A stretch of 64,000 bases of DNA from assembly GCA_964291215.2 (NCBI GenBank), contig OZ219790.1:1760001-1824000 (forward strand), in the 5' to 3' direction. Origin of the DNA: Alphaproteobacteria bacterium. GTDB lineage: Bacteria > Pseudomonadota > Alphaproteobacteria > MPNO01 > UBA830. Below are positions 1 through 64,000 of this stretch, piece by piece (position 1 is the stretch's first letter; the number at the start of each line of letters is the position of its first letter). The notes below the pieces were generated by a model. The model saw only the letters and a program-made list of their open reading frames with translations. It made no database searches and was not told the DNA's origin. The position numbers were made by a program, and so were the translations under genes.

Positions 1-656
1 CCGGCAAGACCACTCTGGTCCGTGCGCTGCTGGGCCTCGTGCAGCCCGATTCGGGAACGGTGACGCGGCGCAATGACCTTGCTGTCGGCTATGTGCCGCA
101 GCGTGTGCATTTCGATCCCACCCTGCCGCTGACCGTCGGACGCCTGATGACGTCGGTTATCCGCTACCCGCGCGACCGGGTGCTCGCGGCGCTTGCCGAA
201 ACGGGGATGGAAAGCCATCTCTCCTCATCTGTGTCGGATCTTTCTGGCGGAGAACTCCAACGTGTGCTCATGGCGCGGGCGTTGTTGTGCAACCCCAACC
301 TTCTCATCCTCGACGAGCCGCTGCAGGGCGTGGATCATTTCGGCGAGACGGAACTGTATGAGCTGATCGCGAAAGTCGCCGCCGACCATGGTTGCGGGAT
401 CCTGATGGTGAGCCACGACCTGCACATGGTCATGGCCGCGACGGACCGTGTGCTCTGCGTCAACGGCCACGTCTGCTGCACCGGCAAGCCGTCAGAGGTT
501 GCCGGACATCCGGAGTTCCAGCGGCTGTTCGGCTCCGCCCTGGCCGGGCGGGACTTCTATCTTCACGCCCACGACCACAGGCACGAACCTTCGGGCAAGG
601 CACGCTCCCTCGTTTCGGTTCCGGTGCGCGACGGGAAGGGTGCTGACCGTGCTTGA
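1..656 (+). CDS. znuC: Zn/Mn ABC transporter ATP-binding subunit (5'-partial)
   Basis: GYVPQ, signature LSGGELQRV, Walker B LLILDEP, VSHDLH, His-rich C-terminus; Walker A remnant (GKTT) at the window edge. Confidence 0.9.
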   Translation, partial: GKTTLVRALLGLVQPDSGTVTRRNDLAVGYVPQRVHFDPTLPLTVGRLMTSVIRYPRDRVLAALAETGMESHLSSSVSDLSGGELQRVLMARALLCNPNLLILDEPLQGVDHFGETELYELIAKVAADHGCGILMVSHDLHMVMAATDRVLCVNGHVCCTGKPSEVAGHPEFQRLFGSALAGRDFYLHAHDHRHEPSGKARSLVSVPVRDGKGADRA

Positions 657-1458
657 CGACTTCTTCGTACGCGGGCTTCTCGCCGCAGCGGGGACCGCGT
701 GCTTTGCCGGGCCGGTCGGCTGCATCATCCTGTGGCGCCGCATGGCGTATTTCGGGGACACCATGGCGCACTCGGCGCTGCTCGGCGTGGCGCTCGGGTT
801 TATCGTCGGGCTGGACCCCGGAATCAGCGTGTTCGTGGTCGCGATCGCCATCGCCCTTTTGCTCCTGCTCCTCCAGCGCGTCACGAGCCTCGCAAGCGAC
901 AGCCTGCTCGGAATCCTGTCACATTCCGCCCTAGCCCTCGGTCTCGTGGTGTTGGTGCTCGCGGACACCAGCCAGCGCCATGACCTGCTCAGCCTCCTCT
1001 TCGGCGATGTACTCGCGGTCACGGGTAAGGATCTCGTCGTGATCTGGGGCGGCGGGGCGGCCTGCCTCGTCGTGCTCGCCTGGATCTGGCGCGGCCTTGT
1101 CGCTTCGATACTGCACGAGGATCTTGCGCGCGCCGAGGGTGTGCCCGTCCTTCGCAACCAGCTCGTCTATGTCGTGCTGATGGCGACGGTGGTCGCCACA
1201 GGCATGAAGGTGATCGGCGTTCTCCTTATCGTGGCGCTGGTGATCATTCCCGCAGCTGCAGCACGGGCGCTTTCGCGCACACCCGAACAGATGGCGCTGA
1301 TCGCCGTCGCCAGCGGGGTCGTGGCCGGGATATCCGGGCTCTGGGGCTCATTGTGGCTTGACACGCCGTCCGGCCCCAGCATCGTGGTCGCGGCAATGGT
1401 ACTTTTCGTGCTCAGTCTCGGACTCCGCTTCCTGGTCCGTCCCGACAGTGGCCGTTGA
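649..1458 (+). CDS. znuB: Zn ABC transporter permease
   Basis: GTG start at 649 overlaps znuC; LDDFFVRGL, WRRMAYFGDTMAHSALLG, DTPSGPSIV motifs. Confidence 0.9.
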   Translation: MLDDFFVRGLLAAAGTACFAGPVGCIILWRRMAYFGDTMAHSALLGVALGFIVGLDPGISVFVVAIAIALLLLLLQRVTSLASDSLLGILSHSALALGLVVLVLADTSQRHDLLSLLFGDVLAVTGKDLVVIWGGGAACLVVLAWIWRGLVASILHEDLARAEGVPVLRNQLVYVVLMATVVATGMKVIGVLLIVALVIIPAAAARALSRTPEQMALIAVASGVVAGISGLWGSLWLDTPSGPSIVVAAMVLFVLSLGLRFLVRPDSGR

Positions 1459-1588
1459 TTGTCGGCGCTGCCATGTTGGGCCTCTCCTGTCCCTGCGGGC
1501 GGCTGACGCCCGCAGATCCCGACTGCTGCGACGCCGCCATGCAGCGCCAACCTGCCATAGCGGGTCGTCTGCGGCAGAACTTGCCTGA

Positions 1589-2088
1589 TCAGCCCATCTG
1601 TTCCTGTATGGCCTGCACGACCACCTGACCGATCAGGTCCATCCCGGCGATTTGTCTGATTCGGGGCGCCAGCCTTGTCAGATCGGCTTTGTCGATCAGC
1701 ACATGCCACAACTCGCAGGCATCGGCGAGGCTGAAGATCATCATGTCTCTGGGATCGGGAATTGTCTCGTCCGAGAGTTCGCGCACTATCCGCCGCCTCA
1801 CGTCGGCCAGCGGTTGTCCGTCCTCGGTTACACTGTATCCGGCGCCCATCACGCATAGCCGGTCGTACTGTCGGCGGAACAGTATGTCGCGGGAAATCAG
1901 CCGCTCTACCAGCGACCCTTCGAGGGCCGGATGGTCGTCGGAGAGTTCGCGAATCCAATACTCGATCGTCCGTTCCATGCCTTCGGAGACGATCCTTTCC
2001 AGCGCGCGATCGAGCGACGGTTCACCAAGAGGAGATGGATCGATGACAAACAGCCGCTCCAGGTCAGTGTCTATGCGGTTGTTGATGG
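1589..2088 (-). pseudogene. GPP34 (Golgi phosphoprotein 3-like) family protein, N-terminally truncated
   Basis: NRIDTDLERLFVIDPSPLGEPSLD...IPDPRDMMIFSLADAC...MDLIGQ resembles bacterial GPP34 proteins; the upstream part of ORF 1589-2533 is read-through from IS DNA; 5' boundary approximate. Confidence 0.65.
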
Positions 2089-2488
2089 CCTTGGTGCTTG
2101 TCCGGGCGCGCGCCGGCCCGCGCGGAGCGGATGCGATCCCTTGTCGGTGCCGTGCCTTGCCGCGACACAGGCTGACCTTCAGGCCGCCCGCCAGAAGCGC
2201 CGATCGAGCACGCCGGACCTTGGTAAAGAGAACGCGCAGACCTTTCAACAAGCATCTTTTCTCGTCCCCTTCCCTGGCCCATTGCCGGGAACCGGAGGTG
2301 CGGGTTCCGGTGGGCAAGAACCGTTCCGGTCTTCGGCCGGTCTTGCTTTCCGGCCGGTGGCGCCGGGTCTGCAATGCGGTACCGAGCCCGCGCCAGCGCG
2401 CGGGTTTCATCGTGCCGGCTGAGGAGTCCGGCGGTGCAGGTGCAGATTTTTTGACCTGGTACTGTAACTTGATGTCTGGAAATTTGTC

Positions 2489-3712
2489 CCCCCGTTCCAT
2501 AGTGAAGTGCAACACATGATGGGCTGTGGCCATGTGTTTTTAGACGCATGATGTTGCGGAGCTGTCCAGCAGCGGCGAAAGTTCCTGTACAAGATGGAGG
2601 GAGCTTGTTCATGTCCAAAGGCTACCGTCACCTACGAAGAGCGATGTCAGATTGAGGCAGAAAAGCGGTCTTTCACAAGGTGCGATTGCTCGGCAGCTGG
2701 GCCGATCAACAATTTTCCGGGAGATCAAGCGCAACACCGGGGGACGGGGTTACCGTCACAAGCAGGCGCAAAGGATGGCAGAAACGCGCCGCAGGACAGC
2801 CTCGTCTGTTTCCTGGCGGTTGACGCCTCGGGCTGAAGCTCAGAAAAAGCTGCGGGAGGGCCCCGAGCAGCGGCCGTTTTCGACTGGAGGGCCGTGGGTC
2901 GGCAACGGATCTATGATCGCCGAAGATCGGAGAGCCGGGAGCGTCTTGTGGAAGAAGCTTCGGCGGCGCGGCAAGAAGCCGAACTGGAAGGGCGGATGCC
3001 ATTCCGGCCGGGTCCTGGCCGAGTGGACATTTCCGAGCGCCCTGCGGAGGCAAAGGAACGGATCGGCGACTGGGAGCCATCATCGGCAAAGCTCACAGTG
3101 GAGCTGTCGCTGGTTGATCGTACCACGAAATACACCTTGCTGGGTGGACAGAAAGACCGCAGATACGGTTGGTTCGGTCATGATCCGCCTGCTCGGCTCT
3201 GGTGCGCTATTGGTCCACACAATCACGTCAGACAACGGAGTTCGCAGACCACAGGCGTGTCGCACTTGACGCAGATTTCTTCTTCGCCTTTCCATTCTTG
3301 GGAGCGCGGCTTAAGTGAGCACACCAACGGCCTGGTGCGGGAGTACTTCCCGAAGGGCACGGACTTTCGCGCGACATGCAACGAAGATGTTCAGAAGGTG
3401 CAGGATCGGCTCAACACTCGGAAAGTCCTGGGATCGCCGACGGAGGTAATCTTGAAGTGAAACCGCCCTGACCATCTGCGTTCCAAAGCCGCAACGTGCA
3501 GCAGGGTCCATGCCGCGCGACGGCGGAATAGTGGCTTGAAGCCGACAAAGGCGTTGCATAAGCTCGATGTTGAAGGAACTGAAGCTGTTCCCAGGCGGAA
3601 TCGAGAGGGGCAGAGGGGAAAAATTTGCGCAACACCCGGCCCTCATCTCCGTTCGGGCTACGCCCTCACTGCGATGAGGGCCGGGTGTTGCACTTCAGAC
3701 TGGAAGTGGGGG
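2489..3712 (+). mobile_element. IS30-family element, decayed transposase
   Basis: IRs CCCCCGTTCCA..TGAAGTGCAACAC / GTGTTGCACTTCAGACTGGAAGTGGGGG; 2-bp TC duplication; fragments IARQLGRSTIFREIKRN, RIGDWE, HTITSDNG, SWERGLSEHTNGLVREYFPKG in shifting frames. Confidence 0.85.
3629..3691. repeat. 19-bp perfect inverted repeat (hairpin) at the IS30 right end
   Basis: GCAACACCCGGCCCTCATC ... GATGAGGGCCGGGTGTTGC. Confidence 0.75.
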
Positions 3713-4163
3713 TCTGAGGTTTGCGCTTTGAGGCGTTTCACTGGGGGGCTAGCCCCCCAGTGAAACGCGGCGCCATCGTGCTATCCCATGGAGTTGTAAA
3801 ACATTCATGGAGGAAGCAAATGGACCTGCGACACACTACGACGATTGAGGCCGTTTTGGAACATCTGATCGCAAACGGAGCAACGGATCTGGGGCGGATC
3901 TTTGGTCAGCTCTTCCGGTTACAGGGGTCTGAGGGTCCGCTTCCAGTCCTTGCGGAGCGGGCCAGATGTCCTTCTTCGGCTTCTGTCATGTCGGTCGTAG
4001 CGGCCGCTGGTTGTTCCGACGCGGCCGGCAGACGCCGCGGCGCGGGACCAGGGTCTTGCAGGGCGTGGTGTTGCAGCGCGCGGTCCATGCGGCGGTCGAG
4101 AAGCAGCGGCTCGCTGTTTCGGTCATGGACCGCGCAGCGCATCTGCGCGCCGACCAGGCGCGT

Positions 4164-5902
4164 GTATCCGAGGTAGTATCAGAGGGCGGAGCTCGTCGAG
4201 GGTCTTCAGGGCGGCGGCTCGGTATCCGACGTGATCAGCTTCGGGGCCGGCGGGGTCCGGGCTGGCGATGGGTCCGCTCCGTGATCGTCGCAGCAGCCGC
4301 ATCTGCGCGGCCATGAAGTCGCGCCCTCGACCTCGCCGTTCTCCGCGCAGGCGCCAGCGCAGAACGTCGAGGCCGCTCCTCGCGACCGTGCCGTGTACAT
4401 TACCGCCGACAGCCGTCCATGCTGTCGAAACCGAAGCCGGGCTTCCGCCCGTTGACCGGGCCCCTGACAGCCCTTTCCCCGAAATTGTTGTCCATGGTCG
4501 ACGAACACGCGATGGTTGAGCGCAGCGGCTTGCCTTCCGGCGCCGCTTTCGGAAGCCTCGGCGCTTCCGCAAACAGCGCGGCGACCGCAGTCTCCGGCGC
4601 CGCCTCGAACGCCGCCGGAAGCAAGGCAGTCGAGCCGTGTTCAGGCGGCAGATCTCCGCGATCGACCCGTCCGTCCGCCCACCCCTCCAGCTGCGGCCGG
4701 CGCAGTCCGGAAAGTCGCGCCAACAATGCGCCCGACAACAGCACAGGATGATGAAGGGCCACAGGCGCGCCAGCTTCTTGCAGGCGCCGTAGCGGTCGCA
4801 GACCGGATACATGGGGCGTCCGCGAACAGCTTCGCCGCGACCTCGGCGCTGCGCGAGGGAGAGAACCGCGTCACGGCTGACCGATGTCCGGAGCCAGGCG
4901 CGACTTCCGGACCTCCCTCAGGGCCCGGATGCATCGGCATGGCGCAGACCCCGGTGCGCGAGGATCGCGTCCCGAAGCGGCTCGAACAGGGGCAGCATCT
5001 GGCTCGCTGGCCAGCGTTCCCGGCGAAAGCCCCTGGACGCGGCGCGCATGCACGCGCTCGTGCAGCACATGCGTCCACACCCGAATGCGGTGCCGGGAAA
5101 CAGCCGCCGCCTCGCTCGGTGAACCGGGGCAGTCACAGCCCCGGCGGACAATCCGCCGCTTTTGATCACGATGATCCTGGTGCGAACCGTTGGCAACGCA
5201 GCACGAGCAGGCGTCCTCTGCCACCTCCAGCCGCTCCTCCACCTCCTCGAGCGCCGGCCAGGAGTGCCGCACTGCTGGCCGCGCTTCGATGACGCCCGCT
5301 GCCTCTTCTCGCTCTTGCGCCCGTACGACCTGTTCGAACGAAGCTTGTCGTTCTCCGCCCCGACCCTTCAGAACCTTCATCGCGGTCTTCAGGCCGGCAT
5401 TCTCCATGCGCAACGACACCACCGTCGACCGCTTCCGCGCGCCAGCCTCGGCAAGAAGTTGGCCCAGACGCGCAACCTCCTGCTCCAGCGCCAGAGACTT
5501 CTTCGCCATCCGCCGAACTTCCCTGATCTCCGCACGGGCAGCTGCCAGCTTCTCACGATTGCTCTCGAAAATCGCCTTCAGGGAATTCGTGCGGCAGCGC
5601 TCCTCTACCTCCTGCAAGCGCAACTCCTCACAGCGACCCTCCGCAGCCGCCGTGCGGGCTTCCGCCGCCTCGGCTCGAATACGCTCGCGATCGTACCGGG
5701 ACTTCCAGGTGGCCGAATCACGACACGACGACTGCGGCACGTCGCCAGCGGCGTCCGCACCCGATGATGACACGAAATCCTCGATGCACATGACCATGCA
5801 CGACCTGATAGCACCGCCGAATTCCGATTACCAGCACCCTTCTTGCAACCGCCCAAATAAACCTCAGCGCAGATCGTCATCACCGCATGAACGAACGCTT
5901 AC
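4164..5902 (-). mobile_element. IS66-family element with decayed transposase (long coiled-coil N-terminus)
   Basis: GTAAGCGTTCG end at 5902 (minus); fragments CDRYGACKKL, CCRAHCWRDF, MDNNFGERAVRGPVNGRK; left boundary tentative. Confidence 0.65.
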
Positions 5903-5977
5903 CTTCGGGTTAGCGTGAAATTGCCCTGATGCAGGACCCCGATCCGCCGCCGGCCGGGGACGGCAGCGCGACGCTGC

Positions 5978-6850
5978 TTACGGCGCCGGCCGGCGGCAGG
6001 TCCTCGTGGACAGGACCTGCCAGAGGCCGCGCGCGAAACAGGCCGCATACCGAGTCTTCGTCAGAACGACGCGTTCTGCCAATGGATCCCGGCGACGCAG
6101 CTCCACGCCAAGCTTCCTCGCGATCGCAACAATCGTCGCGGCTTCGACCGCAAAGCGGATGTTCCTGAGCCGGCCCGGCAACCCGTCTGCCGCGTCCAGC
6201 AGGCGATCGGTCGCGTCAAGACAGCGATCAAGGACCCGCCGCAGGGCAGCCGTGGAACAGTTCCCGCCAAGCGCGTCGATATCGGCGCCGGCTTCGGATA
6301 TCCAGTCCCCGGGCAGGTAGACCCTGTCCAGGCTCCGATAGTCGTCCCCGCAGTCCTGCAGGTGGTTGATCACCTGAAGAGCATTGCAGAGCGCGTCGGA
6401 GGCCGAATATGCCGACCTGCACTCGCCATGCAGATCAATCAGATAGCGGCCAACCGGCGCCGCCGAAAGGTTGCAGTAGCCCATTAGGTCGGTCCAGTCG
6501 TCGTAGCGCAGCTTGATCGCGTCCTGCCTGAACGCGTGCGTCAGATCGACGCAGTGCTGGTGCGTTACCTGCGTCGCGGACAGGCTGCGGCGGATGTCAT
6601 GCGCCTTCCGAAAAGCCGGATCGTCGGTCAGACAGCCGCTGACGGCCGCGGCGAAACCCTCGAGCCTTTCGACCTTGTCGCCCGGCTCGAGGTCCGGATT
6701 GTCCGCGATGTCGTCGATTGCCCGCGCATAGGCATAGAACGCCTTGATGTGCGGCCGCAGACGGCCGGGAAGCAGCCACGATCCGACGGGAAAGTTCTCG
6801 TCCTTCGCGCCCTTGCCGGACGGCGTCCCGATTGCAACGGTGCCGTTCAT
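5978..6850 (-). CDS. hpnC: squalene/presqualene diphosphate synthase HpnC
   Basis: ENFPVGS, YAYARAIDDIAD, AFRQD, YCNLSAAPVGR, LQVINHLQD, DRVYLP. Confidence 0.85.
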   Translation of the reverse strand: MNGTVAIGTPSGKGAKDENFPVGSWLLPGRLRPHIKAFYAYARAIDDIADNPDLEPGDKVERLEGFAAAVSGCLTDDPAFRKAHDIRRSLSATQVTHQHCVDLTHAFRQDAIKLRYDDWTDLMGYCNLSAAPVGRYLIDLHGECRSAYSASDALCNALQVINHLQDCGDDYRSLDRVYLPGDWISEAGADIDALGGNCSTAALRRVLDRCLDATDRLLDAADGLPGRLRNIRFAVEAATIVAIARKLGVELRRRDPLAERVVLTKTRYAACFARGLWQVLSTRTCRRPAP

Positions 6851-6990
6851 CGCCAACTGCCGAAACTCCACCGAGCGGTGCGACCCACCGCCCGCAGTCT
6901 AGCGTGGCATCGGCGCCGATGACAGTCTCCGACGCCGCACGGATGATGGGCGCTGCTGGCAAAGCAGGAGAGTCTCACGCTAAATTCTGT

Positions 6991-8507
6991 GTATCTACTC
7001 ACCCCTTGTTGGGTTCTGATTGGTCGTAGTTCTCGTTGATGATGTCTGCGGCTTTTCCGTCGAGGGCGATCTGGGTGGCGACGTGATGATTGTAGCCGAG
7101 TGCGGCCATAGAGGTGAGGTAGCTTGAGCCCCGGCACCATGCTTTTGCGTGGAGCGGAAGCATCCGGACACCTTGACCTTTGCCATCCTGATCTTCTGTT
7201 CTCCGGCATTGTTGGTGAAGCTGACGTCAGGGTCGTCTGTGAAGCGCAGGTTTTCGTGTTTCACGAGACGTTCGTGCAGGTTGTGCGCGTTTGCGATGCG
7301 TTTTCCTTTCGTCGGGATGTCGGGCAGTTCCTTGGCGCCCTGATGGTGCGGTAGCGCCCGGCTTCGTTCAGGGTCCTGGATGCGCTCTTGTTGATCTTGT
7401 GGCAAACCTCGCGGAGCAGGCTCTTCATCAGTCGCGCAGCAGCCTCGACGACGAAGGTCAGTTCGCGCAGCAGGTGGCTGCCGCTGGTGGCTACACTGCC
7501 ATGTACGAGGCCCAGGACGCCCTTTTAGCACGGGCCGATCTCTTGCCCGCGCTTGCGGTGCGAAAACTTGCACGTCAGGGTCCCACGACATGGAGCAACT
7601 TGCTGTTGATCCGAAATCATCGACATCGGGCGTTGCAGGAGGTGCGCCACGGCGGCCTCCTCCCATGACGCATCGTGAAAGCATGGCCGAGGCCTCGGAG
7701 AGCTTGATGCCGGAGATCGCCTGCACGAGCGCGACGGCGCAAGGACAGCATTTGGGCGACCAGCAGGTTGATGACGAGGTCCTGAATGCCGTACTGCACG
7801 GGATGTTGTCGGGGAACCGGCCCTTGCACTTCGGGCATTCCTCGGCGTCGACGCGGCGCGACCTCGAACACGATGTCGTGCGGCGCTCGACGGGGCCGTC
7901 GGCGCCGCAGGCCGCGACCGTCTCCTCGACGATGGTCTTGCGCAGGTTGTCGCCCATCTGCCGGTTCGGCTTCGGGCCGTTGCTCCCGGCACGCTCTTGT
8001 CCGTCTGTGACGGCGGCAGACCGGAGTTTCGGCTCGGGCGTGGTCTTCTCCAGAAGGACGACGATGAGGATGTCGAGCAGGATGCGAAGACGCGGATCGC
8101 GGCCTCTTCCGCCACCTTGCCGGCAGCGCCGCGATCCGGGTCTTGGCCGCTTCGGACTCCTCGCGCGCCGCCCGTCGCCATCACCCGGCCTCGACGGTCA
8201 TGATCGTTGCGAGCATCGCCTGGCGCTCACCCGGCGACATCTTCCGGTACTCCGCCGCCCGGCCTTGCGCTTCATCAGCGCGCCGCCTCCCGGATGCGTT
8301 TCCACATACAGATCATGCGGAGGCTGGAGCCCAGGAAGCAGCTGGCACAGCCCGCTCGTCGCCTTCGATCCAAAGTAGCCCACTGGCGGTCCCCGTCGTT
8401 CTCGATGACCACCACTAAACGAATCGGCCTGCAGTGTCAAATCTCCACGAAAACCCGTTCGTTGCTCTACCCCGACATCAAGCCGGAACCAGGGGGTGAG
8501 CAGTTAC
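6991..8507 (-). mobile_element. IS66-family element, copy 1 (decayed)
   Basis: Ends GTAACTGCTCACCCC / GTATCTACTCACCCC; perfect 8-bp TSD AATTCTGT (6983-6990, 8508-8515); FTNNAGEQKIRMAKVKVSGCFRS. Confidence 0.9.
8198..8383 (-). pseudogene. internally deleted Dam/D12-class DNA adenine methyltransferase inside IS66 copy 1
   Basis: GYFGSK...PPHDLYVETHPGGGALMKRK matches the D12 N-terminal YxGxK and ExFxGGG-type SAM-binding motifs; same remnant at ~27450-27574 and ~37874-38040. Confidence 0.55.
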
Positions 8508-8530
8508 AATTCTGTTTGATTTTTCGTAAC

Positions 8531-9737
8531 TAGTAGTCTGGCATTATTGGATTGATAGATATAGTGATTTCAGTTTCGTCCGGGCATCCTTCGTCGTGAA
8601 ACGCCAGTCGACAGTGACATCGGCCGCATTGCGCCGTTCCACCCATGCTGCCGTCTCCCGCAGCATGGTGTCGCGGTCGGGAATGCGTCGCCGAAGGCAC
8701 TGCCGCGACAGTGCACCGATCTCGGCCATGTTGAGCCAGCTCCCGTGCTTCGGCGTGTAGCGAAACTCGAACCGCTTTCGCACCCGCCTCCTCGGGCTCG
8801 AAGGCTTCATACAGCGACTGTGCGTGTTCAGGTTGTCCAGCACGATCTTCCTGTCGGGGGAATGGTCGTCGGCAAGCTCCCGGATGAAGTGCGCCCGGTC
8901 CCGCGGCGGTCGGTGACTTTCACCGTGCGCCAGTTCTCGTTGGGCGCAAAGGCCATGAAGAGGTTGGCCGTACCGTTGCGCTCATATTCATAGTCGACCA
9001 CCTCCGGCTGACCGGGGGACGGGGGGGGGGGGGCCTTCGTCCGCTGCCGGCTGGTCTCCAGCACCTCGTCCCCGGCAAAGTCCCGCTGACAAATGTCAAG
9101 CACGTCCGTCGCCACGAACTGTGCGCTCCGGTGCGGTGGAATGCAACAGTACTGCTTCAGCCACCGCTTGATCTCTTTTTTTAGCGTCTACTTGACCGTC
9201 TCTTCCGAAATGCGCTCGACGATCTCCACCAGACGGCCGGCGAGCAGCGTCCACAGCCCTCGGGCGTGGACGAGCAGGGCGACCAGTTTCGCCTCCATCG
9301 CCCCGTCCAGCCGTTTCGGCCGACGGTTCACCTGCTCCTTGCGGCTGAGGGCGGCGTCCCTCCAGAACGCAGCGCTTGCGCAAGCGCTCGACCGTCGCCG
9401 TGCCCAGCGCAATGTCGGCATCGACAAGCGCCCCTCAGCATCAGGACCTGTGCCAGGTGGCCCCGGTGCCCGATCGCCTTCAGATCCCGGCGCTCCTGCG
9501 CCGAAAGGATCACCCGGTAGAGCTTCCTGCCCTGAGAGTTGGCCATATGCGCTGCTCCTGTCATTGCGCCGAAGACCTGCGGGTATGCCCGTTGTCCGGA
9601 CCTGCGCATGGGGCCGCTGCTGCCTGCCTGTTCGGCATCTTGCCCATGTGGATATCGGCACTGTCCGGATTCCAACGAACGCCGACACGGAAATACTACT
9701 CACCGAAAACCATCAATACAATGTCGGTGGACTACTA
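8531..9737 (-). mobile_element. IS630-family element, decayed
   Basis: Ends TAGTAGTC / GACTACTA; DYEYERNGTANLF, LDNLNTH, YTPKHGSWLNMAEI, VDWRFTTKDARTKLKSLY. Confidence 0.85.
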
Positions 9738-10178
9738 GGCTCTCGCCAGCCTCTCGGCGATCAGGATGTCACCGATGTCCCGGCCGGCGATCCTGATCGT
9801 CACCAAGGTCCGCGTCCCGGTGTTGTCCGGCTTGCCATACTCGACGGTCCAGTCGTTCGAGTTCAGTAACTCGATCACCCGGTCGCTGGCTCGCTGCGCC
9901 AGCGGGATTTCGGCGTCACCTCCACAGATGTGAGTTTGCGGTTCCGGTATGTTATAGTACTCCATCCGAAACCTCTCCCCGTCGATCCAGATCGTGTCGC
10001 CATCGACAAGGCAATATTCGTCAGCGGCACGCGTCTGTCCCGGAATACACTTGGCAATCTGCGGGCGAGGTTGAGCTGCGGCGGGTTCGAGCGGAGCGCC
10101 AGCGGCGGCACAAAGCGTCAGGGGGAGGACAGCCATCTGTTGGCGAAGGTTGGAGAATAGAGAAACACGAATTTGCAT
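9735..10178 (-). CDS. thermonuclease (SNase)-family protein, C-terminus probably clipped by IS630
   Basis: CLVDGDTIWIDGERFR..NIPE, RDIGDILIAERLAR; signal-peptide-like N-terminus; the stop codon lies at the IS630 end. Confidence 0.7.
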   Translation of the reverse strand: MQIRVSLFSNLRQQMAVLPLTLCAAAGAPLEPAAAQPRPQIAKCIPGQTRAADEYCLVDGDTIWIDGERFRMEYYNIPEPQTHICGGDAEIPLAQRASDRVIELLNSNDWTVEYGKPDNTGTRTLVTIRIAGRDIGDILIAERLARA

Positions 10179-10246
10179 GGTCAGATCTAATCTGCTGCAA
10201 TCTGGGTGGTTGGGCGGAATACTACGTTTGCAAGCCGTTTCGGCTT

Positions 10247-10756
10247 TCATCCGCCACCCTCGCCGAGCGAAGCTGCGATGTCGCTGATCGATCGGAGCAG
10301 GACCAGGGGCTCATCCCTGGACGGCTCGAAGCCACGCCGCTTCCAGAATTCGGCGGCCTCGCCGTCGACGGCGTTGACCATCAAAGCCCGCCCACCGATC
10401 AGCGAGGCAGCCTGCACACAGCGCTGGAGAGCATGCTTCACAAGGCCGGTGCCGATGCCCAACCCTGCCCATCCAGTGTCAGTCGCGAGTTGGCCGAGCA
10501 GCATGCAGGGGACCGGGTTGGGCGGCTGGCCTGTCCGAATCGCCCGCGGCAGGACCGATGGCACAACGGCCGTAGGCGCGAGGCCATAGTATCCGACTAC
10601 GCGCCCGGCCTCATGCACCACGAGAACAGCGGTGAACCCCTTCTGCTGATTGGAGAGGGCGCGGGTTTTAAGCCAGTGGTCAAGCGTGGGTTTGCCACAG
10701 GTGAACTCGGATACATCGTGAGCGGCGGTAAGCGGTTCGGGGCCGGTCAGTTGCAA
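10247..10756 (-). CDS. GNAT-family type II toxin (TacT/AtaT-like)
   Basis: FTCGKPTLDHWL, VVGYY, PVPCMLLGQLATD, GLGIGTGL; adjacent DUF1778 gene. Confidence 0.88.
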   Translation of the reverse strand: MQLTGPEPLTAAHDVSEFTCGKPTLDHWLKTRALSNQQKGFTAVLVVHEAGRVVGYYGLAPTAVVPSVLPRAIRTGQPPNPVPCMLLGQLATDTGWAGLGIGTGLVKHALQRCVQAASLIGGRALMVNAVDGEAAEFWKRRGFEPSRDEPLVLLRSISDIAASLGEGGG

Positions 10757-10760
10757 TGGC

Positions 10761-11060
10761 TCACCGCTTCGCCACGTAGCCGGGCTCCCATGGCGCGGGC
10801 CGCTTCAACACTTCCACCATCTCCGGAACCGGGGCGGCAGGGCGCGCCAGCACGTCCATGAACTGGGCGAAGCCTTCCGGGCTCATCCGGATCAGCCCCT
10901 GTTCCATCACGACCTCCTCGGCCGCGCGCACGGCAGCGTCGCGCACGAAGTCGGTTCGCGAGCGGCCGCGCAGGCTCGATGCGCGATCGATCATTGCGAC
11001 GTCCGCCTCGGGCAGGCGCATCGAGATCGGGTATTCCTTGCGTTCGACGGTCGTGGCCAT
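10761..11060 (-). CDS. DUF1778 ribbon-helix-helix antitoxin (TacA-like)
   Basis: PISMRLPEADVAMIDRA, RSRTDFVRDAA, APWE; immediately upstream of the GNAT toxin. Confidence 0.88.
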   Translation of the reverse strand: MATTVERKEYPISMRLPEADVAMIDRASSLRGRSRTDFVRDAAVRAAEEVVMEQGLIRMSPEGFAQFMDVLARPAAPVPEMVEVLKRPAPWEPGYVAKR

Positions 11061-11091
11061 AGCGAGTCTCCTTGGTCGGCATATAGCGCCT

Positions 11092-11112
11092 TGTATCGCT
11101 AATTACAATACA
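11092..11112. promoter_or_regulatory. possible autoregulatory operator of the TacAT-like operon
   Basis: Imperfect palindrome TGTATCG-N7-CAATACA upstream of the antitoxin start. Confidence 0.3.
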
Positions 11113-11239
11113 CCAAGGTTATCTCAACAGTCAACGACCTTGTATGACTAGGTTTTGTCCCCGTGATGATGCAATCATCCACAGCGGCCGGGGACGGGAA
11201 AATGTGGATAACCTCGACTGTGGGAGAGCGCCCGGTCCA

Positions 11240-11450
11240 TAGTTGCAGAGAGATTCCGCTCCCCTGTGCGAGCACGCATAGGGGAGCGGGGGTGCGGGGA
11301 TCAAACGATCTCCGCGGAGGTTGCCGTTTCGGCCTTGGCCTTGCAGAGCCGCGAACGAGCTTGGTCGGCCAACCTCCCTTGGCGTCCCTTGCGTCCTGAA
11401 TGGATGCCCGAGTTTGAACCGTATCATCACAAGGCGAGGAGCAAGGGACG
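11240..11450 (+). ncRNA. candidate IS110 bridge RNA
   Basis: Three stems (11256-11289; 11316-11377; 11383-11450); the latter two enclose sequences matching the target flank and the donor ends; boundaries approximate. Confidence 0.65.
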
Positions 11451-12265
11451 ATGGTCAAGGTAGTAGCAGGGGTCAGCAAGGCCAGTCTAGACATCCGTGC
11501 GGCGGCGCGTCGTTTTGCGAACGACGCCACGAGCTGGCGGGCACGTGGCTTCGCAGCCTCGAGGTGACCCGTGTGGTGGGCGACAGGCCGCTATCACCGC
11601 AGGGTTTACCAGTGTCTTCATGACCGGGGCTTCGAGGTTGTCCTGCCCGCTGCGGGCTTCGCCGAAGCGTTGGGCCATCTGGCCAACCGCGTCGACGCTG
11701 GCCAAGATCGGCACGGTGCGATCTCGAGCCTGTAGCTCCTCAGGGTGCCTTCCTCAAGAGCCTGGAGGATCTCCTGGTGCCGCGCTTGTCGACGCCAGGC
11801 AGGTGGCAGATGAGGTGGATGGCGAGACCGTCACAAGGGCCTCGGCGGCCGATCTCGATGATTGACGGGCTGGATGCGGCGATCAAAGCGGTGATCGTCC
11901 GTGATCCCGAGCAGAGGTACGGCATCCTGACCTCGATCCCCGGTCCGGTGACCGCCGCCGCCCTTCTGGATGCCCGAACTCGGCAGCGTCGGCAGCCTTG
12001 ATCGGGGTGGCGCCGATGGCCAACGACCACGGTGCCCGGCACATCCGAGGCGGGCGCAAAAGGCCACGCGATCTCCTGTTCATGGCCGCAACCTCGGCGG
12101 CACGCTTCAACGCGGACCTGGTGTTCGAACGCCTCAAGACCGCCAGCAAGGCCCACAAGGTCGCCATTGTCGCCGTGATGCGCAACGTGCTGGCAAACAC
12201 CTTGCTGCAACAGCAGCGTTGCTGGTCGCCCGAAGCACCGGTGAGTGAGCGAAGGAGACCCCCTC

Positions 12266-12543
12266 ATGGCCCTCACCCCTGCCTAGAAACAGCGCCGTTA
12301 TCGGGAACGCCGCAAATCTCCGCCGTCCACCACGGAAAGCCCCGTCGTTCCCGTGCGCAACGCTGGCGCGATGCGGTCGCCGAGCTCGGTGCATTGCAGG
12401 AGCACTATCGGGATTGTCTCGACAGCCTCCCCGACTCCCTGCGCGACACGGCTTACGGAGAACGTCTGCAGATCATCGTCGAGGCAGACATCGAGATCCT
12501 CGAGGAGATCGAACCGCCACGCGGCTACGGACGGGACACATGA
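12266..12543 (+). pseudogene. small hypothetical passenger gene within IS110
   Basis: AAGGAG RBS, MALTPA*KQRRYRER, then a frameshift into RRSRAQRWRDAV...IEPPRGYGRD. Confidence 0.55.
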
Positions 12544-12825
12544 CACTCGGGGCCGCATTGACAACGGTAACGTTATCATGCCCGGGGACGCTGGGCGGCA
12601 AGGTGGCCGCGCTCACGTGACCAATGGACGGCAACCCGCCGCCGGAACCACAAGCTGCATGTCGTCTCGCTCGCAGGACATCGACAAGGCGGAACCCCAG
12701 ACCGCCTGTGGACAACCACGGAAAACATCACCGCGGACACCCGCAAAAACCTTGCCAGAAACCATGGATGCTCATAAGGAGAGGCGCCGAGGCGGATGAT
12801 GATCGGGCCAGCGAGAGTTTCCGAT

Positions 12826-13125
12826 AGGTTATTTCACTATGCCAAGGCACGCCAGACTACGCCGGGCCACGCTATGACACGATTTTCCGCGCCAATCGCC
12901 GCCGAATCTTCGCCTTAAAATTCCGTTGCTTATGCTTTTCTCAGGGCGAATTCTGCAAGTTATGACCTTGCGAGCCCCAGAAAACCCAGCAAAGATGACA
13001 AGAGGAGAGCACGAAGCGCTGCTCGAATTCTTGCTGCTGGACGAGCCGGAGCTGACGTTTACGCCGCACGGCAATCCCGACCCTCGCCTTCTGCGTCTGG
13101 TCGGCATTCTGGCGAGGCAGACGGC
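12826..13125 (+). mobile_element. possible ISAzo13-like end and transposase N-terminal remnant
   Basis: Lower-GC segment that truncates ParB; LLDEPEL followed after a frameshift by YAARQS weakly resembles ISAzo13 N-termini. Confidence 0.25.
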
Positions 13126-13546
13126 GCAGGACCGACTGGCCGGCGTCGGCCAGCTCCTTGAACGCGACCACCTGGTCGGCGGGGTGCATCGGCACGCGGA
13201 TGACGTTCTCGGCGAGCGAGAGTTCGGAGGGATCGGCGTCGCCAGACCTGACCTGGCAGGGAACCGGATGGTCGGCATCGATCACCTTGTCCTCGACCAG
13301 CTCCTGCATGGCCTTCAGGCGGCGGCCGCCGGCGACCACGGCATAGCGCTCGATGCAGTCCTCGGCCGGGTCATCGGCGCGGACGACGAGGTTCTCCAGC
13401 AGGCCGAGGGCGGCGATGGAGGCCTTGAGCGAAGCGTCGGCCTGCGCATCGGGCGGGGTCTTTCGGACGTTCTCGGGGGCGAGCGCGAGCCGGGCGAGCG
13501 GGATGTCCCGGATGAGCGGTTCGGCCCTGGGGGCGATGTAGTTCAT
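13126..13546 (-). pseudogene. ParB/Spo0J-family protein of ICE/plasmid type, C-terminally truncated
   Basis: IPLARLALAPENVRK, LKASIAALGLLENLVV, VVAGGRRLKA, SLAENVIRVPMHPADQ. Confidence 0.8.
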
Positions 13547-13838
13547 TCCAGTCTCCATGGAGGGTTGCACCGGCGCGGCGCAGCCGGCTCTCGCCGCCTG
13601 CCGCCACGCCCGCCCCCGACCGGCTGCTCTCCGGCTCCGGGAGGCGCAGCCCGACCGTCACCGCCGCCGGAAACGGCGGACGGTGCGGTACGGCGGTATC
13701 GGAAACGGTGGAAGAAGGCGCGCGGGCGGCGGCGGATGAGCGGTGGCCGGCGCTGGGGAAAGTGTCCCGGGTCGTGGACCGGAGAGTCGGCCGGCTATTG
13801 GACGGCCGTGATCGCGAGGGTCCGGAGTGCGCGGCCGT

Positions 13839-14120
13839 TCAGAGGCCGAGTTCGCTGTGCGAGCCGAGACGCACGAGTTCGAGATGTTCGGCGTCGGGCT
13901 TGCGGTAGATGAGGACCAAGTCGGGCCGGACGTGACAGTCGCGGTGGTCCTTCCATTGCCCGCCCAGCGCGTGGTCGCGATGGCGCGGCGGGAGCGGCCG
14001 GTCCTCCGCCAGTTCGGCCACCACATGGGCAAGTTCGGAATCGACGGTGCTGGCGAAGCGGCCCTTCTTCTCGCGCTTGTAATCCCGCTTGAAGGCCGTG
14101 GTCCGTCTAATCGTCCGCAT
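13839..14120 (-). CDS. yafQ: YafQ-family mRNA interferase toxin
   Basis: TTAFKRDYKR, DHALGGQWKDHRDCHVRPDLVLIY, LVRLGSHSEL. Confidence 0.92.
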   Translation of the reverse strand: MRTIRRTTAFKRDYKREKKGRFASTVDSELAHVVAELAEDRPLPPRHRDHALGGQWKDHRDCHVRPDLVLIYRKPDAEHLELVRLGSHSELGL

Positions 14121-14364
14121 GGAGGTCGGCCATCAGGCCGTCGACATCGCCGACCGTGACCAGGTCGCCCCGCCGCGCGGCCTCCATGGCCGCGACGGTC
14201 TCCGCATTCGGCACCAGGGGCTCGAACGGCAGGCGTTTCTCGGTCGCGATCCGCACCATCATCAGGCGGAAGGCGTCCGACACGGTGAGGCCGATCGCGT
14301 CGAGCACGGCGGCGGCTTCCTGCTTGGTCTTTTCGTCGATGCGAGCCCGAACGACGGTGCGCAT
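14107..14364 (-). CDS. dinJ: DinJ/RelB-family antitoxin
   Basis: VVRARIDEKTKQEAAAVL..GLTVSDAFRL, LPFEPLVPNAET; overlaps the yafQ start; AGGAGG RBS. Confidence 0.9.
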   Translation of the reverse strand: MRTVVRARIDEKTKQEAAAVLDAIGLTVSDAFRLMMVRIATEKRLPFEPLVPNAETVAAMEAARRGDLVTVGDVDGLMADLHADD

Positions 14365-14383
14365 TTGTCGATCCTCCTGATTG

Positions 14384-14398
14384 GGCCACAATGTAGCC
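14384..14398. promoter_or_regulatory. probable dinJ-yafQ operator
   Basis: Near-palindrome GGCCACA-A-TGTAGCC just upstream of the dinJ RBS. Confidence 0.45.
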
Positions 14399-14501
14399 TG
14401 TGGTTGGCGGGATGTCCACGTCGCGACATGCTCTGGATGGATGTGGCATTGGTCGCCGCGTACCAGGAACCGCCCGGGCGCCCGGCTCCGGAAGCGCCGT
14501 A

Positions 14502-14762
14502 TCATGGCCGACCGTCTTGCGCACGATGGCGGATGTCGAAGCCGGTTTCGTGCTGGGCCTCGACCTGTTTCGCGGCGGCGTCGAGGAGATCGGCGGCCTT
14601 GCGAAGACCGCCCGCCGCATCGCGCAGGCAACGGGCGCTGACCGGGGCGTCGGGGTAGAGGTCGGCGTCGGCGGTCCATGCGATCCAGAAGGCGAGCTTC
14701 GCCAAGGTTTCGAGCGCCCGCCTGAGCGCCTCGGCCGGGGCGCCGTGGACGGCCCGGGTCAC
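14502..14762 (-). CDS. hypothetical protein
   Basis: GTG overlaps the stop of the upstream vWA gene; helical-looking sequence, no recognised motif. Confidence 0.4.
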   Translation of the reverse strand: MTRAVHGAPAEALRRALETLAKLAFWIAWTADADLYPDAPVSARCLRDAAGGLRKAADLLDAAAKQVEAQHETGFDIRHRAQDGRP

Positions 14763-15021
14763 GGCGCCGCGCTCCCGGAAAGGGCCATGTCGATGCGCTC
14801 GCCCCAGGGCTCGCGGTTCCACTCCTCCGGCGGCTCCGACCAATTGCACCAAACTGTCGGGAAACCAGGTTCGGTTTCGGGGTAGTCCGAGCACTCCATG
14901 TCGGTGAAATAGAGGCAGACCGCGGGCCGGATTCCCTGCTCGTCGAGCCACTCGAAGCCCGGCCGGAAGTCCGTGCCGCCGCGCCCCTTCACGACGATTT
15001 CGTCGGGGAGGTCGTCGGGCG
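14759..15021 (-). pseudogene. DUF2201/vWA-like protein C-terminal fragment
   Basis: GRGGTDFRPGF, CLYFTDM, PTVW; cut at an IS256 end. Confidence 0.7.
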
Positions 15022-15090
15022 GGTACTGTAACTTGATGTCTGGAAATTTGTCTGAGGTTTGCGCTTTGAGGCGTTTCACTGGGGGGCTAG
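15022..15090 (+). repeat. IS256-like left end (arm 1 of an inverted pair)
   Basis: Matches 2458-2488 + 3715-3752; reverse complement of 17032-17105. Confidence 0.8.
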
Positions 15091-17031
15091 CCCTGCCGTG
15101 TCATGACAAATCTGGTTGACAATGGTTTACGTGTTCACGCGTGTCTTTGTCCATCCCGGAACCCGATTTCCCGGCCGATTTGGTGACCCAGTGCGGCGCT
15201 GGTGTGTCTGGCCACATGATCTGGTGACCCGGGCGTGCTGCGGTAGCCGCCGAGATGGGCGACCAGGTGCACCGCATCGGCGAGACGCTCCGGTTCCTTC
15301 AGGGCGTACTTGTGTGCGTAGTCGCGCGAGTTCGCTGTCGGTGAACATCAGCTGCGGCTCGCACCTGGCGGCCGAGCAGGGTCATGACCATGATGCGCCA
15401 TGCGATGACGGCGTTGATCGCCCGCTGCAGGCGGTGCGGAACAGCAGGTGTTCCACCCTGCATCCGGATTTGAGCACGTAATCCTCGATTCGCCAGCGCT
15501 GAAGGTAGAAGCCGACGATGTCGGCCGCCTCCTTCGCCAACCCGCACGGTGGTCAGCAGGCACCACGGGATCCTCACCCTCGGGCGCTCCCTGACCCCGT
15601 GCAGGGACACCGGCTTCGCGCTGGGGGCGGTGCCCGTCACGGGTGACGGACCGTAACTCGCCAGGCGCTTCTGTCGCGCGGGCCTTCTTCCGGCTGGCTT
15701 GCTCCGTCAGTCCCTCGATCTCAATCAGGCCGCCGGCCATGACGGCGAACAGCCTTCCCTCCTTCAGCACCCTGTCATGCTTGGCGCGCAGATCGACGCG
15801 GGGCAAGCGCGTGTCGAACAGCTCGAAGATGTCGGCTTCCCGACGGAGATGACGCGCGTCTTGCCGCCGGGGTGGCAGCGCCTTGAACCCCTCGAGCTGC
15901 GGCGTGTCTCCTGCGACCGGGGCTTCACCGGACCCAGCACCCCGAGTGGCAGGTCAGTCACCGCCAGGGTCGCGTGCAGGCTTGAGGCCCCGGTCTGGTT
16001 CTCACCTGCAGGCCGGGAGAAGTTCAGGTCCGTGCCGCAAGAACCGTCTTCTGGCCACGGATGCTGCCGGTGCGGCGCAAGAATGTTCGCCGGCGTGATC
16101 TCCGAGGGCGACCATCCGGTAAAACGCATTGATCGCGGTGTTGTCGGCGCTGGGAGACGCATTGATCTTCTGACCGGCCGCCAGAAGGCCGGCGCTCCAG
16201 GCGCGCAGAAAGTCGCTTGTCACCCCCCTCCAAACTCGTTCTGCGCCCAGTCGTTCAGACCTTCGCCCGGCGAGGGCGCATGATCGACCTCCCCAGCTTC
16301 CTGCGCGCTCCAGTTCGGCCACGAAGACCGTCTTCACCGTCTCCCAGTCCTGCCGGCCTTCGGTCCTGCACAGGAAGTTGGCCGCGCGCAAGCAGGGTAA
16401 CCTTCATCGGCAAAACTGAGCCATGGTCGAAACGGTCCTCGAAGTCACGCGGCGCAGGATGCGCACATGGCTGGGCGGGCAGAGCACCTGATCAAGAAAC
16501 GGCTCAGACAGACGATCCGCTGCAGGTGGTTCCGGCGCTGCCCGTCGTTCCATCCAGCGGTCCCGCGCCGCGCGGCGGCGGCAAACCCCGCCACCCGTGC
16601 GCCGAGCCCACGAGATATTGGCAGCCGGCGAAGGTCGTCGCGGGTGTTCACGCGCAATCAGCGTGACCGCCCGGTCAATACGATCCCCGACCACGATGAT
16701 CCCGAATGCGCGCGCCGGAACCTCTGCAGCGATACCAACAGGCGAGGCCGGCGGTCGATTGTCGGTGACTTCGGCGCCGGCAGGACGATCTCCGGGCGCC
16801 CTCAGCGCCTTCATGCAGCCGGCAAGCTGCAGACGGCCGCGCGCGTCGACAAAGGCAAACTCCTCGCAGACGACCCAGAGCCGACCGGCTGTCGAACTGC
16901 TCACAGGACAGCAGCGACGCGATCCGCGCAACTGCTGCCTCGTCCCGCAATGTGCGGCTGATCTGTGACATGGGACACTTATGCCACGCCGAAACACCGT
17001 TGTCAGCTAAAATTTCCGTGACATGCGAGGG
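15091..17031 (-). mobile_element. IS4-family (Tn5/IS50-like) element, decayed
   Basis: IRs CCCTGCCGTGTCATGACAAAT / AATTTCCGTGACATGCGAGGG; CTAG duplication; fragments LHATLAVT, LRAKHDRVL, WCLLTT, LQRAINAVIAWRIMVMTLLGR. Confidence 0.75.
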
Positions 17032-17105
17032 CTAGCCCCCCCCCCCAGTGAAACGCCTCAAAGCGCAAACCTCAGACAAATTTCCAGACATCAAGTTACA
17101 GTACC
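17032..17105 (-). repeat. IS256-like left end (arm 2, inverted)
   Basis: Reverse complement of 15022-15090 except for an expanded C-run (11 vs 6). Confidence 0.8.
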
Positions 17106-17685
17106 AAAGCGGGGGGCGGGGGTATGCCGGGGAGACCAACCGGCTCAACCGCGAGCGTCGGGCGCGAGCGACCGCGCGGAGCTGGCCGGGATCGAGAAGA
17201 AAATCGCGTCGATGCTCGACGCCATTGAGGAGGGTGGCTACGTGCGGGGTATGTCCGACCGGCTCCGCGAGCTGGAGGCCCGCCAGGACGAGATCAACGA
17301 ACGGCTGTCAGCCGCTCCGGTCGACATCCCGGACGTTCACCCCAACATTGCCGGCGTCTACCGCCGCAAGGTGGAGCGACTCGCGGAGGCGCTGGCCGAT
17401 CCCCGCGACCAGGCGGCGGAAGCCATAAGGGGGCTGATCGAGCGGATCGTGCTGACCCCCGGCGCGAAGCATGGCGAGTTGCACGCCGCGCTCCATGGCG
17501 ACCTCGGCACCATCCTCGAATGGGCCGGGAGCGGCAGGGCGAAGGGAACGACCGACATCCTGCGAGGCAGAATGTCGGTCTCGGTGGTAGCGGGGGCTCG
17601 CAACGTCTTTTGTTATAACTTGGAATCGGCTTCGGGTTTTGCGCCCGGAAACGATGTCGAGGATGTTCATTACCTCGCCGCGTAA
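17106..17685 (+). pseudogene. large serine recombinase C-terminal fragment
   Basis: DIPDVHPNIAGVYRRKVERLAEAL, AAEAIRGLIERIVLTP, SVVAGARN; paralogous to the C-terminus of the convergent recombinase. Confidence 0.75.
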
Positions 17686-19227
17686 GGTGGCGTTGACCTC
17701 GCCGCGCTTGTCGCCGGGCTCAAGCACCACTTCGTCGACCAGCGCGCGGAACGCCTCGGCGGCCTGATCGCGCAGTTCGGGATCGGCCAGAGCCTCGCTC
17801 AACAGCGTCACCTTGGCCTTGTAGATTTCGGCGATGTTGGGGTGGATGTCCGGAACATCCTCAGGCGCCTGTTCCATGCGCGCCAGAAGTTCGGCCTTCT
17901 GGCGTTCCAGTTCCTCCATCCGATCCTTCATGGCCGGCTGATACATGCCGTCATCGATCGCTGCCATGATGCCGGCGATGCCGCGTTCGACCTTCTCCAG
18001 CGCCTTGCGGTCAAATTCCGCCTGCGCCCGGCGTTCACGGTTCTGCTGATTGAGCGCTTCTGCGTAGGCCCGGACGGCCTCCGCCACCGCATCGGCAGAA
18101 ACGAGCTTCTCGGTGAGGCCCGTCAGAATGCGGGCCTCGATCTTCTCACGATGGATCGTGTGACCATTGTCGCAGGTCCCGCGGCGATAGCGGTTGAGGC
18201 AGCCATAGCGGTCGCGGGTGATGATGCCGTAATTGCCGCAGCAGCAGCCACATTTGAGTAGGCCCGAGAACAGAAAGGCCGGACGGCGCAGCTCGTTGAC
18301 GTGCTTGGCACGATAGGCGCGCACGCCTTTGGTGACATTCTCGAACTGCCTGGCGATTTCCTCCTGCCTCTGCCGCGCCGCCTGCCATAGGTCTTCGTCC
18401 ACGATGCGCAGGTCCGGCACCTCGGTCCTGATCCATTCGGACTCCGGATTGACCCGCGAGACGCGCTTTCCCGTCGCCGGGTTCTTGATGTAGCGCAGCC
18501 GGTTCCAGACCAGCACACCGGCATAGAGCTCGTTGTTGACGATGCCGGTGCCCCGGCAGACATGGCCGCGAATGGTGGTGTCGCCCCAAGCCTTGCCATT
18601 GGGACCGGGAATACCGTCGCGGTTGAGATCGGCGGCGATAGCCTTGGGGCTCTTGCCGGCGGCGAATTCGCGAAAGATGCGGCGGACGATCTCGGCCTCG
18701 GCCTCGTTGATCTTCCGCTCGCCGCGCACCTGCTCGCCATCGCCGTTGAGACGTTTCACGACGTCATAGCCATAGCAGAGCCCGCCGCCCGCCTTTCCCT
18801 TCTCGACGCGGCCGCGCAGGCCACGGTGGGTCTTGGCGGCGAGGTCTTTCAGGAACAGGGCGTTCATCGTGCCCTTGAGACCGACATGCAGCTCGGAGAT
18901 TTCGCCCTCAGCAAGCGTCATGAGCGTCACGCCGGCAAACTTGAAATGCTTGTAGAGAATGGCGACATCGGCTTGGTCGCGGCTGATGCGGTCCAACGCC
19001 TCCGCCAGCACGACCTCGAACTTGCCCGCCTGCGCGTCCTGCAGGAGCGCCTGGATGCCCGGCCGCAGAGTGACGCTGGCGCCCGAAATAGCGGCGTCCT
19101 TGAAAGCGCCCACGACCTTCCACTTCTCCCGCGCCGCCTGGTCCCGGCAGATGCGGAACTGGTCCTCGATGGAGGAGACGCTCTGGTTGTCCGAGGAGTA
19201 GCGGGCGTATAACGCAACGCGGGTCAT
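17308..19227 (-). CDS. large serine recombinase/integrase
   Basis: YARYSS catalytic Ser, EALDRISRD, recombinase domain YGY..., zinc ribbon LFSGLLKCGCC; the last ~90 aa are read-through beyond the att-like junction. Confidence 0.92.
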   Translation of the reverse strand: MTRVALYARYSSDNQSVSSIEDQFRICRDQAAREKWKVVGAFKDAAISGASVTLRPGIQALLQDAQAGKFEVVLAEALDRISRDQADVAILYKHFKFAGVTLMTLAEGEISELHVGLKGTMNALFLKDLAAKTHRGLRGRVEKGKAGGGLCYGYDVVKRLNGDGEQVRGERKINEAEAEIVRRIFREFAAGKSPKAIAADLNRDGIPGPNGKAWGDTTIRGHVCRGTGIVNNELYAGVLVWNRLRYIKNPATGKRVSRVNPESEWIRTEVPDLRIVDEDLWQAARQRQEEIARQFENVTKGVRAYRAKHVNELRRPAFLFSGLLKCGCCCGNYGIITRDRYGCLNRYRRGTCDNGHTIHREKIEARILTGLTEKLVSADAVAEAVRAYAEALNQQNRERRAQAEFDRKALEKVERGIAGIMAAIDDGMYQPAMKDRMEELERQKAELLARMEQAPEDVPDIHPNIAEIYKAKVTLLSEALADPELRDQAAEAFRALVDEVVLEPGDKRGEVNATLRGEVMNILDIVSGRKTRSRFQVITKDVASPRYHRDRHSASQDVGRSLRPAAPGPFEDGAEVAMERGVQLAMLRAGGQHDPLDQPPYGFRRLVAGIGQRLRESLHLAAVDAGNVGVNVRDVDRSG

Positions 19228-19601
19228 GAGATTTTCCTTCCTTTCAAAGCCGGAAGGTCACCCCTCCGGCTTCCGCCCCTCTTCCTCTCGCTCCAGATTG
19301 TCGTTGGCCGCCTGCCTCCGCCGCTTCCTCTCCCAGGCCGCGTAGTGCTCCCGCGCGATCTGGCGCCCGATGGCCCGCGCGATGGTGTCCAAGTGCCGCT
19401 CCGCTTCTTGCACCGCCCGTTGCTCGGGGCCGTTATCGTTCGCCGGAGGCGGGATGACCGCGGCCGGCTAGTCCTCCGTTTCCTTCATGAGCCGAACCTT
19501 TACAGTATTAGTACACACTGGAAAAGGATCACCCAAGGCGCGGATTACTCTTATGACCCCTATGTACGCTCATCATGCGTTCATGCCGACTTGCATGTCG
19601 C

Positions 19602-20396
19602 TCAAAGGATGCCTACCGACATCTGGGAGTCCGCAGCATCGACTCTCGATCCCGCGGGGATCGGAAACTGGTCCCAGGTTCTTCCGTCAAGCGTCCGGCC
19701 AGTCTTCTTCTTGTTCACGCCGCCCCATTGCTTGAAGTGGAAGGCAACACCGGCTTGGATGCACTGGTCACGAATCGACCGCACCCAGTCCGGGTTTATT
19801 GGGCGTGCGCCCGGCCCGCTCTCACCGCCAGCAATCACCCAGTCGACGCGCTCTAGATCAAGATCATCCATTGATCCAAGTAGGGGCTCGAGACTCAGAA
19901 ATCTAACGGCCGCGCCTGTCCTGCGCAGGTGATCAATGCGAAACTGATAGTCGGCATTCTCGACGCTGACGCCCATCCAAACGTTTTGCGGCCAGGTAAG
20001 AGCATTGGATAACTTCTCCAGCCTCTCAGCTCGCTTCGTCAGAATCTGGTAAGTGTGTTGAGGAGTCTCCTGCATTGTTGCGAACACTCGTTGGATGAAC
20101 TCCAGCGGCACATCTTCATGAAACAAATCCGACATCGAATTGACGAAGATCATTCTCCCCGTTTTCCAAGTGGCCGGGAGATTCAGGCTGTCCTCATCGA
20201 CACGAACCACACCGTTCCACTTGGGCTTACCGCCGGACATGCGGGTCGTACCCGCGTACTTCGGCTGCCCCATTGCCTCCAAACGCCGCGCCAGCCTCAT
20301 GGCGTAGCAGTTGGTGCATCCCGGTGAGATGACCGTACAGCCGACAACCGGATTCCAGGTCGACTCCGTCCATTCGATTGACGAGTTAGTGGCCAA
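19602..20396 (-). CDS. DUF5131 (phage Gp37/Gp68-like; three-Cys, radical-SAM-like) protein
   Basis: SSIEWTESTWNPVVGCTVISPGCTNCYA, FVNSMSDLFH, YQILTKR, FLSLEPLLG, WVIAGGESG, FHFKQWGG. Confidence 0.9.
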   Translation of the reverse strand: MATNSSIEWTESTWNPVVGCTVISPGCTNCYAMRLARRLEAMGQPKYAGTTRMSGGKPKWNGVVRVDEDSLNLPATWKTGRMIFVNSMSDLFHEDVPLEFIQRVFATMQETPQHTYQILTKRAERLEKLSNALTWPQNVWMGVSVENADYQFRIDHLRRTGAAVRFLSLEPLLGSMDDLDLERVDWVIAGGESGPGARPINPDWVRSIRDQCIQAGVAFHFKQWGGVNKKKTGRTLDGRTWDQFPIPAGSRVDAADSQMSVGIL

Positions 20397-21513
20397 TATG
20401 TCCTCCCCCGGGGAATTTGATCAGCACATGATCGGCGAAGGTTCCGGCGCGGCGCTTAGCCTTTGTCGAGCGCACGTTGATAACCCCTTCACTTTCAAGC
20501 TGATTCAGTATTTCGCGATAGTTCTTGTCAATATAAGGCGTATCAACGCTGTGTGTTTCATAGATCTGAGTGAAATTCACCTCCCGCCCTGCAAAGGTAG
20601 CGAGGAGACTATCCTTGAGTTTACTGAGGGGCTGGGCCAACGAGAACAGCAACGGCATCGACGCATCTGCTGGCGAATATGTGAGAGACGGAACACCTTC
20701 ATCATGGGTGGAGCTTTCTCCAGCCATGATACTTTTCATTATGGAATATCCACGGAAGTGCTTCGAAACGAAAATCAGCTTATGCGATGTCCGAGTTCCT
20801 GCTGCATTCTTGAAAGTGAACGGAAGGACGTACGTACCGCCAAGCCGCTTTATTTCGTTCGCTAGCTCCTCAAGGATCGCCGCCTCGCGCAGCTCAGGAC
20901 TCAGCCTTGGCAGCCGCTCGCGTAGCGCTTCGGCCCGCTCCTTGCCGAAGAGGTCGTCCATATGCTGGGCGACGAACTGATTGCCGATACCCGCATTGAT
21001 GCGATTGTAGTTGAAAAAGAAAACACAGTCACAGCCCCAGTCCTTGATCACCCCCTTGATGATGTTCAAAGAAAGCCCCTTGTACCCGAAGGGATCGATG
21101 AACGAGAAAGAGGGGATGAGTTTCGTCTCGTTGAAATATCGTGCGGCTTCATCGTCAACCTCGCCGCAGGTGACGATCGGCTTGTATTTCCGTCTATCGA
21201 TACCCGACAGCTTGTTTATCTCTTCTTGGAGGGTCGCGGTATTCTCGTTCCTTGCATCGTTAAAGTAGGAGACAAGCATCTGCGCCATGCGAGAGTCGTC
21301 GAGCGCAGTCTGAAGGACGAGAAGAGGTGTAGAAGCGGCGCCATCCTTGTAACGACCCGGCCCCGCATAAAGGTTGATATAGGCGATTTTGCCGCCATGC
21401 TTGGCGGCGGTCGGCATTATCACTCGCGCCCAAGCGAAGAAATATTTCGTGACAATTCGCGCCTTTACCTCGGACTGGTCCGAGCGTTCCTCAAAGAACT
21501 TCTTTGCCTTCAT
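20386..21513 (-). CDS. tcmP: three-Cys-motif partner protein TcmP (SAM-methyltransferase-like fold, C-terminal wHTH)
   Basis: SEVKARIVTKYF, YINLYAGPG, STPL, FSFIDPFG, GYSIMK; overlaps the DUF5131 start. Confidence 0.82.
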   Translation of the reverse strand: MKAKKFFEERSDQSEVKARIVTKYFFAWARVIMPTAAKHGGKIAYINLYAGPGRYKDGAASTPLLVLQTALDDSRMAQMLVSYFNDARNENTATLQEEINKLSGIDRRKYKPIVTCGEVDDEAARYFNETKLIPSFSFIDPFGYKGLSLNIIKGVIKDWGCDCVFFFNYNRINAGIGNQFVAQHMDDLFGKERAEALRERLPRLSPELREAAILEELANEIKRLGGTYVLPFTFKNAAGTRTSHKLIFVSKHFRGYSIMKSIMAGESSTHDEGVPSLTYSPADASMPLLFSLAQPLSKLKDSLLATFAGREVNFTQIYETHSVDTPYIDKNYREILNQLESEGVINVRSTKAKRRAGTFADHVLIKFPGGGHIGH

Positions 21514-21671
21514 CTGCGACCAACCTCCCTCTGCTGTCCTGTATGCGGTCAAGATAGAATGGAACAAAAAGCGAACAATCTCAACATCTGAACGCGGAGA
21601 ACGCGCAGGAGTGCAGAATCACAGGCCGCGTGAGGCATCCTCCATGTGATCTTGCGAACCAGTATGACGCC

Positions 21672-22592
21672 TCACCTCCACGGACCGCCCGCGTTCCATG
21701 TCCCATCGAAGGGCTTACCAGCCACAAGAGCATGGACGGGCGGTAGAACGAACGCGGCCACCGTGGCCTGCAACTCGGCAAAGGGACCAGGGGCCATGGC
21801 GATCGCGGTCCGGCGCAGGAACCCCTGCCACTGCGCCTGTTTCGCGGCGTCATCGGCAAAGGCCGGCGTCAGGGCGATAGGCGTATCCGTGGGGATGTCC
21901 GTGCGGCGGCGATCGAAGGTCACGGCGATAGCTTGCGCGAGGATCGGTCCGCTGAAGGAAAGCGTCTCCGAGATCGCCCAGAGGTCGAAGAAATCCTTCA
22001 TACGGCTGTTGAGCATGCCGAGTGCGACCAGCGCCTGGAACTTCTCGGCCACGACCGTCTCGGGCGGATAGGCACGTAGCCGGGGCGCGGGCATGTCGAG
22101 CAGCGAGGGATAGTCGATTTCCTGCACGGCCGGAGTCACAGCATCGCCAAATCCGATGTCGATCTGAATGGGCAGGCGCGCGCCGGCGATCTCGGCGGTC
22201 ATGGTGATCCGGACGCCGCTATATTCGTCTTCAGCCCGAGCCGGCTCGGCCCGCAGGGTATCCGGCTTGAAGACCACGCCATCGTCCTCGACGTCGATCC
22301 CGCAAATTTCGCGGAAGACCGCAGCGATCCGCTCCGGCGCCGCGTCGCCGTACCCTAGAAGATCGAGATCGCCGGTGGCCCGATAAGGCGTGGGCGTCCA
22401 GAGGCTGAACAGCATGGCGCCCTTCAGCACGAATTGATCTTTGTGGGGCGACAGACTCAGCCGGTAGAGAAGCCGCTCGATGGCGAAGCGGGTAAGCGCA
22501 AGCTGGACGTTCTCCTTGCGCTCGCTTGCGCGCCGGGTGAGTCGAGCCCGGACCGAGGCGCCGACATTCTTCAGGGGCGGTTTCGGGGTCAT
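21672..22592 (-). CDS. AbiEii-family nucleotidyltransferase toxin (type IV TA)
   Basis: ERLLYRLS, FVLKGAML, RATGDLD, QIDIGFGD, ETVVAEK, NSRMKDFFDL. Confidence 0.9.
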   Translation of the reverse strand: MTPKPPLKNVGASVRARLTRRASERKENVQLALTRFAIERLLYRLSLSPHKDQFVLKGAMLFSLWTPTPYRATGDLDLLGYGDAAPERIAAVFREICGIDVEDDGVVFKPDTLRAEPARAEDEYSGVRITMTAEIAGARLPIQIDIGFGDAVTPAVQEIDYPSLLDMPAPRLRAYPPETVVAEKFQALVALGMLNSRMKDFFDLWAISETLSFSGPILAQAIAVTFDRRRTDIPTDTPIALTPAFADDAAKQAQWQGFLRRTAIAMAPGPFAELQATVAAFVLPPVHALVAGKPFDGTWNAGGPWR

Positions 22593-23203
22593 ACCGTGGC
22601 CTCGATATAGGGCCGCATGACGTTCTGCACGCGGTCGATGGCGGCGAACCGCCAGAGGTCGTCGACCGTGGCGCGGCGGCTTCGGAGACAGTCTCTCAGC
22701 GCCTCGATGGCGACATCGAGACCGACTTGGCTGCGGTATTTGAAACAATCAGCGACCGTCTTGGCCGGATTGGTGATAGGCACTTCCACCTGCTCGATTG
22801 TGTGCCGCTCCACCCCGGCGGTCAGGGCGTCGCCGGTGGCGCGGATGATGCGCAGGGACACTGGAGGATTCTTGGGCGCCCACTTTTTGTGACCGATCAG
22901 CATCCAGACCTGATGCGGCAGTTGGGTGGTGAGTTCGTGGAATCTGAGCGCGGAGAGCAGGCAGATAACACCGTGGGGCACGGCCCGAGCGGCTTCGGCA
23001 AGGCTGTGGGACTCGGACCATTCCGCATCGGCAAGCTGATAGAGGCCGCGCCCCATACGCACCAGAAGCCCTTCGTCCTGCAGCCTCCGCAGGTAGGTGC
23101 GCGGAATGCCCGCCGCATCGAAATCGCGCGCGCGCACGATACCGCGCTCCCTGGCGACGGTGATCGCACGATCCTTCAGCGTTCCTTGAGCCGTTCCTGC
23201 CAT
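22589..23203 (-). CDS. AbiEi-family antitoxin
   Basis: wHTH LVRMGRGLY, GVICLLSALRFHELTTQ, PAKTVADCFKYR; 4-bp overlap with the toxin gene. Confidence 0.9.
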   Translation of the reverse strand: MAGTAQGTLKDRAITVARERGIVRARDFDAAGIPRTYLRRLQDEGLLVRMGRGLYQLADAEWSESHSLAEAARAVPHGVICLLSALRFHELTTQLPHQVWMLIGHKKWAPKNPPVSLRIIRATGDALTAGVERHTIEQVEVPITNPAKTVADCFKYRSQVGLDVAIEALRDCLRSRRATVDDLWRFAAIDRVQNVMRPYIEATV

Positions 23204-23213
23204 GTTCCATATG

Positions 23214-23239
23214 CTCGGCAATAGTACACAAATGCCGAG
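23214..23239. promoter_or_regulatory. inverted repeat upstream of abiEi (probable operator)
   Basis: CTCGGCA-N12-TGCCGAG; AbiEi proteins autorepress through promoter inverted repeats. Confidence 0.45.
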
Positions 23240-23312
23240 ACTTTGTATCGCGTCCCCTGACCCCCTGCAACCGGAACTAAACAACTTGACCACGAGTATG
23301 GCGCTCATGCTG

Positions 23313-23630
23313 CTACTGTTCCCGCCGCCTGTTCCAGACGAGCTGCGCCCGATCACCCTCCTCGGAGGGGAACAGGGCCGCGGTGAAGGGCTCGGGAAGG
23401 CTCGGATCGTCGAGACGGACGCGGAGATAGTATTTCGGGTTGTCGCCATTCGTCCGGGCATCCCAGGCGTCACCGATGCGGGCGTTGCCGACGAGGACGC
23501 GGAATGCCGGGGCGTTGTCATGAGTACGATCATCGTTGGGGACGAGCCGGACCTTGGCGTCGATGGTGAGCGTGCGGATGGAGCCGACCCAGCCACCGTC
23601 ATTGGACAAAGAGAAGGCGCCGATTTGCAT
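23313..23630 (-). CDS. DUF736 family protein
   Basis: IGAF, GSIRTLTID, APAFRV, IGDAW, YLRVRLDDPSLPEPFTAALF, LVWNR. Confidence 0.85.
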   Translation of the reverse strand: MQIGAFSLSNDGGWVGSIRTLTIDAKVRLVPNDDRTHDNAPAFRVLVGNARIGDAWDARTNGDNPKYYLRVRLDDPSLPEPFTAALFPSEEGDRAQLVWNRRREQ

Positions 23631-23633
23631 GAG

Positions 23634-23957
23634 TTACTCCTGGAATTGCGATGGGGATGAGACAGCGGGCGACGCCGCTTCGGTATCGCCCGCGCGTGAT
23701 GAGCGGGCGCGGCGGGCCGGTTTGTCGATGTTCGTCTCCGGCAACCCCTCCTTGCGCGCCTTGGCGAAGGCGCGGTCGCTGTCGAGGAAGGCCTCCAGCA
23801 TGAAGGGAATGAGCTCGGCGATGGATTCGGTCTCGCCATAGGTGGCGCGGTAGAGGGTCGCGTAATCCCGGAGTGCCTGGTTGAGGTCAGCACCCACCGT
23901 GATGGTGATCTTCGCCGGCGTGCGGTCGGGCAGTTTTCCGAGTTTCAGATTGGCCAT
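23634..23957 (-). CDS. DUF2274 family protein
   Basis: LKLGKLPDRTPAKITI, LRDYATLY, ELIPFMLEAFLDSDRAF; usual position after trbI. Confidence 0.85.
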   Translation of the reverse strand: MANLKLGKLPDRTPAKITITVGADLNQALRDYATLYRATYGETESIAELIPFMLEAFLDSDRAFAKARKEGLPETNIDKPARRARSSRAGDTEAASPAVSSPSQFQE

Positions 23958-23968
23958 GATCGATCCTT

Positions 23969-25210
23969 TCAGCCTTGGTAAGGGCGCAATACGAGATCCC
24001 TGTGGACGATGACCCTGAGCGGCCAGCCGGGACGGACGGTGATGGTCGGCTGGATATCGAGGTTCTTCTCGGTGATGCGCTGGCCGGCCCGATTGACGTT
24101 CTGCTGGGTGGATTCACGGATCGCCCGGACCAGGCCTGCCCCGGACCCCGATCCGGGGTCGCTCTCGTCGCTGCCCAGAGTCAGTTCCGTGCCGACGCCA
24201 AGCAAGGTGGCGAGCGCGATGCCCTTGATGAGCCGCCAGGTGTGGTAGTCGACCTCGTCCTCGAGCCCGGCATGGCCGGCGGTGTCGGTGGCGGGCAGAT
24301 TGTCGATCTCGATGGAGGAGCCGTCGGGCAGAACGATGCGCTGCCAGACAAGCAGCGCACGGGACTGGCCGAAGGCAACGACACTGTCATAGGTGCCAAT
24401 GAGGCGCGTGCCCTGCGGGATGAGCAGCGTGCGGCCGCTCACCGTGTCATAGACGTTCTCGGTGACCTGGGCGGCGACGAGACCCGGCAGGTCGGAATTG
24501 ATCCCGATGATCAGGCTCGCGGCAATCACACTGCCGGCCATCACCTGATAAGGCGAGATCGGCGTTTGCAGCATATGGGGATTGTAGATGCCGCCGGTGT
24601 CACGCTGGCTCACGAAGTCCAGTTTGCGCTGCCGGTTGTTCTGGTCACGCTTGGGGTCGAGCGTCAGGCGGTTGGCGTCGGGTGAGACGGTTGCTGCTGC
24701 CGTTTGCGGAGGCTAACTCGTTAATGCCGGAGCGCTCTGCTGGGGCCGGTTCTCGATACGGAAGAAAACGCCGGCCTCCTTCGCCTGGATAGCCTGCTGG
24801 GCGAGGCGCTGCTCCTCGGCGGACAATTCCGGCGCTCCCGGCGCAATCCCAAGCTGGCGTTGGCGTTCGAGGATCGGTCGGCCGAGATCACCGGGCAGCG
24901 GCGGCCCCAATTCAGGTGTCTGGGGACGGACCTGCGAATAATCACCGGGCAGCGCGGCAAGGCCGTCCGGGGTCGGCTTGCGTTCGGTGTTATAGAGCTC
25001 CTCGGTCTGGTCCTGGATACGCAGGGCCGGGCCTTGCAGCGCCATCATGGTCACGCCGAGGATGGCGCCGGAGCCGAGCACGGCCACGCCGATGACAAGG
25101 CCGCGCCTGAAGCGCACGACGCGACGGGGCGCGGCGCGCAGGTCCAGCTTGCCCGGATCGCGCTTGGACGAACCGGCGGGTTGCGGCGGGGGTGCGGCGG
25201 TATCCGTCAT
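23969..25210 (-). pseudogene. trbI: TrbI/VirB10 with internal in-frame TAG
   Basis: LGPPLPGDLG; stop at 24715-24713 is in frame with AGSVIAASL..GINSDLPG, LLIPQG, IQPTITVRPG. Confidence 0.85.
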
Positions 25211-26191
25211 GGCCCCTCTCCCTACCGGTCCGCGCGCGGAACCAGCGCGGTGCGCCGCGGCGTCCCGTCGGTCCGGGAAATCCGAACCACCTGCGGCGGC
25301 GAAGAGACGATCTACGATGTAGTAGTTGCCGCGCACGCGGTAGTTAACGAGCTGGTTGCCGCCGTCGGCGCCCACCACGAAGAGCGGCGGCGCCTCGCCC
25401 TGGTCTATACGGCGGGGGAACTCGATATAGACCTTGTGGCCGTCGTCGAAGGCGCGCAGCGGCTTCCAGGGCGGGTTGTCGCCGGTGATGGCGTAACGGA
25501 AGCGGATGTTCTCCAACGCGACATTCGAGGCGACCGGCAGCGCCGCTTGTGCCGCGTTCTGTCGGCGCAGGGCGACAAGCTGATCGGAAGGATAGGTCCA
25601 GGAAATCGCCGCCATGGCGGTATTCTCGGTGCTTTCGAGCTGCAGGTGATAGGCGCGCCGATCGGTGGTGATGACGAGATTGGTCTTGAGCCCCGGCGCG
25701 AAGGGCTTGACCAGCACGTGGGTGCGCTCGCTGTCGCCCGTGCCGCTCACCGTATCGCCGATGACCCAGCGCACGGTGTCGCCGGCGGACACCGAGGTCA
25801 GCTTTTCGCCGGGCTGCAGGGCGATGTCGCTCACCCGCTCGGGCGCTGCATAGAGCTGGTGGAGCGCCCTTTCCGTATAGGGATAGACCTGGATGGCGTT
25901 GACATAGCCGTACTTCGTCGGCTCCTGCGTCGCCGCCTTATTGGCGTCCTCGACCCGCTCGGTCGGCGGGCGTTTGTCCTCGGTCCCCTCGCCGGGTTCC
26001 GGCTGAAGCTGGCCCGGCAATGGCAGAACCTTCGGCACCTCGACGATCTTCACCGGCCTGGCCGGTTCCTTGTCGATGATGGCCGGCTTGAAATTGTCGG
26101 CGTCGTAGCTGATCGCAGGCGGCAAAGGCTTTGTGGCGCAGGCGGACAAGGCCAGCGCCGACACGGTGATGACAAACATATTCTTCTTCAT
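25207..26191 (-). pseudogene. trbG: TrbG/VirB9 with C-terminal deletion/frameshift
   Basis: Lipobox LSAC, DIALQPGE, GDTVRW, NLVITTDRRAY, EAPPLFV, LVNYRV; after DRLFAAA the VVRISRTD tail is out of frame. Confidence 0.82.
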
Positions 26192-26193
26192 TG

Positions 26194-27699
26194 GTATCTA
26201 CTCACCCCTTGTTGGGTTCTGATTGGCCATAGTGCTCGTTGATGATGTCTGCGGCTTTTCCGTCGAGGGCGATCTGGGTGGCAACGAGTGGGTTGTAGCC
26301 GAGTGCGGCCATGGAGGTGAGGTAGCTTGAGCCCCGGCACCATGCTTTTGCGTGGAGCGGAAGCATCCGGACACCTTGACCTTTGCCATCCTGATCTTCT
26401 GTTCTCCGGCATTGTTGGTGAAGCTGACGTCGGGGTCGTCTGTGAAGCGCAGGTTTTCGTGTTTCACGAGACGTTCGTGCAGGTTGTGCGCGTCGGACTT
26501 GCGTCCACGTTTTCCTTTCGTCGGGATGTCGGGCAGTTCCCTGGCGCCCTGATGGTGCGGTAGCGCTTGCGCCCGGCGTCGTTCAGGGTCTTGGATGCGC
26601 TCTTGTTGACCTTGTGGCAGGGAGCAGGCTCTTCATAAGTCGCGCGGTAGCCTCGACGACAAAGGTCAGTTCGCGCAGCAGGTGGCTACCGCACAGCTGG
26701 TGGCTACACTGGCCCATGTACGAGGCCCAGGACGCCCTTGTAGCACGGGCCGATCTCTTGCCCGCGCTTGCGGTGCGGGAACTTGCACGTCAGGGTCCCA
26801 CGACATGAAGCCACTTGCTGTTGATCCGGTCTCGTCGACATCGGGCGTTGCAGGAGGTGCGCCACGGCGGCCTCCTCCCATGACACGAGCGCATCGTGAA
26901 AGCATAGCCGAGGCCTCGGAGAGCTTGATGCCGGAGATCGCCTGCACGAGCGCGACGGCGCAGGGACAGCATCTGGGCAACCAGCAGGTTGATGACGAGG
27001 GCCTGGATGCCGATGCCGTACTGCACGGGATGTTGTCGGGAAACCGGCCCCGGGCCTTGCACTTCGGGCATTCCTCGGCGCGGCGCTCGACGACCTCGAA
27101 CACGATGTCGTGCGGCGCTCCCGATCGACGGGGCCGTCAGCGCCGCAGGCGTCGCAGGCCGCGACCGTCTCCTCGACGATGGTCTTGCGCAGGTTGTCGC
27201 CCATCTGCCGGTTCGGCTTCGGGCCCTTGCTCCCGGCACGCTCTTGTCCGTCTGTGACGGCAGCAGACCGGAGTTCCGGCTCGTGCGTGGTCTTCTCCAG
27301 AAGGACGACGATGATGATGTCGAGCAGGATGACGAGGACGCGGATCACGACCTCTTCCGCCACCTTGCCGGCCGCACGCAGCGCCACGATCCGGGTCTTG
27401 GCCGCTTCGAACTCCTCGCGCAGCGACGCCGCGTTGACCGTCGCCATCACCCGGCCTTGCGCTTCATAAGCGCACCGCCTCCGAGATGCGTTTTCACATA
27501 CAGATCATGCGGAGGCTGGAGCCCCGGAAGCAGCTGGCACAGCCCGCTCGTCGCCTTCGATCCAAAGTAGCCCACTGGCGATCCCCGTCGTTCTCGATGA
27601 CCACCACTAAGCGAATCGGCATGCAATGTCAAATCTCCACGAAAACCCGTTCGTTACTCTACCCCGACATCAAGCCGGAACCAGGGGGTGAGCAGTTAC
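26194..27699 (-). mobile_element. IS66-family element, copy 2 (decayed)
   Basis: Same termini and body as 6991-8507; flanks do not match (no TSD); abuts the trbG start codon. Confidence 0.88.
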
Positions 27700-27950
27700 G
27701 AGGCGGCAAACAAGAGCCTCGTCACACAGCGCATGAAACGCTCCGGCATGCGCTGGCGCATCGTCAGCGGACAATCACCTTCCGCGCCCTGCTCAAATCC
27801 GGCCGCTTCGAGAGCGCGTGGACGGCCATGATCGGTGCAGACGACGCACCAGCCAACGACAACATCAGCCCAAATCACACCCCGGCACTGGCCGCATGAG
27901 ATGAACAAATGGCACTGAGCCTGCAACCGTGCCATACGAGACTCTCACCC
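27700..27950 (+). mobile_element. ISKra4/ISLre2-like transposase C-terminus and end
   Basis: EAANKSLVTQRMKRSGMRW then ITFRALLKSGRFESAW; terminal GAGACTCTCACCC. Confidence 0.55.
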
Positions 27951-29303
27951 GGTTGCGAGCCCGACCCCTTTCAGGATCCTCCGGCCGGAGCGCTCCAGTT
28001 CGATCATCCTGTCGCTGAGTTTGCTGTAGGTGAGTCTCTTATTTCGTTTCAGGATCTTTCCGGCGATCAACACCGTGTCCACATTGCTTCCGTTGGCGTG
28101 GAACACCACGGTTTCCACGGGGTCGTGAACCGGGAACAGGTTGAGCGCCTGGGCGTCGATCATGATGATGTCGGCCTGCTTGCCCGGTTTCAGGGAACCG
28201 ATCCGGCGCTCCAGCCCCATCGCTCTGGCGGACTCCATGGTTGCCCAAGCCAGCGCCTCTCGTGGGGTGATGGAAAGTTTCTCCGGGGGCGCACCGGTCT
28301 CTTCCATGATCGCTTTGTTGTCGCTCTGGCGCTGCGGCTGAAGGGCCATGCGCATGACGGTGAACATGTCGCCGGAAATGTTGGACTCGATATCCACGCC
28401 GAGAGACGGCCGCCCACCGAGCGCGCGAAGACGCCCAATCAATGGCGCTCCGTGGCTCATCTGCAGTTCGACTTCGGGCGTCACCGTTACCGACGCGCCA
28501 GAATCGACGACGATCCCGAGCTCGTCGTCCGACAGGTAGTTGCCATGCACCATGTTGTGGCGCCGGTCGAGCAGATTCATTCCGGCAAGCTTGTTATAGC
28601 CGTCAGGGTTGAGCCGATTCGGAGCTCCCCAGACATGGGTGCTGATGATGATGTCGAGTTCCTTGGCAAGCCGGAAGTCGTGCTCGGTCACGTCCCATGT
28701 CGAGAAATCTACCCCGAGCGCAGCCATTGCCAGGCCGAGCAACCCGTCGTTGGAACTGAACTCCGTCTTTCGCAGGCGTTCGAGTTCGCCTCTCGGATGG
28801 GGAATGTGCGTGAAGGGCAGGCCGCCTTTCAGGGTGTCGGGCTTTGGGGAACCGTGACCGAACAGCGCGCGGATTCCGGCCTCGCGAAGTCCGGCAATCG
28901 CCGCGTCCGTATAGTCCGGTGTTTTGTTGTTGTGGCACCAGTCGAAAATCGCGGTAGCGCCGTTGCTGATTTGGTTGAGCGCGCCGACGAGATTGCCGAG
29001 ATAGGTGTCGTTTACGGTGTAGCGCGGGGCGATCCGCGAATGCATGAGATGAAGGTACCGCGCGATTGGCCATTTGCCGGCGATGCCGCGAATTGCCGTC
29101 TGCCAAGTGTGCAGGTGGGCATTCACGAATCCGGGCAGGACGATCTTGTCCGTCGCGTCGAGGACCCTTGCGCCCGGCGATCGGACCGACTTCCCGATTT
29201 TCTCGATAACCGATCCGTTGACCAGAATGTCGCCCTTGGGCAGATCGCCGGTGCGTCGATCCATCGAGATCACCGTACCGCCCTTGATCAGTATTTTCTG
29301 CAT
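27945..29303 (-). CDS. metal-dependent amidohydrolase (MTA/SAH deaminase-like)
   Basis: PGFVNAHLH, STHV, MVHG, VTPEVE, LGVD, GSLKPGKQAD. Confidence 0.88.
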   Translation of the reverse strand: MQKILIKGGTVISMDRRTGDLPKGDILVNGSVIEKIGKSVRSPGARVLDATDKIVLPGFVNAHLHTWQTAIRGIAGKWPIARYLHLMHSRIAPRYTVNDTYLGNLVGALNQISNGATAIFDWCHNNKTPDYTDAAIAGLREAGIRALFGHGSPKPDTLKGGLPFTHIPHPRGELERLRKTEFSSNDGLLGLAMAALGVDFSTWDVTEHDFRLAKELDIIISTHVWGAPNRLNPDGYNKLAGMNLLDRRHNMVHGNYLSDDELGIVVDSGASVTVTPEVELQMSHGAPLIGRLRALGGRPSLGVDIESNISGDMFTVMRMALQPQRQSDNKAIMEETGAPPEKLSITPREALAWATMESARAMGLERRIGSLKPGKQADIIMIDAQALNLFPVHDPVETVVFHANGSNVDTVLIAGKILKRNKRLTYSKLSDRMIELERSGRRILKGVGLATG

Positions 29304-29492
29304 TACCATGCTCCCGTTTCGCCCGCTGAATCCGAAACGTCCGGACAGGACATCGATCGGCCGGTGCCTGTCGAGTGGTCCGACCATGTTTGGCCGATCA
29401 TCCGTATATCGCTACTATAGATGCAGGTTGTCGTCGGCGCTCGTGTCAGAGCGCTGGCAATCATCGGGTTTCCGAACCGAAAGGACTGCATA

Positions 29493-30566
29493 ATGAAATC
29501 GTTGTTGCACATGTCTGTCGCATTAATTGCCGGCTTCATGCTGCTTGCGTCGTCACCGGCGTCGGCCAAGGTCTACAAGCTGACCGCGGGATCGAGCCAT
29601 CCGCCCATCGTGCCTTGGGTTGCTACCATCAACAACCTGGTGGTGCCCGAATCGGCCAAGCGGGTAGCGGCAGCGGGCAAGGGCGACAGCATCCAGTGGA
29701 CCGAGGCGTATGCCGGGGCGCTCTACAACTTCAAGAACACCCTTGAGGGCGTGCAGAACGGCCTCGCGGACATCGGCTGGGTTGGCACGCTGTGGGAGCC
29801 CGTGAAGATGCCGCTCATGAATGTGACGTTCTATGCGCCGTTTGTAACGGGTGATGTCAAGGCTCTGATCGAGATCGGTCAGGAACTGCACCGGAAGGTT
29901 CCGGCGATGAACGCGGAATGGGACAAGCACAACCAGGTCTTCCTCGGCATTCAGGTCGCGGACACCTACAATGTCGTCAGCAAGTTCCCGCTGAAGTCGG
30001 TGGCCGATCTCAAGGGCAAGAAGCTCTACACCCCGGGTGCGGTCGCGAGCTGGATGAAGGGGACCGGCGCCGTTGGCATCAATGGCGGACTGCCCGTCTA
30101 CTACAACGGCATAAAGACCGGCATCGCCGATGGCGGTATCGTCATCACGACCGGCATGTTCCCGTTCAAGCTGCACGAGGTCGGCAAGTACATCACCGTC
30201 GTTGACATGGGCGGGCCGATCTCGGGGGCGCTGACCATGAACAAGGATACATGGAATTCGCTTCCAGCATACATGCAGGACATCTTCACCAAGCTCGGCG
30301 TCGAATATGCCCGTGTCCAAGGCGGCATTGTGGCCAAGAACGCGGAGAAATTCCTCGGACTGATGGCCAAGCAGGGCGCCGTCGTCAGCACACTGCCGGC
30401 AGCGGAACGACGCAAATGGGCGGAGGCACTGCCGGATATCGCCGGCGACTGGGTGAAGGCCAACAAGGCCAAGGGAATCCCGGCCGGGGAGGTCCTGAAG
30501 GCGTTCATGGACGGCGCGCGCTCGCGTGGCGGGAAACCGCTTCGCGACTGGGGCGCGAATCTCTAG
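29493..30566 (+). CDS. TRAP transporter substrate-binding protein (DctP)
   Basis: Signal peptide, GVQNGLADIG, DLKGKK, GIADG, WNSLP. Confidence 0.85.
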   Translation: MKSLLHMSVALIAGFMLLASSPASAKVYKLTAGSSHPPIVPWVATINNLVVPESAKRVAAAGKGDSIQWTEAYAGALYNFKNTLEGVQNGLADIGWVGTLWEPVKMPLMNVTFYAPFVTGDVKALIEIGQELHRKVPAMNAEWDKHNQVFLGIQVADTYNVVSKFPLKSVADLKGKKLYTPGAVASWMKGTGAVGINGGLPVYYNGIKTGIADGGIVITTGMFPFKLHEVGKYITVVDMGGPISGALTMNKDTWNSLPAYMQDIFTKLGVEYARVQGGIVAKNAEKFLGLMAKQGAVVSTLPAAERRKWAEALPDIAGDWVKANKAKGIPAGEVLKAFMDGARSRGGKPLRDWGANL

Positions 30567-30616
30567 GAGTTCGTCGCAACCCATACTGACCCGTGAGGTT
30601 TCCGGGTCGCTTCCCG

Positions 30617-32545
30617 ATGATCGAGGACGGGGCGCGCCGGCTGGGGCGCCTCGTCCCGGCTTTTACAGGCCTGTGCAGCCTGATGAACAGGGCCGGAACG
30701 CTCTGGATCTTCGGGCTCATGTTTCTCGTTTGCGCCGACATTACAGCGCGGAACCTGTTCGCAGCGCCAATCAGGGGCGTCGCAGAGATTGTCGGTTACT
30801 CGATCGTCGGGACCGTCTATCTGCAGCTCGCGAACACACTTCATGCTGGACGTTTTACCCGCGCCGAGCTTTTCCTGACTTGGCTGGATTCGTGCCGCCC
30901 GCTCGCCGGTTTGCTATTCCGGGCAGGTTTCGACCTGACCGGCGCGGTCGTATTTGCCGTCATCACCGCTGGCGTATGGCCGGGCTTCGTCGAGGCTTGG
31001 CGCGAAGGCGAGGTTGCCGGCGTTCCCGGTGACTTCTCCTTCATCATCTGGCCCTTCAAGCTCATCGTGGTCGCCGGTGCAGCGACCACGGCGGTCGAGT
31101 TTGCGATCCAATTCCTGCGCGATCTGACGGCGAGCGCGAGGGTGGCAAAGGAGCCGGCCGCCGGTCGCGGCTGGACCTGGCTTTCGGTTCTGTGCGCGCT
31201 CATCCTCGTCGTCTACCTGATGTTGGCGGCACAGTTGAGCAATGTGCAGGTCGGTGCGCTTTCGATCCTGTTCATGCTCATCCTTATCTATGCCGGCATG
31301 CCGATTGGCCTCGCGCTCATGGTTCTCGGGTTCGTCGGTATATGGATGATGAAGGGCAACACGATCGTCGCCGAACGCACCTTGGCGCTAGCCGCCTCGG
31401 AGTATCTGCGCAACTACTTCTTCGGCGTCGTCCCGCTGTTCGTGCTCATGGGCCTGCTGGTCAGCGCTTCCGACATGGGACGCGAAACGTTCGAAGTTGC
31501 CCGATGGCTGCTGCGCAGGGTGCGTGGTGGCCTCGGCATCGCGACCGTGGCCGCGAATGCGGTGTTCGCCGCGATCACCGGATCATCGATTGCCTCGGCA
31601 GCCGTGTTCACCCGTGTCGCGACGCCGGAAATGCTGTCTCACGGATATACTCCCCGCTTCTCGGTCGGCGTGGTCGCCGGCTCGTCGGTGCTGGGCATGC
31701 TCATTCCGCCGAGCCTGCTGCTGATCGTGTACGGGTTCCTCGCCGAACAGTCGGTAGGCATCCTCTTTATCGCGGCTATCATCCCGGGGCTGATACTGGC
31801 GTTCGCTTTTGCGCTGCTGATTCTCGGCATGGCGGCTTGGCGCCCTCACTGGATCGGCAATCCCGTCAGCGCGGCCGACGACGATTCCTCGCAATCGGTG
31901 CTTGGGGCGTCGCTTAAGCTCTTTCCCATGCTGCTGCTCGTAGCACTTGTCATTGGCGGAATCTATGGCGGCCTGCTGACGCCCACGGAAGCCGGAGCCG
32001 CCGGCGCACTGGGCGCGCTCGTGATCGGCGCGGTGCGGCGCAAGCTCGACCCGAAAACCCTATGGAGCGTTTTGGTCGAGACCGGCCACATCACGGTCTC
32101 GATTCTGTTTCTGATCCTCGCTGCGAACGTCTATGCGAGAATGCTGGCGCTGTCCGGGCTTCCGCAGCAGACCGGCGAATTCATAGGTTCCACAGGGCTT
32201 GGCTTTGCCGGCTTCATCGTCCTCTATGTGATCATTCTCATCCTTCTCGGCATGATCCTCGATTCGATCTCGATCATGCTGATCATCCTGCCTCTTGCGT
32301 TGCCGGTGCTCCTCGAGTTCGGCGGCGATCCTATCTGGTTCGGCATCGTGACGGTGATCGCTGTCGAAATCGGGTTGCTGACGCCGCCGCTCGGCATAAC
32401 CTGCTATGTTGTAAAGTCCACGCTGGGAGACGAACGCATCACGCTGAACCAGATCTTCCTCGGAGCTGCCCCGTTTGCGCTGGTCATGCTGGTTGTAACC
32501 GTGCTGCTGATTCTCATTCCCGAGCTCAGTCTGGTGTTCACCTGA
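30617..32545 (+). CDS. TRAP transporter fused DctQ-DctM permease
   Basis: N-terminal DctQ helices; VPLFVLMG, FAAITGSS, LGMLIPPS, TPTEAG, EIGLLTPP. Confidence 0.9.
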   Translation: MIEDGARRLGRLVPAFTGLCSLMNRAGTLWIFGLMFLVCADITARNLFAAPIRGVAEIVGYSIVGTVYLQLANTLHAGRFTRAELFLTWLDSCRPLAGLLFRAGFDLTGAVVFAVITAGVWPGFVEAWREGEVAGVPGDFSFIIWPFKLIVVAGAATTAVEFAIQFLRDLTASARVAKEPAAGRGWTWLSVLCALILVVYLMLAAQLSNVQVGALSILFMLILIYAGMPIGLALMVLGFVGIWMMKGNTIVAERTLALAASEYLRNYFFGVVPLFVLMGLLVSASDMGRETFEVARWLLRRVRGGLGIATVAANAVFAAITGSSIASAAVFTRVATPEMLSHGYTPRFSVGVVAGSSVLGMLIPPSLLLIVYGFLAEQSVGILFIAAIIPGLILAFAFALLILGMAAWRPHWIGNPVSAADDDSSQSVLGASLKLFPMLLLVALVIGGIYGGLLTPTEAGAAGALGALVIGAVRRKLDPKTLWSVLVETGHITVSILFLILAANVYARMLALSGLPQQTGEFIGSTGLGFAGFIVLYVIILILLGMILDSISIMLIILPLALPVLLEFGGDPIWFGIVTVIAVEIGLLTPPLGITCYVVKSTLGDERITLNQIFLGAAPFALVMLVVTVLLILIPELSLVFT

Positions 32546-32658
32546 GCCGGGCACGAAGGATTCGCATTTCCGCCGCGTGCCGAATATCCTGAACCCACCG
32601 ACGACCTCTTAGGCAGCGGGACGCGGACCCGTCGCGGGTCTAGGAGAAGGGGACTTGG

Positions 32659-33759
32659 ATGCATGGCGATGGCGGCCGGCCGGCCGCGCCCGCAGGCGGC
32701 ACGGTCGCCGGGGCAACAGGCGACGACATTGAGAGCCGCAAGCGCGAGCACATCGAGATCGTCCTCGACCGGGATGTTGCCGCGAAGGGGGTGACAACGG
32801 GGTTCGAGCAGTACGCTTTCGAGCACAATGCCCTGCCGGAGCTCGACCTCGACGAGATCGACCTGTCCATTGAAGTCTTCGGACACAGGCTTGCGGCCCC
32901 GTTCCTGATATCGAGCATGACCGGCGGCACCGAGGCCGCACGCGAGATCAATCTGCGGCTGGCCGAAGCGGCGCAAGAGCTCGGTCTGGCGATGGGGGTC
33001 GGCTCGCAGCGCGCCGCCCTCCAGTCGCCCGCATTCGAGGACAGTTTTCAGGTCCGGCCCGTTGCTCCGGACATCCTGCTGTTCGCGAATCTCGGCGCTG
33101 TCCAGCTGAACTACGGCTTCGGGGTCGACGAAGCCCGCCGCGCCGTGGACATGATCGGCGCCGACGCACTGTTCCTGCACCTCAACCCGCTTCAGGAGGC
33201 AGTACAAAAGGAGGGAAACCGCAACTGGTCGGGACTCCTCGAACAGATCGAGGCGCTCGTACGGGCGCTTGACGTACCGGTCGTCGCCAAGGAAATCGGC
33301 AACGGGATTTCGGCAGGGGTTGCGCGAAAACTGGAACGTGCCGGCGTGGCCGCGATCGACATTGCGGGCGCTGGCGGGACGAGCTGGAGCGAGGTTGAAG
33401 CCGAGCGCCACCCGGATGTTTGCGCGCGCACCGTGGCACGTGCCTTTGCCGGCTGGGGCATACCGACGTCGACAGCCCTTGTCGAGACCGTGGAGGCGGT
33501 TCCCGCTCTGCCGGTGTTTGCCTCCGGAGGCATCCGTTCGGGCATTGATGCGGCCAAGGCGCTGCGCCTGGGAGCCGGTCTGGTCGGAATGGCAGCGCCG
33601 ATGCTGAAAACGGTAACACGCACCGCGGAAGCTGCGGCCGGCCAACTCCAGACCACGATAAGGGAACTCCAGATCACCATGTTCTGCACCGGCAGCCGCG
33701 ATCTCGGGGCGCTTCGCGAGGCGCGCCTCTACCGACAGGGCAGGGAATGCGGCCGATGA
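32659..33759 (+). CDS. fni: type 2 isopentenyl-diphosphate isomerase
   Basis: RKREHI, ISSMTGG, GVGSQR, ANLG, HLNPLQE, KEIG, GAGGTSW, ASGGIR. Confidence 0.93.
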   Translation: MHGDGGRPAAPAGGTVAGATGDDIESRKREHIEIVLDRDVAAKGVTTGFEQYAFEHNALPELDLDEIDLSIEVFGHRLAAPFLISSMTGGTEAAREINLRLAEAAQELGLAMGVGSQRAALQSPAFEDSFQVRPVAPDILLFANLGAVQLNYGFGVDEARRAVDMIGADALFLHLNPLQEAVQKEGNRNWSGLLEQIEALVRALDVPVVAKEIGNGISAGVARKLERAGVAAIDIAGAGGTSWSEVEAERHPDVCARTVARAFAGWGIPTSTALVETVEAVPALPVFASGGIRSGIDAAKALRLGAGLVGMAAPMLKTVTRTAEAAAGQLQTTIRELQITMFCTGSRDLGALREARLYRQGRECGR

Positions 33760-34466
33760 CTGCCGCTGCTCTGCCGCCGCTCCCGGTCCGCGATCCGGGC
33801 ACGCGGGCGCCGCGGCCGCGGGACGCTGCGAGCGTGGTCATATGGCGCCAATGGCGGAACACGGCCCAGGTATTGATGGGAAAGAGGCACAGCGGCCACA
33901 GCTTCATGCCGCAGCGTCACGTCTTTCCCGGCGGGCGGGTGGATGGCCATGACGCTCGGGTCCGTTCAGCGACGGAGATGACGCCGACGGTCGCCGGACA
34001 ACTCGCGCGCACCACGCCGCGGGGACGGGGGCGGTCAATCGCCGTCGCGGCCGTGCGCGAGACGTTCGAGGAGACGGGGCTGATGATCGGCGCGAAGGAC
34101 CCGCGGCCGCACCGGCCGCCGCCCCGGGGCTGGCAGCCGTTCTTTGCCACGGGTATGGCGCCGCGGCTCGACTGTCTTCTCTATATTGCCCGGGCGGTCA
34201 CGCCGTCCTTCAGGCCTGTGCGGTTCGACGCAAGATTCTTCATGGTCAAGGCCACCCATGTCGAAGGAAGGATCCGGGGGTCCGGTGAGCTGGAAGACCT
34301 CGACTGGATCCCCCTTGGCGATGCAGGTGATCTTGAACTCGCCCAGGTAACGCGTGCCATCCTGGACTACGCAGCGGAACTGGTGTCGGGCAGGGCGCGG
34401 ACCACAGAGAAGATTCCATTCTTCAGGCATGTCCCGGGCGGCACGCATGCCCGGATCTATCAGTAG
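33756..34466 (+). CDS. NUDIX hydrolase
   Basis: PRDAASV, VFPGGRVD, AAVRETFEETG, RFDARFF. Confidence 0.85.
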   Translation: MTAAALPPLPVRDPGTRAPRPRDAASVVIWRQWRNTAQVLMGKRHSGHSFMPQRHVFPGGRVDGHDARVRSATEMTPTVAGQLARTTPRGRGRSIAVAAVRETFEETGLMIGAKDPRPHRPPPRGWQPFFATGMAPRLDCLLYIARAVTPSFRPVRFDARFFMVKATHVEGRIRGSGELEDLDWIPLGDAGDLELAQVTRAILDYAAELVSGRARTTEKIPFFRHVPGGTHARIYQ

Positions 34467-34513
34467 GCTGCGCGGATGCGCTCGCACGCCGTTCCGAGTC
34501 CGGCGCGCCAGTT

Positions 34514-35278
34514 TCACCTTGTCATGAGTTCCGGCCGTTCGCGCGCCAGTCGCCGCATCAGATAGGTCCAGGCGCGGTCGAACATCCTGTCGTTGGACAG
34601 GTACTCCTTGGAGCGCAGCGATCCCTGCCGCGACGGCGGACTGAGGGACCCGGCGGCCATCGCCATCAGCTGGATCTCGGCCTCGCGCTCCATGGTGTCG
34701 GCGAGAATCACGGCCGCCGGGATCGAGGACGCCGCGGTGAGGAGGCCGTGGTTCTTGAGGACCATGCACGAGCGGTTTCCGAGGTGCCTCGCCATGGCTT
34801 CGCCGGGGTCCTTGCCGAGCGCGACGCCGTCGTCCTCGTCGAAGAAAATGCATTCCTCGAACAGCCGGGCGCCGCCCTGCGTGAGCACCTCAATGGTCTT
34901 TCCGGTCGCGCTCAGGGCGGTGACGTGCTTCGCGTGGGTATGCAGAATGCAGGTCACGTCGGGGCGTGCCAAGTACAGGCGGGTGTGGATGTGGAGGGTG
35001 GGGTTGATGTCGACATTGTCGCCGGAAAGGACATTGAGTTCGAAATCCGCCTCGTGGATCAGGTCCTGGGTCACTTCCCCGAACCCGAAATTGTGGACAT
35101 GAAAGAAGAAGCGGTCGGCTCCTGGCAGTCGAGCGGTCAGATGGCTTCCCATCCCGCTCGGCTGGCCAAGCATGTCGACGATGTGAAACGCGAACAGCAG
35201 TTTCTGGCGAAGGCGCCCGACCTCATCACCAGGCTCGGTGGGACGGATGCCGGGCATGCGCACGATCTGTCCGGACAT
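34514..35278 (-). CDS. class II aldolase/adducin family protein
   Basis: HLTAR, IHTRLYLARPDV, LHTH, LKNHG. Confidence 0.85.
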   Translation of the reverse strand: MSGQIVRMPGIRPTEPGDEVGRLRQKLLFAFHIVDMLGQPSGMGSHLTARLPGADRFFFHVHNFGFGEVTQDLIHEADFELNVLSGDNVDINPTLHIHTRLYLARPDVTCILHTHAKHVTALSATGKTIEVLTQGGARLFEECIFFDEDDGVALGKDPGEAMARHLGNRSCMVLKNHGLLTAASSIPAAVILADTMEREAEIQLMAMAAGSLSPPSRQGSLRSKEYLSNDRMFDRAWTYLMRRLARERPELMTR

Positions 35279-35299
35279 GGGCGTCTCCCGTTTGTTGCC

Positions 35300-35662
35300 T
35301 CAATTGGGCACCAGGCGGAACCGTCTCCGCAACACGGCAAGGGCGTCGCGGAGCCCGACGCTCCTGCTCACCGGCCGTCCGGTGCCGTCATAGACCACGA
35401 ATTCCGTCTTGCCGCCGGCCAAGCGATGCTTCGCTACCGTCACAGCAGGCCGCTGGCTTGATCTACAGTAGATCTGGAATGCGGCCGTGCTGGCCTCGTG
35501 GCGAATCGCGTAATCTCTCCATTCTCCGTCGATGACCCGGTCGCTATACACGGACAGGATCAGGTCGAGTTCGTGGCGGTCGAACCGGAGGTCGGGCGTT
35601 CCGCGACGGCACCGGTTCGCCTGACCGGCGCGGTAATCAGAGATCTGGACGACTGTCGTCAT
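35300..35662 (-). CDS. DUF2794 family protein
   Basis: FDRHELDLILSVY, GEWRDYAI, LRDALAVL. Confidence 0.78.
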   Translation of the reverse strand: MTTVVQISDYRAGQANRCRRGTPDLRFDRHELDLILSVYSDRVIDGEWRDYAIRHEASTAAFQIYCRSSQRPAVTVAKHRLAGGKTEFVVYDGTGRPVSRSVGLRDALAVLRRRFRLVPN

Positions 35663-35899
35663 GAGTGCCGATGAATCCTCACCGCCAGTGGCAACAGGCT
35701 TTTGATCTTCGCCCATTTTGCCGGTTCCGTCCAGCGGCCCTGCTTTGCCAGCAGGCACGACGATCCCACGCTGCTAATCCAGCGGCGACCGGCGAGATTT
35801 TTCGGTCTGCGTCGCGCTGCAATCGTGCCGCCAAGGCTCAATGAGACCTTCTCGGCGCGAAAAATTGCGATCAAGAGGCGATCTGTGATAACGCGAACC

Positions 35900-37460
35900 C
35901 CAGCGCACTCGGATTTCGCGTCTCGGAATCAGCATGGGATCATCGTGTTTGCCAGTAGGCGTTTCTCATGCTGCATTCAATTTTGCTGTCTTCTGCTGTC
36001 CGGAGGTTTCACGGCGTGCCGGGTTTTCTGGTTTCGGAGCCGTCCGCGGTCGTTGCCGGCGCGTGGGCGGGTTGTGGGCGGCGTCCGGGAATCGGCCGGA
36101 CACCATTGGCGCTCAGGGCTGCGACGGCTTCCCGGCGGTCGAGCTGCAGCCGTGTTTCGGCGAGGTTCTCTCGTCGGGAAGATCACCGCGAGCGCGATGT
36201 TATCGAGGCTGGCGCGGTTTGCGGGTCAGGCAGGCGTCCTCGCCGAAGACGCAGTCTCGGTGGTTCATGTTTTCCACGGCCCGCGGCCGCAGCAGTTACT
36301 CTGGCGTGTTGCGCATCGAGCGAGGTGATGTACGCGGTCTCGGTGTGGTCGTTGCCGCTCGCTGCGCCGCTGGCGCTCTTTCCCGGCGGCTCGCGGTAGC
36401 ATGCGGGCGATCTGCCGGGGTAGTTGATCAGGTCCTCGAGCGGCACGCGCTGCTCGAGGCGGGCCTTACTCTTCCTTGAAACGGCCGCTGACATCTGTCT
36501 CCCGGTCGATGCCGTCGAAGGTTTCGGGCGCCCTTGACCGGGAAGACGTGGTCTGCGCCGCAGCGCCGGGTGATCAGCGTCGCCGACGTCGTGCGGGTGA
36601 TCACCTTGCCGCGGACATCGGTGCGCTCGAGGAGGTGGCCGCCAGCTCGCCGTCGTCGAAGTTCAACAGCGCGAAGGGTGCGCCGGAGGCGTGAGGGCCA
36701 CGGTCTCGTGGTCGCCGTTGCCGCAGCGGATACGCTTGCCGTCGGCGGCAAGCGCCCGGGCGAGCCGGCGCCTGCCATGGCGGCCGAGCATGTTCTCGAG
36801 CGCCTCGGGATCGGACGACCCGGTGGAGGGTCGCCCCGGAGGGCGGCTCGCGCAGCCCGTCCTCGGTTTCCGCCGATGGCCTCGAGCTCGTCCCGGGACA
36901 GCGACCGCGCAAACTGCGCAGCTGCCTTTCATGTTCACAAGCTCGGCGAGAACGTGAGCACACCGTGTGCTTCCTGCGCGGCGGAAGTCCTCGATCGCCG
37001 CCAGCTCGTCGTGCAGCGAACACATTACCTCGGAACCCCGGGGAGCGAGGAGGCAGGCGGCACCACCGCAGCGCCTGCGACAGCAACCGTCGCGCCGCAC
37101 AACGAAAATCTCCTTGCCATGGGGGTCGGTGCAGCACCCGTTGGCACGGGACCCCCCCTGGCACGCCAGCCCGCCGCCTTGTGCCCGCAAAACACGCCGG
37201 ATCGCAGAACGTCTCCGCCACCTGGTGGCCGCAGGCCCAGTCGTCGGCCAGCCGCCGCGTCGCAAGAAAGAAGGAGGTAAAATTCGGGAACGTTCCCGGC
37301 GCCGCAAGCAGTCGCGTGTTGTCAGATCAAGCCACTGCTGCTCCGGCTTCCAGCCACCGGTCGCGGCACTTGAAGGCACCGTCACGCCGCCAGACTACTG
37401 CCCCCTGAAGGACGCAATATGGCGCAGCCCCGCCAGACGGCGAAACCCGAGATAGTCGTC
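35900..37460 (-). mobile_element. ISAs1-like element, heavily decayed
   Basis: Fragments ADGKRIR, GKVIT, GADHVFPVKG, ENMNH..RDCVFGEDA; boundaries approximate. Confidence 0.5.
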
Positions 37461-37502
37461 CATCAACGCAGCGGATGCTCCTCGGGCTTCGCGAACCTCG
37501 AC

Positions 37503-37749
37503 CTTATATGACCAGGTTTTGTCCCCTTGATGATGAAATCATCCACAGCGGTTGGGGGCGGGAAAATGTGGACAACCCCGACTGTGGGAGAGCTATGGTT
37601 GCAGAGAGATTCCGCTCCCCTGAGCGAACACGCACAGGGGATCAAACGATCTCCGCGAAGGTTGCCGTTTCGACCTTGACAGAGCCGCGTCCGAGTTTGG
37701 CAACCTCCCTTGACGTCCCTCGCTGGATGCCTGGGTTTGAACCCGTATC
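37503..37749 (+). repeat. second copy of the IS110 non-coding left end (bridge-RNA-like), cut by IS66
   Basis: Colinear with 11139-11425, with substitutions and small deletions. Confidence 0.8.
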
Positions 37750-40673
37750 GTAACTGCTCACCCCCTGGTTCCGGCTTGATGTCGGGGTAGAGTAACGAAC
37801 GGGTTTTCGTGGAGATTTGACACTGCAGGCCGATTCGCTTAGTGGTGGTAATCGAGAACGATGGGGACCGCCAGTGGGCTACATTGGATCGAAGGCGACG
37901 AGCGGGCTGTGCCAGCTGCTTCCGGGGCTCCAGCCTCCGCATGATCTGTATGTGGAAACGCATCCGGGAGGCGGCGCGCTGATGAAGCGCAAGGCGGAGT
38001 ACCGGAAAATGCCGCCGGGCGAGCGCCAGGCGATGCTCGCGGCGAGGCCGGGTGATGGCGACGGGCGGCGCGCGAGGAGTTCGAAGCGGCCAGGACCGCG
38101 GCGCTGCCGGCAAGGTGGCGGAAGAGGCCGTGATCCGCGTCTTCGTCATCCTGCTCGGCATCCTCATCGTCGTCCTTCCGGAGAAGACCACGCACGAGCC
38201 GGAACTCCGGTCTGCCGCCGTCACAGACGGACAAGAGCGTGCCGGGAGCAACGGCCCGAAGCCGAACCGGCAGATGGGCGACAACCTGCGCAAGACCATC
38301 GTCGAGAAGACGGTCGCGGCCTGCGGCGCCGACGGCCCCGTCGAGCGCCGCACGACATCGTGTTCGAGGTCGCGCCGCGTCGACGCCGAGGAATGCCCGA
38401 AGTGCAAGGCCCGGTTCCCCGACAACATCCCGTGCAGTACGGCATCCAGGCCCTCGTCATCAACCTGCTGGTCGCCCAGATGCTGTCCCTGCGCCGTCGC
38501 GCTCGTGCAGGCGATATCAAGCTCTCCGAGGCCTCGGCCATGCTTTCACGATGCGTCATGGGAGGAGGCCGCCGTGGCGCACCTCCTGCAACGCCCGATG
38601 TCGACGATTTCGGATCAACGGCAAGTGGCTCCATGTCGTCGGGACGTGCAAGTTCCCGCACCGCAAGCAAGAGATCGGCCCGTGCTACAAGGGCGTCCTG
38701 GGCCTCGTACATGGCAGTGTAGCCACCAGCGGCAGCCACCTGCTGCGCGAACTGACCTTCGTCGTCGAGGCTACCGCGCGACTGATGAAGAGCCTGCTCC
38801 GCGAGGTCTGCCACAAGATCAACAAGAGCGCATCCAGGACCCTGAACGACGCCGTGCGCTACCGCACCATCAGGGCGCCAGGGAACTGCCCGACATCCCG
38901 ACGAAAGGAAAACGCATCGCAAACGCGCACAACCTGCACGAACGTCTCGTGAAACACGAAAACCTGCGCTTCACAGACGACCATCGCGGTAGGGAACCGG
39001 GTTACCCCCCGCACAGAACCGGACGTGCGCTGTTCGCATCCGGCTCCTCCCTCAGGTCTTGACGACAAGGCGCTGGTTTGGCCACGGATGCTGGCTTTGG
39101 GCCAGTGGGCAAGGGTATCTATGTCCCCGGTGAAGTCCTTTTGGGAGCGTCGCCGAAGGGCACGCAGCTGTTTGCATTGGTGTATGAACTTCTGCAGGCT
39201 GCTTCCCGGGACGGCGTAGTAGCAGCCGTTGATGACTCACCACTTGGCCGTTTCGTGCCGGTTATCGTGCCACCGCTTGCGCAAGGCCTCCTTGATCCGC
39301 CGCAGGGTGCCCGTTTGCGACCGACCCTGAACCTGCCTTTCCTCGTCTGTTCGCAGAAGTGCGTCATGCCGAGGAAGTCGAACGTCTTGTCCACGCTTCC
39401 GGCGGTTCGCTCTGGCAAACCGACCGAACTCGATGATTTTCCGGGTGCAGTTCAAGTGGGCCAGTCTCTCCCCAAGGTCCCAGCGTCGCCCAGATGCTGA
39501 AAGCCGCACACGAAGTCGTCCGCATAATGATCGTGTCCCGCTTGCGCCAGTGGTTCTGGAACCAGTCGCACGTAGTGCAGGTTCGCAAGGCGCCGCCCCT
39601 TGCGGTGTTCCCTTGCCAGTCGGTCCCTTCCATGACGCCGGCGTCACTTGATGATCAGACCCCCCGATCCGTTTCCCGAGCATCGCAACCAGATGGTCGC
39701 GGTTGTCGAAGGGGCGTCAACGATCCAGTTGACCTTCCGCCGTTCCACCGTGACGGCGCATGATGCGCCCCGGCCGGAACCGAGGAACTCCGTTTCGCGG
39801 CACCAGAATCACACCGCCCGCTGAAGAATCTTGTCCGAGGCAAGTTGCCCCTCCTTGGGAATGTAGACCCTGGAGGCGCCCGCCCCTGTGCACACGGGCG
39901 TGCAGGCAGTTCCACCCCGTACGTTTGCCACACAACGCCCCGCCGCCGCATCCTTCCTCAAGGAATGGAACGCAGAACATCACGTGGTGGAGTAAAGACG
40001 CTCTTCCGGGTTCCTCTTCGCTACCTGCCGCCTGTGACCCCCGCTTCTGCGCGCGGCGCGGGCCAACCGCATTGCCCTTCCCTCCAGCAACTCCGCAGGC
40101 TCCGGAGAGCCCTTGTTCGCCGCCTTCAGCGGTACTATGGCCGAATCTGACTTCTCGTTCATCATCGGCTTACGGAATTTCCTCTGCGGCCCCTCCACGA
40201 CAGAGGGGCAAGACCTCCCAGGTCCCTGCTTCGGCCATGGTTCTCGGACCCCGCGGAGCCCCCCTCACCAACGCGGCTCGTTGCCTTCAGCCACGACCTC
40301 GGCGCTCCGGTTTCAAAGCATCTCGTGGCTCAATAGCCTGCCGCTCCCCAACGCTTCGCCTGGCGACGCATGGTTCACGGAGAAATTAGCCTCTCTCGGG
40401 ACTTGCACCCGGCCACATTCCACCAGTTTGCCTGGCGCACCCGACGTCAGCTTCACCAACAATGCCGGAGAACAGAAGATCAGGATGGCAAAGCTCAAGG
40501 TGTCCGGATGCTTCCGCTCCACGCAAAAGCATGGTGCCAAGCTACCTCACCTCCATGGCCGCACTCGGCTACAACCCACTCGTCGCCACCCAGATCGCCC
40601 TCGACGGAAAAGCCGCAGACATCATCAACGAGCACTACGACCAATCAGAACCCAACTAGGGGTGAGTAGATAC
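37750..40673 (+). mobile_element. IS66-family element, copy 3, interrupted by a group II intron
   Basis: GTAACTGCTCACCCC at 37750, GGGGTGAGTAGATAC ending at 40673; no TSD. Confidence 0.88.
38983..40440 (-). mobile_element. group II intron with decayed reverse transcriptase
   Basis: 5' GTGCG at 40440; domain V GAGCCGGATGCG..CGCACGTCCGGTTC and domain VI ending CCCTACCGCGAT; RT fragments GTPQG, YADDF, LELHPE, FDFLGMTH; removal restores GACGACCCCGACGTC as in copy 2. Confidence 0.9.
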
Positions 40674-41160
40674 GTTTTTTGTCTGATATCGCCATATCCG
40701 GCAGCGAGCAGGAGCGGATTGTTGGCGCGGCGTCCGAGGCTGATGGTGAATTCGTGGTCGGTGACTTCGACGGTTGCGCTTGCGTTGACGAGTTTTCGGT
40801 AGATGGTTTGCGCCTTTGCCGCCTTCATTTCCCTGCCGGCGCAGTTGGCGAGCATCCTACAGAGTGCGCTGGTCATGAGGGTGAGTTGAATGTCGACATT
40901 GACCCTGAGCCGCACGGCTGCGGGTTCGTTTATCTGGTTGGTGATGAGGAGGGTGGGTCTTTCGTGTCCGAGGTCGGTAATGGCGATCTGTCGGATTTTT
41001 GCGGGGTAGGTGTTGAGGTCGATTTTCTGTTCGAGGATGCGCGGATTGCGGTAGACGCGTCCAATGTTCTTGAGGGTTATCCTGCGCCACTTGCCGGGCG
41101 GCTCGGCGATCTGCCAATGGCGTCTGGTACCGCCTTGTTATCCATTGTTTCGCAGGGAGT
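40674..41160 (-). pseudogene. unclassified transposase fragment
   Basis: RVNVDIQLTLMTSALCR, LGRRANNPLLLAAG resemble a DDE transposase C-terminus; frameshifted; family not assigned. Confidence 0.45.
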
Positions 41161-41221
41161 GGGGAGACAGTGCTGACTGCCGACAAGGTGCAGTCATGCA
41201 TGATCGCGCGGACGCCATCCC

Positions 41222-42415
41222 TTACTGCCGCACCGGGCCGGTCAGCAGCCTTCCGTAGAGCAACACAAACCCGCCGAATCCACAACACCACAGGATCGCT
41301 GAGAGCATCCACAACGCCATTGCGTGGCCGGGGAACATCCCGCCTGCAAGCCGCGTGAACACCGAGGCGACGACCAGCAGGTACAACGCCGCCGTGCCAG
41401 CGCCCGCCGTCAGCTCCCGGCCGGCATGGCCAAGCGTAGCGCGACTCATCACGGCAAGGGTCATCATCCCGATGGCGCCCGCCATCCAGAGATGCTGGGC
41501 GGAGGCCGGAGGCACGATATCCGGCCACTGGATCGCCGCAGCCATGCCCAGCATACCGAGCGGCACGAAGCCGTATCCCAAATGAAGCACCCAGAGCAAG
41601 GGTTCACCGGGCGTGTCCCGCCAGCGCCAGCACGACAGCCGTGCGGCCTGCACAAAGCCCGAGACAAGCAGCAGCCATGCCGTCTCCGCCGCAATGGGAA
41701 ACGCCACCCAGACGACGAGAGCGAGCAGGGTGAGCGCGAGGGCGAGCCTGTCGAGCTGTCCAAACTCCGCGGGCAGGATGCTGGCCCCGCGCGCCACCAG
41801 CCAGTTTCGCGTGAAGGCAGGCACGATGCGCCCGCCGATCAGCGAAATCATCATGATCGCGGCTGCGAGGCCGATGCGCAGTCCGTAGCCCGAAGCCGCG
41901 TGAGCACCGCTGGCTGCTTCCCAGTGGAACAGCGCGTTGCCAGTGACCAATGCACCAAGAATCACGACGACCACGAGGTTGCGCCAGTTCCTGCCGACAA
42001 CGATCTCGCGCAGCACATAGCCGCCAAGCACGACGAGACCCGAGATGTCGATCAGCGCCGCGACCACGGGCGTCACCCAGGCCGACACCGCGATCGAGAA
42101 CCTGCCGAGTGCCCAGATCGCGAGCAGTCCCAGCAACGGCCAACCAGTGAGTGGGGACCGTCCCGTCCAGTTCGCCACAGCGGTCAGCAGAAACCCCGCA
42201 AGCACTGCCCCCAGATATCCGAACAGCGCCTCGTGCGCATGCCACGACACCGGATCGAACCTGCTTGGCAGATCGAACTGCCCCAGCAGCATCAACACCC
42301 AGAGCGCCATGCCGATCACCGCCCACAACCCGGCGGACAGGAAGAAGGGCCGGTAGCCGAGAGACAGGAAGCCCTCCTCGGACCCCCGGGACAGAGGCGG
42401 TTGTGCGCCCGTCAT
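41222..42415 (-). CDS. nnrS: NnrS family membrane protein
   Basis: GYRPFFL, WHAHEALFG, GFLLTAVANWTG, IGGRIVPAFT, LLWVLHLGY, RATLGHAGR. Confidence 0.92.
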   Translation of the reverse strand: MTGAQPPLSRGSEEGFLSLGYRPFFLSAGLWAVIGMALWVLMLLGQFDLPSRFDPVSWHAHEALFGYLGAVLAGFLLTAVANWTGRSPLTGWPLLGLLAIWALGRFSIAVSAWVTPVVAALIDISGLVVLGGYVLREIVVGRNWRNLVVVVILGALVTGNALFHWEAASGAHAASGYGLRIGLAAAIMMISLIGGRIVPAFTRNWLVARGASILPAEFGQLDRLALALTLLALVVWVAFPIAAETAWLLLVSGFVQAARLSCWRWRDTPGEPLLWVLHLGYGFVPLGMLGMAAAIQWPDIVPPASAQHLWMAGAIGMMTLAVMSRATLGHAGRELTAGAGTAALYLLVVASVFTRLAGGMFPGHAMALWMLSAILWCCGFGGFVLLYGRLLTGPVRQ

Positions 42416-42591
42416 GTCAGCCCGATTGTATCCGACCCATGCTCACCGACCTGTCCTCGAAGTCGAGGAGAGTCTCGCCGCCGGCCGGGCCGGAGCATAG
42501 ACACGGAGACAAACCCGAAATCGATTGGGTCAACGAACCGTCACCACGCCAATTCCGTGCCGCGGACCAATGCCAAAAGTCAACCTCGCCG

Positions 42592-43419
42592 CTACCAGCG
42601 CATCGAACGCGACCGGAGCGTCACCGATTGCCGCACCAGGGGAACCGACGCCATGGTGGCGGCCGAATCCGCATCATCGTCCCGGCGCGTCACATAACGC
42701 CCGCCAAAGCTCAACTCCAGCGGGTCCTCGGAGAAGGGGTACGGATCGACCCGATAGCGGCCACCACCGAGCGGTGTGACGGTTACGTCTGCATCCTCGG
42801 TTTCGGATCTCGGCACATGCGGAAAAGTAGCCGTCCCGCGAGCGCCTTCGTGGACACGATTGAAATAGAGCGCGAGCGTGTCGAAGAACTGGAGGTGTTT
42901 GTAGGTTGTCATCAGTCGCTGCTCGAGAACCCACGAAGCCGTTTCGGGATTGTTCCGCAGCAGCCTTTTCAGCCGTTCCTGACGACTCTCCTCATGCCCA
43001 AGCATTTCGCGCGCCGCATCCACGTACTCTGCCGCGACCTTGTCGAGAAGCACGATATCGGACAGTCCGTAGCGACCGTTATAGAGCCCCCAGGAATGCA
43101 TGCTCGACAGCAATCCGGAAAACGGGTAATGGGCCTCGTTGAAATCGGGCGACTTCCGGCTCGTGGTCATCAGCAGATCGAACGGAGTCTCGGCCAAGTT
43201 GTAGGGATATCCTGTGACCGAATCGATCAGGAAACGGGCGTCCAGATCAGCCCATCCCGCATCGTGGTTGGCGATAGCGAAATGGACCTCGTCGTCCGCG
43301 GAAACCGGCTCGAAACCGTCGTTTCCGAATGCGCGTGCCATCTGCGCAGACAGCGACGTGTGCTCCGCCATCGGAATGACAAAACGCGGCGCACCGTCCT
43401 CGGCAGTCTGAACGATCAT
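42592..43419 (-). CDS. DUF3891 family protein
   Basis: EHTSLSAQMARAFG, AIANHDAGW, LLSSMH, FFDTLALYF, VDPYPF. Confidence 0.7.
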   Translation of the reverse strand: MIVQTAEDGAPRFVIPMAEHTSLSAQMARAFGNDGFEPVSADDEVHFAIANHDAGWADLDARFLIDSVTGYPYNLAETPFDLLMTTSRKSPDFNEAHYPFSGLLSSMHSWGLYNGRYGLSDIVLLDKVAAEYVDAAREMLGHEESRQERLKRLLRNNPETASWVLEQRLMTTYKHLQFFDTLALYFNRVHEGARGTATFPHVPRSETEDADVTVTPLGGGRYRVDPYPFSEDPLELSFGGRYVTRRDDDADSAATMASVPLVRQSVTLRSRSMRW

Positions 43420-44038
43420 GGCAGCCTCGCAATTCTTGATTGCACTCCGGCAGTGTATCACCAGCGCCGAGCGGCGTCACCGGACAGAGCAGCGACGGGC
43501 ATGCGGAAACATCCACGACGATCCGCCGCCCTCCGCCACATAGGGCACCGCAGGAGAAAACGCACGGTTGCCGAACTGGTGGCTCTGTTCTGCCTGCCGT
43601 CACGCCGGAAACCTGATCGATCACCGGGGTCTCGCGCCGGATCGGGAGAGCGTCGACGGAACGGCCGCTCCATGGCCTGCTTTTCGGACCCGGTCCTTCC
43701 GATCTGCAGTTCATCAACCGTGCAGCCGGATCGGCCGGTCTGCACGGTGTTCTCTCACTGCGGTTTCCGGATCGCCCCGAGCCGTCCCGCCACAGGCCCA
43801 GTTCGGAAGAACTTCCTGCGCACAGGTGCCCGTCGGGCACCGCAGACAACTCAGGAGAAGGTTTCGAACGCGGTGTTCATGGTCCGGCGAATGCGGCCTT
43901 CCACGCCCCCTCCGGCAGCTCCCGCATCAGTACCAGGACAGCCAGCGGAAGACTTCGGGGCATGGCGGGGACAGACGTCTCGCTCGCCCCGCTCGTCCGG
44001 GACGTGCGCAAGGCGAATCCGGAGGGCGCGAGCCGTAA

Positions 44039-44248
44039 TCAGGCGACCTTGCGCCGCGGTTCCGGTTCGCGATAAGCCATTTCCGCATGTTTCTGACAAT
44101 AGGAATAGCCCTGATCCGTCGGATCGCCGCAAAAATGGAAATCGTCCTCGCCTGGCTCGCCGAACGGCCACTGGCATGTCCGATACGGCGACGGTCCATG
44201 ATTGAACAGACGCGCGATACTAAGGGTGTTTCGTTGTTTCTGGCTCAT
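44039..44248 (-). CDS. short GcrA-like protein (C-terminal Cys/His domain only)
   Basis: TCQWPFGEP..DFHFCG..YCQKHAEMAY; GAAGG upstream of the ATG at 44248. Confidence 0.7.
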   Translation of the reverse strand: MSQKQRNTLSIARLFNHGPSPYRTCQWPFGEPGEDDFHFCGDPTDQGYSYCQKHAEMAYREPEPRRKVA

Positions 44249-45088
44249 CCTTCGACACCTGATCATACAAAGCGCCGCTTCGCACACGCGATGGTGCGAC
44301 GCAGCGCCCTTCGAGATTTTCGTGATATCTTGTCTGACGACAACGGCAATATAGGGATTATTGCGAGAAAATCCAGCCTTGGACAAAATTATTTGCCACC
44401 GGCGCGATTCTCCGGCTTGCCCCGGACACGACGGGCGCGAATCTGCAGACCGCTTGCCAGCACACACCCCAACTCGGGACAGCTGGCTGCAGTTCCGCCG
44501 GACGATTGCGGGCGGCTGGCATGACGATGGCCGGGATCGGCGGTCCGCTTGCATTCTGCCGATGTCCGGTGGCGCGGTCGAGCGGACAACGGTGTCGAAG
44601 CCCCGAACCTCAGATCGGGACAGCAAGAGGCAGTTTCCGATACCGGGCCAGCCCGTTTTCCGAACCATGCGTGGAGTGAACAATTGGCAACAGAGACGAA
44701 AAAAGGCGCCTCGGTAGCGAATTCAACAAGTGCAGCTTCATCGCCGCCGGATGCCGGCATCGTATGTTCCGGGAGCGCACCGGCCCCGCTCTCGACACGG
44801 CGGAGCCGCATGCGTGGAGGCTGTCGAAGCAGCCGCCTTCTTCGACAACCTCCAGGATTTGGCGCCGGAACCCGGGCTCCAGACAACTCGGGAGTCCCCC
44901 CGGAGACATCCGGACCCCATCGATGAGCGCATCGGTCATCATGCTCTCCGTCTCGTTCCGGCCCGGTTCGACGCCGTTGAACATTGACTCTCCGTGTCCG
45001 TCAGCAAGAATGCCGTCGTATGATGCGGTCGGGCCGAAGCGGCCGGAACCTTCCGCGCGGAACGCAAGTAACGGACGAGGGGCCGAGA

Positions 45089-45688
45089 ATGCGGGGATAT
45101 CGAAGAGCGCTGATCATGGCGGCAGCCTGCCTTGCCGTCATCGCGCTGGCGGGGGCCGCGGGGTACGCGCTCTACGGCACCGGCAAGGGCGGGATCGTAC
45201 AGATCGGAGGCCCGTTCTCGCTCGTGGACCATCGCGGACGGGCGACGCACGACACCGATTTCCGGGGCCGCTACATGCTGGTCTATTTCGGCTACACGTT
45301 CTGCCCGGACATCTGTCCGTCCACGCTGCAGATCATGGCCGCCGCCCTGGATAAACTCGAAACGCCGCGCCGCGACCGGATCACACCGGTCTTCATCACC
45401 ATAGATCCCGGACGCGATACCGCAGCGCATCTTGCCGAGTATGTCGCCAGCTTCCACCCGCGCATGGTCGGCCTCACGGGTTCCAACGAACAGATAGCGG
45501 CAGCGGCCCGGGCGTATCGCGTCTATTTCGGGAAGTCCGCGGACAGCGGTTCGGACAGCGACTACCTGATGGACCACAGCTCCATCATTTTCCTGATGGG
45601 CCCGGATGGCGGCTACGTAACTCATTTCACCCACGCGACGGCACCCGACCGGATCGTCGCCGCGCTGCGCAAGCATGTCGGAACCTGA
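45089..45688 (+). CDS. SCO1/SenC copper chaperone
   Basis: [26 protein letters not shown]. Confidence 0.92.
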
Positions 45689-45690
45689 GC

Positions 45691-46131
45691 ATGCCCGGCA
45701 GCGAACCGTTCTGGAAGACCAAATCGCTCGAGGAGATGATCCCCGAAGAATGGGAGTCGCTCTGCGACGGCTGCGCCCGCTGCTGCCTGCTCAAGCTCGA
45801 GGATGTCGATAGCGGCGAGGTTTCCTATACCGAGATCGCCTGCCGCCTGCTCGACCTCGGGACCTGCCGCTGCACGGATTACGCGAAGAGGGCGGCCCGG
45901 GTGCCGGACTGCGTGCGGGTGACGCCGGAATTCGCGCGCAGCGGGGAATGGCTGCCGTCAACCTGCGCCTACCGCCTGGTCGCAGAAGGCAAGGATCTCT
46001 TCTGGTGGCACCCCCTGGTATCCGGCGATCCCGGTACCGTGCACGAAGCCGGCATCTCTGTCCGCCACCGGGTAATTCACGAATCCCGGCGCATCGACCC
46101 CGAGGACCACATCGTCTCCTGGCCGAAATAG
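45691..46131 (+). CDS. YcgN (UPF0260) cysteine-cluster protein
   Basis: [31 protein letters not shown]. Confidence 0.9.
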
Positions 46132-46148
46132 GCCAGGTGCGGCAGCAC

Positions 46149-48080
46149 CTACCCTTGCGGCCGGAGGGCGGCGGCCATGAACTCGCGCCACAGCGCCGCC
46201 GGCAGAGTGCCGCCGGTAACCCGCTTCATCGGCTTCCCGTCGTCGTTGCCCATCCATATGCCGGCAACGAGATAGTCGGTATAGCCGACGAACCAGGCGT
46301 CCCGGAACTGCTGGCTGGTGCCGGTCTTCCCGGCGGCCGGCACACCGGGGTTGGCGCGCCTTCCCGTGCCCGACGAGATCACGGCGCGCAGCAACCTGTC
46401 CATCTGCCGCGCCTCGTCGCGCCCGACGACCTGCGACGAAACGCCGGGCCGCCTTCTGTACAGCACTTCCCCCGAACGCCGGCGGATCTCGACGATGCCG
46501 TGGGGCCAGACGAGAACACCGCGGTTCGCGATCACGCCGTATGCGGCCGTGAGTTCGAGCAGCGACAGTTCGTTTGCGCCGAGCGCCAGGCTCGGATGCG
46601 CCCGCAGCGGCGCGGTGACACCTAGCCGCCGAGCCACGTCGATGACGCGGCCGCGGCCCACCGTCTCGGATACCCGGACTGCCACCGTGTTGATCGATTG
46701 CACCAGCGCCTCGCGCATGGTGACGCGGCCGCGGTAGCGATCCGGATAGTTGCGCGGCCGCCACTTGCCGACGGCGAACGGCTCGTCGACGAAGGTGTCG
46801 CCCGGCCGGAGGCCGCTTTCGAGAGCAGCGAGATAGACGAACAGCTTGAAGACCGATCCCGGCTGGCGCAGCGCGCGGCTGGCCCGGTTGAACTGGCTCC
46901 TGGCATAGTCCGTGCCGCCGACGAGCGCACGCACCGCGCCGTCGGGAGTCATCGCGACCAGCGCCGCCTGACCGACGCCACGCTGCCGCCCGACGCCGGC
47001 AACCGTCTTGCGGAGCCGTTCCTCGGCGAGGCGCTGCAATCGCAGATCGAGAGTCGTCCGCACGACGAGGTCGCCGTTTCCCGACCCGACGAAACCGGCT
47101 ACCTGCTCCAGCGCCCAGTCGAAGAAATACCGTGCGGTGCGGCTCGCGCGGAAGGGCACGGCGACCGAGAGTTTCTGCCGAAGCGCCCGGTCGAGGCGCC
47201 CTTCGTCGATAAACCCGGCATCACGCATGGCGCGGAGCACGACCCGTGCGCGCTTTTCGGAAAGCTCGCGATTGCGCAGCGGTGAATAGCGCGACGGCGC
47301 CTTGAGAAGGCCCGCGATCGCGGCCGATTCGAGCAGGCCGAGCCGGCGCGCCGACTTGCCGAAAAACCGCCGCGCCGCGCCGTCGACGCCATAGGCGCCG
47401 GAGCCGAGATAGACGCGGTTCATGTAAAGCGTGAATATCTGCTTCTTGGTGAAGCTGGCCTCGAGCCAGAACGCGAGCAGCAGCTCCTGGACCTTGCGGC
47501 GCACTGTGCGTTCCGGCGTGAGAAACAGATTCTTAGCAAGTTGCTGGGTCAGCGTGCTGCCACCCTGCCTGACCCCCCCGGCGAAGAGGTTGACGAACAG
47601 CGCCCGCGCGATGGCAACTGGATCGAAACCGCCGTGATCGAAAAAGCGGCGGTCCTCGATGGCCAGGATCGCATCCCTCAGATGCGGCGGCACTTCGTCG
47701 AGCGACAGTGATTCGGCGTAGAAATCGCCATAGGTCAGGATCGGCCGGTCGCGGATGTCGGTGAGCGTAACGCTGGCGCGGCGCGTCGGCGCCTCAAGTC
47801 GTTCGACCTGCGGCAGATCGTAGGCGAACCAGGCGACGAGCCCAGCCAGACCGACCGCTCCCCAGACCGCCACAATCAATGTCCAGCGCATCACCGCAGC
47901 CAACCGCCGCCGCGCGGGCTTCGCCGGAGGACGACCGGAACCCTTGTCGGACCCTTCCGTCTTTGCGCGCCGGGCCGGGCGGGACGCGTTCGCCCTTTGC
48001 GATCCGGAGCCCTTGCCGGACCCGGCCGATCCTCCGGCCGCGTGGCCGGATCGGGTACCTCTGCGTCGTGTTCCCGCCAT
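46149..48080 (-). CDS. class A penicillin-binding protein (PBP1A family)
   Basis: EDRRFFDH, GGSTLTQQLAKN, RKVQE, SVFK, SIN, KTG. Confidence 0.93.
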   Translation of the reverse strand: MAGTRRRGTRSGHAAGGSAGSGKGSGSQRANASRPARRAKTEGSDKGSGRPPAKPARRRLAAVMRWTLIVAVWGAVGLAGLVAWFAYDLPQVERLEAPTRRASVTLTDIRDRPILTYGDFYAESLSLDEVPPHLRDAILAIEDRRFFDHGGFDPVAIARALFVNLFAGGVRQGGSTLTQQLAKNLFLTPERTVRRKVQELLLAFWLEASFTKKQIFTLYMNRVYLGSGAYGVDGAARRFFGKSARRLGLLESAAIAGLLKAPSRYSPLRNRELSEKRARVVLRAMRDAGFIDEGRLDRALRQKLSVAVPFRASRTARYFFDWALEQVAGFVGSGNGDLVVRTTLDLRLQRLAEERLRKTVAGVGRQRGVGQAALVAMTPDGAVRALVGGTDYARSQFNRASRALRQPGSVFKLFVYLAALESGLRPGDTFVDEPFAVGKWRPRNYPDRYRGRVTMREALVQSINTVAVRVSETVGRGRVIDVARRLGVTAPLRAHPSLALGANELSLLELTAAYGVIANRGVLVWPHGIVEIRRRSGEVLYRRRPGVSSQVVGRDEARQMDRLLRAVISSGTGRRANPGVPAAGKTGTSQQFRDAWFVGYTDYLVAGIWMGNDDGKPMKRVTGGTLPAALWREFMAAALRPQG

Positions 48081-48142
48081 CGCGTTACATGTAATATGCC
48101 GATTCGAAAGCCATTCGTCGCCGACGCTCCGAAGGAGTGAAC

Positions 48143-48655
48143 ATGAGCTCCACAGCCACCATCCTTGTTCGCCCAGCGGTTCGCGCAGACGCCGAGGCGG
48201 TTGCGACCTTGGCGCAGCAGTCCCGCCCGCCGGGCAGGAGCAGGCCGTCGGAACTGTCGGCAGAGATATTCCTGCGCGACGGATTTGGCAACAATGCCGC
48301 TTTCCGGACGCTCATCGCCGAGGCCAACGGAGCTGCGCGCGGATACGCGATCTATTTTTGGGGGTATGATCCCGGGAGCGCTACACGGGGTGTCTATCTC
48401 GCAGCACTGTTCGTCGATGAGCACTGGCGCCGCAGGGGCATCGGACGGGCGCTGGTGCGCGGCCTTGCCCGGCTGGCCAGCACCGAGGGCGGTCGATGGG
48501 TTTTCTGGTCGGTCCTCAAGAACGACCGTCGCGCACGGCGCTTCTACCGCACACTGGCGCCCGAGCTTGCAAATGTCGTGGTCTGCGCGGCATACGGCCA
48601 GGATTTCGACCGCATCGCAGTCCCCGGCGGTCAGGACCGCGCTACCAATGACTAA
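48143..48655 (+). CDS. GNAT-family acetyltransferase
   Basis: [22 protein letters not shown]. Confidence 0.8.
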
Positions 48656-49741
48656 CGGCTCCGCCTTGATCCTGCGCCGGCCAGACGACTGGCACGTCCA
48701 TCTCCGTGACGGCGAGATGCTCGCCGCCGTGGCGCCCTTCACCGCAAACGTCTTCGGCCGCGCGATCGTCATGCCCAATCTCGTGCCGCCAGTGGTCACC
48801 ACCGCGGACGCCCGCGCCTATCGCGAGCGGATCCTCGCGGCAACTCCGCCCGGAGCCGGCTTCACGCCGCTGATGACGGCGTATCTCACCGACAACACCA
48901 GCCCGGATGATCTCGCCGCGGGCCACGCCGCGGGCGTGCTCACCGCCGCCAAGCTCTATCCGGCAGGCGCCACGACGAACTCGGACCGCGGCGTGACCGA
49001 CACCGCCGCGATCCGGGATGTCTTGGCCTGCATGGAACAGCTGGGCATGCCGCTCCTCTTGCACGGCGAGGTCACCGATCCCGAAATCGACATCTTCGAC
49101 CGCGAGGCCGCGTTCATCGAACGGATCCTCGGGCCCGCCCTCGACCGCCATCCCGACCTGCGGGTCGTGCTCGAACACGTGACGACGGCGGACGGCGTAG
49201 AGTTCGTGCGCAGCGCCGGAAGCCGCGTCGGCGCCACCATCACGCCGCACCATCTCGTCCTCAACCGCAACGCGCTGTTCGCCGGCGGTATCCGGCCCCA
49301 CATGTACTGTCTTCCGGTGGCCAAGCGCGAGCACCACCGGCTGGCGCTGCGCGACGCCGCGGTTTCCGGGGAACCGTCGTTCTTTCTCGGAACGGATTCG
49401 GCGCCCCATCCGGTATCCGCCAAACTCGCGGAGTGCGGATGCGCCGGCATCTTCAACGCCCCGACCGCGCTCGAGACCTATGCCCAGGTCTTCGACGACG
49501 AGCGGGCGCTCGACCGGCTTGAGGCATTCGCGTCGCTGAACGGGCCGGCATTCTACGGATTGCCGCCGAACCGGGACACGGTCGCTCTGGAACGCGGCAC
49601 GCGCCGCAGCGCGCCGGTCATTCGGACAGGCGGGGACGAGGTGGTCTGCTTCGCTCACGGAGAGGGGCCCGGTTGGCGGATCGCGCGCCGGGAGACCAGC
49701 CCACCGGCGCGGCTGCGCCAAGGCAGAGCTGGAGACGTGCA

Positions 49742-49745
<4 letters not shown>
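48648..49745 (+). CDS. pyrC: dihydroorotase
   Basis: [48 protein letters not shown]. Confidence 0.95.
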
Positions 49746-51238
<1,493 letters not shown>

Positions 51239-51250
51239 CCGCGGGGCCGG

Positions 51251-52207
51251 GTGCGCTCCGTGGAACCCGGCGCCGCCCGTCTGGCGCACTACTGGCTCGC
51301 CCTGCCGGCGAATTTCCGGGGCATATTATGGCTTAGCCTCGGGACGCTGCTGTTCGCGACCGTCGACGTGTTCGTCAAGGGGCTGGGCCAGAAGTTCGAC
51401 GCGACCGAGATCACGTTTTTCCGCTACGTCGCCGGACTGGTCGTGCTCACGCCGCTCTTTCTGCGCATGACCGCGGAAGACATGCGCACACGGAAGCTCG
51501 GCCTGCATGCCACACGCATGAGTTTCGCGTTCGTCGCCCAGGTCCTGGTCATCATTTCGGTGATCCACATGCCGCTGGCCGACGCCACCGCGTTCATGTT
51601 TTCCAAACCGCTGTTCACGACCGTGGTCGCGGTCATCATGCTTCGCGAGATCGTTACCGGCCGCCGCTGGACGGCCACGTTTGTCGGGTTTGCCGGCGTC
51701 CTCGTGATTCTGCGCCCCGGGGCGTCGGGCATCGACGCGATCGCCGTCGTCGCGCTCGGCGCGGCGCTGACCTTCGCCATCGCGAACGTCCTGATCCGCG
51801 TGCTCGCGCGGACCGAACCCACGGTCCGGATCCTGTTCTACTATCACATCGGCGGCGTGCTGGTCTTTGCGGGACCGACCTACTGGTTCTGGAAGACCCC
51901 CGTCGGCCTCGAATGGGTGCTTCTCGGCGGAATCGGGGTCCTGACGACCGGCGGGATGGTGTCGTTCGTGCGCGCCTTCTCCGTTGGCGAGGCCAACGCC
52001 GTCGGACCGGCCGAGAACATGCGCCTGATCTACGCCGCCCTGTTCGGCTTCCTCATCTTTGCCGAAATCCCCACCAGCTGGACAGTTGCCGGCGCACTGA
52101 TCATCGCCGGAAGCACGCTGTTCATCGCCCGCGAGGAGGCGAGCCAGAGGACCGCCGCGAAAGCGTCCGACCAGACGGGAAACACCGCCGCGAAGCGGCA
52201 GCTCTGA
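51251..52207 (+). CDS. DMT/EamA family transporter
   Basis: About 10 TM helices, PLADATA, GFAGVLVILRPG, FAEIP. Confidence 0.85.
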   Translation: MRSVEPGAARLAHYWLALPANFRGILWLSLGTLLFATVDVFVKGLGQKFDATEITFFRYVAGLVVLTPLFLRMTAEDMRTRKLGLHATRMSFAFVAQVLVIISVIHMPLADATAFMFSKPLFTTVVAVIMLREIVTGRRWTATFVGFAGVLVILRPGASGIDAIAVVALGAALTFAIANVLIRVLARTEPTVRILFYYHIGGVLVFAGPTYWFWKTPVGLEWVLLGGIGVLTTGGMVSFVRAFSVGEANAVGPAENMRLIYAALFGFLIFAEIPTSWTVAGALIIAGSTLFIAREEASQRTAAKASDQTGNTAAKRQL

Positions 52208-52271
52208 AGACGCGCCGGACACGCCCCGGGCAGGCCCGGTTCCGGCGAATCCGGCCGGAAGCGGCGGCGCG

Positions 52272-53438
52272 TCAGGAGGCCGGCGCGAGACGGAGAATCT
52301 TCCCCCTGCGCTCATCGGTCACGGCATACACGAAACCGTCCGGTCCGACGCCGACATCCCGGATCCGGCGGCGTTCCGCCTCGAGAAGCCGTTCCTCGCC
52401 CAGGAGCCTCGCGCCGTCGAGCTCAAGGCGGATGATAGCGCGGGACCGTAACCCGGAGATAAGCAGGTTTCCCTGCCAACCCGGGAAGGCGGCGCCGGTG
52501 TAGAACGTCATGCCTCCCGGCGCGATCACCGGCGTCCAGATCACCAGCGGATCCTCCATTCCCGGCGCCGACCTGCGGCCGCTGCCGACCGGCAGGCCCG
52601 AATATTCCACCCCGTGCGACACCACCGGCCAGCCATAGTTGCGTGCCGGTTCTGCAATGTTGATCTCGTCGCCGCCCCGCGGGCCGTGCTCGATCGCCCA
52701 GAGCTTGCCGGAAACCGGATGTATCGCCGCGCCCTGGACGTTGCGATGCCCGTAGGACCAGATCTCGGGGCGGGCCCCGGGCCGCCCGACAAACGGATTG
52801 TCGCGTGGAACGCTACCATCCGGGCGGACGCGGACGATCTTGCCGAGATGGGAGCCGAGCTCCTGAGCCTGCACACGGTAGGACCGGCGCGAACGCTCGC
52901 CCAGCGTGACGAACATGTTGCCGTCGCGGGCGAACACGACTCGCGAGCCGTAGTGCAGTCTGCCGGACAGCCTGGGCAGCTGGCGGAACACGACCGTGAC
53001 GCCCTCGAGAGCTGTCCCGGCAGCATTGAGCCGTCCCCGCGCGACCGCGGTAGAGTTCCTGCCCCCTGATCCGGGTTCGGTGTAGGACAGATAGACGAGA
53101 CGGCTGTCCGCAAAGGCCGGGTCGAGAGTGACGTCGAGCAGGCCGCCCTGGCCGGCATCGGCGACCGCCGGCACGCCGTTGACCGGCGGCGACAGGCGTC
53201 CGGCGCGGCTGACGATCCGGAGCCGGCCCGGTTTTTCGGTGACGATCATCCGCCCGTCGGGAAGGAAGTCGATTGCCCACGGATAGGCCAGCCGGTCGGT
53301 GAGCACCGCGAGCCGTATCCGCGCCCGCTCGGTGTCGAACACGCGCTCGTCGGCGAGCGCCGGCGGCAACATCAAGAGCATCCCGGCGACGACGCATGGC
53401 AGGAAGCCCGACCATGCGCGTGGATTCGATACCGCCAT
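52272..53438 (-). CDS. PQQ-dependent sugar dehydrogenase (YliI/GdhB family)
   Basis: PWAIDFLPDG, GQGGLLDV, YGHRNVQG, EHGPRGGDEIN, NYGWP. Confidence 0.9.
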   Translation of the reverse strand: MAVSNPRAWSGFLPCVVAGMLLMLPPALADERVFDTERARIRLAVLTDRLAYPWAIDFLPDGRMIVTEKPGRLRIVSRAGRLSPPVNGVPAVADAGQGGLLDVTLDPAFADSRLVYLSYTEPGSGGRNSTAVARGRLNAAGTALEGVTVVFRQLPRLSGRLHYGSRVVFARDGNMFVTLGERSRRSYRVQAQELGSHLGKIVRVRPDGSVPRDNPFVGRPGARPEIWSYGHRNVQGAAIHPVSGKLWAIEHGPRGGDEINIAEPARNYGWPVVSHGVEYSGLPVGSGRRSAPGMEDPLVIWTPVIAPGGMTFYTGAAFPGWQGNLLISGLRSRAIIRLELDGARLLGEERLLEAERRRIRDVGVGPDGFVYAVTDERRGKILRLAPAS

Positions 53439-53545
53439 GACCTTTCCCTCCCGGGGACGACTGTCGCTGGCAGGCCGCGCCCTTGCCGGGCGGCGCCTCC
53501 TCCTGTCTAGGTCCTGCGCGGCCGGACGGCGCGCGCACCGGGACG

Positions 53546-54586
53546 CTAGAGAACCTCCGCGGCCACGATCCGAAGCGCATCGACCGTGGCGCCGCCGAGC
53601 AGCAGGGCGGTGATCTCGCCGCGCGCCGCGGACTCCTTCCATGCCGCCAGGCGGTCGGCGATGCGCTCAGGCGGGCCGACCAGGGCAACCTCGTCGACGA
53701 GCGCGTCGGGCACTGCCGCCGCCGCGTCGCCGGGGCGGCCGTCGAGGAAGGCGTCCTGGATCGCCAGCGCCGCGTCCTCGTAGCCCATGCGCCTGACAAA
53801 TCTGTTGTAGAAGTTGCGGTCGCGCGATCCCATGCCGCCGACATACAGCGCAAGATGCCTCTTCAGGGGCTCGCGACAGGCATCGAGATCCGGTCCGACG
53901 CTGATCTGAACGAATGGCGCGACCTCGAAGTCCTCGGCGCTCTTGCCGCCCCCGGCAGCGTCGAGCCCCTCGCGGATCGCCGGTGCGAACAGGTCGAAGC
54001 GCCCGGGGCTCATCCAGACCGGAAAGAAGCCATCCGCGATCTCCGCCGCTGTGCGTATGCCTGCCGGGGAGATCGTGCCGGTATATATCTTCAGCCCCGG
54101 GTCGCCATGCAGGATGCTCTTCAACGGCTTTCCGAGGCCTGTCGCATCGTCACCGTCATAGGGGATCCGGTAGTGGCTCCCGTGATGGACCAGGGGCTGC
54201 TCGCGGGCCAGTATCTTTCGCACGATCCCGATATATTCGCGGGTCCGCTCCATCGGCCGCCCGTAGGCCTGCCCGTACCACCCTTCCGCCACCTGCGGTC
54301 CCGACGGCCCGACGCCGAGCATGAAGCGGCCGCCGGAAAGGTTGTGCAACGTCATCGCCGTCATCGCCGCCATCGCCGGCGCCCGCGCCGGCATCTGCAT
54401 GATCGCCGTTCCGACCTTCAGCCTGCTCGTCTGCGCGAGGATCCAGGCCGCAGGCGTGACGGAATCCGAGCCATAGGCTTCCGATGTCCACGCCGATTCG
54501 TAGCCCAGCGCTTCCGCCTCGCGGATCAAGTCCATATCGACGCTAAAACTCTTGCCCGAATACCCGACGGTCAGACCGAGCTTCAT
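53546..54586 (-). CDS. luciferase-like (LLM) oxidoreductase, F420-dependent-like class
   Basis: WTSEAYGSD, SGGRFMLGVGPSGPQVAEGWYG, ALYVGGMG. Confidence 0.85.
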   Translation of the reverse strand: MKLGLTVGYSGKSFSVDMDLIREAEALGYESAWTSEAYGSDSVTPAAWILAQTSRLKVGTAIMQMPARAPAMAAMTAMTLHNLSGGRFMLGVGPSGPQVAEGWYGQAYGRPMERTREYIGIVRKILAREQPLVHHGSHYRIPYDGDDATGLGKPLKSILHGDPGLKIYTGTISPAGIRTAAEIADGFFPVWMSPGRFDLFAPAIREGLDAAGGGKSAEDFEVAPFVQISVGPDLDACREPLKRHLALYVGGMGSRDRNFYNRFVRRMGYEDAALAIQDAFLDGRPGDAAAAVPDALVDEVALVGPPERIADRLAAWKESAARGEITALLLGGATVDALRIVAAEVL

Positions 54587-54737
54587 GGCTGCGTTCCCCT
54601 TATCGTTCCGGAAGGCTCATCGCACCGGTCCTTACGCCGGAAACGGCGTCATGTCCATCTGTACCGGCGGCCCGCCCCGGCAACCTCCCGGCGCCGGCCG
54701 GAGTGGCAGAGGCCCGGCCGATATGGGACAAGAGGCG

Positions 54738-55490
54738 ATGGAACACGATGCGATCGAACTTGCAGTGATCGCCGCCATCTTCCTGCTCGCCGGTGGGATC
54801 AAGGGCGCGATCGGGCTCGGTCTGCCGACGGTGTCGATGGGGCTGATGGGCGCGTGGCTGCCGGCAGCCGAGGCGGCAGCGCTCCTCGTGCTGCCGGCCT
54901 TCCTTACCAATGTCTGGCAGATGCTCGACGGTCCCCACCTGGCGCGGTGCTGGCGCCGGCTGTGGCCGATGATCGTCACGCTGGCGGTATTCGCGGTCAT
55001 CGGCACGACGGTCATCACAGGAGCGAGAAACGCGCTGACGCTGAGCCTGCTCGGCCTCATGCTGATCGTCTTCGGAGTCCTCAGCCTCCGTGGCACCCGC
55101 TTCAGGGTCCGCAGCAGCCGCGAGCCGGCGCTCGGCCTCGCGGTCGGGACCAGCACCGGCCTGATCACCGGAGCCACGGCAGTGTTCGTGATCCCGTCCG
55201 TCCTCTACATCCAGGCGCTTGAGTTCGACAAGACGGAGTTCACCCAGGCCATCGCCCTGACGGCGTTGACAGCGACCGTCGGCCTCGCCGCCGGCCTCGG
55301 CCTCCACGGGCATTTCGCCGTCGTCGACATCGCGCTTCCCGGCGTCTGCGCAACGCTGACGGCCTTCGCCGGCATGGCCGGCGGTCAGGCAATGCGGCGG
55401 CGCGTGCCCGTCGAGACCTTCCGCCGCTGGGTTCTCTGCGGCCTGATCGCGCTCGGGGCGGCGATGATCCTGCGCGCCGCCGCATCGTGA
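54738..55490 (+). CDS. TauE/SafE sulfite-exporter family protein
   Basis: AGGIKGAIGLGLPTV, TNVWQ, GLITGATA. Confidence 0.82.
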   Translation: MEHDAIELAVIAAIFLLAGGIKGAIGLGLPTVSMGLMGAWLPAAEAAALLVLPAFLTNVWQMLDGPHLARCWRRLWPMIVTLAVFAVIGTTVITGARNALTLSLLGLMLIVFGVLSLRGTRFRVRSSREPALGLAVGTSTGLITGATAVFVIPSVLYIQALEFDKTEFTQAIALTALTATVGLAAGLGLHGHFAVVDIALPGVCATLTAFAGMAGGQAMRRRVPVETFRRWVLCGLIALGAAMILRAAAS

Positions 55491-55591
55491 AACGGCGCCG
55501 GAAGGCGGGGCGGGCGCATCTCGACTCCCGCATCCCTTCGGGGCACGATGGGCTGGAAGATCCGCAAATCCACAGCTTCGGAGGAACCGTC

Positions 55592-57106
55592 GTGGCAGGC
55601 AGCAACACAGGGCTTGGAGACTTCGTCCTCGCCGAAGCCACCTTCGCCGACATTCACGCGGCCTATGCCAGCGGCGCCTTGAGCGCGCGCAGGCTGGTCG
55701 AGGCCTACCTGGAACGAATCGAGGCCTACGACCGCAACGGCCCGAAGATCAATTCGCTTGTCTGCGTCAACCCGAAGGCGCTCGAGGAGGCCGACCGCCT
55801 GGACGCCGCGCTTGCTGCTTCGGGCCCCGTCGGCCCGCTTCACGGCATCCCGCTGGTGATGAAGGACCAAGGTGACGTCCTCGAAATGCCGACCACGATG
55901 GGCTCGGTGCTGTTCCGCGGCCACATGCCGGAGAGAGATTGCTTCATCGCTGCCAAGCTCCGGCGCGCCGGCGCCATCTTCATCGGCAAGGCAACGCTCG
56001 GTGAGATGGGCGCCGGCGACACGCACGGCTCGCTGTTCGGCTCGACGCGCAACGTCTACGACCTTGCGCGCACCGCCGGCGGCTCATCGGGCGGGTCAGG
56101 CGCCGCCGCTTCCGCCAACCTGACCGCGGCCGCCATCGGGCAGGAGGGCTTCGCCTCGATCAGGCGTCCCTCGACCTGGAACGGCGTCGCCGGCATGCGG
56201 CCGACCGCCGGCCTCGTCAGCCGCGGCGGCGTCTATGCCGGATGGCCATCGATCAACGGCTCTCTCGGCCCGATGACGCGCCGCGTGGCCGATCTCGCGC
56301 GCCTCCTCGACAGCATGGTTGGATTCGATCCCGACGACCCGTTGACAGGGCGCGGCGCCGGCCGGCTTCCGGCAAGCTGCCACGCGCTGCTGGAAGGCGA
56401 GGCTGCCCGGAACGCCCTCGATGGTGCCCGCATCGGCATCCTTCGCGAACCGATGGGCTATGCGAGCGAACCCGATTCCGACGATTTCGCAAAGGTCGAC
56501 GCCGTGTTCTGCCGGGCGGTCAGCGAGCTCGCCGATGCCGGAGCCGATCTCGTCGACCCGCTGGTCATCCCCGGCCTCAACGACCTCCTCGCCCAGCGCG
56601 CCGGCGATGTCGAGGCCGAGGACGAGGCGTTCCGAATCTACGCCACGGGAAGCGCCGGAAGCCCGTTCGCGTCCCGGCAGGAAGCGATGGCCTCGCCGCT
56701 CTATGCCGAGACCTTCCAGGGCGTCCGCCGCCGCTGGGAAGACCGGCCGTCCGCCGAAGCTCACGGCCGCTACCTGAAGGCGCGGGACAGCCTGATGACC
56801 ACGCTGCTGGCGAAGATGGCGGAGCACCGGCTCGACGCCGTCGTCCACAAGTCGGTCGAGCACCAGCCCACGCTCATCGAACACGGGGTCAATCCGCCGT
56901 GGGTCGACCAGAAGGGCGCACCGCACATCAACACCTTCCTCGTGTTCGTGCCCTCGATCGTGGTTCCGGCGGGTTTCACCGACGACGGGCTGCCGGCCGG
57001 CATCACCTTTCTCGGCCGGCCCTATTCGGATGCCGGCATGCTGTGCCTCGCTCACGCCTACGAACAGGCGACAGGGCACCGCAGGGCACCGCAATGCGCG
57101 CCATGA
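55592..57106 (+). CDS. amidase signature family protein
   Basis: GPLHGIPLVMKD, GGSSGGSG, ASIRRP; GGAGG RBS before GTG 55592. Confidence 0.88.
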   Translation: MAGSNTGLGDFVLAEATFADIHAAYASGALSARRLVEAYLERIEAYDRNGPKINSLVCVNPKALEEADRLDAALAASGPVGPLHGIPLVMKDQGDVLEMPTTMGSVLFRGHMPERDCFIAAKLRRAGAIFIGKATLGEMGAGDTHGSLFGSTRNVYDLARTAGGSSGGSGAAASANLTAAAIGQEGFASIRRPSTWNGVAGMRPTAGLVSRGGVYAGWPSINGSLGPMTRRVADLARLLDSMVGFDPDDPLTGRGAGRLPASCHALLEGEAARNALDGARIGILREPMGYASEPDSDDFAKVDAVFCRAVSELADAGADLVDPLVIPGLNDLLAQRAGDVEAEDEAFRIYATGSAGSPFASRQEAMASPLYAETFQGVRRRWEDRPSAEAHGRYLKARDSLMTTLLAKMAEHRLDAVVHKSVEHQPTLIEHGVNPPWVDQKGAPHINTFLVFVPSIVVPAGFTDDGLPAGITFLGRPYSDAGMLCLAHAYEQATGHRRAPQCAP

Positions 57107-57204
57107 CGGCGCGCCGGCCGCGATTCACGGCGCCCGGCGGTGCATCGCGGGGGATTTGCTGCTAGCCTCCGCCCGGGAACGGGCCGACAACGAGGGAGGA
57201 CCAG

Positions 57205-58512
57205 ATGCCACGGGATGCGACAGACAGCACGGTTTCCGGCGGGGCCATCGACGATCTCGATCCCTGCTACAGTTGGGACCGGGCGATTCCGGCTCCCGGC
57301 CACTCGGGGGTGGATTTCGAGCAGCGCGTGGATTTTGGCCGGCTGCACCGTTACCGACTGGCGCACGCGCACGAGGCGCTTCGCGATTCGCATCTCGGTT
57401 CGCTCCTCTGCTTCGACAACAACAACATCCGCTACCTGACCTCAACCGTCATCGGCGAATGGTCGCGCGACAAGATGTGCCGCTACGCGCTGCTCGCCGG
57501 CGACGACCAGCCGCATCTGTGGGACTTCGGATCGGCAGCGGCGCATCACCGCCTGCATGCGCCGTGGCTGCCGGTCGACCACTGCCACGCCGGCATGCTG
57601 GGGCTGCGGGGCACGGTACCGCCGGATGCCGGTCTGATGAAACGGGCGGCAGCGGAGATCGCCGCCATGCTGGCCGATGCCGGCGTCGCCGGCATGCCCG
57701 TGGGCGTCGATTTCTGCGAGCCGCCGATGATGCTTGCCCTTCAGGACGAGGGGCTGACGGTGGTCGACGGCCAGCAGGTCATGCTCGATGCGCGCGAGAT
57801 CAAGAACATCGACGAGATCACGCTTCTCAACCAGGCCGCCGCGATGGTCGACGCCGTCTACCAGATGATCGGCGAGGAGCTGAAACCCGGCGTCCGCGAG
57901 AACGACATCGTCGCCAGGGCCAACCAGATGCTCTACGAGATGGGATCGGATGATGTCGAGGCCATAAACGCGATCTCGGGCGAACGCTGCTGCCCGCATC
58001 CGCACAACTTCACCGACCGCCTCGTGCGTCCCGGCGACCAGGCGTTCTTCGACATTCTCCACTCCTACTCGGGCTACCGCACCTGCTACTACCGCACGTT
58101 CAATGTCGGCCGCGCCACGCCCGTGCAGGAGGATGCCTACAAGCAGTGTCGCGAATGGCTTGATGCTGCTATAGAGCTCGTGCGCCCCGGAGTCTCCACG
58201 GCAGAAATCGCGTCGGTCTGGCCGCGGGCCGAGGAGTTCGGCTTTGCCAACGAGATGGAAGCCTTCGCCCTCCAGTTCGGGCACGGCCTCGGCGTGGCGC
58301 TTCACGAACGCCCGATAATCTCCCGCCTGTGCTCGCTCGACGATCCAAAGGAGATCCGCGAAGGCATGGTCTTCGCCCTTGAGACCTACTGTCCGGCGAA
58401 GGACGGCTTCTCGGCGGCACGGATCGAGGAGGAGATGATCGTGACGCCCGACGGCGCCCGCGTCATCAGCCTCTATCCGGCCGAGGATCTGCCAATCTCC
58501 AACCGGTACTGA
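57205..58512 (+). CDS. M24 (Xaa-Pro peptidase/creatinase-fold) family protein
   Basis: NIRYLT, AREIK, GYRTCYYRT, GHGLG, ALET, RIEE. Confidence 0.85.
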   Translation: MPRDATDSTVSGGAIDDLDPCYSWDRAIPAPGHSGVDFEQRVDFGRLHRYRLAHAHEALRDSHLGSLLCFDNNNIRYLTSTVIGEWSRDKMCRYALLAGDDQPHLWDFGSAAAHHRLHAPWLPVDHCHAGMLGLRGTVPPDAGLMKRAAAEIAAMLADAGVAGMPVGVDFCEPPMMLALQDEGLTVVDGQQVMLDAREIKNIDEITLLNQAAAMVDAVYQMIGEELKPGVRENDIVARANQMLYEMGSDDVEAINAISGERCCPHPHNFTDRLVRPGDQAFFDILHSYSGYRTCYYRTFNVGRATPVQEDAYKQCREWLDAAIELVRPGVSTAEIASVWPRAEEFGFANEMEAFALQFGHGLGVALHERPIISRLCSLDDPKEIREGMVFALETYCPAKDGFSAARIEEEMIVTPDGARVISLYPAEDLPISNRY

Positions 58513-58539
58513 CGGGCTGCGGCACCGGGAGCCCGGCTC

Positions 58540-59625
58540 ATGGCAGGACGTTCCGGCACGCATGGCGGCGGCGCGGATGTGGAACGCGCCGGTTCAGCAA
58601 ACCCGGCGACCACCGCCGCGCCCGGGCAAGACGCCGCCAACGACGACATCGGCGAAGCGGTGCGCCTCGCCCTGTGGCGCTCGCAGCTCGAGATACGTCA
58701 CCTTGAGCAGCGCGCCCACGACCTCTACCTGCGCAACCTGATAAGCGGCACCAGCCACCTCGCGCTCGGGCACGAAGCCGTCGCCGCGGGCTTCGCGACC
58801 GCGATGCGGCCAGATGACTGGACCTTCTGCACCTACCGCGGCCATCACCATACGCTTGCGCGTGGGGCTGCGATGGAGGGCATCCTCGGCGAGCTCATGG
58901 GCCGCGAATGCGGGCTCCTCCAGGGCAAGGGCGGCTCGATGCATCTCACCTCGGTCGAGCACGGCGCCATGGGCTCCTACGCAATCATCGGCGCCCACCT
59001 CCCGATCGCGGTGGGTGCCGCGTGGACGGCCCAATACAGGAACACCGGCCAGGCCGCCGTCTGCTTCTTCGGCGACGGGACCACCAATATCGGCGCCTTC
59101 CACGAGGCTCTCAATCTGGCGGCGGTCTGGAAGCTGCCAGCGGTCTTCGTGTGCGAGAACAATCTCTACATGGAATATACGCCAATCGCCGACGTGACCG
59201 CTGTCGAGCACCCGGCGGCCGGCCGCGCCGCCGCCTACGGCCTGGAGAGAATCGTCATCGACGGCAACGACGCCGACATCGTCTACCGCGAGGCCGGCCG
59301 CGCGCTCGACCTGGCGCGCAACGGTGGCGGCCCGTCCCTGATCGAGTGCATGACCTACCGCCACGCCGGCCACAGCCGCAGCGACCCGGCGAAGTACCGG
59401 CCGCCCGGAGAACTCGAGAAATGGCTCAAGCGCGATCCGCTGAAGCGCTACCGGATCCGGCTCACCGAGTTCGGAATCGGCGATCAGGTGATCGACACCG
59501 TCGAGCGCGAAGTGGCGGCCGCGGTCGAGGAGGCCACCCGGACCGCAGAGGCCTCGCCACCGCCGGCCGAGGGGCTGATCGTGACGGACGTCTGGGCCGA
59601 CGGGAGCTCGGCATGGCGAAACTGA
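58540..59625 (+). CDS. TPP-dependent dehydrogenase E1 alpha subunit (AcoA/PdhA-like)
   Basis: TYRGH, GKGGSMH, FFGDG..N, ENN, TYRHAGHS. Confidence 0.9.
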   Translation: MAGRSGTHGGGADVERAGSANPATTAAPGQDAANDDIGEAVRLALWRSQLEIRHLEQRAHDLYLRNLISGTSHLALGHEAVAAGFATAMRPDDWTFCTYRGHHHTLARGAAMEGILGELMGRECGLLQGKGGSMHLTSVEHGAMGSYAIIGAHLPIAVGAAWTAQYRNTGQAAVCFFGDGTTNIGAFHEALNLAAVWKLPAVFVCENNLYMEYTPIADVTAVEHPAAGRAAAYGLERIVIDGNDADIVYREAGRALDLARNGGGPSLIECMTYRHAGHSRSDPAKYRPPGELEKWLKRDPLKRYRIRLTEFGIGDQVIDTVEREVAAAVEEATRTAEASPPPAEGLIVTDVWADGSSAWRN

Positions 59626-60590
59626 CCTATCGCAGCGCGGTCGCCGCCGCCATCGCGCAGGAGATGCGCCGCGACGATAGCGTCGTCTTCCTCGGCGAGG
59701 ACATCGGAGCCGCCGGCGGCGTGTTCAAGGCGACCGAGGGGCTGTTCGCGGAGTTCGGACCGTTGCGGGTGCGCGACACGCCGATTTCCGAGCAGGCGAT
59801 TCTCGGCGCCGCAATGGGCGCGGCAATGACCGGCCTGCGGCCGATCGCCGAGATCATGTTCTCCGACTTCCTCGCCGTGTGCTGGGACATCGTCGCCAAC
59901 GAGATAGCCAAGACCCGCTACATGACCGGTGGCCAGATCTCGATGCCGCTTGTCGTTCGCACCGCCAACGGCGGCGGCGGCCGCTTCGGCGCGCAGCATT
60001 CGCAGTCGGTGGAGAACTGGGCGATGATGGTTCCGGGCCTGAAGGTGGTCGCCCCGTCTTCGCCCGCGGACGTCAAGGGGCTGCTGGCCGCGGCCATCCG
60101 CGACCCCGACCCGGTGATCTTCTTCGAGCAGAAGTCGCTCTACGGCGCCACCGGGGAGGTCCCGGACGGCGAGCACGTGGATGCGCTGGGCACCGCGAGG
60201 GTCCTGCGCCAGGGCGGCGACGTCACGGTCTGCGCATTGGCCGCCATGGTGCCGCGTGCGCTCGACGCGGCCGAGGAGCTGGCCGCGGTCCACGGCATCG
60301 AGGCCACGGTCATCGACCTGCGCTCGCTGGTGCCGCTCGACACAAGAACGGTCCTTTCCGAGGTCGCGAAGACCGGGCGTCTGGTCACGGTCGAGGAAAA
60401 CCCCCGGCTCTGTGGCTGGGGCGCGGAAGTCGCGGCGATCGTGTTCGAGGAAGCTTTCTGGGATCTCGACGCGGCGGCGGTGCGCATCACGACGCCGCAC
60501 GTGCCGTTGCCGTCGGCGCCCGCACTGGAAGACGCGGCAATGCCGTCGGTCGGGCGTATCGCGAAAGAGATCGCCGAGAGCTTCGCCTGA
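59613..60590 (+). CDS. TPP-dependent dehydrogenase E1 beta subunit
   Basis: GEDIG, DTPISE, EIMFSDF, AQHSQS, IDLRSLVPLD. Confidence 0.9.
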   Translation: MAKLTYRSAVAAAIAQEMRRDDSVVFLGEDIGAAGGVFKATEGLFAEFGPLRVRDTPISEQAILGAAMGAAMTGLRPIAEIMFSDFLAVCWDIVANEIAKTRYMTGGQISMPLVVRTANGGGGRFGAQHSQSVENWAMMVPGLKVVAPSSPADVKGLLAAAIRDPDPVIFFEQKSLYGATGEVPDGEHVDALGTARVLRQGGDVTVCALAAMVPRALDAAEELAAVHGIEATVIDLRSLVPLDTRTVLSEVAKTGRLVTVEENPRLCGWGAEVAAIVFEEAFWDLDAAAVRITTPHVPLPSAPALEDAAMPSVGRIAKEIAESFA

Positions 60591-60606
60591 CGCTGCTTCC
60601 GCGCGG

Positions 60607-62016
60607 TCAGTTCAACCCGTCGACATAGTCCTCGAGGCGAATGCGCTCCCAGGCGTCACGAGGCGGACGGATGCGTTCCGCGAAGGGCAGGGTCACCGGC
60701 CGGGTCGCGTCGATGATCAGCTTGGTCTGCATCGGCCCCTTCTCGGTGCGCACCTCGCCGTACGCCGACGGATCAAGATGCGCGCCCATGGCATAAGGAA
60801 TGGTCGTCACTCCCCTGTCCGCCTGCAGATGGGTCGAAATCGCCCACCACATCTCCTGTTCGTTGTAGATGTCGATATCCTCGTCGACGACGACCGCGAT
60901 CTTGAGATTGGGCTCGGCGGCGACCGCCGCTATGCCGGCCGACTTGCCCTCGCCCTGGACGCGCTTCCGGATCGAGATGAACGCCGTGAAGATGCAGGTG
61001 CCGCAGGCCGGCATGTGCACCGCGGTCACCGAGGGCACCAGCTTGGCGACCGAGTTGTATACCGTGCTCTCGTGGCTGAGCACGCCCGCCAGGTTGTGCT
61101 CCCGGTGCGACGGGTCGAGATCGTGATAGATCGCGTCCTTGCGCATGGTGAGCGCGCGCACCTGCATCAGCCCGACCGGATCCTTCCGGGGTCCGTAGAA
61201 GCCGGTATATTCCGAGAACGGCCCGTCGCTGGTCTCGCAGGCCGGGTCGAGCACGCCCTCGATGGCGATCTCGGCCCATGCCGGCACCGGGATATCAACC
61301 GTTTCGGCAGCGACGACCTCGAGCGCCTCGCCCATCAGCGCACCCATGGCGCGGTACTCGTCGCTGTCCATCGACTGTTTCGACAGCGAGCCGAGGATCG
61401 CGGCCGGATGGTGCCCGATGAACAGCACCGCTTCCATGGGCCGCTTGAGTTCGCGGTATTTCCTGTAGATGTAGCCGGCGTGATGGGCGGGGTTGAACAT
61501 GCAGGCGATCTCCTGCGGCCCCTTGATCTCGTGTCGGTAGACGCCGGCGTTGAGGACGCCGGTTTCAGGATCGCGGACCACGAGAACACCGATCGAGATG
61601 TACTTGCCGGAGTTCTTCTCGGCGTGCCTGATCACCGGAATCCGGGAGAGATCAATGTCGCCGCCCTCGATCACCACCTGCTTGACCGGAGCGTCCCCGC
61701 GGCCGACCGTCACGGTATCGATCGGATTGGCGATGCGCTCGCGGAACGTCGACAGGATCGCGCTCTTGGGCTCGTCCGGCTCGACGCCGAGTGCGAGGCC
61801 GAGAAGCTCGTACTTTCCGAACATGTTGGTTACCAGCGGGATGTCGCTGCCGTTGACGTTCTCGAACCTGATGACCGGATACCGGTCGCGCGCAGCGAGC
61901 TTCTGCTGGATGACGCAGGGTTCGTAGACCGGATCCACGGGCCGCGACACCGACGCGAAATAGTCCGGCCCCCTCTGCCGGATCTCCGCAAGAAACTGGT
62001 GAAGGTCCTTATTCAT
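60607..62016 (-). CDS. UbiD-family prFMN-dependent (de)carboxylase
   Basis: NAGVYR, AEIAIEG, DGPFSEYTGFY, VVVDEDIDI, LDPS, KLIIDAT. Confidence 0.9.
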   Translation of the reverse strand: MNKDLHQFLAEIRQRGPDYFASVSRPVDPVYEPCVIQQKLAARDRYPVIRFENVNGSDIPLVTNMFGKYELLGLALGVEPDEPKSAILSTFRERIANPIDTVTVGRGDAPVKQVVIEGGDIDLSRIPVIRHAEKNSGKYISIGVLVVRDPETGVLNAGVYRHEIKGPQEIACMFNPAHHAGYIYRKYRELKRPMEAVLFIGHHPAAILGSLSKQSMDSDEYRAMGALMGEALEVVAAETVDIPVPAWAEIAIEGVLDPACETSDGPFSEYTGFYGPRKDPVGLMQVRALTMRKDAIYHDLDPSHREHNLAGVLSHESTVYNSVAKLVPSVTAVHMPACGTCIFTAFISIRKRVQGEGKSAGIAAVAAEPNLKIAVVVDEDIDIYNEQEMWWAISTHLQADRGVTTIPYAMGAHLDPSAYGEVRTEKGPMQTKLIIDATRPVTLPFAERIRPPRDAWERIRLEDYVDGLN

Positions 62017-62189
62017 GCTCGCTGGCCCCCGCGCCTGGCTCTGTTTCGACGCCGCATTGTCATGGCCCGGTCGCTGTCAAGTCAAGCGCACGGCATCCGT
62101 CCGGGCTGCCGGGACGGGCTTGCCGGCGCACCCGGGATGACGCTATATGCCCTTCGGAGATCTCCGGCTCCCGCATCGGGACATCGCCA

Positions 62190-63263
62190 GTGAACGACAT
62201 CCAACCGCCATCGCAAGTGCCGTCCGCGCCAAGCTGCGGCAGGGTGCCGCGCCCCGTTGAATTCACCGGATTGGCCCGCGAGTATTTCGGTATCTGGATT
62301 GTCAACCTAGCGCTCGGCATCGCCACCGTCGGGGTCTATTCGGCCTGGGCGAAGGTACGGTCCCGGCAGTACTTTCTTGGCCACACCCTCATCCTTGGCG
62401 ACCGCATGGAATATCATGCGAACGGCATCATGATCCTCAAGGGCCGCCTGATCGCCGTGGCGGCGATCGCGGCCTATGCCGGGCTGGGTTTCGTCGAACC
62501 TTGGGCACAACCCGTCGTCCTCGCCGCCCTCGTCCCTCTCTACCCGGTAATCATCAATCACGCCTTGCGGTTCAATGCCCGCATGACGTCCTGGAGAAAC
62601 GTACGCTTCGCCTGGGATGGCAGGTACTGGGGCGTGCTCAAAATCGCCGTTTTCTGGCCCCTTGCCGCCATCCTCACGCTGGGGCTGCTGGTGCCTCGGG
62701 CGGCGCGGGCAAGCCGCGAATATGTCGCTTGCCACCATGCCCTCGGCCAGACCCGATTCGCCGCGGCCACGCGCACCAGGCGCTATTGGGGCGCCTATCT
62801 GCGCGCCATCATGCTCGGAGCCCTGATGAGCATGGTCGGGAGCGTGGTCGCATTTCTGGTCATCTTGGTCCTGCGATCTGCATCTTCGGGCTCCAACATG
62901 GCGGTACCCGCGGTCCAGCTGGTGACCGGGCTGGCCGTCTGGTCCCTTCCGTTCATCTATTTCCGGATCGCCGTGCGCAACATCGCCATCGACGCGCTGA
63001 AACTCGGCGACGCGGCCACCTTTCGCTCGTCGCTCAGCCCGCTCCGCTACACCTGGATCGTCGCCACCAACTTCATCGTCTCGATACTCTCGGCGCTGAT
63101 GATGGTGCCGTGGGCCGCCATCCGCCGCTACCGCTACCAGGCCGGGTGCATCACGGTCACGCCCATGGCGGCCGACGCGACGTTTTCCGACAGCCTCGCC
63201 GGACCGACAGGCGCTGTCGGCGAAGAATACGGCGAGTTCGCCGGCATCGAGATCGGATTGTGA
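62190..63263 (+). CDS. YjgN/DUF898 membrane protein
   Basis: FTGLAREYFGIWIVNLAL..TVGVYSAWAKVR, SWRNVRF. Confidence 0.88.
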   Translation: MNDIQPPSQVPSAPSCGRVPRPVEFTGLAREYFGIWIVNLALGIATVGVYSAWAKVRSRQYFLGHTLILGDRMEYHANGIMILKGRLIAVAAIAAYAGLGFVEPWAQPVVLAALVPLYPVIINHALRFNARMTSWRNVRFAWDGRYWGVLKIAVFWPLAAILTLGLLVPRAARASREYVACHHALGQTRFAAATRTRRYWGAYLRAIMLGALMSMVGSVVAFLVILVLRSASSGSNMAVPAVQLVTGLAVWSLPFIYFRIAVRNIAIDALKLGDAATFRSSLSPLRYTWIVATNFIVSILSALMMVPWAAIRRYRYQAGCITVTPMAADATFSDSLAGPTGAVGEEYGEFAGIEIGL

Positions 63264-64000
63264 TCGTCGCCGGCCATCTCCATGAACCGGAATCATCGGC
63301 TCGCGTCGCCGCGTCGCTAGCGCGCACCGATTCGGGTTTCTTGCTGACCGGCATCGAGGGCAGACCCGAATCCCCGGTGACGATCCGCCGAACAGGCTGG
63401 CGGCTGGCCGGCGTTCCGCAGTCGGTCACCTTCGAGGACGGCAGGCGCTTCCTGCCGTCGCACGAGGTGCCGCCGGGCTTCTTCAGCGGCGAGGAGAGCG
63501 GGCGATGGCTATGGATCGACAGGCTGGAACGCCTTCGCTGGGCCGGATTGATTATCGTGCTAGCCGGTCTCGTCATCGGTGCCGCCGGCGTCAGGGCCGC
63601 GATGCCGGTCGTTGCCGACTTCGCCGTCGGTCTGGTTCCCGCAAGTCTGGAGGCCGAGATCGGCAGGCGAGCATTCAGAAGCCTGGACGGCCTGCTGCTC
63701 TCCGGGAGCCGACTCCGCCCCGACCGGAAATCGCGGATCAGGTCCGCGGCGCGCGCCCTCGCGGCACGGGGCGGTCTGGAGAGGGTTCCGGAAATCGTCT
63801 TTCGCGAAACCCCGATCCTCGGCGCCAACGCCTTCGCCCTGCCCGGCGGGCCCGTGCTGGTTACCGACGGGCTGGTCAAGCTCCTCGACGACAACATGAC
63901 AGTTGCCGTCCTCGCCCACGAGTTCGGACATATCGAGAAGCGGCACGGCCTGCGGCGGATTGTGCGCGCGGGCGGGCTGGTTCTCGTGGCATCCATGGTT
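63260..64000 (+). CDS. M48 family metallopeptidase (3'-partial)
   Basis: GTG overlaps the yjgN stop; NAFALPGG, VTDGL, AVLAHEFGHIEKRH (HExxH). Confidence 0.85.
   Translation, partial: MIVAGHLHEPESSARVAASLARTDSGFLLTGIEGRPESPVTIRRTGWRLAGVPQSVTFEDGRRFLPSHEVPPGFFSGEESGRWLWIDRLERLRWAGLIIVLAGLVIGAAGVRAAMPVVADFAVGLVPASLEAEIGRRAFRSLDGLLLSGSRLRPDRKSRIRSAARALAARGGLERVPEIVFRETPILGANAFALPGGPVLVTDGLVKLLDDNMTVAVLAHEFGHIEKRHGLRRIVRAGGLVLVASMV

Follow-up and report, generated by a model that had tools for sequence, protein, structure and literature searches.

Results

The element, its ends and its surroundings

The window that we analysed, 64,000 nt of a 6.15-Mb alphaproteobacterial genome with 64% GC, whose 16S is 88.7% identical to the closest plasmid-borne operons, contains an IS110-family element of 1634 bp that runs from CT core to CT core (positions 11139-12772; this and all features of the element given below are on the forward strand), as compared with 1968 bp in an intact relative, L036. 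The element is inserted in single-copy DNA, with a tacA-tacT operon on one side and a truncated ParB-like gene on the other. The operon (10247-11060, reverse strand) encodes an intact TacT-type GNAT toxin and TacA antitoxin, and the element is positioned about 80 bp upstream of tacA. The ParB-like gene (12941-13570), a gene that we take to encode a RelE/YafQ-like toxin (13839-14120) and an intact large serine recombinase gene (17308-19227), all on the reverse strand, mark an integrative element. Farther away on the reverse strand are group II intron domains (38983-40405; RF00029, RF02005) and what is presumably a squalene/phytoene synthase-like gene (5978-6871).

The left end (11139-11148) consists of the core CT and the right-donor arm TGTATGA, overlapped by a -10-like TATGAC (11143-11148); the right end (12752-12772) carries a -35-like TTGCCA (12752-12757), the left-donor arm ATGGATG (12764-12770) and the second CT. 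The flanks are ACGAC on the left (11134-11138), in the single-copy DNA upstream of the operon, and CATAAG on the right (12773-12778). Searching the host genome returned 66 left-end and 70 right-end matches, a few of them partial or spurious, of which 60 pair up; the family thus numbers about 70 copies, all decayed. The matches converge on CT-T[AG]TATGA at the left and CATGGATG-CT at the right, and empty sites with a single CT were recovered within the genome for 9 of the 15 junction types tested, upholding the two CT dinucleotides that a preliminary description of this DNA had proposed as boundaries (11139 and 12772). The motifs named in that description also lie where it had placed them (CT at 11139 and 12771, CGGCCT at 11330, GAG at 11357, TGGATGC at 11401, ACAAG at 11429 and ATG at 11451).

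Insertion is scarless, with one CT in the empty sites and no terminal inverted repeat among those listed. An assignment to the IS1111 group is not borne out: the subterminal repeat, CAT/ATG in 11/11 relatives, is just 3 bp rather than long, and the RNA model presented below matches the left end only. For the window copy itself, two contigs of run X3 continue from the left flank to position 11140 and then into CATGAGG, the 30-mer being 26/30 identical to 12773-12802, so that the empty allele reads CATGAG on the right. In runs X1 and X2 the left flank is followed by CATCAG and then by other sequence. Both filled junctions of the window copy occur in run contigs too, and 25 family genomes held no useful homologue of its left flank.

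A second, truncated family copy in the window (37503-37749, forward strand) ends inside the donor loop, where it is interrupted by another high-copy element; its guide pair is TTTCGACCT / CGTCCGAG, and its left flank, TCGAC, fits the left guide. At G000:C2:3385611 and other copies the left and right flanks belong to different target families, which suggests that copies have rearranged with one another.

A dead recombinase with intact relatives in other genomes

The recombinase gene (11451-12239) is a pseudogene. An alignment to intact L036 shows 30 deletions in the window copy, 23 of them inside this gene; 12 shift the reading frame, and four of the five catalytic codons (D9, E51, D93 and S232) are affected, in agreement with the earlier view that this recombinase copy is dead. 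The same holds for the family, as each of the 57 aligned copies (the 60 paired copies, leaving out one mis-pair and two copies that hold large inserts) carries at least six frameshifting deletions. The window remnant scores under the cut-off for PF02371, and a 99-aa stretch of it is 49% identical to an annotated IS110.

With a naturally occurring 100-aa piece of a sister copy as the query, the search for protein relatives matched 806 proteins, the best of them 85-88% identical and 315 aa long. D9, E51, D93, D96 and S232 are invariant in 36 relatives and correspond to D11, E60, D102, D105 and S241, the catalytic residues reported for IS621 (PMC11208158), and the intact relative P0002 scores 202.6 bits against NF033542 (cut-off 140). 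Judged by their sequence, the intact relatives are 315-aa DEDD/Ser recombinases of the IS110 family. The catalytic residues, the ends and the two-loop RNA of the relatives agree with the earlier assignment to the IS621-type IS110 elements with a CT core.

The search for an intact copy that had been proposed succeeded among relatives (e.g., L036) but not at home: we found no intact recombinase of the same subfamily in the genome's own assembly. Its two intact IS110 genes (about 425 aa) belong to another subfamily; these unrelated copies, at G000:C1:480787-482064 and C1:883-885 kb (L013, L012), are without short-deletion decay. A DNA search of plasmids gave no match to the element; among the genomes of 60 relatives, a DNA search found a related element in one only (G001), and the RNA model was positive in 3/77 further genomes from the same order, with weak scores in two. 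In another genome, L058, L059, L061, L062, L067, L068 and L079 are inserted at a variety of guide-matching sites; L058, L067 and L069 were inspected and share one 7-nt frameshifting deletion, and the remaining copies show the same shortened match.

Downstream of the recombinase lies a broken passenger gene (12266-12543), which is 96 aa long in intact relatives and was found in 34/159 loci, all of the close group (e.g., L043:2977-3267). It has 725 homologue clusters; we detected no Pfam or NCBIfam match and no homologue in plasmids, and a word-indexed search with the broken fragment itself retrieved no homologue. In one genome (G334, loci L205-L224), 8/12 passenger homologues are situated just 3' of a PF02371 match, mostly of another IS110 type. 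The passenger thus recurs behind two IS110 types, and because its N-terminal helix is basic our guess is a regulatory role. As the gene lies inside the right end, that end is long, at 498-705 nt in close relatives, and the layout is not the long-left/short-right one.

A conserved two-loop RNA and a predicted junction promoter

The DNA between the left end and the recombinase start codon is predicted to encode a bridge RNA composed of two 5' hairpins (11256-11315; individually 11256-11289 and 11294-11315), a target-binding loop (11316-11377) and a donor-binding loop (11383-11450). The fold of 11240-11455 has z = -4.8, with none of 200 shuffles equally good; it recovers the three stems of the preliminary description (11256-11289, 11316-11377 and the 11383/11441 pairing) and adds the hairpin at 11294-11315 as a fourth. 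Across 22 relatives, the most distant at 52% protein identity, the stems contain 63 double changes versus 20 in the shuffled control, a test inflated by the kinship of these relatives. The target- and donor-loop stems are 95% paired in this set, as compared with at most 55% pairing and at most 16 double changes when slid. An RNA model built without the window matches 11314-11453 at 113.6 bits, with six unpaired-partner positions there; the check that had been suggested thus yielded a conserved two-loop structure with covarying stems. The model locates the left end only, and the RNA is in the left end despite the unusual layout.

The target-loop stem is itself damaged. As compared with intact relatives, a 6-nt deletion in the 5' strand of its basal stem (near 11322/11323 in the window copy) is present in 57/57 paired copies, and among the genome's own copies only the truncated C1:1320149 has kept the stem. 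In 32/57 copies, of clades B and C, a 5-nt deletion in the 3' strand (reference position 231) removes the resulting bulge and restores a perfect 10-bp stem, which could reflect either selection or hairpin-templated repair.

Donor guides generally agree with the element ends across the family. The donor loop carries the left donor guide ATGGATGCC (11400-11408), the right donor guide TCAT-C-ACAAG (11424-11433), which by inspection forms nine base pairs with one bulge, and the handshake GC (11434-11435). All four copies with CTTGT ends have the pairing ACAAG guide, and CTTGT occurs in 0/33 copies with other guides; three ACAAG copies carry CTTAT ends, and in total 4/40 own copies mismatch between donor guide and end. 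In distant relatives, CTCGT ends accompany -CGAG or -CGGG donor guides. The earlier reading of TGGATGC and ACAAG as donor guides that match the element ends is borne out, since the guides both match and covary with the ends across the family. The handshake base is G opposite a target C in 37/38 own copies and A with a target T in L040, L053 and C1:1320149, three covarying lineages; L050 and L065 (A with target C) are the exceptions among relatives.

Joining the two ends creates TTGCCA-17-TATGAC, the sigma70-like promoter motif that had been pointed out. TTG, the 17-nt spacer and TATGA are conserved in 11/11 relatives, consistent with a putative junction promoter; a -10 element without the last T is described as usual in Alphaproteobacteria (PMC8407463). 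A consensus promoter scan reported no junction motif, because the motif arises only on joining the ends. Joined ends did not occur in the run contigs examined, an absence that carries no evidential weight.

Target guides track the insertion sites across the family

The 60 target loops of the genome resolve into 17 guide pairs, with 11 left and 9 right variants plus one further right variant. Guides and flanks agreed well beyond expectation: 164 left matches versus 124 expected in the 37 copies whose left junction is intact and whose guide could be parsed, 248 right matches versus 197 in 50 copies and, for unique pairs, 88 versus 70 on the left (n = 21) and 112 versus 91 on the right (n = 24; p < 10−4 throughout, permutation), p-values that overstate independence because the copies are related and mosaic. 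In relatives, taking one row per guide, the corresponding values were 38 versus 21 (left) and 45 versus 22 (right; n = 9 each, 27 loci). Loop bases therefore covary with insertion-site flanks both inside the genome and across relatives, as the suggested check had anticipated. The signal occupies positions -5 to -1 and +1 to +5, is weak at +6 and is absent at -7/-6. Poor fits to their own flanks are seen in copies c56, c38 and C1+988118.

Most of the target sites lie in other repeats. Counting 19 of the 21 right-flank clusters against the genome, four are present at 1-2 copies, and most flanks recur 9-229 times. The hosts that could be named, ISAs1 (weakly), ISNCY and a DruA-like/Transposase_29 element, are transposase genes; no family name was obtained for host repeats A, C, F and H, and the sequence adjoining L036 we take to be IS66-like. 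In host A, the guide match is perfect in 11/11 filled sites and in 1/13 empty ones, a pattern that conversion of filled to empty hosts, with co-conversion of the flank, could in part mimic. Host D, which differs from host A's guide at +5, is almost unused, with 25/31 empty sites identical to the filled one, and 17/34 exact sites in host F were left empty; a site match is thus insufficient for insertion.

An agreement between guides and flanks could also arise by shared ancestry, if insertions were copied together with their host repeats and the guide variants entered the genome separately, so that no retargeting took place within it. Three flank families do hold 43/70 right ends, and the three clades, 5-10% apart, could be separate invasions. 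Shared ancestry accounts for common flanks but not for base-for-base complementarity, and 8/13 distinct right flanks (9 counting one further copy) are exactly identical to a guide arm; moreover, filled and empty hosts are interspersed in the host trees, and guides differ within clade C. We consider this explanation quite improbable, although some variants may have entered separately. The sequences instead suggest that target guides diversified within the genome while the donor stayed common.

The guides of the window copy misfit its own site

The left target guide of the window copy is TTTCGGCCT (11327-11335), in which just the 5 nt preceding the core follow the flanks; the right target guide CGAACGAG, together with the handshake dinucleotide CT at 11360-11361, occupies 11352-11361 and predicts CT-CGTTCG. 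The two guides predict (T)CGGC-CT-CGTTCG, and the actual site reads ACGAC-CT-CATAAG. The loops had been said to match the element's own target, a claim that fails over the full guides. CGGCCT (11330) is present, but it fits the left flank and core ACGAC-CT at just 3/5 positions plus one G:T wobble, and the right side fits at 3/6. The GAG at 11357 consists of the invariant core and one base, the actual right guide being the 8 nt of 11352-11359. The guide code is therefore legible from the family, but not from the window copy itself.

Just one further loop of the genome, at C2:280038, carries TTTCGGCCT; its right guide is CTCATGAG, which fits the X3 empty allele CT-CATGAG at 6/6 positions. Two further copies sit in CT-CATGAA sites, marking CATGA as a regular target. 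The flank that would fit the window copy's present guide, CGTTCA, belongs to C2:1023769, the copy to which its right end is nearest (3% versus at least 5%), and its other segments are nearest to other copies. In line with such mosaicism, four-gamete conflicts grow with distance, from 4/25 under 20 nt to 367/771 (~45%) over 300 nt.

The site of the window copy was likely chosen by a sibling's guide and not by the present one, although the empty allele of X3 stems from a related region of ~90% identity, and X1 and X2 read CATCAG. We give an even chance to a CATGA-guided insertion whose right guide was later replaced by gene conversion, a route favoured by the fit of the C2:280038 guide, the copies in CT-CATGAA sites, the shifts in nearest relative and the four-gamete conflicts. 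Guidance in trans by a sibling's RNA is a close rival, if somewhat less probable, since IS621 complexes appear to use loops from different RNA molecules. It is quite unlikely that the window copy has carried its present guide throughout and inserted off target via the left arm and core: the left flank matches at 3/5 plus the wobble, and one matching half-site is reported to suffice for IS621 in vitro (bioRxiv 2026.08.31.748434), but the empty allele fits a guide of the same genome at 6/6 on the right, and two more copies occupy CT-CATGAA sites.

An excess of 5-7-nt indels in high-copy repeats

Among 1701 distinct clean indels between repeat copies of this genome, 1138 are of 5-7 nt and only 10 of 4 nt, with microhomology of at least 2 nt at 597 indels versus 225 expected. 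Repeats with ten or more other copies make up about a quarter of the genome (387/1500 sampled 400-nt tiles). The density of 5-7-nt indels is ~7 per kb at ten or more copies, 4 at 3-9 and 1 at 1-2, a trend confounded by selection because low-copy repeats include functional paralogues. In the IS110 copies these indels are deletions, 29-53 per copy, and they cross clades more than substitutions do (polymorphic in both clades, 12/30 versus 12/77; Fst 0.32 versus 0.68). Examples within the window are found at 8544-8843 and 11451-12239.

Such an extreme density might be taken for an assembly artefact that conceals intact copies, a reading to which we give almost no credence. The same kind of indel, of 6-8 nt, appears in contigs of three independent runs, marker completeness is 99.3%, and long open frames persist in the neighbouring genes, in MutS and in the two-copy IS110. 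MutS is intact; loops of at least five bases generally escape mismatch repair. Ku was not found in the genome, and no 4-mer reached 2-fold at the deletion sites. A literature search, with most subscription papers outside its scope, found no account of a deletion spectrum that peaks at 5-7 nt and drops away at 4 nt.

Discussion

We put a probability of about 0.78 on the following overall reading: a decayed bridge-recombinase element of the IS110 group, in ~70 copies, whose guides diversified within the genome, with the window copy at a site guided by a sibling and its right guide acquired later by conversion. This reading builds on the ends, the single-CT empty sites, the covarying RNA, the tracking of flanks by guides, the decay of the recombinase gene and the match between the empty allele and the guide at C2:280038, all of which were observed. 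By analogy with IS621, an intact ancestor would have circularised at its CT cores, and the junction promoter would have made a bridge RNA whose donor loop held ATGGATG-CT-T[AG]TATGA and whose target loop read ~5+2+5 bases. Changes in the target loop would then have sent lineages to new sites, mostly other high-copy repeats, with the donor unchanged. Short-tract recombination among copies probably shuffled guides and spread the 5-7-nt deletions, until finally no reading frame was left.

Dying copies might instead have been mobilised in trans by another copy's recombinase and target loop, even after their own gene had died; another copy would supply both, and body and site therefore need not agree. 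One donor sequence is common to all variants, the IS621 structure suggests two separate RNA molecules as the sources of the target and donor loops (PMC11208158), and the IS621 bridge RNA is reported to act in trans (PMC11208160). Consistent with this, copies c0, c6, c13 and c51 occupy four distinct guide-like sites, yet 4-10 substitutions separate them over 1.4 kb and they have 30-38 gaps in common (against an imperfect union reference). On the other side, the assembly has no intact recombinase of the subfamily, each of the 57 copies has at least six frameshifting deletions, and the evident conversion would homogenise dead copies too. We regard such mobilisation as possible but fairly unlikely, and retain in-genome diversification followed by conversion as the preferred history.

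A more speculative proposal, which we hold to be doubtful, is that the dozens of dead copies, with one donor in common and many target loops, form an interchangeable guide library directing the family to other transposons, combined with a deletion ratchet, made of 5-7-nt loops that escape mismatch repair and of short conversion tracts, that inactivates every high-copy repeat. If true, the ratchet would be a bacterial, copy-number-dependent counterpart of repeat-induced mutation, and the 5-7-nt deletion signature, if it depends on copy number, a new route of transposon extinction.

The bridge recombinase class of IS621 was described in 2024 (Durrant, PMC11208160; Hiraizumi, PMC11208158), and concordance of guides and targets across orthologues was already reported there (PMC11208160); because the class is known, one more readable bridge RNA adds little. 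What this genome offers is a single donor combined with at least 9 right and 11 left guide variants, and target repeats that occur both filled and empty next to each other, a natural in-genome record from which guide register (~5+2+5), tolerance of mismatches and retargeting may be read. Our literature search, with most subscription papers and preprint supplements outside its scope, found no guide radiation within one genome. The intact relatives L036, L043, L046 and L116 are candidates for tests of a recombinase of 315 aa whose right guide is longer, and the passenger behind two IS110 types may regulate them.

As a member of the IS110 group, the element probably worked like IS621, with which, as far as the published accounts that we drew on describe it, it shares the DEDD and catalytic serine residues (in intact relatives), the CT core and the junction promoter motif, a left-end RNA with a 5' hairpin, target loop, donor loop, bulged right donor guide and handshake bases, and a conserved donor loop beside a variable target loop. 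Unlike IS621, its left end is ~317 nt long with two 5' hairpins, its effective target is ~5+2+5/6 rather than 7+2+2, its right end is long and holds a passenger, and it has many guides per genome, targets that are mostly repeats and only dead copies. It resembles the cargo-bearing IS110 elements outlined by Hu (2026, bioRxiv 2026.08.14.744561) in being longer than minimal, in carrying an extra gene inside its ends and in the suggestion of a trans-acting RNA; that cargo is described as captured plasmid DNA, whereas the passenger here is invariably a single 96-aa gene, retained at 34 related loci and present in G334 behind another IS110 type as well. Like ISPpu9 (PMC12288879), it is an IS110 member within repeats, with additional small-RNA copies elsewhere in the genome; on the brief description of ISPpu9 used for this comparison, that element targets REP sequences, whereas the targets here are IS genes, and guide variants are not mentioned for it. 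The short deletions recall the pseudogenes of Burkholderia leaf symbionts (PMC6054270), where they are likewise often at microhomologies and without Ku/LigD; those symbionts are reported to have power-law sizes and an excess of 3n lengths, with IS repeats masked, whereas here the deletions lie in repeats, are near zero at 4 nt and peak at 5-7 nt.
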